Below are positions 1 through 64,000 of a DNA stretch of 64,000 bases, in pieces. Origin of the DNA: Takakia lepidozioides. Its lineage: Eukaryota; Plantae; Bryophyta. Positions within the stretch are counted from its first letter, which is position 1. Each line of letters opens with the position of its first letter. The stretch is taken from contig CM060732.1 of the NCBI GenBank assembly GCA_030704615.1, positions 40,982,001 to 41,046,000 of the forward strand, in the 5' to 3' direction. The notes under the pieces are model-generated. The model did no database searches and was not told where the DNA came from. It worked only from the letters and a program-made list of their open reading frames with translations. The position numbers were made by a program, and so were the translations under genes.

Positions 1-520
1 GCATCAAGCTTTCTTCAGGCGAAATAGCTAACCTGGTGGGTTAAACCCACATCCAGCTCTGGAGGAGTCATATCCTGCAGGGATCATTGTCCTCTCTCTG
101 TTACTCACAACCTTGGGCCAAAAACAAATAAACATATGCACCTGACTGGGTGTGGCCTTGTTTGTGAAGAGGTGTGCGCGTTGTGGGAGGAAGTGGCATA
201 AATCGTGGCGGTGTGCAACAACTGTTCGTGAGTGTGCCCGCTGTTCTAATCCAGGAAACACTCAACAGTGTCACACTGTTGTAATGCGAACCCGCCTCAT
301 GAAAGGATACCGAGACAGGTATTGACGAAGTTTCTAAATATAGTTTGAAGGATCTGTCTTGAACATGAGTGGACGGAGTGTTAAGCAAGCAAGTATGATG
401 GTCTTATGAGCGATGATGGAAGAAGCCAGGGATAAACAACTTGAAAGGAAAAACTTGGATGCATAATCTCTGTTGGGATCCAACTCTTACCGAGTGTAAA
501 GTCCAAGGTCTCTTGTTCAG

Positions 521-3122
521 GTGAACTCATCTCCAACCGTTTATGTTGCTGATGTCTTTGCATTGTGCAAGTGTGGACACAGGGGTCAAGTTAAGGAGCT
601 CCAATCAACTCTTGCTAGTCTCAAGAAGGATGGGCACCGGCCAACTGTAGAGTCATACACTCTCTTAGTGAGTGGATTAGTAACCAAGGGCAGAATGCAG
701 GAAGCCCAAGCTGTACTTCAGCAGATGGACGATGATGAAGTTTTGCCAGATGCTATTTGGTTCAACACACTGTTAAATGGGTGGTGTGAGGTTGGCAAAA
801 TGAAGGAAGCTCAGTCAGTTTTACTGCAAATGAAAGACAGAGGTTGTGCCCCAACGTCTAGCACTTATAATACTCTGATCAAGGGATATGGACTAGCTGG
901 CCAGCCTAGAGACGCTATGAAGGTGCTGCAGGATATGGGGAAGGGACAGGATACGAAACCTACCCGCCGGACTTTCAACATGCTCATAAATGTGTGGACA
1001 AAAGAGAAGAATCCAGAAGAAGGGAGGTGGGTAATGTCTCTGATGCGTGCAGCCAAGGTTGCACCGGACGTCGTCTCGTACAACACTTTAGCCCAGGTCA
1101 TTTGCACTTGTCCTGGGCTCACACTCTGTCTCACCTTGCCTTGCTGTCATCTGCTAACATTCACAGCCGTGTCGACTATGGTAGTTCTGGACTGTCTGTC
1201 ATACTTTTCTTGTTTGATGTCAATGCCAGCTCTTGAACCATCAGAACTCTAAAGGAAAATTTGACACCTTTGCGTGCTAGCCTTGTGATTCTTTAATTTG
1301 TTTTGAGGTTCAGGAAGAAATAATTGAGTGACAGCTTGATTATACTTTGGCTCAGGCTTATGCCCAATTGGCGAGGCCCTGGGAGGCAGAGCGCGTTATA
1401 GCAGAGATGCAAAATGCTTACTTGAGGCCAAATGAGCGGACATATGGGATTGTTATTAGTGGTTTTATTAAGGATGGGAAGATCGAACACGCATTACCCT
1501 TGATTGATCGGATGCGAAACGAAGGAATACCACCAAATTTAGCTGTCTTCAATATCCTCATAAAGGGCTACGCTGAAGCATTGCAGGCAGATGGCATTGA
1601 CAAGGTAACCTTCTGACAACTACAGCATCATAAGGATTTTACCTACTGGCAAGTTGTTTGTTGTGATCAGGTCAGAGAACATGGCTGAGGGATGAGGTTG
1701 GAATGTTTACTGTATACTTCACAGGCCTGTGAATAAGCTTAAGCATTTTCCAAGGTGTTCTAATCAATTATGTGGGTTGGATTCCGGTTCTGGGGTCCCT
1801 CTTTTCCCCTCTCACCCGCATGTTCGGTTGAGCAGGTGTTGGCACTCATGACAAGACATAGAGTGAAGCCTGACGTCCAAACCTTCGGCCTCATCATGAA
1901 TGCTTGGAGTGAAGCAGGTTTCATTGATGAGGCTAAAGCCACATTACAAAGAATGAGGGAGTTTGAACTACAACCTGATGTGACGGCTTACTCTATTCTT
2001 GCCAAAGGTTACGCGAGAGGTGGGAGGCCTGCTGAGGGGGAATTGCTCCTTCAGGAGATGATAGACCAAGGGTTAACTCCGAATGTGGTCATTCTCACCA
2101 CTGTGATTAGCGGGTATTGTAGCTTGGCACAAATGGATGATGCCATGCGGGTTTACAATGGGATGGAGTTGAAGGGGATTTCCCCTAATATGAATACTTT
2201 CCATACACTCCTATGGGGGTTTACGGAGGCTCGCTTGCCTCGACAGGCCGAAGAGTTATTGGAACAGATGAAAAAAGCAGGGGTTCGCCCTGACAAGAAG
2301 TGTCTGGAATCCGTTGCAGAATGTTGGAGTTCGGTTGGGCTTAAAGGCGTAGGAGAGCGGATCTTGGCTACGAAAGTTGACCTCCCTGACAGAAACTTAA
2401 ATTCAGGGGATAAGTTGCAACCTCTCAGGCCTGAAAATACCCAACAGGATTTTGTGTTTGGAGCTAATAATGTATTGGAAGGCCATGGAGATATTGAATC
2501 TGGCAATGGGTCATCGCAGGGCAGTGTTTCCTCTCAGCTCCCGCACCCATCACTTATATTCAAACCTTCTGTAGCCAGCGCACGGGGTTTCTCTGTGGCA
2601 CGGGGCTTTTCAAGAGGGGGCAATTCCAAGCTTAGTGCAAGAACAATTCTTCCTTGGGGCACCTGTCTAGGGTGCTGTTTCAGGAACTTTCCTACATCTG
2701 GGCTGGACAAGGAGCTCAGAGGAGCATTCAAGGGACGATGGGGGGCAACCAAGCATGTGGCATACCGGCTGTGGGATTTTAACGTTAGTGTTGGTTCAGA
2801 TATTTCCCTTTATCATGGGAAACTTGGGTGGCATAACATAAGCTCTGGACATGGCCAGAGATTTAGCGGCAGCAGGCTCAAAGAGGGAAGGCAACAACAC
2901 TGGGAACATTTCTCAGTAGGTATATTAGGTTGGGGTAGCTTAAAGTTTGCACGGGACCGGTTTGTACCAAAGAGAGAACTGCACTTATCTGCTCTGAAAA
3001 TTAGTGAGGATTACAACCGTAGAGTCAGTGGGATTAAAATGATTCTACCTAGAGTGAAGTTGCGTTCCATGGAAGTCGCAAGTTGTTGTAATGTAATCAC
3101 AAATGTAATTTGCCACTTATGA
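521..3122 (+). CDS. P-class pentatricopeptide repeat protein (3 exons seen: ~521-1096, 1356-1604, 1836-3122; true start may lie further upstream)
   Basis: Tandem 35-aa P motifs (e.g. SSTYNTLIKGYGLAGQPRDAMKVLQDMGKGQDTKPT, VTAYSILAKGYARGGRPAEGELLLQEMIDQGLTPN). Three ORFs join in frame through GT..AG introns at 1097-1355 and 1605-1835. Confidence 0.9.
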
Positions 3123-3825
3123 TGGTGAGTGATGCATTCATGATGTGTGACCTTGAAGTTCATAGCTTGGGTTAGTGTTGCCCCCAGAGTTGCTTGGCCG
3201 AAATGGAAAGAAATGAATCAGTTAATCGTCTAGGCCTCTCTTCCCCTAGACTGTGCCGTTTCCTTATTGGGGCAAAAACGCCTGGTTTCTCTCTTTAAAT
3301 GGACATGTTGATTCATGGGTTATGAGTTATGAGTTGCCCTTTAAGGCGGAGTCACTGCAGACTGCTAGAGCAGTTCAAGGGTTAATTTTAACCCTCATAA
3401 GATCCAAACTTTGCCATTGTGTTATTTGACAGCACAACATGTCAGCAGCACAGGAACAAGTGTGGATATCGGTACAGTTACTCTGGACGACATGCAGGCC
3501 CAGGCTCACAAGACCAGCAGGAAGCACTATAATGACCCCTAGAGGATGCCTTAAGAACCTCCACACTTGAAAACAACGAGAAAACGTTGACATGGGGTTC
3601 TTCGTATGAAAGGCGATCTTGGAGCTGTAGATGCAACCCTGCACAGAGGAGGCGACGCGTCTTAGCAAGTGGACCATGTCATCAGCATTACTCTCAAGCT
3701 CGTAAAGCGAGCTGGCGGAGAGACGAAGACGATGACCATGCAGCCGCCGCGGTTGCATGGTCAAGCTCACACAAGATGCCCGAGCATCTTCAAAGATGCG
3801 GTACACCGCAAGAAAAAGATGCTGC

Positions 3826-4046
3826 CCGCGATTGGCTCTCTGCGCTGACCGTAGCGTATTTATCATCGTCCTTCATCCATCAAGTAACTGTAGCCTATCT
3901 CCTTATCGTTCTATCCGAATTGAGGATAAGTCAAGGAAAATTCTCCATTGGCTATGGGGGATAGGACGGAGATAATACACCAATGGCAGGGAAGCCAATT
4001 ATCCCATATCGATTGGCCGCGTCCGTGTGCTTGCTGGATATATATA
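3826..4046. promoter_or_regulatory. Cluster of CCAAT/ATTGG boxes, GATAAG (I-box-like) sites and a TATATATA box upstream of hemA
   Basis: ATTGG/CCAAT at ~3831, 3947, 3980, 3995 and 4012; CTTATC ~3902; GGATAAG ~3924; TATATATA ~4039. Function is inferred only. Confidence 0.35.
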
Positions 4047-4915
4047 CGAGCGCGGGCCAGGCAGCCAACGGAACCCCTGAGATAAAAAAGTAAATAATAT
4101 CCGATGAAGTCAAATTGTAAAAACAAATGCGAAAGAACGAAAGGGCCTCTGTCCCCTTTCTCTTTAAAGAAAACAGAAAAAGAAAAAATGCGAAAGAATA
4201 AAAGGAATAAAAAGGTGGAAATTAAAATCTCGTATTTACTCGGTCTGTCTCGCTCGTCTCGCAGCCTCGCAGAACGTCGGGTCGCAGGCTCGTGGGCTCG
4301 TGCGTGCCACACAGCACGCTGCTGGCTATCTGCGATCGTCGCTGGGGGATCGGTGGGCCGCCATATCCAGTGCTGGGGGAGCTTCCCACGCGCTTTCCTG
4401 GCACCCTTCTCTTCTCTTTCGAGCAGACCTGGTCTGGGTCTGTGTGCGGCACGTGCTCAGGCACCGAGCTTGCGCAGATCGCTGGGCTTTGTCGGGCTTT
4501 CTCGCTGTCTCTTCTTCTCTCACTCGATCTTACTGGAACTCAACTCTTTTGAAGAAGTGGGCTCTCGAGGTGGTTTGGGTAACCACCTTTGCGTAGGTAG
4601 ATCCGGCTACCAGCAAGCAAGCAGACGGCGTATGGAGTATTGAAGTCTGGGTAGCTGCATTTGACGAGCATTGGCCTCATCCGGGGTTTTCCGTCACAGT
4701 AGTGAGCGTGGCGAAGGAAAAGATTTTTATGTCGGGTTTGCCCTGTCTGTCACCTCCAGGGAAATGGTAGTAGCTCAAGGTTGATCTCAATCTTCGAATC
4801 ATTCTTTTCGGTCCTGGTGACGAGATAGTGTGGGGGCATTGCTCTACCTATTCGTGGAAGGAGGAAACTCCATCTCCAGCGGGGATTATAAAGTCGTTGC
4901 TACGGGGGGTAAGCA

Positions 4916-7886
4916 ATGGCCACCATGAGGGCTTCAATGGTGGCTCCGACATCGTTACCCGGTAACTATCAGCTTCCCAGGGTTAGTTTCAGCAGCTCAA
5001 AGGTATTTGGAGTAGGTATAAATGGAAGCCGGCCTCTACAGAAGATACAGTTGTTTGAGGACAGGGCAAACAAAGTGAAGGCCACGAAGGCAAGCGCGGG
5101 GTCGGATGGAGATTCGCAAAGTATGCCGCCCAGCCATAAGATTAAGGCGGCCAGCCTCATCGCATTCGAGGAACTTCGCAATGCTAGTTCCAATCGTGAG
5201 TTTGTCTCAACTGTAGTGAAGATTATGTTTGTGTGTTTGGCGGGGTTTCGAGCTGTTAATGCTGGTTGTTTCGGTGTTTGTTCATATTTTGTGCTGTTCT
5301 CATGCATAGCAATCCCAGTGCATTTTGTCTTCTGCTGCATTAGCTGGTGTTGCAACACTGATTTTGTATTGGATACGGAAGGTTGGGCTCCTTGTAATTG
5401 CTTGTGAGCTCTCCTCTTAGCAATGTCTATCCCATGGCATGGGTTTATAGACAAGTGTAATCTGAAATCATCAATATTATGGTGGGGGGTGTATTAGTCA
5501 TTAATTTTCTGCCAAATTGATCCGAAGGCTTTCTACATGGATGAGCTTGACGACCGGAAATGTCTCTCAAACCCTGTCTCTCAAACCCTTCGTAAATTTG
5601 AGCAAGGTGACCTCCAAAATGCTGAATGAGGAAGAGTTATAGGACAAACAGTTGGAGTTTGAGCTTTCAAAGATGCACATCACAGGTTCCAAATTGAGCT
5701 TCTTTGGATGTTTGTCACTCAGGTTATACAAGTGCAAAGAGCAGCATCATGGTGTTGGGACTGAGCTGTCACACAGCACCTGTGGAGATGAGGGAGAAAC
5801 TGGCTGTGCCTGAGGCTGAGTGGCCCCGTGCTATTGCAGAGCTCTCTAATCAGAACCACATAGAAGAGGCAGCTGTTCTCAGTACTTGCAATCGAATGGA
5901 AATTTATGTAGTGGCTCTCTCTTGGAACAGGGGTGTCAAGGAAGTCACTGAGTGGATGTCAAAGGTGAATTTACTACTCCCTGTTTGTTCAAGTAGCCAT
6001 ATGTCAGGATTTGGACATCTCATATTGGAAGCAATCTAGTCAAAGCTGTCACCTGCAGTGTAGAGGAAGCCTTGCAGTTGTGGTTTCTCATATTTTCAGG
6101 CTGGCCTTGTCACACTCTTTACCAGTTCTGAGTTGTGTCATTTTTGTTGTCTGCACCAGACAAGTGGCATCCCTGTCCATGAGCTTAGAGAGCACCTGTT
6201 CATTCTCCGTGATCGCGATGCAACCCAGCATTTGTTCAGGGTGTCTGCTGGTCTTGACTCTTTGGTTCTGGGTGAAGGCCAGATCCTTTCTCAGGTACGA
6301 GCATGAAGACATTGTCTTGCTAGTGAAGGAACCTGCCCCCAACCCTTAATGAAATTGTTGTATGTTAACACTGGACACTATTTCTTTCTTCATGTCAAAT
6401 TGTGGTGCTACAATGGCCTTCGATGACTGTATCTAATGTCCTTGCTTTCCATGTTGCAGGTGAAACAAGTTCTCAAAGTGGCGCAAGGGTCAGTTGGATT
6501 TGGTAGAAATTTAACTGGGCTATTTAAGCAAGCAATTGTTGCTGGCAAGCGAGTGAGATCAGAGACAAGCATCTCTGCTGGGGCTGTCTCTGTCAGTTCT
6601 GCAGCAGTCGAGCTGGCAGCAATGAAGCTTTTGGAAGGGGGTCTTTCTCGCGTTAATGTTTTGATTGTTGGTGCTGGCAAAATGTCAAAATTGCTTGTGA
6701 AGCATTTGATATCCAAAGGATGTTCAAGGATTGTCGTTGTGAATCGATCAGAGCAGAGAGTGCTTGACTTACAAGTAGAGTTCACTGAGGCTAAGATTGT
6801 CTACCAAACTCTTACCGAGATGCTGAGATGTGCGGGGGAGGCTGATGTTGTGTTTACAAGTACCGCCTCAGATGTCCCGCTGTTTGTCCGGGAGAATGTC
6901 GAAAACCTTCCTCCTGCTTCTCAGGTAAAGAATTGTTCACTCAACCATACATCATGCATGCAGACCAGCATGCTCTCTGCATCTCCATTTACTCTTGAAC
7001 AAGTGCAAAGTGACTGCATACACACATTTTTTGTTGATGGAGAAAGTTGCTGAGCCCACAGTTAGGGGTTGACATGTAGCTGTGCTTGGTGAACCACGTG
7101 AAGAGTGTAAATCTGCTAAGCAAGTACCCCTGAATACCTGTTCTTCTTTTTCTGGCAATGTATCCTTAACATCTTAGTACAGTCAGGTGGAGCAAAGTGG
7201 CCTATTCCTTTCTGGTCCTGAAGGCTCGGTTCTACTGGTGGAAGCCAATCATGTTTGTCTATGGGAGACTTTGTTCCACGGATCTAGTATTTATGGCTGA
7301 GATTGACGGATTGTTAAGTTGTACTCTTTGTTCCATCTAATCAAGTCTCTGGATGTTTGGATGATGTTAGATGGCTGGGGGCATGAGGCACTTCATCGAT
7401 ATCTCGGTGCCAAGAAATGTTGGCGCTTGTATCAATGGCCTGCCATCAACCCAGATCTACAATGTGGATGATCTGAAGGAAGTCGTGGCAGCCAACAAGG
7501 AGGAGAGGAGACGAAAGGCCATGGAAGCCCAGGTTATTATTGATGATGAGCTACAGAGTTTTGAGGCATGGCGGGATTCGCTAGAAACAGTGCCAACCAT
7601 TAAGAAATTGCGTGCATATGCAGAGCGGGTAAGGGCCGCGGAATTAGAGAAGTGTCTGGGCAAAATGGGAGATGACTTAACAACAAAACAGCGCAAGTCA
7701 ATTGAAGAGATGAGTCGGGGAATTGTCAACAAGCTGTTGCATGGCCCGATGCAGCATCTTCGTTCTGATGGAACAGATGCACGAACAGTAAGTGAGACCC
7801 TTGAGAACATGCATGCACTGGAGAGGATGTTTGATCTTGCGTCGGAGATAACCATCGTCGAGAGCAAGCTCAGATCCAAGGGATAG
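4916..7886 (+). CDS. hemA: Glutamyl-tRNA reductase, plastid (5 exons: 4916-5195, 5723-5964, ~6160-6294, 6460-6924, 7371-7886)
   Basis: Transit-like N-terminus followed by [29 protein letters not shown] (catalytic Cys), [25 protein letters not shown] (NADPH binding), DISVPRNV and [15 protein letters not shown]. Confidence 0.97.
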
Positions 7887-8960
7887 AAGAGTACACAATG
7901 AGCTCATGTCCCATTTTTGTAGATTAGTCGGCCACTTGGGGCAAGGTCGTTTCTCATTCTTGTCACCGCACATCTCTGTTCAGACATTCTCGGAGGGTTT
8001 GTCTATGGCCAATTTGTGCCGACATTCGTCACATGGATGTACCTGGAGTAGCTCTTCCTTGGGATGTCAAGACTGCTGATGCTCTGGTCAGACATCCTCT
8101 GGAAAGTTGAAGTGATACATATGAGCAGAACAAGTCTGAATTAGTGTGATAGCTTTGTCATGTCTCTGCAGCTGCATCAAATTTACCAGAATGGCTTCAA
8201 AAGGCACAAGAGGCATCTCCTCTGTTAATAATTAAAGGAGCATTCAATTGTTATAAGACCAATATTGGCCTGCGGAATCTGCAAGCTTGAGGTCCTACTG
8301 TCAGGTTGATGTGAAACAGAACAAACTATTGCATCATGAATGAAGCAGCTACCAAAATGCAGTTTCACTGCTATCTAGTAGCCCCAGAGCAGGATGCATC
8401 AAACAGTCTGTGTAGTTCTCACTTGAATGGACTTTAGTGAGGCTTTACTTGTGCTGTTGAGCAGAGCTGTTCGGTAGGCTTTACCTCTCCCAGCTGGGGT
8501 ATCGGACAGTTCCAGTAGTCATTTGGAGGTCGGCACAAATTAGTCTCAAATTGGTTGACAGCAAGGGGTTTGGTGTCTTCTACTAATGGTGTTTTCCATA
8601 CTTAGGGTCTACTTGGTGTTTTGGACCTTTCAATAAGTGGGGATTCCAGTGTCCTGACAACGACCTTTTTTCCCACCAGACTCCTAAGTAAGACTTATAA
8701 ACACCTTCTGACTGGAACGACAGCAGACCAGACAAACTGTGGCTGTTTCAGCATTCTAGTATGTACAAACTTGCCAAATCCAGCCCTATCAGATGACGGA
8801 TCCAGAAGCCCTCTCTCTGGGTTGTAGTGTAACCCAAGGATGAAACAGTTGCAGTCAAATAACTTCAGTCTAATAACCGTCCTCCACATCCCTAAGCTGA
8901 CCTATTGCATTGAGAAATGTCATCTCAAATGACTGCTCCCATCTATAATGACAAATAGTA

Positions 8961-11900
8961 CTAGGAAGAGATGCTCAGTGAGGGAGTTATATTCCAATAC
9001 TTAAAGTTTGCTGGAACAGCAAGGTTGGAGATAGCTATATTGACACCTAGTGTGGTCTGTAATGTGTCCAAGTTGTGAATGAGTTTTCTTGTTGACAATT
9101 TCACTGGCATCGCTATCACTCCCTCCATCATGAACAGTGTCACTCCTCCGACCGGGACCTGTGTCAGTGTTGTAGTAAAGTTCGTTAGAAAGCACCCGGC
9201 TTGATCTTTGAACATGCACTCCTTGTATTACACAGGTGGAATGCTCCGAAGGATGTGAAGAGTTTCGAGTTACAAATGATTTATGCCAGATAAATTCAGA
9301 ACCAAGGGTATCTTCACTAGAAAGTAGTTCCCTTCTATAACTAAAGCACAAAAACACCAACAGTGAATGAGGAACAAAGGGCCGAGAAGGCAGGCACCTC
9401 TTCAGTAGAAGTTTCCAGAGTCTCAATATTGATTCCATGAGAAGCCAGATATTCCGTGACATTGTACATAAGCCCTTCACACAGACCTCCGCCAATAAAT
9501 GAAGGTTAAAAAACTGTCTGCGCTAATATGAAGAGCCGACACCTAAAATCAACTCGTTTCAAAGGCAATAGAGGAGAAGGAACTAAACAATCTTGATTCT
9601 TGGGGCCAGTTTAAGAGCTCGTTGACCTTGTGTCAGATAAGGAGTATTGTGGGACGTCGAAACTGAGACCGCTGATGTGAGAAAAAAGTTTGCACTTCAA
9701 GTAGATAATTTTGTAGGGATTTGTGTGAAGAGTAGGTATCCACTCTTTTTCCCAACCAACATCAGGGAATAATCGGCCAAAGGTCATGTGCCACATTGCG
9801 TGTGGTGATATCTCTACCATATGTGGAACTGACATGATATGCAACCATGTCTGTCTTTAAATCAACCAACTATGTGAGAGGACAGCTTACCGGGATTGTC
9901 TGCACCTCGGAGTAAGAATTTCCGAAACTTGCGATTTGGGCGTGTCTCTTTCAGGCGATCGTCAGAAGTCCACCTTGTGTTCACCTGGAATAGAAAACAC
10001 CTGTAAAATCAAAATTATAGAGATTTTGGGCACTTCACTCCACTCCTGAAGCCTCAAACACTCAAGTCAACAGCACTGATCACACATTGAAAAAGTCAAA
10101 GGGTAGAAGTGGCCAAAGTTGAACATCATCTTCCAATCCATTGAGTCGAGCATTCTTCCAAGCACTTATTTCAGATTGGCAGCTACTGTGGATTATTTAA
10201 TGCTTGTACAAAATGGGAGTAGAAAGAAACCTGGAGACCCTCAATCTGTAGGAGAGACTCACGTAGCTGTTCTGCCTTCCTCGTTGTTCTGCATAACCTT
10301 CCTTAGCTTTGAGACCTTCTACCAAGGCCACCCCAGATGCCTGATGCCCAAATTTCACAACTGACCTCTCCAACCTAAGATTGTACCATAGCATACACAA
10401 TGCTACCCAACATTAAAGCCTAACAATTAGAAAGTGGAACTCCTCAAATAGAAAAACTAATTCTCACCAAATATCAAGAGCTGGAAGTCTGAAACACTTG
10501 ACCATGGTCATGCATAACAACCAGGCGTCCATCACGTGTCAATCTTTGACAGGAAGCAAGATGTACATCAATCTAAGTAACCACAAACATATGCTTTGAG
10601 TACGCAGAATTTTGAAGGGGATGTCTGATAGACTCCTGACTGAAAGTAGCATTACACTCCAAGAGTAACCTACGTACAACATTGAACCTGGATATATTTC
10701 CCAAATAAACAGTCACCAGTCTTTTTGCATCAAAATTTCAATCCATTGCACAATCTTTACATGAGACAACTTGAGGATGCCACAAAACGAAAAAGAGAAA
10801 GCTGAGTGCAAGTCTGACTTACGTAACATCAAAAGTGATAAGCATCAGAATGGTAAAGTCACCGGCCAAGCGTGCCATGCGACTCTCTTCCACGTTGGCT
10901 CCACATTCAAGCACTCGCTTGGTAAGCCTGGCTACAATGCCTGGCCTGTCAGGGCCTGACGCTGTCACCACTAACTGCTGCATTGCTGTTCCATCTACAC
11001 CAGACCTCCAGCATAGTATTACATAGAAGCATTAAACCCTTTGGAGAAATGGAAGCTTGGCTATCCCAGGAAGCACATGGCAATGACCTTACACATGGAA
11101 CTTTCAAATTGGAGCCAAGGTAAGTAACAGGCTCTAATAACAGAACGGAGTTAGCTGTGTTACATTGGATGTCCTGAACAGATCGAGTGTGTAGGCTCCA
11201 TGGTCCTGTAACCTCTGGCCTCGAACTGGAATCTGTCCATGAAACAACAACCAGCTGATTTAGGTAGTAAGCAAAAACGGAAGCTACAAAGAAGCTAATA
11301 TCCACAGCATATTACAAGGCAATATAAACTTATCTTCTAGCTCCTCCTTGAACAAAGGGATTGAGGTACATAGACCTACACCTGTTTATAATTTTCTCCT
11401 CTTTCTAAACACTTCCTTAAAGTTCACGAACTGCTCATTCTCCCTTCCAAGTGCAGGTGACTCGGAACAGCGAAATCATGTCAAGGACACGTTCACAAGG
11501 AATTGCCTACAATTATAGTCCTACCTCTGCTTAATCGTGTGGTATGTAAACTGTCACGTTCAGTATGAATTACAATAATGGTCCAATGTAGGGTGAGTGA
11601 TTGCATAAAATGCAAGCCAGTTGATTATGTGAGGCTTGCAGAGGCTAAGAGACTTAACCAGCATATCCTCGCGCTGCCTGCATTTCCCGACCCTTGACAG
11701 CATCAGCTTCCTCCGACCCAATACAGAATATCACATGTGCACTACTGCAGAACAAGATCCTCCTTTTCATAAGCACAAGATGAAAGCTCCATCAGAGTAA
11801 TGAATCACCGAAACTAAGGAGAGGTACGAAGACACAAACCAAATTGAATTCTCGTGTAGCAAGAAACAACATGAAAGAGACAATGGCATCAGTCGCGGAG

Positions 11901-12083
11901 TTAGAGGCAATTGGTGACGAACGCATACACGTGAGGGCGACAGTAAATAGATCTATTTACCTTGTAAGCGGAATCAGAGCTCAAATCATTAGGGCTTGCA
12001 GAGAGTGGAGAGGAGACAAAAGCAGAAGATGGTAGATAGCGATGCAGAGACAGCGAGCGCCTTAGACCTGTGGCCTTCCACAT
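8961..12083 (-). CDS. GcvR-like tandem ACT-domain protein, probably mitochondrial (core exons 11005-10823, 10288-10231, 9984-9891, 9474-9398, 9158-8961; proposed 5' exons 12083-11961 and 11225-11164)
   Basis: Manual splicing with consistent phases gives MQQLVVTASGPDRPGIVARLTKRVLECGANVEESRMARLAGDFTILMLITFDV...FLLRGADNPGLMYNVTEYLASHGINIETLETSTEEVPVGGVTLFMMEGVIAMP. This has two ACT signatures (G-x-D-R/N-P-G; G-x-N-I/V-E). The 5' exons are less certain. Confidence 0.85.
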
Positions 12084-12942
12084 CGTTCCTTATTCTCTAC
12101 TCTCTAAACTCTCTCCGTCTCTTTCACTCTGGAGAGGAGAGAGAGGAGAGGAGAGTGTGTGAAGGTGCACACCCTCTTTGCCGAGAGAGACAAAGAGTGG
12201 ATGATGGATGAATCTGTGTGAAGCTAGTGTTTGCAATGCTCTTTAGGATGCAAAACTGTGGATGACGTGGATGATCATCCACAACATCCATCGATATCGA
12301 CTACGGATGTTATGCAGGCCAACTGGAAGGGAGAAAAAGATGCAGTAGTTAGAACAAAACAGAGCTTCTCAAGAGTGTCAGATGTCTGGGTGGCTCAGCT
12401 TTCAGATTGCAGGAGTGAATTTTCAAACCACACAATCTTCACCTCCAATGTCTTCAAGCTGGAAGCGAGAAAGGAAGAAGCAGGGAAGGAAGAAAGGAAG
12501 GAAGAAAGGAAGTGAGGGAGGAGTGGACAAATGTTGCGAGCTTCATGAATGAAGAACAATGCCCAGTATGTCTTTGGAACCAAACAATTGTATCCATTGA
12601 ATCAGGTATCGTACAACAGTAGAGCAAAAACATGATACAGGAAAAATCAACATCACTGTGTTGAATGTGGGTCAAATCTATATATAGATACTTCCTGATA
12701 GAACACACTGTTATCTGTTTTCTGCACAGCCATCCATCCACCCTTCAATGCATGTAGAGCTTCTTTGGTGTTACAACCAGAAAATATCATGTTGGTCTCT
12801 GTCAATGGGCGTCCATGACTGTCAAACTCCTCATATCGCCACACAAGTCACACATCTCCTCTCTCCCCACTGTGTTTTGATAGCCGCTCAACGCCTAGTA
12901 AGTACCTCTCCTAGTTGACTTTCCTTTCACCTGCAGTGACTT

Positions 12943-15900
12943 TCAGGGGCCAGTATTATTGGCTCTGCGAACACCCAGAAGCATGTGTTCATGGGCTTGT
13001 TGCTGTCTGTGCTTCCATCTCCTTTTCATCCAAAGATCGTAAACCACCCTTCTTCGGCCCCATTTCCACCAGAATGGGCCACCCCGATGTCGCTGCTTCA
13101 GTCGTTTCCTCCTTGAATACCCATTGGACATTGCTGCAAGCTGGGCGCTCATTTTCAAAAAGGTGGGCGCGTGCAAATCCGACCAGTAGCACTTTTGCAC
13201 TGAGAAAACCTCCAACAATGCAGTTGCTCCTGCTGGCGTTGGTAAAATATCCTTGGGCAATGGCTTGGGAGTTTCCCCTAGGAGTACCTGGGTACAGATG
13301 GCATAGCATATTAGAGTTGAGGCTAAGATATTATATATGGGATGGCAATATGAATGACCCATTACAGTTGGAACAAAGGGCAGGATATTGTGTGGGAGCA
13401 CATGCATGACAAAATCAGATACGATACCTTCACAACAGCAGCTGCTGATTCTGAGATGGAGCGCAAATTATACCCTCCTTCCAAAACCACCAGCATTCTC
13501 CCCCCTGACAGAGAGTTTAGAAGAGATGCCATGTGGGCATAGCCCAATGGCGTGACATCACAGCCCCCCAAAGGGTCTCCTCTTGCGGCATCAAAACCAG
13601 CGGAGATGATGGTAATATCAGGATCAAACTGCCGTGCGATTGGAAGAACAATATGTTTGAAAGCTGAGATGTAATCCGCATCCCCTATTCCCGCACAACC
13701 CCAAGGTATGTTCACACAAAAGCCCTCCCCAGGACCACTCCCCACCTCTCTTGCCCCACCGGTTCCAGGGTAAAATGCGCCCCCTTCATGCCTGTGGAAA
13801 AATAATTCCTTGTATAAGTGCATAGGATGCCAAAGAGCGTAATTTGTGGGCATGCAAACAATATTGGAATCACACCATGCGTCTGCCTTAGTATGTGCAT
13901 TTTCTTACTCACCAGTTCAAAAGTTGACCCAAGAAGGGACGAAAGGAAACCGAAGCACCAGCTGACTGCTGGTCTCACCTGTGCAGTGAGATGTACAGGA
14001 TTGTTGGATCACGCTCAAAGATTTCTTGGGTTCCATTTCCATGGTGGACATCCCAATCAACAACCAGCACCTTATTGGCCCCAGCAGACTGGGCAGAACG
14101 GGCGGCAACACACACATTGTTGTGCAAACAAAACCCCATTGCTGTTTCCTCTTCAGCATGGTGCCCAGGTGGCCTTACCGCAGCAAACCCATTGTGGAAT
14201 GCTCCAGTCATGATTGCAGTAGCCAGATCTGCACATATGCCTGCTGCTAGCCTTGCAGCCAGGGCTGAATGCTTATTTGCATACGTATCTGGCGTGAAGT
14301 AGCTCAAGTCCTCCTTTTCTTTTGTGGCTTCAACTGCATTGATGTGTTCTGTACAGTGCACCAACTCGAGCTCAGCTTGCGTAATTTCCCTCACAGGAAT
14401 TGCTAAGCAACGGCCAGGGATGAGTCCTAAAGATTCCAGTCCTGCAATGATGGCTCGCAATCGGTTGGGCCTCTCTGGGTGTATTTTCTGTGTCTCCTCA
14501 TGCAACAGCATCCGGTCATCAAATCCAATGGCCGTACGCCTTTCAGAAGACATCACAGCTGTCCCCCCAGTGCCTGCAAAAATGAAATTTATTCAATTCA
14601 GTCCATGCTTTTTCTCCCATACCACTGATCTTACAGGCTAACCATTAAGTACCTAAGAGGAGTAGGACCTCCCCTGCCATACCTGTAGACATCAAATCTG
14701 GTGATTGACACCTTCCTGACCAAGTTCCCTCCTCTTGGGAGGAGACTTTGTCATATTCTGCCTCACCTTCACACATACCCACAAATAACAGTTAAACTGG
14801 TGCACTGCAGCATGATAACACAGCACTGTCCAGACAATAAACAATGCCGCTCTAAGGTAACTGCAATTTGCAGAACAGGGGTGCAGTCAGGCTCTTCGGT
14901 CCACCAGATAGTGTTCCTGACAGTGTACATCTGTGCTAGCCAAGACTGACATTATTTGTTTGAGCAACTGAACTCAAACAGTAAGTAAGGACCTTCTCAC
15001 TCTGGGCACTACACACAATGCGAGGGAATCTTTGAAAGCCATAGAAAAACTGCCACTTCATTGAATTTCTGGGTTGCTGCTTTAATTGTTTTCAGAGTAA
15101 CCTTAGTAGCAAAAGAGTCAACAAGGCTCACAAGGCTCCACATCATCTTGGGGAGGAAGTAGTGGCTCCTTTCTTCCTTGCTTCATATCTTGGGCTCTTG
15201 TGGACATTATGAATTTCCTTCTTTCTCTTAATCACTTTCAAAAGATCAAGAGCTTCAAAAGGCATACTTGACCAATCGAATTACCTGCAGGAACAAATGA
15301 TGATGCCAAGTATCCATGATTCAAAATGCCCGACGTCCGATGTTCATTGCAACGTATGCAATGGCTAACCTCATCTGAATTGGGCATAGTGCAATTGGTG
15401 CAATACCAGCGCGAGTGGGGCTCCCAGTCTTCATCCTCTGATTCTTCATCTTCCTCCCCCCAGTCTTCGGCAGCATACATGGCAAGAAGTTCCTGAATTT
15501 CCCGGATATGTCTTTTCTTTTCTTGTGGCTGAGGGTCAGAAGCAGTAGTTGGTTCCTCAACACCGCCATCCACCCCTATGTGTGCTGGAGAGCCCTCGAG
15601 GGATCTCTTCTTCTCCATCTCTGTATCTGAGCCCTAGGATGCCATACACAATAAACTGTCAAAGTTCTGTCCACAACTTGTCCATGTATTGTCCACTTAA
15701 AATGGTCAGTCAATTGAGCAACCAACAACTACAAATTAACACTTCCCACTGGTAAAAGCACAATGCTCCACTTTTTGAAGTCAACACGAAAATGTGAAAA
15801 AGAGCATCATTTTGGCACCTGCATCTTGCGATATGCTCATAAATGCCTATACTGAATTGGGTGTGGACACTAACTATGACAACTCTTGAAGGCATGCATT

Positions 15901-17110
15901 CAGGAGGGAGAGAGAGAACCTCAATAACATCCACAGGAGGCCCAAAGAGCCCACGAGACAAGGAAAGGCAACAAACAGAGAAACACCAAGAGAGTTTTCA
16001 AATAGCAACCTGCTTCTTCTCTTTCCTCTGTTGGGATTTTGACTTTTTCTCCATAAAGACCTTGGGGCCTGCGAGGTTTCCACTAGCACCAGGTTCACCA
16101 CCCCTTTCTGCATTGATGCTACCAACCACCTCTTCAGCAATCACTCCACTTTTGGCCAGAATCTGAGATCCAGTTTGCTGTGAGTGTTCCCGCTTCACAG
16201 ATGCCCCTGCTTTAGCAACTACCTCCTTGACAGATGGGTATGCATCTTGATTGTGTGCTGGGACTTCAAACAGGAAAGGAGGGTCATGATTGAGTTTTTC
16301 AAGCAGAATCTCCTTAGACTCTGTTCTGTAACCAGCATAACTGACTAGCCAGGGTTACTGAATGAGTCAGACTGGACTCAATTGTGACTGGTCTGAAGCC
16401 CGCAAATTCACATATGTAGGATTTCAATCGAAGCTAACTCAATGACCTAATTGCCACATTTGTGCCTCATCACAGCTCTATTTTCGGAAGTTTTCCTTCC
16501 TGCATTTGTGCCTTCCTACAGAGCTGATTTGAGGGACATCCATAGAGAGCTGGTTAGCATTCGTAAAGGCAACACTATCGATGGAAGCGACTAGGGTTCA
16601 GATTTAGCATTCCAGAGGACACGGTTTTGACAGAAATTCGCTGCTCCTGGAGATCCGTGTACCTCCAACATTTACCAACAATAATCTGACAGTGAAGCCC
16701 CACAACAGACCTGGACGCGCAATTTATTAACCAACAGATTCTGCGCTCATGATTCAATATTATAAACCCAAAATCTCGTAAAGACTAGAGCAGGTCCTCA
16801 AGGCACCCACTATCCAACAGGTTGTTAACATGAAACACGGACACGTTGAGATACCATCCCATCAACCGAGACGAATCCACACGACGAAACCTGATGCGGA
16901 TTTATTGGTATGACCTAACAAAATTTCGAAACATCTCAATGTCAAGTTTCGCCCACATCACACAGTTTCACTGTGTGGCTCACCTGCGTTTTGTGGACTG
17001 TTATCTGCCACAGCGGAGCACACCTCAGCCCTCCTCTGTGGCATCAATCGTGTGCTGCCATCGTCCAGTGTCTTCTCAATGCCCAGGGTTCCTTTCTCCT
17101 GGTGCTCCAT
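12943..17110 (-). CDS. HDA15: Class II histone deacetylase, HDA15-type with RanBP2 zinc finger; N-terminal exons 17110-16984 and 16263-16010 derived from DUS3
   Basis: WYCTNCTMPNSDEVSHCIRC (RanBP2 zinc finger), HPERPNRL, VRPPGHHA, GFCLHNN, DWDVHHGNGTQ, SAGFDAARGDPLG, LEGGYNL, and C-terminal WWKWGRRR. The 5' exons splice in frame to the exon starting at 15633. Confidence 0.92.
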
Positions 17111-17125
17111 GGCAGTGAGCCCTAT
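16010..17125 (-). repeat. Inverted partial duplicate of DUS3 exons 1-2 and flanking intron sequence (counterpart ~17845-18855 on +)
   Basis: MEHQEKGTLGIEKTLDDGSTRLMP matches [44 protein letters not shown]...EKKSKSQQRKEKKQ matches [21 protein letters not shown]...[14 protein letters not shown]. Acceptor regions match too (CATGACCCTCCTTTCCTGTTTGAAG vs AATGACTCTCCTTCCCTGTTTGCAG). Confidence 0.9.
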
Positions 17126-17859
17126 AAGACCCATGGCACATGTGCACCTCTTGGCTAAACTACTAAACCTAGTTATTCTTCACTAAGATATTCTCTCCAA
17201 CTTGGTCTTAGCAAATTGCGCTAAACTTGGCGGGATACTCCCTGTACAGTATGGCCTTTTGAGATACTCTGGCCAACTGGACCTTACCGCTTACAGGCAG
17301 ACCAACCAACAAATTTTGGGAGATGGGTAAGCAATCACCTTCCGGTTACAAACTATAATTCCTAGAAATCTGAGAGAGTCGCGGTCGGGTACAGCTCTGT
17401 CACAACTGCTCATGTGAGTGAAGCACACTTACCCCTGTTTCGGTCTGTGTTGTCGTTAGATGTTTGAACGTTTGAACATTTGAACATTTGAGCGGGTTTT
17501 TGATAGTATTTTAGTCTTGTTCTGTGGATTCAGGGATCTTGTTATGCAGTTTTGTCTTGTGGGTGGTATCTTGTTTCAAATACTAGCAAGGCTGGCATTG
17601 AGCCTAATTCCATGGAGTTGCCTGTGCGTGTGTGATAACGGTTCTTCCCCCAAAATACCTGTATCCGTCAGTTTTCAGGCTTTGCATGCAAACTTGCTCG
17701 GACTAGCTCGAATTTGGGACCAGTCTAGTCTCATTTGACTTGCCACCCATTTGTGGTTCTCAGTTTATCAAAACATTTGTGGGTTTTTCTGTCAAGGACC
17801 GTTTACGCATACAGTCATAGTGTGAAGTACTTGCGAGGTGTTCTTGCAGGCCCGCTGCT

Positions 17860-20800
17860 ATGGAACACGAGAAAGGTGAACTGGGCGTTGAGGAAGCACT
17901 GGAAGAGGACAGCGCACCATTGATGCCAGAGGTGCCTGGTCAGGAGTGCTCCACCTTGAAAGCGGTTACTATAGAAATATCAGAGAAGCCTGTCATCAAT
18001 TCTTTGGATCCTGAACAAACACCGGAACCTGTTGACACCGGTGAGGCTCTACATGTTGCATTGTTTTGTTATCAAGATTTCTCAGTACATTACGGTCATA
18101 TTGTGCGAGGTTTGATTTTATGTATGCTTGTCTAATTGGCCTACGTTTTTCTGTTCTTGTTAACAAGCCGTTTCTTATTTGGGGATAAAACCTGGGTGCC
18201 TTGAGGAACAGGCGGGAGTTTGTGTTCGCTATATCCATTGCTTTCTTAGCTTTAGTAATGAGCACATCTGTGGTGGTCACGAATGTGTATCTTCTTGCAG
18301 TGAATTTCTGTCTGATAATGTCTCCTGAAAAGCTCAAAGCTAAATCCCAGGCAATGTCAAGCAAGTCTGTCAAAAGGTTATTTCCTTCAGTGGTTGTAGA
18401 ATTCTCACAATTGTGGCTGCAACTGACAAAGTCTCTCACAACCTTCAGTTAGGCTTAATGTGATCCAACCCTGTGGATCTGGAGCAGCTAGATAGTCAAA
18501 TGACAACCTTGCTCAGATTGTTACTGATTTACTCAGTAAAGGGGGCTTGCAGTTATGTCTTAAGATATCAGTTTTTGATAACTCGAATAATGACTCTCCT
18601 TCCCTGTTTGCAGTCCCAACACCCAATCAAAATGCATACCCATCTGTGGAAGAGCTTGTTGCCAAAGCACGAGCACCTGTGAAACACGAATACTTGAGGC
18701 AAGCTGGACCTCGAATACTGGCAAATAGTGTAGTGGTTGCTGAAAAGGTGGTTGGAAGCATCAGTGTAGAAAAGGGAGGCGAACCTGGTGGTGGCAGCAC
18801 CACAGTCTCTTTGGAGAAAAAGTCAAAGCGACAACTGAGAAAAGAGAGGAAGCAGGTTTCTGCTAAAAGCCTTTTTGTTGTTTGTTTGTTTGTCACATAT
18901 TCGAAGCCCAGGAGCTCGTTGTGCTTCCTATGAATGGTAAAAAAAAAAAAATCTCTGTTGCTGTCCCTCCCTTTGTGGTCCTACTGTGCACCATGAGCCC
19001 TCTGGGAAGTTCCTTTATTCTACTTCCTCCACCCATGTATGCCTTCACAAGTCATCATAGCCAACGTCCATGGGACAAAGTAACACCAGGGTTGCAGTGA
19101 CAGACAACACAAACACAGTTTCGTCTACAGCCACAGAATAAGCATGGAGTGCGGTAAAGCATTCATAGGTTATGCCAAGCACAGCAAAAGTAGCCCAATT
19201 ATTCCTCCTTGGTAGTGTCATTTTCAACTCATAGGGGCAGACACCTTTCTCTCTATGGTCTCCTGCCAGCACTGATTTATCCCCTTGCCATAGCAGAAAA
19301 TGCAGGCATGGCAAACACAGTTACAACTTCTGCTCAGGCAATGACTTCGTGGTTTAGCAATCAGCACTAGTAGGCCGAGGTTATGATTTGTGCTTGTGGT
19401 AAGCAGTGGCTAAGGGAGTGGAGGCTCAGCCCCTCAATATCTCAGCAATATGGAACGCATGAAATACGAGCTGTGTGATGGAAAGTTGATGCGGGAAGGC
19501 CTGAAATGATGGCTGTCTGAATGTGGTGAAGGAGTGCCACTCCAATCTTCCTTGCGATTTAGGAGCTAATATTTGTGGTGTTTGTCTGCACCAGGCAAGG
19601 TCAAGTGGATCAGCAGAAAATGTTTGTGGTGCAGTAGCCAGGACAGGTGATGTAAAGTCATGCCGTTATGGTACCTCATGTCGCTTCAACCATGACCTGG
19701 CTGCCTTCCTAGCACAGGTATCCTCATATCCCAGAGAGGGTGACAGGCAGAGAGAGACACAGATTAGAACAGCCAAATAACACATGGATGAGAAAGAGAA
19801 TGTACTCATAAGACGTTGTTTGCCGTAGCCTGGATGAGAAAGAGAGAGAGGGAGACAGGAGAGAGAGCTTGGATGCAGTATCTGTTAAAATCGTCAAAAT
19901 TTTGCGTCATTGATGTATCCATGGGGCAATGTAATTGAGGTGAGAAGCTGTGTGTTCATCTGTTGTGGGTGCAGAAACCTCCAGATATACCAGGCAAGTG
20001 CCCCTTTGTAGGTTTGGAGATTGCCTGCCCTTATGGATATGCGTGCCGATTTGCGGGTACTCACACTCAGACCCAGAAGCCCGAAGGTGAGGAGATTTTG
20101 ATAGACAAGAAGAACCAGAAGTCTGGTGTCCAAGAACTGAATAACTTGAACAAGGACTTCCAAAAATTGCTCTGGAAAAATGCAGTTACATTTCCGAGGG
20201 CAGATGCTGAACTGGGAGCTTTGGGCCTTCTGGTATTGTCACAAGCTTTTTGCCCCCTGTGAATGAGTATATTTCTTCCTTTTTCGTTTCTTTCTCCTGT
20301 TATTATTCCATACCCATACGCCCTCAGGCTGTCGGTGAACACAAAAAAGGTCCTTCTTTTGTCTTCTCTCTGTTAGATTTTGAATGGAATGCTACTGGAT
20401 CCCCGTGGTGTCTGGGTAGATGTAAATGTTTTGTTCGTCTGTTTGTTGATTGGCTATTTGCATATGCCATGTCATCTTCTTTATAACTTGATGAGTATGT
20501 TTGCTTGTATTGGCGTTGAGTGGGGCTTTTGAATCAAGTTGTGAGGCTTACTTACACCTACCCACAGTAAAATGACCATGCCTGATGTCCAGTGGGTTAC
20601 TTGTGAGTTGCCAGGGTAAGGCAAAGAGAACAAACGTCAAGCAGGTCTCGATGGACAGTAAGGAAGAGAATGGACCTGACATTTCTCAAGACCCTAGTCT
20701 TACCACAGTACACTTCGAAGACAAAGTTATGGAGATTGACGACCCCTCCAAAAGAGTACAGGGAGATGGAGCTCAATCCACTCAAGCAGGAGATTTGGAG

Positions 20801-23208
20801 AAGGAGGAGCCTGTTGCATTTGATGGATCTTATGGAGAAGTTGGAACAGAGAAACCAAATGCGAACACTGTTTTGAATGGAATTGAGGAAGAAGCACCGC
20901 CTCAGAAACGGGTCCGGACTACCGTTGACAGTGAGACTACCGAATTCGCAACAATTGCTCGTAATATTTCCAGCGATAAGGCAACAACTATTACAAGTGC
21001 ATTGCCAACTAGCAGTGTCGTAGTGCCCAACCGTATGGACCCTTCTTCACCTCACAAAATTGAGGTAGCAACAAGCCATGTTAACGGAAGCAGTGAATCC
21101 TGCGGTACACCTGTCAATGGGCACATGGGGAAGAGTGATACAATTGGTCTGGCTGATGAATCTGCCCAAAATTTGGATAAGGAGGTGAGATTATCTCGAC
21201 GAGAGAAGAAACTGATTGATTTTCGAGGAAAGTTGTATCTGGCACCTTTGACGACTGTGGGCAATTTGCCATTTCGGAGAGTTTGCAAGCATCTGGGGGC
21301 AGACATCACCTGTGGAGAAATGGCTATGTGCACCTCTTTATTGCAGGTAATGTACTACCAAGAACTGTATGTTATAAACCACATTTCACAGCTATTGCTG
21401 CAGTGACCATCGCAGCCTTATTTTTGAGGACAGCCTCTACAGCAGCAGGAGGGCCCTCAGGTACCATGGTTTGGGGTTGCATCTTTGCCTGTACACATGC
21501 TACAGTTGCCAGTGGCAATGGGCGTAGTCTAATTATGTTTTGTTTTCAGGGACAAGCTTCAGAATGGGCCTTGTTAAGGCGGCATGCAGGGGAAGATGTG
21601 TTTGGAGTGCAAATTTGCGGGTCATATGCAGACACTGTTGCACGGGCTGCCGAGCTGATTGAGCGAGAGTGCGAAGTGGATTTCATTGATTTGAACTTGG
21701 GGTGCCCCATTGACCTCGTGGTGAACAAGGGCGCTGGGTCATGTCTTCTTACCAAGCCAGCACGGCTGGAGCAGATTGTGAGAGCTACTGCTGCTGCCAT
21801 TGACAATCCCCTCACTCTCAAGGTAATTTCCCCATTTAGTTTTGTCTGCAAGTTCCATTCACATGAACTGTAGTTTCTTTCAGAACAAGCTCAAAACTGG
21901 AAAGTTTTTCACAGACTCTCCTCTGCCCTCTCTTTGCTCTTCCCATAGACCCTTCTGGGCCTGCAAGGGACTTCATCATTTTTTGTTTTTCGTTCATTTT
22001 TCTTTTCCAACAATTGGGGTTTTTCGTATGTTACGATATATGACACCCCTAACTGACAAATATAATGCTCCACAAACTTAATTATGTAGGCCTGGCTGTG
22101 TAATTCAGTTACGAATGGGCTACTTCGAGGGTCGGAACTGTGCACACACCCTGCTTCCACAGATGCACAAGTGGGGAGCAGCGGCCGTGACCATTCATGG
22201 CCGAACACGCCAGCAACGTTACAGCAAGGTGGCAGACTGGAACTACATCCAACAGTGCACGAGTCAGGCGCCAGAAGAGGTGCAGTTGATTGGAAATGGA
22301 GACGTGTTTTCATACACTGAATTCAATGACCGCTTACAAAGTGGTGGGTCTAAACTCGCTACATGTATGATCGCCCGCGGGGCCTTGATTAAGGTGATAC
22401 ACTCATGACATTTGTGTTTTAGCTTTCTGTTACAATGTTGCTCCGATGCTGCCTCTCAGTGGTATTGTGGAGGGTACTTTTCTGACTATAGCTGCTGGGG
22501 GGTGCAGCCATGGATTTTTACAGAAATCAAGGAGCAGCGACATTGGGACATTACAGCTGAAGAAAGATTAAGTATCCTCAGAGACTACGTGAGCTTCGGC
22601 CTTGAACATTGGGGCTCTGACTCTAAAGGTTCGCCCCTTTCCCCCTCTTCCCACCCTGTTACTCAACAAAAATGTTCAGTAGAGTCTAACAAGAATCCTG
22701 TTGAATTTGGGGACTGAAGGTGTGGAGACAACAAGGCACTTCTTGCTGGAATGGTTGAGCTATGCCCATCGCTACATCCCTGTTGGCGTTTTGGAGGTGG
22801 TCCCCCAACGGCTAAACTGGCGGCCACCCAACTATTTTGGACGGAATGATTTGGAAACGATGATGGCTTCCGACAGTGCAGCTGACTGGGTAACTCTTTT
22901 ACCCTGGAAAGTCGTGCAAGTTCTCATGGCAAAGTTGGCTGCTATGTCAGTTAGTATGAGAAGCTGTGAGAAGCTGCTCTCTCATGTAACATGAGAGAGA
23001 GATTGCCCTAGTTAGACTTTACTTGCTGATTCTACAATGTGCAGTCAATGTAAGAAGGCTAGAGCTGGTCTGACTGTGACTAGGTGGCCATGGGGGTGGG
23101 ACTCACCAGGTTCGAATAACAGAGTTGCTGCTAGGCCCTCCACCACCCGGCTTTCTTTTCTCACCAAAGCACAAGTCCAATGCGTATGACAAGGTTGAAA
23201 ATGGCTGA
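17860..23208 (+). CDS. DUS3: tRNA-dihydrouridine(47) synthase DUS3-like with CCCH zinc fingers (multi-exon)
   Basis: [11 protein letters not shown] and [13 protein letters not shown] zinc fingers; [72 protein letters not shown]; ends [14 protein letters not shown]. Confidence 0.96.
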
Positions 23209-23730
23209 GATGGTTGCTTTGTGCTGTAACTAGCGTAAGGCATGGCTCCTCCTTCTGATCTGCTCTTGGACTCCCGGTTTTCTCCTAAAACTCACGCTAC
23301 TGAAGGATTTTATCGTATCTTGTCACATTTAATAGTATAGTACCTTCAGACTGGTTAGATGAGGTTGAAATGAAATCTTACCCAGAACCAAGGGGAGAAC
23401 AGAGTATAGGATCAGCAGAAGTCGCTACATTTTTGTAGGTTAATGAGTGCAACCAATGCACAATGGTGGTTGCGCTCATGGTATAGAAACTGCTGGAGTC
23501 TTTGGTCCTGAGTGAGCAGGCTCAGGAAATGGTGGCTATGTGGAGGAGAGCTCTTGATTCTACTGTGCCCTTGATCTCTTCTATGGATGAAAATGCAGCT
23601 AGAGACATAGCTGATGCCTTAGTAATTGGATACCTGCAAGTCAACAAACATGTCTAAGTTGCACTCGGAGTGGGTTTATGAACTGCACACCTTCTAATAG
23701 GTGGCAGCAGCCTCAAGGGTTCAACAACTT

Positions 23731-26700
23731 CTAAGTTGCATTGGCTTTGGCTACTGTCATGTCCTCATCCTCTTCACTTGTGGAATCACTAGGTAGCATG
23801 TTTGAGTTATTCTCAGAATTTATATCCTCAATACGTCTCTCTATGTTGGCCAGCTGTAGTTGCATCACATCCAACACGCTGCGCACTTGAGTCCTTGCCT
23901 CTCTCTGCATACATAGTAATTCTTGAGGATATATCACATGTTCAAAACTGCCCTGATGTAGGCAGGAGGAGCAAACAGTCTAGATCAACAGAGTGCAAGA
24001 AGGCTTCTTAATTGATGTCTGAAGGAGCGGGAAACTGCTCATTTTAGCTGCTTGTGGGTGTACAGAAAACACATCCTCGCAAAGTTGACAGTCTTGTTAG
24101 AAAGGGAGTGCAGTGTAGAATTAGAGTCTTGCATTGACATCATGTTGCTGAATACCCCTACCTTGACACAGATGTGGCAAATATTGCCTCGGTTTGCATG
24201 TAGTATTGTTAAGAAGGCTGAGTGTAGTCATGTAGGCATACATGAGCCTGTCTATAGGCAGTTGACCACACTCTCAGTGTATGGACGAGAAAACTCTATA
24301 GCGTTTAAGGAAGCTCAAAGAGCTAAGAAGAGGGACAAAAATGAATATAGTAAGATATTACGTCTCTGGCCACATGGGACTTCAAGAAATGGTGACACAT
24401 CAAACACTCTCAATAGAGAGCGTGTGGGTGTGGGATTGGAACTACAAACAAGTGGTGACTGAATTTACCTCGTTCCGATTAGCAAATTTGCGAGCCAAAT
24501 ATAATGCCTTCTTCCAGGGACTAAGGGGTGGATGCAAGCTGATTCTTTGCTGGTGAAATCTGATGACCCCAATTCTTGTTGGCCTCCTGTAACTTGGTGG
24601 GTCGAGATCAGCCTGTCAAGCCGTAAGATTTTGAGACCAGTGGTGCTTGGCCCAGCTCATTTCAACAACATCACCTCTTTTGTTACATCAACCAGAATGG
24701 ATGATCTGGGTACGGTTCTGGGATCTGCCTCCAATGTTTGCATACCAAGTAGATGAAATGACAAGGATCTTCGGAGGAACTATAGAATTAAATGGGTAGG
24801 CAAGATTGAGCAATACTATTGAGTGAGACCACTGAAATACCTCTCTGAAAGGAATCATCTTCAAAGCTAGTTTGAGAGATGTCACCGCAGCGTTGGCTTC
24901 TGAAAGGTGGGGATCAAGGGGACTTTGCATGCTTGAAATTCTTCGCAGCTCCTGCATCATGTGAAGACAGTAAAGAGGACAGAGAAGTACTCATTTGATT
25001 AGCTTGTCATAGCCTCATACACCCCGATTTGGGTAGAGCCAAGGGAAGAGAGAAAAACGAGAAACTTTTAGCATCCATGGGAAGTTTATGGGACACGTGC
25101 TAAAGAGGAAAGTGGGGCCCCCAACAACCACTAGAACACTACAATCCAAATTCCAGAGATTCCCTAAGGTGGAAAGGGGGACTTGCAAAGGATTCTTCCA
25201 AGTCCACAAAGAGAGCTGAGGGAGAGTACTGTGACCTGCAAGCAGAATGGTGGGAAGCTGGACACACCTCTTGCATGTGTGGGGGGGGAAACGGGCTTGA
25301 AATTGGAAGCATTTCTTCAGTGTCAGCAATAGCCACTTGTGCTTCCATGCCATCTGAAGGCTGTCAGATTCCAGAACATGCAATAGGTATGGATAACACT
25401 CAATTGCACAGAAGGTAACAAGCAAGGTTTTTTCGCAGTATTGACTTCCATACACTAGAAAATGCCACATATTGCTGGTTTAGATTGAGGGTGCGTCAAA
25501 TCATTCTGGTGTTAGCAACAGTATCTCGGATGTGGGTTTGCTACACCTGAGAAATTTACTTGTGATGAATTGTTACCGGCATGCTGGTGCTGATGGAGCC
25601 CGCAAGAAGGTGTTCATCTAGCTTCTTGGAGCTCTCATCTAGCTCCTGGCTGAGCTTGTCAAATGCTGCCACCATCTTTCCATCAGAGAATATTACCTGA
25701 TCCATGTCTTCACAAAGCCACGAGTTACATTTATGAGAATTATTCTTAGAGCTAAGGTGAGGGGCCCTATCATGTAACAATATTCTCTGCTAGTAGTGAT
25801 CATTGTCAGTAATTGGCAAACTGAAAGAGTTTCGTTCTTTTGATAGGAATGTCAGATGATAAAATATGCTTTTATGGATTTTCTTAGACATATCTATACC
25901 AATGTTCCACTGAACTCCAGCATACCAAGCATTTTATATGTATGTTTTGAGAGGCTGAAAACTTGAATTAATATAAACCTCAGAGTAAAAACTCCAAAAG
26001 GATCATGTCTACATGGTTTTTGTTGTACAAATTATACTTAATGACTGCTATTGAGGGACCCAAAAAGCATTGCCCAATCTTGAATCGTCACTGTATTATG
26101 TGCTATTGTTTCTCGACTCCTTCCCTTATTAGTTCCCGTAAACCCTGACTTTGAAAGGCTTTTTCTTATCTAATGAATTATGCCTTGCTTAGGGACCAGG
26201 ATCAGAGCCTGGGTTCGAACACTTTCATGTTCAATGCCTCAAGATAAGGATTTTGAAATCTCCCATCACAACAACACCATTGTACAAAAAACTGGGTTAG
26301 GTAACCACCGAGGTAGAAGTCAGGGCTGTACCATCCAGCTAAGCTTTAAGGAGAACATGAATGAAAGCATGCTGACAAGCAGTTACTTACCGGTTGAAAG
26401 GGTTTTGGTGGATGGACCACATTTTTCAGCTTTCCTTCATACTGCTGAACAGGACTTCGCTTGTGATGATCAGGCTCCTCCAGAATCCAATGCTGGCCTG
26501 CCTCTTGTGCTTCCAAAGCAGCCTTTAGAATTGGCTTCGATATTGGCAGGCACCTTCCCAATGTGTCATACGCTACTTTCGCAGCCAAAGGTGTATCCCA
26601 CAACATAACCTGAGGGAGGAGTCTGAGATCAGAGACATGAAATGAAATGGTACTTTATAACGTCCGCAGAAAGCTCATAGAGCTTATGGGACAAAATGGA

Positions 26701-29700
26701 AGAGACCAAGATAGAGGAGGGATGAAGAAGAGCAATTCAAAAGCCATATGTATTGTTTATGGCTAACCATGTCTCACATAAGATTCACATTTTAAATGTA
26801 CCACACAGATAGTCTTTTGTCATACTAACATTCTAAGCACATATGTTCGCTTGGACCTCAGCAGACAACACTTACCTAGCGTCTCCTGCAGTACAGACAA
26901 GTAACACTTAAATGCCTCAGTGATGCCTGTATCTGGATTGATGATTTAACCCAGCAGTAAGGGGTCCGGAGAGAGCTCTAGAAGTCCCAGACAAAGATTA
27001 TGGCACAACCAGGAGGCATCATATCAGCTGGTGTTCAAATCACAAGGCTATCGAAATGGAAACACTTCAAAGAGCCTAGATATACATCTTATATGTTGAT
27101 GCCTACAGATGAGAAGTACCTTACGCAAAAACAGTATCCGGTTTAGAGGTGCCAACGCATGGGGTTCTTCAACTGGGTTGGATGTCAGGTCCAACACTTC
27201 CAATCTACGAAAAGCATCGTTGCTGAGCTTGAGCTGACCAAATGTGTACACCAGTTTGTTCAGACAGATAACAACCATTTCTGCTGGATGAGCCTTGGAT
27301 GGTCTAAATCATCAGTATGTTTGAAAGAGAGTCCACTACTGACAACATGTGATTCCAGCATAATGGTTTACGACTATCTCACTGCTCCTTGGGAATTTTC
27401 CTTAATGATGTGCAACTAAATCAAATAGTCAAAGAAATACTTCCTTGGAGGTTTGAGTAGCGAGGAACCTGCTCAGGAACGCCCCTTATTAAATTATGCT
27501 GTAGGTGGAGTCTCTCCAACAATGGCAGCTGCACAACCATGGGAAATAAAAAATGTCTGCGAAGTACAAATGGATTATTAAACTAGATAGCTGATCTATT
27601 CTTAACCGAAATCTCCAGGAGTATTAGGTTTCATTGACTTTTTCAAAACATCCCCCAACCAAGTTGAATCTATCTGACAATTCGTACTAAACCTTTGGAT
27701 GTACATGAACATCAGAATGCATGGGGAGAGAAGGGTTGGAACCTGTGGATAGAAACCTAAAGAGAAGGCACAGAAATGCCAAGTTTCCAACAAACAGTGA
27801 AAAGGGGGAAGAAGAATTGTAGATAAGCAGCTTGTAGCAACCATGAACCTTGCTCAGGGTGAGAAGGCATTGATCTGATAGCCCATTTCCTGCTGCACTT
27901 AGCTTCCGCAAACACCGATACCCATTCATCATGCCAGTTACATCCGGGATCACCTCCAAATTGTTGTAGTCCATATTGAGCTTATGCAGTGAGGGTAGCA
28001 AAGACAGTGTAACCATGACCAATGGATCCAAATGGTTGTAGGAGACATCCAAGACCTGCAATATACTTCATGTTCAACTTCGACTGGATAGTGATCAAAC
28101 CTCTCTAGGTGGACCCAAAGATCTGCCAGTTACCTGCATAAGGTACTCCATCTCTGTTTGAATTTTTATTTTAGTTTCTGAGCCCAGATGACAAAGGTTC
28201 TGACCAGCAATACCACACTGCTGCAGCAGAGGGAAGAAGCTGAGAGCAGGTATTTCACAGCAAATAGTGCTACCCTGTGACATGGACCCTGATGGCATCT
28301 CCTGTTCATAATTGCTCTGTCTAGCCCTTGTCCTTTACAGTACGCTGGGAGTGATCCATAGCCAGTTGTTACCTCTCATTCCAGGGAGAGCAACAGCGCT
28401 GAAATCAATTCTAGTATGATGTCAATCCGCAGAGGCACACAATTCCCTTGACTGAATGGTGGTTGTTGGAGACCAGCTACTGCAGGGTTAGGATATCCTG
28501 GCACTGATGCATCATAGCCAACCATCAGTAGTTTTTTTTTGGCTCTGGTTTTGTTTCCTCTCTCATGTTTTTTTCCCATTTTGTCCCATAAGCTCTTTGA
28601 GCTTTCCGCAGACGTTATAAAGTACCATTTCATTTCGTTTCATTTGTCTTTCTTTTGTTCACCAGGCTACGGCAAATAGTCATATGAGTACATCTTTCTT
28701 TGGTTCACCCTCTGACATTATAAAGTTACTTCTTTAGATTTATCTTTCCCTCTTTGTTTCTCTCTTCACCCTGCTCCAAGAACTTCAGTCTCGCCCTGAC
28801 AACGCAAGAAATGAAGTCGAAAGAGCAGTGGACTCTTGGGAGAGTTTCGTTTCCTCCGTGGCTGACAAGATCATTGGGAGGAAACTAATTGTCTGCGGTA
28901 GAGCTGTTAATTGGTGGACCAATGAGATTAAACTCAAGATAGCTGAGAGACGAGCCCTCTATAAAGAGTGCTGCAATTTGAAAACCAACAGAGAATTGTG
29001 GGCGAGGTACTACCAGCTCCGTAAAGATATCAATCAGCTTGTTAGGTCTCAGAAGAAATTATACTGGGACAAGTTATACAGTGAAATAAACTCAAACCAC
29101 CATACAAGAAATTCTGGTTGGCCCTTCAACGTTTGTACAAGCCGAAAAACGGTCAGCAAGTACAAGCGCTGAAGACTACTAAAGGTGCAGTGGTGACTTT
29201 ATCGGTTGACATTGTCAAAACCTTTGAAAATCACTACAGTATCCTTGGCAGAACTTCTAGGTCTAACAGTGAGGGGTCTTCTGCTGAATGGAGGGACACA
29301 GTTGGAAAAACTGTTCCTATGATTCAAAACAACCCTGATGAACTGGAGTATATTTCAATGGCTTATAACGCTCCCATTAGTTCTTCTGAGATTGTGGAAG
29401 CAATTGAACATTTAAATGGATATAAAGCTGGTGGACCTGATGGTATTGTCAACGAGCTTATCAAGCACGGTGGCGATCCCATGATAGAGGCCCTAGTTCT
29501 CCTCTTTAACCTTATCTGGAAGACTGAAATGATCCCCTTACGCTGGCGACAGGGGGTCATTGTCAATCTATACAAGAAGGGTGACAGAGAAGAACCGGGG
29601 AACTACCGTGGCATCACGCTCCTCAATGCTGTTGGCAAGACATTCTGCAGAGTTATGAGTACTCGTCTCGAGATTGATCTGGAGTCTAGAGGTTGTTTCC

Positions 29701-32700
29701 ACGAAGGCCAAGCTGGCTTTCGGCGAAACAGGGGCTGTGTGGATCATATCTTCACTCTAAGCCAGATTATCCAGGGAAGGAAAAAAGAAGGGAAACCCAC
29801 TAATGTTTTTTTCCTGGATGTCAAAAAGGCTTATGACACAGTGTGGAGAGATGGCCTATGGTTCCGCCTCTGGTCTTGTGGGATCAAGGGAAAGATGTGG
29901 AGAGTTGTCCACAACTTGTATGCTCACACCAAAAGCTGTGTCACTGTTAACGGACAGAAGTCCAACTTCTTTGACATAGACCAAGGTGTAGCTCAAGGAT
30001 GTACTCTCTCCCCTCTGCTCTTCAATGTTTTCATCAATCAACTCCTCGAGGATGTGGAAAGTGAGGGATTTGGGTTAAGGGTGGGTGATACCACCATACC
30101 AGCCCTTATGTTTGCGGATGACTTCGCAGGCATAGGGGACTCCAGGAGTTGATTGATTGCGCGAAGAGATACTTTGATCTTTGGGGGCTAGAGGCTAATA
30201 TGCAGTGGTAGCATTCAACGACAGAGGAGAGGGAGGAAGTGATCTTAAGTGGCAGTGGGGTAGCCAAGAGATCCCGGTCCTCCCTTCCTACACTTACCTG
30301 GGCGTTGAGTTTTCCTCCAATTGTAATTGGGATGCACATATCCGGAAAGTTGTTCAAACTGGCAAGGGCAAAGCTCTGGGGCTCACTAAATTTTTCCACT
30401 GCAGAGGGGTCAACTCTGAGGTTAAGAAAACCATGCTTTGTCGTGTTATTAGACCTGCCTTGGAGTATGGATCTGCAATATGGGTTGATAACTCCAACCA
30501 GCTAAGTCTCTAGAATCCATTCAAGTGGGGGTGCTTAAGGAGTGTATGTCAGCATGCTCCAAACAGCCAATGTGGCTGTTCGGGGTGAGTTTGGCATTCC
30601 GTCCTTAAGCTCCCGACGAGATGAATTCAAGGTCAGATGGTGGGGTCAGCTGCAACATATGTCCAACACCAGATATCCTAAGTTAATCGACTCTATATCT
30701 TGGAAACAGGACCGCCCTGTCAAACAGGCTAAGTCCTGGCAGAAGAGAGTAGAAGAGATTCTCAAGGACCTGGACCTGGATCCGCAAGTCTTGACCCTGC
30801 TGGATAAATCTGACTTAGAGGCTGTAGTGTCCAAAGCCATGTCTGTTGCCATGAGATTGTCTGATGAAAATGAAGTTAGGCAGAAAACTTCCCTGAACTT
30901 GTTTCCAGTCAGTGACATGGGGGAGGACATCTTGGATGACCTCAAGGGTCTACCCACTCTCGGCACTCGACTGAAATTTAAACTCAGGGCAGGAAGCCTA
31001 CCTTTGAACAGCAAACAGAAGCAGAGAGGAAAGGGAGAGTGCAATTGCCCGTTGTGTGGGCAATCTGAAGACAGTATTCATTTTCTGATACACTGTCCGG
31101 GGTTCTCTCACCAAAGAGACGCTCTCTTCAAATCTATCAAGGGAATTGTGCCTGTACCCCTGTTTACCAACTTTGAAAGTCTCGAGGCTGAGCCAAAAGC
31201 CCAGGCCCTCCTGAGGCCTAGTTTTTGGGCAAATCACACACAGCAGATTGATGCTTGCGTGAAGGGATTTCTAGAGGATATCTGGAAAACCCGGATTAAT
31301 TCTATATATGAAGGTAAGTCTTACTACCAACGTCAGCCCCTGACAGAGGTAGGTTCTGTCCCTTTTGTTCCCGCTCAAACTGGGCGCGGGGTCAATGGCC
31401 ACAAGGCTACGGCAAACAACGTCTTATGAGTACAATCTCTTCACCCTATCATCAGGCCTTCCCTCATGATTTTGTATCAGTATTTACACTCTACTCAGTT
31501 CCCTTCACCCACTAGTAGTTAACTACCTATGAAAATAAGTTTTTCTGCTACGCACCAAGTACCCAATCAGAGATCCATGTGGATGGTTTAGACACTACAA
31601 GTAATGCCTACCATTAAGGGTACAAAATAATACAAGGAAGGGACTTCTTTGTTTCACGCTTTCTTTCTCTATGAGCTTTCCGCGGACGTTATAAAGCACC
31701 ATTTCATTTCTTTGAGCAGTAGTTGCTTTTGGGCTGCTTGTTGGCTCTGGTTTTGTCTCCTCTCTCAATTTGTCCCATAAGCTCTTTGAGCTTTCCACGA
31801 ACGTTATAAAGTACCATTTCATTTCATTTCATAATCCTTTCCTTGCATTAATTGAAAATGGCCCTGGCAGAACTAGTGAAGTCAGAGATACAACACAAAT
31901 TATGATGAACTGATAGGGTACCTCAAGCATTTCAAAGCTGCCATGTGGTATGACCAACTCAAACAGCTGATTGCACTGAAGGTTCAGTTTCCTCAAGGAA
32001 CAAAATGAGCTCAAAGATTCCTGCAGTCCAGAATTGTGGAATGAGATTGAGGTGTATGAGAATTATGTCATCAACAATGTGCATATTTTTATCTCCTACA
32101 AACATAATACCCAGGTATACTACACCCTTCCAACAAAAAGCACGGATCATGAAACCCTATCCTATTCTCAGGTTGCAAGTAAGGCTGGTACAGGACGCTA
32201 AGCTACATTCGAAGTGAACCTTCTACAACCGATAGTTTTTAAGAAAAATGACTGCCCTGCCCCTTACACTGTACCATGGCCACATAATTCTCAGAGAGAT
32301 CAAGACATTGGAGGGCCGTGAAACATAGAAGTGTAGAAGTGTCCACATGGTTGATTCCAAGGTTCGCCAGCTTCACATATCTCAGGTTCTCGGCTGCTGC
32401 AACCCCACCTTCATCAAGCTGCACCAATTGGGTGGAATGTTATTAAGCTAAACGCAACAGGCAAGAAAAGATATAGCCTTCAAATCTGCATAACCTGAAG
32501 TGCAGTGGATTGGAAGTGGAAATAGCTACATGTACACACTTCATTAAAAAGGGAGTAATCATCTATTTTCAACTGTTGTACAAACAACGTTCAGCTTCAA
32601 TTTCCCCCCTGGAGTTTAAATTCGGTTGCTTTGGTTATCCAGACTGTCTGTTGTTACTCTGGATTCACCCCTGAGATGTGTATGCGATTCTCAATGCCCT

Positions 32701-33775
32701 GTCCAGTTTCGATTGATCGGGGTGGCCAGGGTTCAAATCATACAAGCAATTGGCTGTCAAGAGTATTCCCTCGCGCATTCCACGGCAAAAGGTTTTGAAG
32801 GTAACTGTGCCTCCTCTTCCTTTTCCCCAATCTGCTCCTGGACGTCATTCCCTTTCCACGCCGACGTGCTGCGACTTGAAATACAATCTTTGCCGGCTTT
32901 ACTGAGGGCTTGTGAAACCGTTGGAACCCCTTTGGTCTTGAACTTTTCCTCGAGGGTTTAGCAGCATCCTCCTTCAATAGAATGGGCCATTGCTGCTCCT
33001 CATCTTCTCCCTCTGGCACCTCAAGTAACAATTCGGCAATAGTTGTTAGGCGTCCCACCTTCCGCTTCCGCAAACCCCATACAATCTCCTGCGATTGAGC
33101 CCGTCTAGGTGTTGGCCTTCGTGTCTTTGGAGGTCTTTCTACTTTGCTCGAGAATTCGTCCTCAATTTCTGGTTTCGATTTACCTTGCTCTACTTGGTCG
33201 ATGATAGTGCTCAACCAAACTTGCAATTCTTGCTCATGATTGCCATACAGCAAAGTGCTTTTCAGATCTTGAGTTTCTAAGAGATCCGCAGTAACACTCT
33301 GCGTCACAGGTCCCTCATTTACCTTTTCCTTCCCCTTCCCTCCAGCATAACCAGTTTCACTAATCATCTTCAGGGATCGGTCTTTGTGAGTGATTTGCTT
33401 GACTGCATCCTGTATGTCAGTCTGATCTGTCTTTTGCATTTTATCTGTACTTTCTCCATCTTCCACTTTGGCAGGTTCTTCTCCAAGTACTTCTGTTTCC
33501 TTTGTGCTGGACATTGCTGCGTCTTTCTCTTTCCGGGATCCACGTTTGAGTGACGTTAAACTTCTTCCCCGGCCTTGCGCCCTTTGGTCGGACGATTTTC
33601 TGTCCTGCAAAAGAGAGTTTTTGACATTGGCGACCGTGCTCTTGGTTAGTTTCTCTTGGTCTGCAGCTGATTTGTTACGCTTTCGTGGAGATGATCCAAG
33701 GAGACTCTTTCCTTTCTTAGATGGTCTGCTCCCTGTTGTTCTTGCATCGTCACTCCTTGATTCTGTTATTTCCAT
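23731..33775 (-). CDS. XRRA1-like leucine-rich repeat protein (multi-exon; long charged first exon ~33775-32744)
   Basis: GNTLDSQLL|LDEGGVAAAENLRYVKLANLGI...LQCLDLSEN, LRKLNLQCNQL, VLDVSYNHL, LHKLNMDYNNL, LRKLSAAGNGL and AFRRLEVLDLTSNP follow the LRR order of XRRA1-family proteins. Some middle exons are not fully resolved. Confidence 0.7.
26636..26700 (-). repeat. Short interspersed 3'-end fragment with (CATTT)n tail, copy 1
   Basis: Reverse complement reads ATTTTGTCCCATAAGCTCTATGAGCTTTCTGCGGACGTTATAAAGTACCATTTCATTTCAT, near-identical to the copies at ~28578, ~31667 and ~31768. Confidence 0.8.
28540..28646 (+). repeat. Short interspersed 3'-end fragment with (CATTT)n tail, copy 2
   Basis: GGCTCTGGTTTTGTTTCCTCTCTC...TTTGTCCCATAAGCTCTTTGAGCTTTCCGCAGACGTTATAAAGTACCATTTCATTTCGTTTCATTT. 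Confidence 0.8.
28760..31447 (+). mobile_element. 5'-truncated, frameshifted non-LTR retrotransposon (LINE, possibly RTE-X clade), antisense within an XRRA1-like intron
   Basis: RT motifs KAGGPDGI, PGNYRGITLL, QAGFRRNRGCVDHI, FLDVKKAYDTV, GVAQGCTLSPLLF, MFADD, YTYLGV; C-terminal CPLCGQSEDSIHFLIHC zinc finger; split over four ORFs; no endonuclease domain seen. Confidence 0.93.
31665..31832 (+). repeat. Two tandem short 3'-end fragments with (CATTT)n tails, copies 3 and 4
   Basis: CTCTATGAGCTTTCCGCGGACGTTATAAAGCACCATTTCATTTC followed by GGCTCTGGTTTTGTCTCCTCTCTCAATTTGTCCCATAAGCTCTTTGAGCTTTCCACGAACGTTATAAAGTACCATTTCATTTCATTTCAT. Confidence 0.8.
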
Positions 33776-34568
33776 TCGCACTTGACTGGAACGGGTTTCA
33801 ATTGCATGACCAGGTTCGCTTCAATTGTTTCATGCAATCCTTTGTCTAAGGAATCCCCTCCCTAAGCTCTGGTTCCCTAAATTGTTTTTCGACCACCATG
33901 GCTTACTAGTGATGTATATCCACTTCCCTGTTTCCAAACAGAAGTGTACATGTGTAACTGCAGCAAAGCCGTGAGGATCGATCATCCCTCAATCCAGTCT
34001 GTCAGTTTGATTTCCTTTTTCTCAACTCACCATCCTACTTGCTGAGAAAATACTCACTGATAAAAGCAAGTACTGCAACACTTCACCATCCCTTTCCTCG
34101 AAGCCCCTTCTACCTTTTGCCTGCTTACACCTATCATGGTGAATCCTCAGTCATAACCTAAATTCGTAAGAGCAGAACACAACAGACTGCATTCTTCGTC
34201 TCTCAATTGCAAACAATCCTCCAAACAAGCGAGCGCAAATGCAATCCCGTCTTCAAAAGCACAACGTGCATGTTCTGTTATCATCGTGGAAGGAGAACGA
34301 ACATAAAGAGCATATAGAGAATCTATGTTATCGTTCAAGCGTTTCCAGTGGATGACAGTGGATGGTTTAAGAATCTAATATGAATATCCTTATATTACGT
34401 TCATAGTTAGTTGGAACTTGGAAAGTGGCGCGAAGGAGAAATGACCGGTTATGTCCGGTCAGCGGCTTCTATGCTGAGGCAGGCGACTGGTTAAGACCGG
34501 TAGGATGAGCCTAGTAACCGGCACGTCGCAGTAAGAATACCCGTTTCTTTCCTTTTCTCTCTCTTTTG

Positions 34569-34571
<3 letters not shown>

Positions 34572-34600
<29 letters not shown>
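34572..34600 (+). repeat. (CT)n microsatellite in the ATP3 5' leader
   Basis: Uninterrupted TC repeat about 85 bp upstream of the ATG at 34685. Confidence 0.9.
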
Positions 34601-34604
<4 letters not shown>

Positions 34605-34684
34605 GTTTTAACACCATTTCATTTCATTTCTCTTTCGTTCTCTCTTTCGTTCTTGATTCTTGTTCAAGAGTTTTTGATGCAAGA

Positions 34685-35677
34685 ATGGCGTCGGGGATTG
34701 CTCGTCGAGGATCAGCAGGCATTGCAAAGGGTCTATGGGAAGGGATCTGCTCGAGATCTGCAGCAATGGTTGGTCTGGGATGGGCATCTGCAGGAGTGGG
34801 AGTTGGGAAAATTGCGCCCTTTGGAGCTCGATGGGTGTCCTCGCAGATTTTGAGGACCAGGATGAAGAGCGTCAAGAGTATACAGAAGATCACAAAGGCT
34901 ATGAAGATGGTTGCAGCATCGAAGCTGCGCGGAGGGCAGGTGAAGGCGGAGCGATCGCGGGGGCTGTGGCAGCCCTTCACAGCGCTGCTTGGGGACAATC
35001 CGGGGGTCAATGTGAAGAAGAAGTTGATTGTGACCATCTCATCGGACAAGGGTCTGTGTGGAGGTATCAATTCCACGTCTGTTAAGTACAGCAGAGCTAT
35101 CATGAGGCTGAACGCTCTCATGGGGGCTGACAAGGAGGCAAAATATGTTGTAATTGGTGAGAAGGGCAAGGCGCAATTGCAACGGGATGCCAGGAAGTCA
35201 ATCAACATGTTTATAGGAGAAACACAGAAGCTGAGCATCTGTTTCACTCAAGTTTCTATGATGGCCGACGAGATTTTGAAGAACAATCCTTCCGATGCCT
35301 ACCATGTGGTGTACAACAAATTTAATTCAGTGGTGTCGTACCTGCCCACAGTTGGAACTATTCTGTCCCCGGAGACACAGCTTGGAGGAGAAGGAAAGAT
35401 TGGCGGCTTGGATGCTTATGAAATTGAGGGAGATGAGTCGCAGGCGGAGGCGTTGCAGAACTTGTCTGAGTTTCAATTTGCAGCAATGATGTACAATGCA
35501 ATGCTGGAGAATGCCTGCAGTGAGTCTGGAGCGCGCATGTCAGCCATGGACAACTCTAGCAAGAATGCTACTGATATGCTTGATCGTCTCACTCTCACCT
35601 ACAACAGAGGGCGGCAGGCTAAGATTACTACGGAGCTGATTGAGATCATTTCAGGCGCTGCTGCATTATCGGGCTAG
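34685..35677 (+). CDS. ATP3: Mitochondrial F1 ATP synthase gamma subunit, intronless
   Basis: Presequence followed by RMKSVKSIQKITKAMKMVAASKL, SSDKGLCGGINS, SESGARMSAMDNSSKNA and YNRGRQAKITTELIEIISGAAAL in one 330-aa ORF. Confidence 0.97.
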   Translation: MASGIARRGSAGIAKGLWEGICSRSAAMVGLGWASAGVGVGKIAPFGARWVSSQILRTRMKSVKSIQKITKAMKMVAASKLRGGQVKAERSRGLWQPFTALLGDNPGVNVKKKLIVTISSDKGLCGGINSTSVKYSRAIMRLNALMGADKEAKYVVIGEKGKAQLQRDARKSINMFIGETQKLSICFTQVSMMADEILKNNPSDAYHVVYNKFNSVVSYLPTVGTILSPETQLGGEGKIGGLDAYEIEGDESQAEALQNLSEFQFAAMMYNAMLENACSESGARMSAMDNSSKNATDMLDRLTLTYNRGRQAKITTELIEIISGAAALSG

Positions 35678-37360
35678 GCTTATCCTGGAGGTGGGTATTC
35701 TTGAAAAACTGGCTGGTGGCTGCCTGGCATATGTCTGGTGTTGTTGCGACCGAGGATGTTTGATCTTTTGAAGAATGCAACACTCAACAATATGACGAAT
35801 CAGGGGAAGGGTACTGCCAGCCTACTGATCCAAATCTTGGAACTCACTGTACACCTGCATGGCAGGCCCGACGTCAAAGGAATGTGATTTCGAAAGTTGC
35901 ATTGTAAGATATTAGAGAAAATCCTAAGAGGTATGGTTTTGGATGCAGATTGGTTGTCTGTACCAGAGACTTGCATTGGAGACAGATGTTCCGCTACTTA
36001 TGTGTACCCATTGCCGGAAGGTATGCATACTCTTACAAGGCCTCGTTTCATTTGGATCCCCAAGCCATGTGGGGGCAACTTGGTCAGGAAAGAACAATAA
36101 GGAAAGCACAATAGAAGGCACAAGCAAACACAGTTATCACACTATGGCGGAATGCCCGAGTCGTTTCTCTCTCCCCTGACATGCCGATGACTAGTAAAAT
36201 CTCACTTGACGATTCATCAAAAGCCTCAGTTTTGAAGGATGATTCTATGTTCTGATCTACCGGCCTTCATGGAAGGTCAGCTTTTTGAAGTCTTTGAAAC
36301 TTTATAAGTCACTACGAAAGTGCAGAAGTTGTCAAATATACAGTGTGCCATGTGTAGAGCGTGCCATCTCGCTTGGCTGCTATGGAGCCCATGAGCAAAA
36401 AGTCATACCCAGCAAATCTCCGGCATAGTTGGAGGTTCTCTCTGGATCAGGTTTGGGACCTTCAAATTCCTTCCCTTGCCTCCCATGTATGTATAGGGGA
36501 CAACCACCAATGGGGTCAGGCAACCAACCAGCAGTGCAATCTGTGTCATTGAATGGTTATATTGTGTGAAGCTGTGCACATGAGTTATCAGATTTCCCTC
36601 ATATTTCGCTATTAACGACACAGGATCCAGGAATCCATGACCCATCTGAAATCCTCTTGACCTGGTACATCACAGCAACCCTTTCATAAGATAGGCCTAT
36701 CCTTGCAAGGATACTGGATCTGAGCATTGCTACAGTCCATCTTATTAAGAGTTCAGTGTTCCATCTGTGTTGCAAAACCTGAAGGCAATACTTCTACATG
36801 GTCGTCCCAATCGATTGATGAAATACAAGGTGCATAAAGACACTGGTAGAGGAGAACCATACATCAAGAGAGCATCATGCAGAGACTTTGTGCGTCCAGT
36901 GTGCATGGAGTCTTTTGGCATTTGAGTCTCCCTCTTTCAAATAATGTCTCATGTCAACCCCCGAAAAAGTAGATAATAATAATACACAACCCTAATCACC
37001 TGGACTTAACAATGAATTCCACCACCCCTTCAAATGCAAGCATCAGTTTAACCGATACTCGGTTTATTACATAGGAAAAGTGCCGCTACAGGCAAGACTT
37101 GAACCTCTCCATATTTTCATTGGGAGTGATCCAATACTGATTTTTACAACATCCTATTTACAGAACTATCAAAATTCGAATTATCAAAATTCACCTGAGG
37201 CTCTGGAGATAGTAGACCGTAGGAACATCTCTGAATTGGGACTTGGTACCTCTTCTCAACACTTGAGCTGCTGCGTAGTTGGTGGACTAATCTCTGGTTT
37301 TTCAATCTCAAAGTCTGAAAGGTGTTGGAGCATGCAAGGGGCTCGCAACAAGGAGGGTGG

Positions 37361-40315
37361 TTAAAATTTCACCCCCGTCCCCAATACTGCAATGAACTGA
37401 GCAATGAAGTCAGGGTGCGCAGGCCATGCAGGCGCAGTCACCAGGGTCTCATCTGTAACGGCCTTATAGATTGGCTCAGGCTTCACCCAGTGCCCTCCTG
37501 ACAACTCCACCTGCGACTTCACTGCAGGATATGCAGTGCACTTCTTGCCCTGTTTTACCCCCATGCAAAGGGGAGAAGCATCAACACATCAACAATAATA
37601 GTATACAAGTATCAATCAATCTTGCATTCTATGCTGCTTCACTGAAAACTTGGCCCATGAATTTGGATTTTAGGCGAGTAGCTTGGACCTTTCAAAACTA
37701 GAAAGTGCACACAGACATGGTCATTGATGTGAGAAAGAGATGTACCTTTAGCACACCCGCTGCAGCTAAGATTTGCTGGCCGTGACAGATGGACGCAATT
37801 GGTTTCTTACTCTCCGAAAAGTGACGGACAATGCTCAACACCGTCTCATTCAATGCCAGATACTCAGGGGCACGACCCCCTGGGACAAAAAGTCCATCGT
37901 ACTCCTCAGGGCTTACTCCATCAAAAGAGGCTGTGAGGACAAACCTGTGGCCTGGTTTCTCACTGTAGGTCTGCGCACCTTCAAAATCATGTATTGCTGT
38001 GACACATGTGTCGCCGGCCTTTTTATCCGGGCAGACTGCGTCAACCTGGTAGCCCAAAGTTTTCAGGGCTTGGAACGGCACCATTGCCTCATAGTCTTCC
38101 ATGTAGTCCTGCAGTATGAACAAATCTGCACATTTAATTCTGTTCTTTGTGATTGCAGTGTATGGCCTGACTGACTTCAGGAAGTACAATCCCCCCCTAA
38201 GAGAGCCCCCATCTTCTTTTAGTGTTCTACATGGGACCATAATTAGTGTCTTTCACATATTAAAAGATACTAGAGTATACTTGTCATGTTAAGAAATGTG
38301 GTAGGGATCATTCAAGTGCCTTCGTCTTTAAACTGTGAAAAGTATACTATCAAAGTATCAATGCACAGAACATGGTGTAGAAGGTAGAGGAGCCAACCCA
38401 GAAACTTCTACCTAAAAACTATCAGCAACCATTAGTGGTTCTTGAAAGGTTCCATAATCATGTGGTAACGTATGCAACCCTCTACCTATCATGATCCCTC
38501 GGGCCTCTTTCCTTTCCTCTTCTCCTCTTTACAGTGATCCACCCTGCTTTTCCTTCCCTTCAACTACATATCTCCAGGTTTCATTTCTATGGGGCTGACT
38601 GGAGCAGTTTAACGTAGTCTCCTGATATGCCTAAAAAAACAATGCACAGCACCTCCTTGTCGGAAACCCAGGTTGACAGAAAGTAATCACGTACCCCACA
38701 AAGCATCAGAATCTTCTTATTTGTTGCCCCATGAACAGTTCCCCCGAGTGCCTGAATGATCAGTCTCAAAAACTCAGGGTGACCTGGCCATGCTGCTCCT
38801 GTCACAAGATTTTTGTCGATAATACAGGTAGTGATAGGATCAGGCTCCTCCCAGATTCCACCTGCAGCAGCCAACATTAAATTAACAATGCCTTCCTCCT
38901 ATTATAGGCTTGCCTAGAGAACTGAAATTGCTTCTGCAACTGATTAAAAGTGTCAGAACTGAACAAATCAAATTTTTCTTTCCAAATTCAAGACACATAC
39001 CTGCTGCCAGCACCACAAACTTCAAGGCAGGGTAAGCAGTGCACTTCCTCCCCTTCAAAACATCAGTTGCTGCAAGCACTAAGGGACCATGGCAGATGGA
39101 AGCAATGAGTCGGTTCGAACTGGCAAACTTGTTGACTAGCTTCAAAACAGACTCGTCGAGTGAGAGGTACTCGGGGGCCCGCCCCCCTGGAATGTACAAA
39201 GCATCGTAACTGTCGACGTCCTCATCCAGGTAGTTTGATGTCAAGTTAAACTTGTGGCCTGGTGATTCTGAATACGTCTGCGGAAAATGTTATCAATCAC
39301 ACAAGGCTTCAGGTTACCATATGCGCCATGTGTTTTCTTTCTCATCCAACTTCCCCAAAAACCAGCACACTTGGAAGGTGTGTGTAAACATGACTGCTGA
39401 ATACTTCCCACAACAGTGACCACTAGGACCACAATGTCTATGCATGTTCAGTCTGTCATTGCCAACCGCAAGATTCTTGTGTATCTGGAGCCACTACACC
39501 ATTACAATTTGCTTGTCAAGTAGGTTAGCCTTCCAGCTGATCACTCGCCACCTGCTCCCACAACTAACATACTGTAGACTCAAACCTTCCTGCAAAGAAT
39601 GGAATACCTGATAACCGATAAAGTCGTGAACAGCTGTTAAGCACTGGTCGCCTCCTTTCTTGCCAGGGGACACTGTATCCACTCTCACTCCAAAGGCCTC
39701 GAGGGCCTGGAAAGGAACCATCGCCTGCCTCACACATCCCACGTAACACAAATTGTCCACTTAACATTTTTGCTCCTCAACTGTCCGAGGAATCACTCAA
39801 CCTATTTCGTACAGTTGTAATTAGTAACTCTGAGGCAAGGAGTCAGCCATGTCGTCCATGCTGCTCTCACCAAAGTTTGCATAATCCTCTCCAATTGGGC
39901 TACCCGATGATCGCGATCTCTTACAAACTTCACAGGCTGACATATATTTTCGTTCAAAAGCATGGATCTAATTTCCGAAGAATTTGAGAGACAATTACAT
40001 ACACAGACAGCGCCATGGATGTAAGTTCAGCATATCCATTACGAGGCGGCTGCTGGGCTGTAAGCTACCCTATGCATATTGCGTAGATGCATGGATTACG
40101 GGCTTCGTTACTCTCTACCCTGTCCTAAGGTCGCATGCAACAATGTGCAGAGCATCACCCCAACAAACATACCCACACCCAAACCAAAAACTGTTTTCAC
40201 TGAATTGCACGGATTACGAGACTGTTTCGAGACAAGAACCCACCTCGTAGTCTTCCATATAGTCACCACAGAGCATCAGCACCTTCTTTGCTGCAGGGCC
40301 TTCCATGGCAGCCAT
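37361..40315 (-). CDS. DJ1D: Tandem-domain DJ-1/PfpI protein (DJ-1D / glyoxalase III type), multi-exon
   Basis: Starts [24 protein letters not shown]|AMVPFQAL. Two domains each carry [22 protein letters not shown] (catalytic Cys), KCTAYPA and AWP(G/A)HP. Confidence 0.93.
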
Positions 40316-40933
40316 CTTGTCACACAAACAAACACCACCCTCTCTGCTTGTCTCTCTACCGCCACAACAGCATGCAGGGCTCCGCGCACCACCTGTGAGA
40401 TGATCGAGTCCTAAGCTTAGATGGCAAGAGTTGATGGGTGCGAGCTGCCCTCGTCACATGTCACGCGAAGATCCCAACGGGAAACCACGAGCTATGATGA
40501 GTGCTTGGCTTGGATGGTTCGTAGCTCAAATCAGAGGGAAAGCTGCATTCCATTCACTCATTAAAGGGGAGCATGGGAACTCATGATAACGTATTGGGAA
40601 CCTCATGAGAGCCTTGGACTAATTGATTCGACCATGCTTTCTGCATTAAGGTTCTCCTTCCTGTTCCTCCTGGAGGTGGGAGGTGGGTGAGAGGTTATCT
40701 TGGGTGAATCAGTACTAGAAATCGTGATGTGGGCTTGAGTGGTGATGGAAATTTCAGCTGTAGAAAGCAAGTGGGCGGTCTTTCGTTTTGCTTTTGGGAA
40801 GCTGAATGGTCGCCAATTGAGTGACAGGGTAGTTAGAATCTGAGCTCGATCTGTTGGAAGGTGAGGTGGTTTGTGTGGAGGGTGGGCGGATTGAGAGAGA
40901 GAAAGAGGAGGGTTTATTCAGCTGATGTGTTGA

Positions 40934-43774
<2,841 letters not shown>

Positions 43775-44896
43775 TCATTGTCACTTTGAACTTGAGTGCA
43801 CTATGTTAAAAAGTCAAAACTTACAAAACAAGACAATCAATTCTGCTAGCTGGGTTGACAGGGAATAGGTTCAGTCAGGCACTTGACTTAGGTACTTGAA
43901 TCTTCACTGTAATCGGCTGGAAAATATCTTGATTGGGATCTTGAATTTTAGATGAAGACAATGAATGGTCATGATGGCCATGTTCTGGAAGGACGGAGGC
44001 ACAACCCCTCATCAACCTGGTCATCTGCGAATAAATTTGGAATAGGTCTGGCATGGTGAGTACAATAAGTACTTTAGCCAGCAAGTTTCTATTGGTGTGT
44101 CGCCGCCCTCGAATCGAATGAATGCCCAGCTTTCGATAGCTGCCATAAGAGGACCCTCTAGTAAGGAATGCTTTGAAGGAGATAGTTGTCTTTTTGGTTG
44201 AGTGACAGTAGTAGTTTAGCAGTGTGATAATTGAAGGGTCACCCCTTGTCTAGAGAAGGAGGTGACTTTTGGTTCGCCCCCCTGCATTCAAGTAGTGCTT
44301 TCTATGTTTTTACAAGTATCGCAAGATTGATGAAGTGGGAATGATAGCCATTTGCCTGTTTGCAAGGCTGTGTTAGCCACATGCCATTTGTCCATCTCCA
44401 ACACTGGAATGTTGTATGTTGCTTGTCTGAAAGCTTTTCTTAACGACTGAATCTCATTTCAACCATCTTCCTACAACTATGAAATGGACCAACAATCTTC
44501 CCAACTCGACCTCAAAGACTTAGCAAAGTGGGCTTTGTTGGAACAATGACGTCCTAAACTGCAGGGGGTTTGCACTTGGACTTTGATGACATTGGACACT
44601 GGAGGTCGCACTTGGGGGGAGATGCACTGGATACATAGGAAATTGCACTTGGGCTTAGATTTCAATTCTTCACACATGGGCCAATAGCATAGGCTACCCT
44701 ATATTTCCCAAACTGCAGGGTCTTTGGATACCTAGGGGATTGCACTTGGACTCAGATCACAGTGGACACTTGGGCCAACTGCACAGGCTACCCTAGTATT
44801 GATTAGGGATTAGTATTGATTAGTGGACTATTTCTCTGTGAGGGAGGATGCAAGCTTGCCTGTTTGGTTAGGAATGCAGATGGGTTTTCTTGAAAG

Positions 44897-47041
44897 ATGT
44901 TCAGAGCTGGTAGTGATAGCCTGCTCTTGGTGAGACTATGGTTCAAGAAATATGGCTCCTCAGCTGCCGATTCCCGGTTTTTCGAAATATGTCCAATATC
45001 GTCAGATGCCAAGAAGGTCCTGTCGATTGAGTGCTTGTTCAATCCTCCTTGGATAAACGCAGAACTTGCTGCGATCAGACAAGGTGGTGATCGTTCCAAT
45101 GTGTGTGTGCACCATGGAGATACTCCAGGCCGAGAAAACCGGTATTGTTATGATGATGCTCGGAGGTTTCCAATTCAAACTGATAGACTCGGTACGGTTC
45201 ACCTCAAAGTAGATGACTGCAGTTATTTAGAAAGGAGCCTGTCCTCATGGTGCTTTCAAGATCATAGAAGCTTTGAGATATTATGTGACTTCGATTGTAA
45301 GGATTTTGTAAGCAAAAGTCATGCAGGATGGCAGATCAGACAGAGTTACTTGTTCGATATCAGACTGGCGGCAGCTGTAGCAAATCCACCATCGCCACTG
45401 CTTTTGAAAGGCCCAAAGCGGCGGCGGGGGCTCGACAAGAACTTACATGGTATTAGCGGGAATGTGGGGAGTCTACAAAAGGCAGGACGAGTGAAGGAGG
45501 CTCTGCACATTTTGAACCAACAAGGTATCCAGGCCGGCTCCGATACATATGTGTGTTTCTTGCAGGAGTGCATCAACATGAGAGACCTAGCAGAGGGAAA
45601 GGAGGTGCACGCCCACATTGTCCAAAGTGGATTAAAGCCGAACGTCTCTCTCCTCAACAATCTGATAGACATGTATGCCAAGTGTGGGAGCGTGGCGGAT
45701 GCACGCCGGGTGTTTGACAACATGCCGGAACGAACTTTGTTTACCTGGACCATAATGATAGCAGGGTATGCCAAACGTGGGTCTGGTAGGGAGGCTTTGG
45801 AAATCTACGAGCAAATGCAACGGAAAGGAGTGACGCCCAACAGAGTCACCTTCATTTGCATTGTGAATGCATGTGCTAAACTAGGAGCTCTGGATAAAGG
45901 CAAGGAGGTCCATGCAGACGTCATCAAAGCTGGAATTGGGCCATATATTATTTTGGACACCGCCCTTGCTGACATGTATGCCAAATGTGGGAGCATGAAA
46001 AATGCACGCGAAGTGTTCGACAAAATGGCTAAACGAAATGTGGTTTCCTGGAACGCCATGATCGGAGGATATGCTCAGCATGGATGTGGTAGGGAGGCTT
46101 TGAAGATGTATGAGCAAATGCAACAGGCAGGAGTGACTCCTGACAGGATCACCTTTATTTGCATTCTCAATGCTTGTGCCAGCCTAGGAGCCCTGGAAAA
46201 GGGCAAAGAGGTCCATGCTGACATTATCAAAACTGAAATTGCCTCAAATGTCATTCTAGAGACCGCCCTTGCTGACATGTATGCCAAATGTGGGAGCATG
46301 ATGATTGCGCGTCAAGTGTTCGAGAATATGGCTCAGCGAGATGTGATCGCATGGAACGCCATAATTGGGGGATATTCTCAGCATGGGTGTGGTAGGGAGG
46401 CTTTCGAGATGTATAAGCAAATGCAACTAGAAGGATTAACTCCTGACAGTGTGACCTTCATTTGCGTTTTAAATGGCTGTGCCAGCCTAGGAGCCCTGGA
46501 AAAGGGCAGAGAGGTCCATACTGACATTAGCAACGTTGGAATTGCGTCACATATCATTCTGGAAAATGCCCTTATTGACATGTATGCCAAATGTGGGAGC
46601 ATGAAGGATGCACATCAGGTGTTCCACAACATGGCTAAACGAGATGTGGTCTCGTGGAACGCTATGATGGCAGGATATGCCCAGCATGGGTTTGGTAGGG
46701 ATGCCCTTCAACTATTCCAACAAATGGAACAAGAAGGCTGTAGGCCAGTTGGTGCCACCTTTATATCTCTGCTATCTGCATGTAGCCACGTGGGGCTAGT
46801 AGATGAAGGCCTACACTACTTTGATTCCATGAGTCGAGATTATGGCCTCACCCCAACTGTGGAGCATTTTAGCTGCATTGTGGACCTTCTTGGCCGTGCA
46901 GGGCGTCTGGATGAGGCAGAGGACTTAATAAAATATGCACCTATCAAACCAGATGTTGGGGTATGGAGAACTTTGCTTGGTGCCTGCAGAATTCATGGCG
47001 ATCTGGAGTTAGCAGAACGTGCGGCAGAGAGCATGTTCTAG
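44897..47041 (+). CDS. PLS-class PPR protein (organellar RNA-editing-factor type), terminating inside the E domain
   Basis: Repeating P-L-S triplets with a ~303-bp nucleotide period, then the P2-L2-S2 block (FISLLSACSHVGLVDEG, HFSCIVDLLGRAGRLDEA) and E1 start WRTLLGACRIHGDLELAERAAE. The start codon is uncertain. Confidence 0.9.
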   Translation: MFRAGSDSLLLVRLWFKKYGSSAADSRFFEICPISSDAKKVLSIECLFNPPWINAELAAIRQGGDRSNVCVHHGDTPGRENRYCYDDARRFPIQTDRLGTVHLKVDDCSYLERSLSSWCFQDHRSFEILCDFDCKDFVSKSHAGWQIRQSYLFDIRLAAAVANPPSPLLLKGPKRRRGLDKNLHGISGNVGSLQKAGRVKEALHILNQQGIQAGSDTYVCFLQECINMRDLAEGKEVHAHIVQSGLKPNVSLLNNLIDMYAKCGSVADARRVFDNMPERTLFTWTIMIAGYAKRGSGREALEIYEQMQRKGVTPNRVTFICIVNACAKLGALDKGKEVHADVIKAGIGPYIILDTALADMYAKCGSMKNAREVFDKMAKRNVVSWNAMIGGYAQHGCGREALKMYEQMQQAGVTPDRITFICILNACASLGALEKGKEVHADIIKTEIASNVILETALADMYAKCGSMMIARQVFENMAQRDVIAWNAIIGGYSQHGCGREAFEMYKQMQLEGLTPDSVTFICVLNGCASLGALEKGREVHTDISNVGIASHIILENALIDMYAKCGSMKDAHQVFHNMAKRDVVSWNAMMAGYAQHGFGRDALQLFQQMEQEGCRPVGATFISLLSACSHVGLVDEGLHYFDSMSRDYGLTPTVEHFSCIVDLLGRAGRLDEAEDLIKYAPIKPDVGVWRTLLGACRIHGDLELAERAAESMF

Positions 47042-47355
47042 AGGGATCTGCATGGGTGTGACACCATTGAACATGTTTGCCATGGCTGACAGGTGGAACG
47101 ATAAAGAAAATGGGTAAAACGATGGAGCACAGAGGGTGCAGCCGCATGGAGGTCAATAACTGGTGCATACACTCATTGCAGAAGGCAATTGGCATCCAGG
47201 TAGTGTGGACATCCATGCTGAGGTCAAGACATGAAGGAAGCTGGGAATGTGCCTGGCACACGCTTTGTATTACATGGTTTGGAGGGTGGGCAGCTGGATT
47301 GCCTTCACCTTATAGGATGTCTATCTGTCTCATCAAGAACCTTCGGGAGTGTTAG
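47042..47355 (+). pseudogene. Decayed E2/E+/DYW remnant behind the PLS-PPR stop codon
   Basis: Out-of-frame pieces RGCSRMEVNN (like PGCSWIEV), MKEAGNVPGTRFVLHGLE (like MKEAGYVPDT..VLHDVE) and LIKNLREC* (like IIKNLRVC). No HSE or CxxC motif remains. Confidence 0.75.
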
Positions 47356-48141
47356 CACCCAGGAATTGCTGAAATCAATGCTGAGCTAAGGAGATGGAGA
47401 GGGCCGGGTACTCAGCTTGCACATGCGTCGTATTGCATGATATGGAGGAGCAGGCAACATAATTTCTCTTCGGTACAACAGAGAGCAACTGGCCACTCAT
47501 CATGAGCACATCTCCTAGTGGCTTTGAACTTTGAACCCAGCAGAGTATTTCTGGTGTTGCCCAACAGCACTTCCACACGTATATGTGCTCGAATTCTCCA
47601 GCACTTTGAAAGGCAGGAGGTTTTCGAAGCTTCAGATTATGGAATCATGATTTGAAGAAAGACAGTGTCTTTCTACATATGTGCTGCAATTGCGTTAACA
47701 TTGCCAAGGAGGAAAAAACTGGCCACCTCAGCCTCTCTGTGATGTCTGGTTTTGGCAGTACATATGCAGCATTTCCCATCTGTGTACGGGGTGTGTGATA
47801 AAATCTTCCAACGCTTGTGATGACCTCCCTCTTTCTGTGTCTAGTTGCTCAGTATTAAAACCCTTCTGCTTGTGTAATCTGTAATGCTCCTGGGTGCTGT
47901 ATGTGCAGGTGCAGATGAACGAGTATGAGGGATCTTCAATTTGGATCCCTTCTTTGAGCTTGGAAAGATGATAATACAAAAAGCACATCTACCAGACGTC
48001 TTCATAAGGATGGATAGGCCGGTGAGCCATAGCATAATCCTCTGAATGCATTCCAAGCTGCAGGAAGTACCAGTACTCTCACTCAGACTTGTTGTGAGAC
48101 CATCCAGACATATGAGGGAGAGGTCGTCATTGTCGTAAAGA

Positions 48142-49930
48142 ATGATCCATGGGAAGAGGGTGCTTGGACACTCCTCGTTTCTTTGCAAAGTTGTGCGGCG
48201 AGAAGATAAGTGTGCGGCCAGAAGTGGTGTTGTCGGAGGCCTATCTGAACGCAGTGATTTGAGTAGACGACTGCTGAATCTACAGGGCAATTGGGCCTTT
48301 GGAAGTACTCAGGCAGCAGTCGGTAGTAATGGAGAGACCAGCGAGCCCCAAGCATTGGGACCCTACAAACTCACAGAACGCGTTGTTGTTGACGAAAACC
48401 ACACGTTGCGAGAACCCAGTCCCATGCAATCTCCTATCCTCCATAGATTAATGCAAGGCTTCATCCAATTCAAGGAGGAAAAGTTCCTGTACGTACGTCC
48501 TTCCACTCTGATTTTGTTTCTCCAGGGGGGACAGAGTTTCTCCTTTGTAGTTAAGGAATTAAAATTATCTGTTGCTCTTGCATGGATTAGACACCTTTTG
48601 TCACTGCTCTGTCTACTAAGAAACCATTCAGGAGTACAGCTTCCATTTCAGCGAGCAATCTCTGACAATCACCTGGATCCCTGAGAAGATTCATGAGCCA
48701 TGCAGTTCTTGAACCTTTACATGAACATTCCTTCAGCAAGCATGGAAGGATAAAACCGCATGATGTAATTGACTGCAAGGATTTGCATATGACTATATTG
48801 CATTTGTTCTCATGACTCCGAATAATGGTGTAATCAGCAAGGAGACAGACCTGTTTAGAAAGCTGGCAACCTCCCAAGAGCCCAAGGTACTTCTCTTCCA
48901 AGCAAGGTGGAAGAGTTACCTTCACACCAGATTTAGGGTGGGCAATGGCCTGAGGAGGTTCTCCTTAATATGCTTACAGACACAGGGGGCTGGGAAGCCA
49001 GTGGTTAGCTTCATGACCCCAGATTAAGGTTCATGTCCAGCGGAGCAACCATGAAGTTGGCGATGGTCGAGAGATCATGCTTATAAGTTATAAAGGCAGC
49101 TATTATCTATGACTCGCCTATAATGACTAGCTGTTCTATCCTGCTAGAATATTGGGTAACAGCCCCTGAGAGTTTTGAGGGGAACTTGAGTGAACAACCT
49201 TCAAACTTTCCAATCAGAATACACGAGGCAGTGCTGTATGCTGACTAAAGTATTGAATATTATTTTGATGAACACTAAAGGACTTTGCAAATGAAGCCAA
49301 ACCTTAGTGCCTATCCTCATACAAAATGCAGGTGTCAAAAAACTACACTGTGCACACAGTAAGGTGGATGTAGTATTCATCTGAAATGACAATTCGCTGC
49401 TGTATACCTCAGTGAAGGGCTCTTACCATGGACAAGTGCTCTCCTGCCAGGGAAGTAGTTGGGTCTCGGATTTTATGAAGCTGTGATGCATTTAGGCTCC
49501 AGGGCAACACAGAGAGCCTTGCTCATGTTTATGTCATGTGAATGTGTCGGTGATGGTCATTGCATGCTATGATTCTCGGGTTTGCGCAACACCATGGGGC
49601 TTGAATCTGGAGAGGTTTTCACATTACGCAACCTGGCCAATCTGGTTCCCCCTAAGGAGGATGAGGTCTGTGTATACCAGTTTTCGTCAGGGTAATGTGG
49701 TGATCTTCCAAGCCACAAAGGCAGCACAGAGATGAGATGGTAGCCAAAGAAAAACATAGATGCAGGTAGGTGGCAAGACCAGGAGGCCACGAATGGTTAC
49801 AAAGAGATAATGCCACTCCCCCTGACTCTCCATGGAAAAGCCTATTAAAACATGAGACGACCCACAAAATAATAGACAAAAGTTTCGAGGAGTGTCACCA
49901 GCAAATTCAGGCATGTGTCGAAGAACAAAA
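48142..49930 (+). pseudogene. Beta-carbonic anhydrase pseudogene
   Basis: RLMQGFIQFKEEKF|KETDLFRKLATSQEPK|VMVIACYDSRVC, then a frameshift into GLESGEVFTLRNLANLVPP, and a later fragment DKSFEEC. The exon with the zinc-ligand HxxC motif was not found. Confidence 0.8.
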
Positions 49931-50048
49931 ATTTCAAGACCACACAGCCAGCAGAAACACATGATGGGGTGATTGAATGCACCTGCTGAAGTCACACATC
50001 TGCTCTTGGCATCTGTGTACGGTTTGTCAGGCTCAACATTCCTCCATA

Positions 50049-50713
50049 CACCTGTCTAACCTCTTTAATATGACTCTCGACTATGTGACAAATTTTGTGT
50101 TCACCAAACTTTGTAAGCAAACTTAGTTCAAATATCCCCCTATTATATGACTATGACTCTCTTTACTATGACACTTCAAGACCCCTACTTTGTCATATTA
50201 AGGAGGTTTATACTATTTTAATGATGGTGGGACCCACCAACCTTTGGGCCTGGGGACATTGGGAACATGCGTAAAGAGCATGAGAACAAAAGTTTTGGGT
50301 GTTCTCTTGTCCCTTTACCGTTTTCACGTGGAGGGTTTTTAGGGCTTTTGTTTTTGTCTTCATGATTTTGACCTCAATGTGGATCCAAGTTACGTAGATG
50401 AGCAGCCACCACATGTCACACCATGCGGAGATGTTGTCTCATTTCATACTTGATAACCCTCAAACTGTTGCTGATGTTATACACTGGAAACTCAACAAAA
50501 TGACTGTTGCCAATCTTAGTAGGCAACAACAAACAACCTTGGACACTTTTCTTTCTCAGACATAGAAGTTTAGCTCGTCAATTTAGTGATATTTAAGTAT
50601 TGTTCGGTAATACGACATTTTGGTCCCATTTGTCATATTATCGATTATGTGACACCTCCATATTATGACTTTTTTCCGTTTCCCCTAGGTGTCATACTGA
50701 AGAGGTTAGACTG
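50049..50713 (+). mobile_element. pogo/Tigger-like (Tc1/mariner superfamily) non-autonomous deletion derivative
   Basis: Imperfect ~23-bp TIRs (TA|CACCTGTCTAACCTCTTTAATATGAC ... GTCATACTGAAGAGGTTAGACTG|TA) with TA flanks. An internal remnant KLNKMTVANLSRQQQTTLDTFLSQT* resembles the C-terminal PIP box of pogo transposases. Confidence 0.75.
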
Positions 50714-50717
50714 TATC

Positions 50718-51017
50718 TATTGTTGTTGTTCCGTGCAAGTTTAAGACATCAAGGAAGATTGTATGTGAGAACAGGCATCTCATTTGAGATCCCATAGACA
50801 CCTCCTGCAGTCATTGTGGCCCTGCTGGATCCAAGCTTGTGCTGCTACCAGTTGGTTTCTCTTACTCGGAACTGGAGAATGACTCCTTTTGACTTGGTTT
50901 TCTGATCCAGCAGTCTGGGGGAGAAGATCGTGCATCATACCACACCCAACAAGGTAGCAGGATTTGAACCCAGAATCACCTGGGTGGCACTCAGTGCTGA
51001 GTACTGAGCTACCCACT
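50718..51017 (-). mobile_element. tRNA-derived SINE-like element
   Basis: Minus strand starts GGGTAGCTCAGT (A box) with GGGTTCAAATCC (B box) about 40 nt later, then a ~230-nt body ending in an AACAACAACAAT tail. Confidence 0.6.
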
Positions 51018-51018
51018 G

Positions 51019-51075
51019 GTTTTTTTTTTTTTTTTTTTTGAACAGGGGGTAGAGGCCCTGATAATTTATTGAATG
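51019..51075 (-). mobile_element. Poly(A)-tailed retroelement 3' end (L1-like stub)
   Basis: Minus strand reads ATTCAATAAATTATCAGGGCCTCTACCCCCTGTTC followed by a ~21-nt poly(A). Confidence 0.5.
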
Positions 51076-51879
51076 TGACTGGTTGTAATGTGGTAACCAG
51101 AGTTTTTACTAGCGGACGAAGGAAGATTTTTAATTAAAAAAAACCTGAGATAAAGCCGAAACTAGGTCTTTAAAATGGCTCGTGGATGAACGCTTTTCAT
51201 GCAAATCTTCATCGAAAGTGCCTCACATACGATATCCAATCAAGTGAATCTTCATCCGAAATCCATCATCATTTCCGAGCCTGAACATCTTTTCCACCCT
51301 CAGACTCGGCAGACGAACCTATAGTGTTGGCCCGAGGTTGACTAGGGAGGAAAGCAAATCGAAAGCAACATGGGGGGGGGGGGGGGAGAGAGAGAGAGAG
51401 AGAGAGAAGAAAAGGGGATTAAAAGTTATGATTTATATGTATAATCACAATTGTTTAGCCTGCAATAGTGCATAATAATCTCAAATTGTTATGGTTATCT
51501 TACGAAGTGCACATCAATGTGGCAAGTCATTTAAACACACTTGCTAAATTTTGAACAATTCTTGTAGGGAGTGTCCAATGAGGACCATATTGTCTCAACG
51601 GTGCTTTATGCAGTTATATCTATGTGCATTACTACTACTGACTTGGCAATTTACAAGTAAGGTATTTGGAGTTGGTGATCAAATGTTCTGCAAATCATTG
51701 TGGAAACTCTACAAGATGTAGAAGCGTCAAAAAGTGTACCGGTTGCAATATACACAACCTACATCAATTCACCAACTAAGGATGACTTGCCAACAGTGGG
51801 GTATTTTTTGGGTGTTGTACCGGCAAAAGTAATAAGTGCAGTATGTATGAGGGTCCAAGTACAAAAGTTGATGCATCTG

Positions 51880-54150
51880 TCACTGCATATGGTAAAACGG
51901 ACCTACATACTCTTCAGATATTTTGGCTTTGCTTCTGGTTACTATCATTGTACTTACTTCTGGTACAACACATGGCCTAACCATGTGAGCTGCCACCACT
52001 GGCCCCTCATTCACAGGAGCTCTCATCTCATTCTGGTGTCTGATCCAGAATGGACAGGCTGCCTTGCGATGTCCTGCCTGATTACAATAGTAACACAGTT
52101 CTTCCCCATTAGGTCCTCGCCCTTGGTCTGTTCTGGGATTGTTTCTGTAATCCTGATTCCCTGGCTGGTAATTCCCCCTTAGATTACCCTGATAGTTGCC
52201 TCTGGAATTCCCTTGGTAATTCCCTCTTGGATTACCTCTTCCTTCCATGCCATTGTTATAACCACCAGGCCTACCATAGTGGTCATGATCACTGTTTCTT
52301 CTTGGCTGGGGCTGCACTTGATGCACCCTTACCTGCCTTGGTTCTCTTGCTGCTGTCCTTCTGTTGTAGTAACAATTCTGAGTATAATGGTTATCCATTT
52401 TACAGATAGTACAGTGTTTCTCCTTCATGTGGCATTCAGTGGTGGTATGGCCTTCATTCTGGCATTTTGCACACCAAACACCCTTCCTCCAATGTGTTAC
52501 AGCCTCTGTGGCATACTTCTTCAAGATTTCTTCTAATCTTTTCTCATAGTTATTCCTCTTCAACTTTTCCTTCCTCTTACTCTTTCTCTTAAGCTCTTGC
52601 TCTTCTTCTTCATCCACTCATCCTCAGAGTCCTCATCATCCCTTTTCTCTCTCCTGAGCATTCCCAATTGCTCAATTTTGTTCGCTGTTTCAAATGCCTC
52701 CTCCACTGTATTATGGGTTAACATATCCACTTTCTTTTGCAACTCTGGTCTTAGTCCACTCACAAACCAAGTCTTCTGTAAACCTGGTGCTGGTACAGCA
52801 GCCAGCTTTTTCATCATCAATTCCATCTTTTCCATATACTCCTCAACAGTTTCATGCTTCTTTTGCTTTAACTGTTGTAAACTTCCATACACTTCATCCT
52901 CAGTTTTACTTGTCCTGAACCTATTTCGGAATGTTGTATTCAAACCATTCCAGGTTAGGAAACGATTATCAGGGAATCTTGCATACCATTCACTTGCTTT
53001 CTTTATAAGTGAACAAGGAAACAGTCTCATCTTGGCATCATCGTCATTCTCATTGTTCACAATACACATGTGCTCAAATTGGCTAATGTGTACATCAGGA
53101 TCCCCTTTTCTTGAATATATTAGAAAAGGTGGTTTTGCCCGTGTTGGTTGTAACGCTATCTGTGGCCCTACCTCCTGCCCACTGACAGGTGCTGGCCCCC
53201 TTGCTGGTGCTGGTCCTTGAGGACCTGTTGTAGTTGTGGTGGAACTTCCACCAAGTGCTGGCCCCGAGCATTCCCTGCTACTGGCCCCACTATATTCACA
53301 GTATCCCCAGCTCCAGTTGCACTACTTCCCACACTCCCTGTCCCCCCAGAGCCAGATCCAGGCTGCCCACCTGATCCCCCTGAGCCGACACCTTCGTTGG
53401 CCTGTGATCCAAGTGCTCCACTTGATCCAGGTCCAACGGGTTGGGATGTCCTGGTTGTAGTCTCAACCTCAGCTGTTGGGTCTACTTCTTCATACTCTTC
53501 CTCTTCCAATTTCTTCTCTCTGTTTTCATCTTCCAAGTTCTGTCCTTGGGTTTCTTCTTCTTCACTCATGTAACTCAATTGCAATGGTGTTAGAGAGTCT
53601 GAACTCTCCGTTGGCTCTGCCACATCCTCTCCTCCTTCTTCGTCTTCCGTTTCAGAAACTGAAGTTCCTGCTTTTGGTGTTCCATGCCAACTCTTGTCAA
53701 AGATTTCTGTCAAATCTTATATCTAGGGATGTACTTCAGATCTTTCACCTCGTGGTTGATCTTCTTCCTGTACCAATCCCCTTAATCTTTCTTGCAAAGA
53801 AAAAGAAAGAGTGGCATCCAGTGTTGGTATCCAATGTGCTCTTCCTCTACAGGCCACCTGATAAATCTTTATCACTCCTTTCTCCAGACCCCACTCAGGA
53901 TCAACATCATGTACTCTCTTAAGAATGTTTTCTTTACAACCGTCTGGCAATTCCAAGAACCTCTGAAAGAATTGTTTGGACAATCTTTCATTCTCAGTTC
54001 CACAGGGAATTTGATTCACATCAAATTCTTTAATTCTCCAACCACCATGATCCCACCAAATGCCTGTCACATCTGGTTGTTTATCACCCAGTTCCCCAGT
54101 ATGGTCGTCAAATGTCGAGCGGCTTTTACTCCTTCGCTATCCGAGGTGGA
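51880..54150 (-). mobile_element. LTR retrotransposon (Ty3/Gypsy-like) gag fragment 1, frameshifted, pol missing
   Basis: Gag core MRLFPCSLIKKASEWY...LKQKKHETVEEY...FVSGL; CCHC knuckles CAKCQNEGHTTTEC, CTICKMDNHYTQNC and CYYCNQAGHRKAAC; ends at VTRSK; (GNYQGNxR) repeat. Confidence 0.85.
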
Positions 54151-54716
54151 AACTCCAAGATAGAAGAGTTGGATATCTCTAAGCACTCAGCTCGCTCAGA
54201 ACAATCAGGCATGACCTGCAGCTAGTGAATCATGGTTGTGCTTCCTATTTATATTCCTTCATGCCTTCATGTTATCAATTTACCTTATCGTATATACTGA
54301 AGCATCAGATTGCTTCAGTATCTACTAAGTTCCAGTTAATCATGCATTCATTCCACAGCTTCTCTCGTGTCTCTCTACACAGTATGTTTGTTTCGATTCA
54401 ATATCGGATTAAGATTAATCATGTATCATGCCTATGCCATGGTATCTCTATTCTATCCTACTGTATAATTCTACAGCTTGCATGAACTAAGCCTCATTCA
54501 AGTCATCATCTCCTCTTCACTATTTTCCGCTCTTCGTTACGTCTCTTCCTCCCTTCAACAAGTCGCCCTCCTCAAAAAGTGATCCCCTTTCCGTTGCCAC
54601 CTTCCTAATCTACCCGCAAGCTGTTCTAACCACCTAACTAACTAATCGTCACCCCTGAAGTAACACATTCCTTCTGCAGATGTCGTTCCCTGTCAATGAT
54701 AACTGTTCTACATGTA

Positions 54717-54785
54717 CTGTGACAGGCTGTGTCGAGCTGTGCCGAGCTGTGACTGGCTGTGCGAAGCTGTGTTGGGCTGTGTGAC
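54717..54785. repeat. 10-bp-period tandem array GCTGTGNNNN x6
   Basis: GGCTGTGTCGAGCTGTGCCGAGCTGTGACTGGCTGTGCGAAGCTGTGTTGGGCTGTGTG. Confidence 0.8.
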
Positions 54786-54896
54786 CCCCCTAAAGCCTGC
54801 TCCTGCCACCCCTAAGGCTCCTGTTGGTCTCAGTCTGCGCAAAAATTAAGGGTACCCCACAAAACCCATAAAAGCGTCTAAGTCCCAAGCAGCCCT

Positions 54897-56457
54897 CTAA
54901 ACTTTCTTATCAGCCAAATTCATATCACTCACACATTCTTGCACTGTAACTCGGTTCACAACTCGATTGGTATTAGTGTTTCCAAAAGAATGTGACGGCC
55001 CCGCAGTTGGTGGTACTGGTCCTGAATCAAGAAGTGGAGGGATCGATGAAGTTTGCTGATGGATGGGATTTTGGGGATATGGACTCTCATATTGTTCAGC
55101 AATATGTCCCTGACCTCCACAACGCCCACAAAGCGGGATATAATCAACCGGGGCTTTTGGATTAGGGCATTCGCTGGCAATATGTCCCATCTCATGACAA
55201 CGATAGCAAATCGGGTATTGGCCATTCCTCAATCGTCGAGCAGGCGGCCGATAAGGAGTATTGGTCTGTTGTGGATACATCTGCTACTGTTGGCCTCCTC
55301 CGCCCCCATAGGTTTGACCATAAGCTCCCTGAGGTGGTATCCCCCGCACTTGCTGTCGAGTAGGCTGATTAGCCGACTAGTACCAGCTCTGGGGTCCTCG
55401 AGTTGGTCTCTAGGGTTGTTGAGTCTGAGGAGGTTGGTCAGACCATTGAGCAACCACATGCTGGTTAGCAGATGGTGGGGCCAACCTGATTTGATTGACA
55501 TCCCAACCCGTCCTTGATTTATTCTTTATTGGAGTTAGACCCATAGCCGATTGTAAATGCCAACATTGTAATATCACATATCTTGTTCTACCACAATAAC
55601 CACATTTAGCAGCAGCTCCATTAATGGGATTGGTCACTGGGTCCACCGGGCACTCATTAGCAAGATGTCCATGAACCTGACAATTAGAACACCACATATT
55701 GGATCGCTGATTATTTGGCTTGGGCCGGTCTCCCTTCTCGTCTAGAAGCCAATTGGACAGAGAGTTTCTCCATTTTCTTATTTAAAGCAGCAATATGCCC
55801 TTCTTGCAGGTCAACTATTACACTAGCTGGTAGTTGATTTTGCAAGGATACAGGGGCATACATTCCCACAGTAGACTGATTTGAAGAAAGAGACATAGTC
55901 ATTGGAGCTAACGATGCTTGTGGGGCCCAGGAATCAGTATCAAACATTGTCGTGGGCCCAACTGAATAAGTAGTGATATTAGTAGTCTCCCATAACTTAG
56001 CCCAATTAATTGTTGCTTGCAAATCGGCAGGAATACCTTCTTTAACAAAACGTTTCAGTTCTGCTGGAGCCAACCCTTCTACAAATAGGCCCATCTGCAT
56101 ATGGTTAGGAATATTATGATTATTCCATCGCCGAAGAATATCCTCTAGGCGGCCTGCAAATGAGTCGACCGACTCGCCTTTCACCATATGGAGTTTCGTC
56201 AGTTGCTCCCGTAGACGATCGGTAAATCCCAAGGGTCGAAACTGTGTTAGGAAAGCTGTTTTTAAGGTGTTCCAATCAGGAAATGCTCCATGCTGTTGTC
56301 GATCATACCACTGAAATGCTAAGTCCCGCAAAGTGGCAGGGATCATTGTCAACCAACAGAATTCCGTCCTGGCATTATTAGCAATACAAGCTGTCATAAA
56401 TTGAGCCAAATGGAGGTCAGGATCTGACCCTTGCAGCCCCGTAAACTGTGGCAGGGG
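54897..56457 (-). mobile_element. LTR retrotransposon gag fragment 2 (a different family)
   Basis: PQFTGLQGSDPDLHLAQF...TLRDLAFQWY...WNTLKTAFLTQF...FVEGL; knuckles CSNCQVHGHLANEC, CYRCHEMGHIASEC and CGRCGGQGH. The 5' end is cut at the hairpin. Confidence 0.85.
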
Positions 56458-56833
56458 TGAGGATTATTTGATGAAGTGTGCAGATCAATACGAGAGGAAT
56501 TTAATTGAGATGAATATTAAGACATTTATTGTTGGGAGACAATTACAAGTAAATATAGTGTTCTAATCACGACATAGTAATTCAATTGTGTGCTTTCCCC
56601 AGTGAACGAACCTTAGAACTAATTGATCATCTTTTAGGATTGATTATAGTTTTATATTACATCTTTTTGGCGTTCTAAGGTTCGTTCGCTGGGGAAAGCA
56701 CACAATTGAATTGCTATGTCGTGATTAGAACACTATATTTACTTCTAATTGTCTCCCAACAATAAATGTCTTAATATTCATCTCAATTAAATTCCTCTCG
56801 TATTGATCTGCACACTTCATCAAATAATCCTCA
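56458..56833. repeat. Long near-perfect inverted repeat (162-bp arms 56458-56619 and 56672-56833, 52-nt spacer)
   Basis: Arm 1 TGAGGATTATTTGATGAAGTG...CCTTAGAAC is the reverse complement of arm 2 GTTCTAAGG...CACTTCATCAAATAATCCTCA, with three mismatches counted by eye. Confidence 0.97.
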
Positions 56834-58572
56834 TCTTTTTCTTTCACACAAAATTCTTCCCATTAAACTCCAACATCTCATCACATTAACATGAAGCTTA
56901 CAGAGTCTTTCATCAAATCTTTGTCTCATCACACTACTCATATTCTTCTTATCTCTTACTTAAGCTACTAAAAAGGCAAACTAGCATCTCATGTGCTAGG
57001 GCCTCGGCACTCTCGCTCGAATGACCATGAATACATCGATTCAGCAGAACTCATAGTGTCCTACTCTAACTACCATAACTACCTAGCACTGATTCAATGG
57101 GCTAACATCTATCCTAATAACCCCATTCCTACCAATTATCATCCCCATTATCTGAATTTACTTCCGTTCTAGCATCCTACCCAATTCTATCAAATTATCG
57201 AACCCCATAGTGCAATTTCACATCCAATTCTTGTTCATTTGCACTCCAATTCTAAATGCTACTCCACAAAGAATTTTCTATTATTCTACATAGCCCTATT
57301 CCTAGTTGTGCAGCGCCCCCGCAAACACTATCTCTTAAGAAAAAAACTAAGTCGTCCACTTCATCGTCTTGACAATCACAAGTTTCTCAGCCATGAACAT
57401 GTCTTCTTCCTTCATCATAATGTCTCCACCATTTTCGTTAAGATAAAAAAAAATTGCTGATAATAACTTCAGAAGAAACTAATAAAGAGCTTCACTCCTA
57501 TTTCAAACTATATCCTCCTATAGAATCACTCTATTTTTCTTATGCACTACATCCCCTCAAGCTTCTTCACCATTACATACATGAATACATGACATACTCC
57601 CACACTTATCTGTGTGCGTCATCGCAAACAAATCACTTTCTGCGGTTGTATTGTGGGATATGTTGTCATATGCTTATATAGTTACACTCAAAAACACTTC
57701 CTTCCAGGATCCCAAATTCTGAGGTTTACTATTTTATGAGCAGAAACCATGAGCCATGAGCCATGAGCCGCATGAGCCGCATGAGCGGTGAGCCGAAGTC
57801 TAAGACACGCGGATTTCATGAGCGGACTCCTCCAAATTTGGAAATGCGGCAGATTAAACAAGTATTAAAATAATAGTTTTTAATTTGACCTTGCCATTTT
57901 TGGAAGTTCCAGATCCTGTAATGCGGCGAAAATATGTCGTCAGTAACAAGTCCGCTCATGGTTTTTTAGATCCGCTCATGGAATGAGTGACCGTACAACG
58001 AGAAATCCAATATACCACGGCAAAATGACGTCGCATACTGGCCTGTATAGAGTATTCCGCGGTTTTACATGCCTTAACATTGGAATGAGGCTGACCCTTT
58101 TGCCGCAATTGAACCAATAGAGTCTGCACCAGTAGAGTCTGCAGTACTTCACAATTTTGTCATCTTCGGGTATTCGGCGGGAAAGGTTTGCGACTCAACT
58201 GGGAAATGCGGTGCCGCATTAGGGTTCGCACGTGCGAAATTTCAGGGTGGTTTGGTGTTGGCGAAGGCCGCATCTACCAGTACCTACGACGTTACTTGGA
58301 AATGCGGCGCCGCATTTCCTTGCCGGGGGTCGAATGAGGAAAACAAAGTTTGGGAAAGCAAAAAAACAGGAACCCTCCAACACACAAAAATACATGCACG
58401 TGGAAACACAAGTGAATGACATAGTATTATCTTAGTTCGAGCAAAACAGGTTACTGGTAGGCAAGACATAAGTCGGACCTTTCTGTGGCCAGAGTCAGAG
58501 CTACTTGCAGCAGTACAGTTCTACTATCCGAAAAGGATGGGCGTACCATTGTGTTGGGACCGCAAGCCAAGC

Positions 58573-61500
58573 TCACTGGTCCGTTGGATCCATATTCAGA
58601 AGAGTGTGCACCTCTTGGGGGCTCAACCCTGGTGCATGTATGAAGTGATGAGTTGTGGAATTACACCGGAGTCTCTTTAGGTACACGTAGTACAGATGCT
58701 TGCAAGGGCAGTATGATGCCCCCTTGTTTGCCATGATCTGGAAGTCGGTGCAATTGCAGGTGGGTAATTCTGAAATGGTGATGGTGTACACCTCATTGCG
58801 AACAGCTGAGCCTGCCGTGGCCATCTGATACACACGCCCAAAGCCTGGTGGGGGCACTTGTGTCGAGCTCTGGATTGTACAGTTCATCCGAAGTGCATTC
58901 CCCATCCTTGTCTCGTTCACTTTTGAGGGAGGTCGCCGTCTCTTCGGTTTCCCCCAACGGTGTATAGGATGCTTAGAGTTGTCGTGTCCCATTGTTCTTG
59001 CTCTCACAGGGGTCGGTGGTGGAGGCTATGGAAGCGGAAATGGTTGTTTGGGGACGTCAGTGCGCTGCACAATCCGAAATCCTGTGGCGGTAAGGGCGTC
59101 GGCCTCAACCTGACTCAGATCGCAGCCTGGTTTCATCGGCCACACCGGGGGAGCCTCTGGCATTGTTTGTATGTCGTACTTGGGCTTTCCATACACGTAA
59201 GTCATAATGTCGTGCCTGCAGAACCAGAACTGGGTGGTTGTCGCCTCCGCAAACTTTGCATGGACAAATCTTCCTGTAAAAGTAGGAGCAGGGACAGCAC
59301 CATCTGGATTCCTCCTTATCATCTCTAAACAACATTGCCGTGTATCCACTCGAATTGTGGAACACCTGCCTCGAAACGACGGCTTTGTGCGAGCAATTCT
59401 CCACTGTGACGCAGACACAGTCGTCTCCACAATGGCTTGGCCATACTGTATAACAGCGGGCGGAATCTGGGGCAAGCGAGCGGTGGGAATTTCTCGCACG
59501 AAATCCCCGCTTGAAGGCGATGGCGATCTGGAATTTCTTGGGCTTCCACTGCTGGAAGACACATTGTGCGGCAACATGACGAGACCTCGAGGTGCTGTCC
59601 GAATGTTCCTGTCGGATCTCCAAGAATCCTCTTCGTACCTGGGTTCCTCTTCAATCCTCTGCCTCACAGGACGAGTATGGACGTCCCCCTCTAGGTGTTC
59701 ACCTCTGCGGTGCAGAGGCGTCCCTTTGATCTTCTCTCGCAATGTTGTCGCCCATTTCAGTGGATTCTTCGACCTCGAAGCTGTTCATACCAACAATTCC
59801 TCCATGTCTGGCCCAAAGCCCCATTGTTTCCCGCTCAGGAACTTGTAGTACGTGGCTTGCTGCATGATTGCTCTGTCGATGTCCTCCGTTGTGGCCGTCA
59901 CTACGTCCACCAGATGTGCGGCAGAAAATGCTCGCCAGGATGAATGGACTGATTCTGCCATATTCGTGTTCGGCATGTCCGTGTCGGAATCTAAGCACCG
60001 TTCCTACAAGGACACAAACAATGGTGAAGGACCAATGGAAAGGTCCGTAATAGAAAGACAATTGCACGAAAATGACAGCATCATACCTCCCGCGTGTACT
60101 GTCCGAACTGTCGATACCGGAAATGCCACCACCCCAACCAGCTGTGCAAGGCTCCCAGATTGGTTGTCTCCACTGCACCTGACATGTTCCACCAAGCCTC
60201 GATGATCAAACTTAACCTCTGCGTCATCAAATGTGGGTGCATCCTTCCACGCCGTACAAAGGACGCGGTGTTCAGCCTGGAATGAGCTAGCAACAAATTT
60301 GGTAGTGTAGTGAGATAGACTCTGCATCCAATGGAATCCACAGGATCTCTCTTTCCCCTCCATTGGAACATTGGGGTCCTCACCGTACACGCGCCGCACC
60401 GCTGCCCAGTTGGCCTAGGCGTTGTCTACCATGAATCCCCTGAAATTGGGCTCTGCCAATCCCGCCCTTGTCATCTACTCGTTTATGCCCTCCCCCAGAT
60501 GCATCTCCGACTGTGTGTCCTCCCCTTTCATCTCGCAGATTGCAATCGTCATGAGCCTCTTGGAGTGATAGTCATAAACATGCGCACCCATAGTCACCCA
60601 CTGATGGTTTGTAATTCGCTTGATGTGATCAAACATCACCCAAGCATTCGACAAGTTTCCAGTTGTCATGCGAGTGACCAAGTCAACTCCACTCCTAGGC
60701 CCACACGTCGACATTTTAAAAATGTAACAACGATCGGATTCGCTGCCTTGCCCTGGAAACCTGCTACCTTGGATGTAGTCATATCCAGTCATTCGTTTCA
60801 CCTCCAGGATTGAGTGCAGGTCCGACCCCCGGCCGAACTCCGGCTTGCAAGATACGATGTGATTCCGCACATTTGGACTACAAACGTGCGAGACGGACTC
60901 CAATAGGTCAAGCATCTCCTCTTTGTTCAAGGGCACTCGGTCTGAACCATCTTCAGACATGATTTTGCCAAGAGCAATCTTGTGGGCTGCCTTCAGCTGA
61001 GTTTGCTTTGGTCTGGCTCCGGGGCTCAATTTCACCTCCTCTTTTATGATGTCGTGTGCTTCCTGCCCAGCCTCACGCATGTTGCCTCTCACCAAGGGGT
61101 GGCAGTGGACCCCAACGTGTATGCAAGCTCTAGTCAAGTCCGGGAGCAAATGGATTACGTAATATTGCTTGGCTCTGCACATGGACATGCACGTCGGTGG
61201 TTCTTTGCAATGTGCGCACTTGAAAGTACCCGCAGGAGCTTGGCTGAAGACAATGAATGGATGATGCGTTGTGCCACTCCAATCCGTCTCGTTTCTCCGC
61301 CCTCCTTTGGAGAGTAAGTGGAAGCAGGCGGGATTGAGGCACCTCAGCTTCCCCGCACAGAGGACGTATCGTACACGAACACCATCAGTAATTTTCGTGC
61401 TACTGGTCTTCGTCACACACCAGGGGTGTCCGTCATGCTTTCGATCCATGTCTGTTAACATCCCTGAGGCTTTGTTTGACGAAGTAACAGGTAGAAACTC

Positions 61501-62345
61501 AAAGATGACATTGCCATCGACTTCAAGAGGCAGATACGTTACTTTCCTGACTGGAAATTTGGCATAGTCGAGAGCAGCCAGCTCGGAGCAAGAACCATCG
61601 AGGTGATGTTGCCGTAGGAGCTACACAATGGACCGGGTTGGAGTTATGCTCGAGGGTACATGCGTAGCACCTGCAGAGACGTCCATGTCGGATTTGAACG
61701 ACCGTGTGGAGGACATGGGGACCTCAATGCACTCATCTTCCTCGTCGGAAATGTCGAATACGTCCACACGAGAAGCTATGGAGGGTCTTGACGGTCCAGG
61801 TCGGGAATGATTATCGTTGCATACCTCTCTGTTGGCAGTGGCCGCCTGTCGGTTTCCCGACTCCTTTGTGGATGGTGTGGGCAGCAACTGATTCGGAAAG
61901 GGAATGGGCATTCCCACAGCTCGGTACAGGATGGTGTCTGATGGGGGTACGTGCCATTCGATTCCGCAACCTCCGTCGTTACCTAGCACGAATATGGTCT
62001 CGTCAACCTGTCCAGGAACTTCCTTTCTTCTTCCAAATAAACTGTGCCCGGTTTGAGCTTGAATTTGGAACAAAGGTAAGTTTCAGTCACTCTACAAAGT
62101 CCTCCCTCGTTTGGGATCCAGGCTCTCCCAAGTTGCGGAGGACAACAAACTATAGCGTAGGAATTCGGAGCCATCGAAGACCGCACGAAGTTGGCAAGTG
62201 CGAGGTTCAGTATAGCGACAGACCAAGGCTCACAGGCACCTTGTAAGTGGATCTGCGGAGTCCATCGACGATTGGAAGTCGCACATTGAAGTGGAAAGTA
62301 TTGTTTCAAGCTACATGCATGACTTGGTGGTTCCAGGTAATTCAA
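58573..62345 (-). pseudogene. MULE transposase with GCM/WRKY-like N-terminal zinc domain and C-terminal SWIM finger; disrupted
   Basis: DGHPW...CAGKLRCLNPAC...CAHC...CIHVGVHCHP; DDE core WVMFDH / GFMVDNA*ANW / CGFHWMQSL / TNMAESVHSSW; SWIM PTCNCTDF...PCKHLYYV. One in-frame TAG and several frameshifts. Confidence 0.85.
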
Positions 62346-62719
62346 GGTACTTCCCCAGATTTGCTTTTCTGAAATGAATTCCGTGAACTGCTACGAATGC
62401 ATGTGGGAATCACAGGTAATGACGACTGCGAAGGAGCAAGTCGTAATGCATACAAATTTGTTCGGCTTGTACGTCAAATGGGATGGAACACAGACATTGG
62501 AAGACTACATGACACGTTTCAGATGTGCGTACAAGGACAACCTCTTCGCCAGGGAGCTACAGACAGCAAGAAGGAGCGTGGAGTTTACACATCAGGAGGG
62601 AGTGGGAAAAGCTGCAATGCGAATTGTTTACAGGTGAAGCCCAGTTGCCCTTGTATGCGAAGCCTGGTTATGAGGTTTGTCTGGGAAATGCGGCACCGCA
62701 TTCGCATTTTATTTTTTCG

Positions 62720-64000
62720 GTTGAGGCACCTGTTACAATGCCATCCACACATTATAACATGGCCCTTCAGATGTTGCGAATTAAAGCATAACGAGAATTT
62801 GCAGAACAACATAGAACAAGATTCTGCATACCTGTCCCACAAATGAGGTCGAGCACTGTGCCCTCCACTGTGCATGTTTCCATAATTGTCTGAATGAAGA
62901 CAGGGCTCCGAATCCGTGAATACCACAGGGGTTCCGTTGAAGTGAGGCTATGAGGGAGAAGTTCCGTGGGAACGTTGTTGAACAAGACGTCGTAATCGAT
63001 GGGGTCGCAGTTCGGGTCAACCAACAATCCCTCCTTCCGGAAAGCAAAGGTGGAGTTCTCCTTCACAAAGCAGTATGCATCGAACTGCTTCGTCTGCATA
63101 CACAGTGGGAAACGATTAGAAATCGAATGCGGCACCGCATTTCAAATCACCTAAGAAAATGAAAGGACGAGTGCCAATGTCGTAATTACCTTCTTCCCTT
63201 CCGACCGAAGGCCCAATGTGTTGATGCACGTCCACTTCTTCTTCAGAATTGGGACGGCGCTCTTGCGGGTCCACTTCACAATTCCCGTCTGCGTGTTTTT
63301 TCCTCTACTTGCCAGGACAACCACACAGCCTCTGTCGTCCAACACCATGCGGGCGAGCCCAAATCCTTTCTTCCAAAAGTCCTCGGAGAACCTGTTCCAA
63401 GATGGCAAGCTTGCAGTCCTTCCACAGGCTCTCCGTCCGGAATATCCAAGATGATCATATTGCAAGACCACTCGGTGGCATTTCCGCCCCTCCTACAATC
63501 CTTGTCTGCACACACCCTCTCAAAGAACGAGACCATCTTCAGAAACCCAGGGGTGTCGGAAGGCTCTTCGGCAGCCGCCTTCTTCAGTGCTCTGCCCTTC
63601 AGACCCTCCATGGTCTTCATGTATGCCAACTTGGCTGCCCGTCCATCCAAAGCCGCTAAGAAACTCTCATTTACACACTGGACTACTGTATTGGGATCCA
63701 CTGTCGGCCTCTTCATTTCCACCGGCTCGAAAGGGTGCCCCCCCGGGGGGTTGAAGAGTGCCTTCTTTGCCGAGCCTGTTCTCGTCCCTCTCGTGACAAC
63801 GGTGGGCACAGGGGATTTCGGCTGCGTTTCGGGGGGTGGGCTGGTTGCCAAGTCTCCATCGGAGTCCTCTTCGTCACCCTCTTCCTGCTTTATCTGTTTC
63901 TGCTTCTTCGTTTTCTTGGGTAACACAACTGCTGCCCCTTGCTGGCGAGTCCTCTTCTTCGACCCCTTCTGTTGAGCCTGCACAGCTGCATCCACCGTCT
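62720..64000 (-). pseudogene. Degenerate beta-class amino-(N4C/N6A) DNA methyltransferase-like gene adjacent to the transposase
   Basis: CNMIILDIPDG (motif IV position, DPPY-like), then LPSWN...FWKKGFGLARMVLDDRGCVVVL...WTCIN, intron, ...RSPVFIQTIMETCTVEGTVLDLICGT|GAST (motifs X-I, like VLDPFxGSGTT). One frameshift near 63415. Confidence 0.6.

Follow-up and report, generated by a model that had tools for sequence, protein, structure and literature searches.

The HDA15 gene of Takakia lepidozioides carries at its 5′ end an inverted duplicate of coding exons 1 and 2 from neighbouring DUS3

In Takakia lepidozioides, the 5′ end of the histone deacetylase gene HDA15 is an inverted copy of coding exons 1 and 2 of the adjacent DUS3 gene. 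The locus lies on contig CM060732.1, within the 64,000-nt stretch of DNA that was analysed as a whole (the window). The DUS3-derived front of HDA15 was confirmed, and the chimera is a clear instance of gene birth via exon shuffling, for which precedents exist. HDA15 is probably a lineage-specific chimeric gene. In this well-documented natural case, a conserved chromatin enzyme appears to have acquired, at one stroke, both a novel N-terminal part and different control sequences at its 5′ end. The intermediates are still legible: the adjacent donor gene, a captured 5′UTR-intron acceptor, and a 7-nt acceptor shift bringing the frames into register. This makes the HDA15 chimera a testable case for asking if grafted, fast-evolving tails have any role. 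A literature search found no paper in which HDA15 and DUS3 appear together.

The coordinates of both genes are collected in Table 1. The HDA15 side matched Hist_deacetyl (PF00850) once per half of the domain (E 1.5e-54 and 9.6e-36), the first half being held by exon 14573-13978. The tandem-His and Asp-x-Asp-x-His-His motifs were readable in the ORF translations, and the closest named relatives were "Histone deacetylase 15" of Sesamum, Cocos, Dionaea and Nymphaea. The ancestral first coding exon opens with a 15-nt former leader (15633-15619, now five codons), followed by the ancestral ATG (15618-15616). It also encodes an acidic stretch and a zinc-finger pattern of the RanBP2 type, which was read as W-x-C-x2-C-x3-N-x6-C-x2-C and is conserved in relatives; the Pfam Zn_ribbon_RanBP model, whose cut-off is 27 bits, scored only 15.4 (E 0.011). 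DUS3 had a CCCH finger (PF25585, 38.8 bits vs a cut-off of 30) and a Dus domain (PF01207, E 3.6e-18). As the transcript contigs indicated, this parent gene was retained intact and is expressed.

Table 1 Features of the HDA15/DUS3 locus, in window positions.
Feature	Position	Strand	Details
HDA15, open frame with second half of Hist_deacetyl domain	13362..13853	-	ORF and domain match
HDA15, exons 14766-14683 and 14573-13978	13978..14766	-	In frame with ATG 17110
HDA15, ancestral first coding exon	15285..15633	-	RNA, sequence comparison
HDA15, hybrid intron	15634..16009	-	376 nt
HDA15, second coding exon, copy of DUS3 coding exon 2	16010..16263	-	254 nt, phase 0
HDA15, intron, counterpart of DUS3 intron 18041-18613	16264..16983	-	720 nt, GT..AG
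HDA15, first coding exon, diverged copy of DUS3 coding exon 1	16984..17110	-	127 nt, phase 1
Candidate divergent promoter region	17111..17361	.	Between HDA15-copy ATG and DUS3 contig start
DUS3, non-coding 5′ exon, start contig-limited	17362..17413	+	RNA joint 17413/17850, GT..AG
DUS3, exon with ATG at 17860, source of exon-1 copy	17850..18040	+	RNA, blastn
DUS3, coding exon 2, source of exon-2 copy	18614..18855	+	RNA
DUS3, exon with DUS3L-type CCCH zinc finger, unduplicated	19595..19717	+	RNA, domain match
DUS3, open frame with part of Dus catalytic domain	21283..21873	+	Domain match

The original prediction had placed inverted copies of DUS3 exons 1 and 2 in HDA15, and repeat search, blastn and tblastn agreed with it. 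DUS3 coding exons 1 and 2 are mirrored on the minus strand at 17110-16984 and 16263-16010. Their role as the source held; their borders were corrected from the RNA joints to 17860-18040 and 18614-18855 on the plus strand. The copies shared ~80% nucleotide identity and 57–61% protein identity with DUS3. The repeat search of the window gave the inverted pairs 16087-16302 vs 18575-18790 (216 nt, 79%), 17015-17101 vs 17866-17952 (87 nt, 74%) and 16004-16068 vs 18797-18861 (65 nt, 80%), as well as a collinear intronic pair (15864-15899 vs 19035-19070). Blastn between the arms aligned 17121-17015 with 17849-17952 (E 4e-12), and 16296-15971 with 18580-18893 (E 3e-64), the latter alignment reaching 33–38 nt past each end of the exon into intron sequence. 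By tblastn, the exon-2 peptide matched the other copy with 58% identity over 84 aa (E 5e-25), and no third copy of it was found in the window. The splice phases of the copies match those of DUS3 exons 1 and 2, in line with the prediction, and since the intron flanks were duplicated together with the exons, the proposed local inverted duplication took place at the DNA level.

The detectable arms (17121 to 17849) are 727 bp apart, and a palindrome test found no arm similarity in the spacer 17122-17848. Assemblers are known to create false palindromes, in which inverted repeats flank a short spacer. The chance of this is negligible here: the arms differ by 20–25% and carry several length differences, which rules out collapsed or mirrored reads, and in two independent studies there are contigs that match one arm or the other at 100%.

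The first coding exon of HDA15 shares phase 1 with the DUS3 original, is 54 nt shorter and has its own GT donor at 16983. From the DUS3 intron that follows it, only the flanks and a faint interior similarity survive in HDA15. The second coding exon, which closes with a Lys/Arg-rich stretch, was 81% identical to DUS3 exon 2 in nucleotides and 58–61% in amino acids, with a net gain of 12 nt. The upstream part of the hybrid intron derives from DUS3 intron 2, with similarity up to 15971 and perhaps up to 15864; its downstream part is presumably the old 5′UTR intron of HDA15.

RNA data bore out the chimeric HDA15 structure with its in-frame splicing. Both junctions, 16263/16984 and 15633/16010, were present exactly as predicted, at 100% identity, in spliced contigs from runs X1 and X2, which belong to two studies. 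The first coding exon was covered from 16984 to 17088 in X1 and from 16984 to 17025 in X2, in both cases joined to 16263, and contigs of both runs spanned the whole second exon. No transcript contigs were found inside these two introns in X1 and X2. The copied exons had no stop, GT/AG borders and an in-frame join to 15633, and the RNA-supported exon chain comprised 470 codons without a stop, reaching the deacetylase domain. The HDA15 mRNA would accordingly encode a protein extended at its N-terminus by ~132 residues, of which 127 are of DUS3 origin and five come from the old leader.

The join to the old gene involved a shift of the splice acceptor. In three related HDA15 loci (L087, L089 and L090), a conserved CAG acceptor is located 8 nt before the ATG, and thus the ancestral HDA15 had a 5′UTR intron. 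The window HDA15 retains this CAG 7 nt inside the exon. Splicing in the RNA goes instead to a TAG located 7 nt further upstream, with which the 15-nt leader reads in frame; contigs can mask rare isoforms, e.g., those using the old out-of-frame CAG. Under the route proposed here, the ancestral HDA15 would have had a non-coding first exon and a 5′UTR intron, with the acceptor 8 nt before the ATG. At least 1.1–1.2 kb of DUS3, reaching from shortly ahead of the start codon across the first two coding exons and the intron between them into the start of intron 2, would have been duplicated in inverted orientation beside its source, upstream of HDA15. The phase-0 donor of the copied exon 2 would then have come to join the old 5′UTR-intron region at the TAG acceptor. 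The resulting extension would be a loosely constrained, non-globular, charged tail, its frame staying open mainly since a stop would disable HDA15.

The longest contig stops at 17088, 22 nt short of the ATG at 17110. Because this ATG lies beyond the contig, translation of the extension is something we infer. Judging from the sequence, translation probably begins at this copied DUS3 ATG: the ATGs at 17110 (17110-17108) and 17134 are both in frame and both in a GCCATGG context. Were transcription to begin at 17088, the first in-frame ATG would be codon 23, preceded by a 5-codon upstream frame. The copied exons, though transcribed and spliced, could instead act only as a long 5′ leader and a promoter swap, with an incidental upstream frame and a working protein that begins with the ancestral Met (15618), as the good context of the ancestral ATG and the position of ATG 17110 outside the contigs would allow. 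We regard this as unlikely. The spliced leader contains seven ATGs before 15618, two of them strong and in frame and one opening an overlapping frame of 53 codons. With six further ATGs preceding the ancestral one, scanning ribosomes should initiate upstream. In addition, the RNA uses the frame-restoring acceptor and not the ancestral one.

HDA15 would now be controlled by a 5′ region of DUS3 type, in a head-to-head arrangement with the DUS3 gene. The facing contig ends at 17088 (HDA15) and ~17362 (DUS3), which show neither true starts nor expression levels, make a promoter shared by the two genes a plausible candidate.

The copy direction, predicted to be from DUS3 to HDA15, was upheld by the related loci. 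The block common to both genes forms a conserved N-terminal part of DUS3 exon 18614..18855 and is also present in the DUS3 of a related moss (L001, peat-moss-type), where it sits directly 5′ of the CCCH exon. It was missing from five related HDA15 loci: no DUS3-like exons were found in the 1.7–9.4 kb upstream of them, no DUS3 was found near them, and the frames just upstream of their ATG were closed or unrelated. Likewise, no HDA15 was found within 10 kb upstream of the outgroup DUS3 (L001). The HDA15-side copy was 61% identical to the DUS3-side copy, and the two were only 46% and 55% identical, respectively, to the outgroup DUS3. With a dS of 0.49, the duplication is not young. This age would also suit an extension that is old in moss HDA15, or a block that moved from HDA15 to DUS3, and the comparison covered six relatives (five HDA15 loci and one DUS3 locus), all distant, with 78–82% identity in the deacetylase exon, none closer than 82%, and some with short flanks. 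Both possibilities are nevertheless very improbable, given that the related-moss DUS3 has the block at the same position, that the five HDA15 loci lack it, and that each window copy is nearer to the other one than to the outgroup.

The whole-library search with the exon-2 copy gave one true cluster, a DUS3 exon from a peat-moss-type plant (P0001); a second match (P0002) was discarded as a spurious repeat protein. The window's own HDA15 and DUS3 were not seen in this library, which probably does not include the genome; it provides only a weak test of whether other genomes lack the chimera. The matches listed by the metagenome scan with the deacetylase exon were taken up by bacterial deacetylases at ≤54% identity, with no plant locus among them. 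Word searches with HDA15 exon 3 and the exon-2 copy, under a length filter that leaves out full-length proteins, were blank.

Retention of the reading frame had been taken as a sign of selection, a reading that is weakly supported. Polarised counts gave an omega of ~0.7 on the HDA15 copy (16 non-synonymous and 7 synonymous changes), indistinguishable from neutral. The copy had 15 amino-acid changes vs 5 in DUS3, evolving about three times faster, with a branch contrast that was not significant (Fisher p = 0.20). It dropped several motif residues kept by both DUS3 genes, and AlphaFold2 predicted no confident fold for the exon-2 copy (pLDDT 60, pTM 0.20). The omega value, the loss of DUS3-conserved residues and the lack of a predicted fold would all fit a mere leader as well; against this, the frame has survived ~20% divergence and several length changes. 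The net length changes of the copied exons (−54 and +12) are multiples of three, and a simulated neutral copy remained stop-free in only 2–15% of trials. The peptide may have no function of its own; a stop within it would disable HDA15, and this may be the sole reason why the frame has stayed open.

A bipartite nuclear localization pattern (two basic residues, a 10–12 residue spacer and at least three basic residues in five) is present at residues 122-138, across the exon junction, as a pattern match alone. The ancestral part of HDA15 already bears a pat4-type basic motif, and Arabidopsis HDA15 has an N-terminal motif of this type (PMC3281883). It is conceivable, if doubtful, that the DUS3-derived head gives HDA15 a property in common with DUS3. 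The two might share a partner, a location within the nucleus or a single divergent promoter that strictly co-regulates them, and a tRNA-modifying enzyme would be linked to a histone deacetylase. As a separate and equally doubtful possibility, local inverted duplication at gene heads may be a recurrent mechanism in this genome, grafting the first exons of neighbours onto genes.

Plant HDA15 belongs to the class II RPD3/HDA1 histone deacetylases and has a zinc finger of the RanBP2 type (PMC3281883, PMC2671507). The Takakia gene resembles it in the Hist_deacetyl domain, the RanBP2-type cysteine pattern before this domain and the N-terminal basic pat4-type motif. Unlike the five related moss-type HDA15 loci, it has ~132 extra N-terminal residues derived from DUS3. 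The neighbour gene is like DUS3/DUS3L, with a CCCH finger, a Dus domain and an N-terminal block homologous to the HDA15 extension. The copy in HDA15, in contrast, has neither zinc fingers nor the catalytic domain and has lost several shared motif residues, so a DUS3-like action is not expected. In Drosophila, exon shuffling through the partial duplication of neighbouring DNA has produced chimeric genes such as Sdic and the tandem-duplication chimeras. As in these, the parent gene is intact, its 5′ exons and intron flanks were copied as DNA and are spliced in frame onto another gene, and the new gene would also gain the 5′ region of the parent. Unlike these, the copy in HDA15 has inverted orientation and faces its source head-to-head, and it captured a pre-existing 5′UTR-intron acceptor region, the frame fitting only through the acceptor 7 nt upstream.

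The minus-strand gene was recognized as a histone deacetylase, with nearest named relatives annotated as HDA15, and DUS3, a tRNA-dihydrouridine synthase gene, adjoined it head-to-head. Exon 15633-15285 carried a RanBP2-type cysteine pattern, exact by eye and below the Pfam cut-off. A glutamyl-tRNA reductase gene lay tail-to-tail with HDA15 in the window (5700-7900) and in L087 (7767-12109), an HDA15 locus of a related moss-type plant, thus this flank of HDA15 is ancestral. The window had an extra ACT-domain-like gene between the two (about 8961-12083).

Searching by word content, we found two RNA sequencing runs, X1 and X2, from two studies, in which 28-33% of the words sampled from 15238-17140 were present, approximately the exonic fraction of that segment. 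The data were contigs labelled ‘RNA?’, blind to transcript starts, expression levels and rare isoforms. They omitted every intron at GT..AG borders and therefore represent transcripts; no X1 or X2 contig fell within 15673-15869 or 16264-16854. The minus-strand segments 17110-16984 and 16263-16010 were open, had GT and AG borders and joined in frame to 15633. Both joints, 16263/16984 and 15633/16010, were present in X1 and X2 with zero mismatches. A single X1 contig (2372 nt) spanned all five exons, from below 13978 to 17088, 22 nt short of the ATG at 17110. The translated chain had 470 stop-free residues, reaching into the Hist_deacetyl domain. The original prediction, that two DUS3-derived exons are spliced in frame onto HDA15 and that RNA would cross both junctions, was thus borne out. 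The DUS3 contig had the joints 18040/18614 and 18855/19595.

Exons and genes of the HDA15/DUS3 pair (window positions)
Feature	Position	Strand	Evidence or note
HDA15 gene		-	both halves of PF00850 present
HDA15 exon-1 copy	17110-16984	-	RNA-supported chain
HDA15 exon-2 copy	16263-16010	-	RNA-supported chain
HDA15 ancestral first coding exon	15633-15285	-	RNA-supported chain
HDA15 exon	14766-14683	-	RNA-supported chain
HDA15 exon	14573-13978	-	RNA-supported chain
DUS3 gene		+	DUS3L CCCH finger and Dus domain
DUS3 non-coding exon	ends 17413, spliced to 17850	+	DUS3 contig
DUS3 coding exon 1	17860-18040	+	phase 1, RNA joints
DUS3 coding exon 2	18614-18855	+	phase 0, RNA joints

Two further variants were seen in the contigs. 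A 210-nt X1 contig (15076-15285, minus strand), with about half the depth of the main contig, continued past the 15284 donor into intron sequence, reflecting either a retained intron or RNA not yet spliced. The frame through this donor stopped at 15238; such a transcript would encode a short protein in which the DUS3-derived head and the zinc finger are present and the deacetylase domain is missing. At 19671, in the DUS3 CCCH exon, one low-depth X2 contig had A, and the window and X1 had G, a strain difference or an error.

The repeat search of the window gave three collinear inverted pairs (16004-17101 versus 17866-18861, 74-80% complementarity) and a weaker intronic one (15864-15899 versus 19035-19070). 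When one arm was aligned by blastn to the other in reverse complement, 16296-15971 matched 18580-18893 (327 columns, 77%, E 3e-64) and 17121-17015 matched 17849-17952 (73%, E 4e-12). The first alignment extended 33-38 nt past each exon end, therefore the template was genomic DNA and not cDNA. Intron interiors kept only faint residual similarity (z about 4), no arm similarity was retained in the 727-nt spacer, and the window had no third copy of the block. Compared with the DUS3 exon, the exon-1 copy was 54 nt shorter, and its donor had no counterpart at the aligned DUS3 position; phase 1 was nonetheless kept, and phase 0 in the exon-2 copy. The inverted duplication of DUS3 exons 1-2, with shared splice phases and intron flanks, was confirmed. 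Midway between the arms, within the DUS3 5'UTR intron, an 8-nt unit occurred four times in tandem (17449-17483, consensus close to RTTTGARC).

The copied exons were searched singly, exon by exon. Across the whole library, the exon-2 copy matched one true cluster, P0001, on peat-moss-associated metagenome contigs. P0001 was placed immediately upstream of the zf-CCCH_DUS3L and Dus exons, so the block is part of DUS3 in another moss-type plant. At the P0001 locus the block occurred once, and the 10 kb upstream contained no HDA15. Deacetylase-exon fragments of at least five related plant taxa, with 78-82% identity, led us to the related HDA15 loci (L087-L094). All of these had the zinc-finger exon, none had DUS3-like exons in the 3.0, 8.7, 9.4, 1.7 and 3.1 kb upstream (E up to 20), and DUS3 was not found near them. 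The block had thus been copied from DUS3 to HDA15, as predicted. One locus, L089, had a pogo-like transposon (4718-7584, HTH_psq and DDE_1 frames) about 2-5 kb upstream of HDA15. The window copies were 61% identical to each other, and 46% and 55% to the outgroup DUS3, therefore the duplication postdates the split from that lineage. With a dS of 0.49 between copies it is old, probably tens of millions of years.

Just before the HDA15 ATG, a CAG and a conserved 8-nt leader were shared by distant moss-type relatives, in L087 (2990-3030), L089 (9230-9270) and L090 (1510-1550); L088 had no AG at this position. We infer that this CAG was the acceptor of an ancestral HDA15 5'UTR intron. It is still present in the window (15619-15640, minus strand), where the RNA uses a TAG 7 nt farther upstream, resulting in a 15-nt leader read in frame as five codons. 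The old acceptor would put the phase-0 donor of the exon-2 copy out of frame.

The ATGs at 17110 and 17134 were both in frame and both in GCCATGG. Six others lay between 17110 and the ancestral ATG (15618-15616), one opening a 53-codon frame that overlaps the latter. Given these upstream ATGs, the DUS3-headed HDA15 would be the product expected under the scanning model. If transcription started near 17088, the first in-frame ATG would be codon 23, and the entire exon-2 block would still be included.

Frame retention had been taken as a sign of selection. Net length changes of the copy were multiples of three, and a simulated neutral copy stayed stop-free in 2-15% of simulations, which we read as suggesting an open frame under selection. 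This selection may have no other cause than the upstream ATG, with which any stop becomes fatal to HDA15. Pairwise dN/dS between copies was 0.54. Polarised with the outgroup, 15 amino-acid changes fell on the HDA15 copy versus 5 on DUS3 (p = 0.04), seven of the former in a motif kept by both DUS3 genes. Non-synonymous to synonymous changes were 16:7 versus 8:9, and omega roughly 0.7 versus 0.27, a contrast that was not significant. AlphaFold2 gave no fold (pLDDT 60, pTM 0.20), only one long low-confidence helix. The peptide itself is, in our reading, loosely constrained.

A bipartite-NLS-type pattern matched across the junction (residues 122-138). The ancestral part of HDA15 already carries a pat4-type basic motif, and Arabidopsis HDA15 has a working pat4-type N-terminal NLS plus C-terminal signals (PMC3281883), so it is not evident that HDA15 needed another such signal. 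The transcript contig ends of HDA15 and DUS3 were about 270 nt apart. The effect of the graft is more likely regulatory, with HDA15 now probably transcribed from the region facing DUS3. Our literature search found no paper naming HDA15 together with DUS3. Partial duplication with exon shuffling is a familiar route of gene birth, and the HDA15/DUS3 chimera is a well-supported further case.
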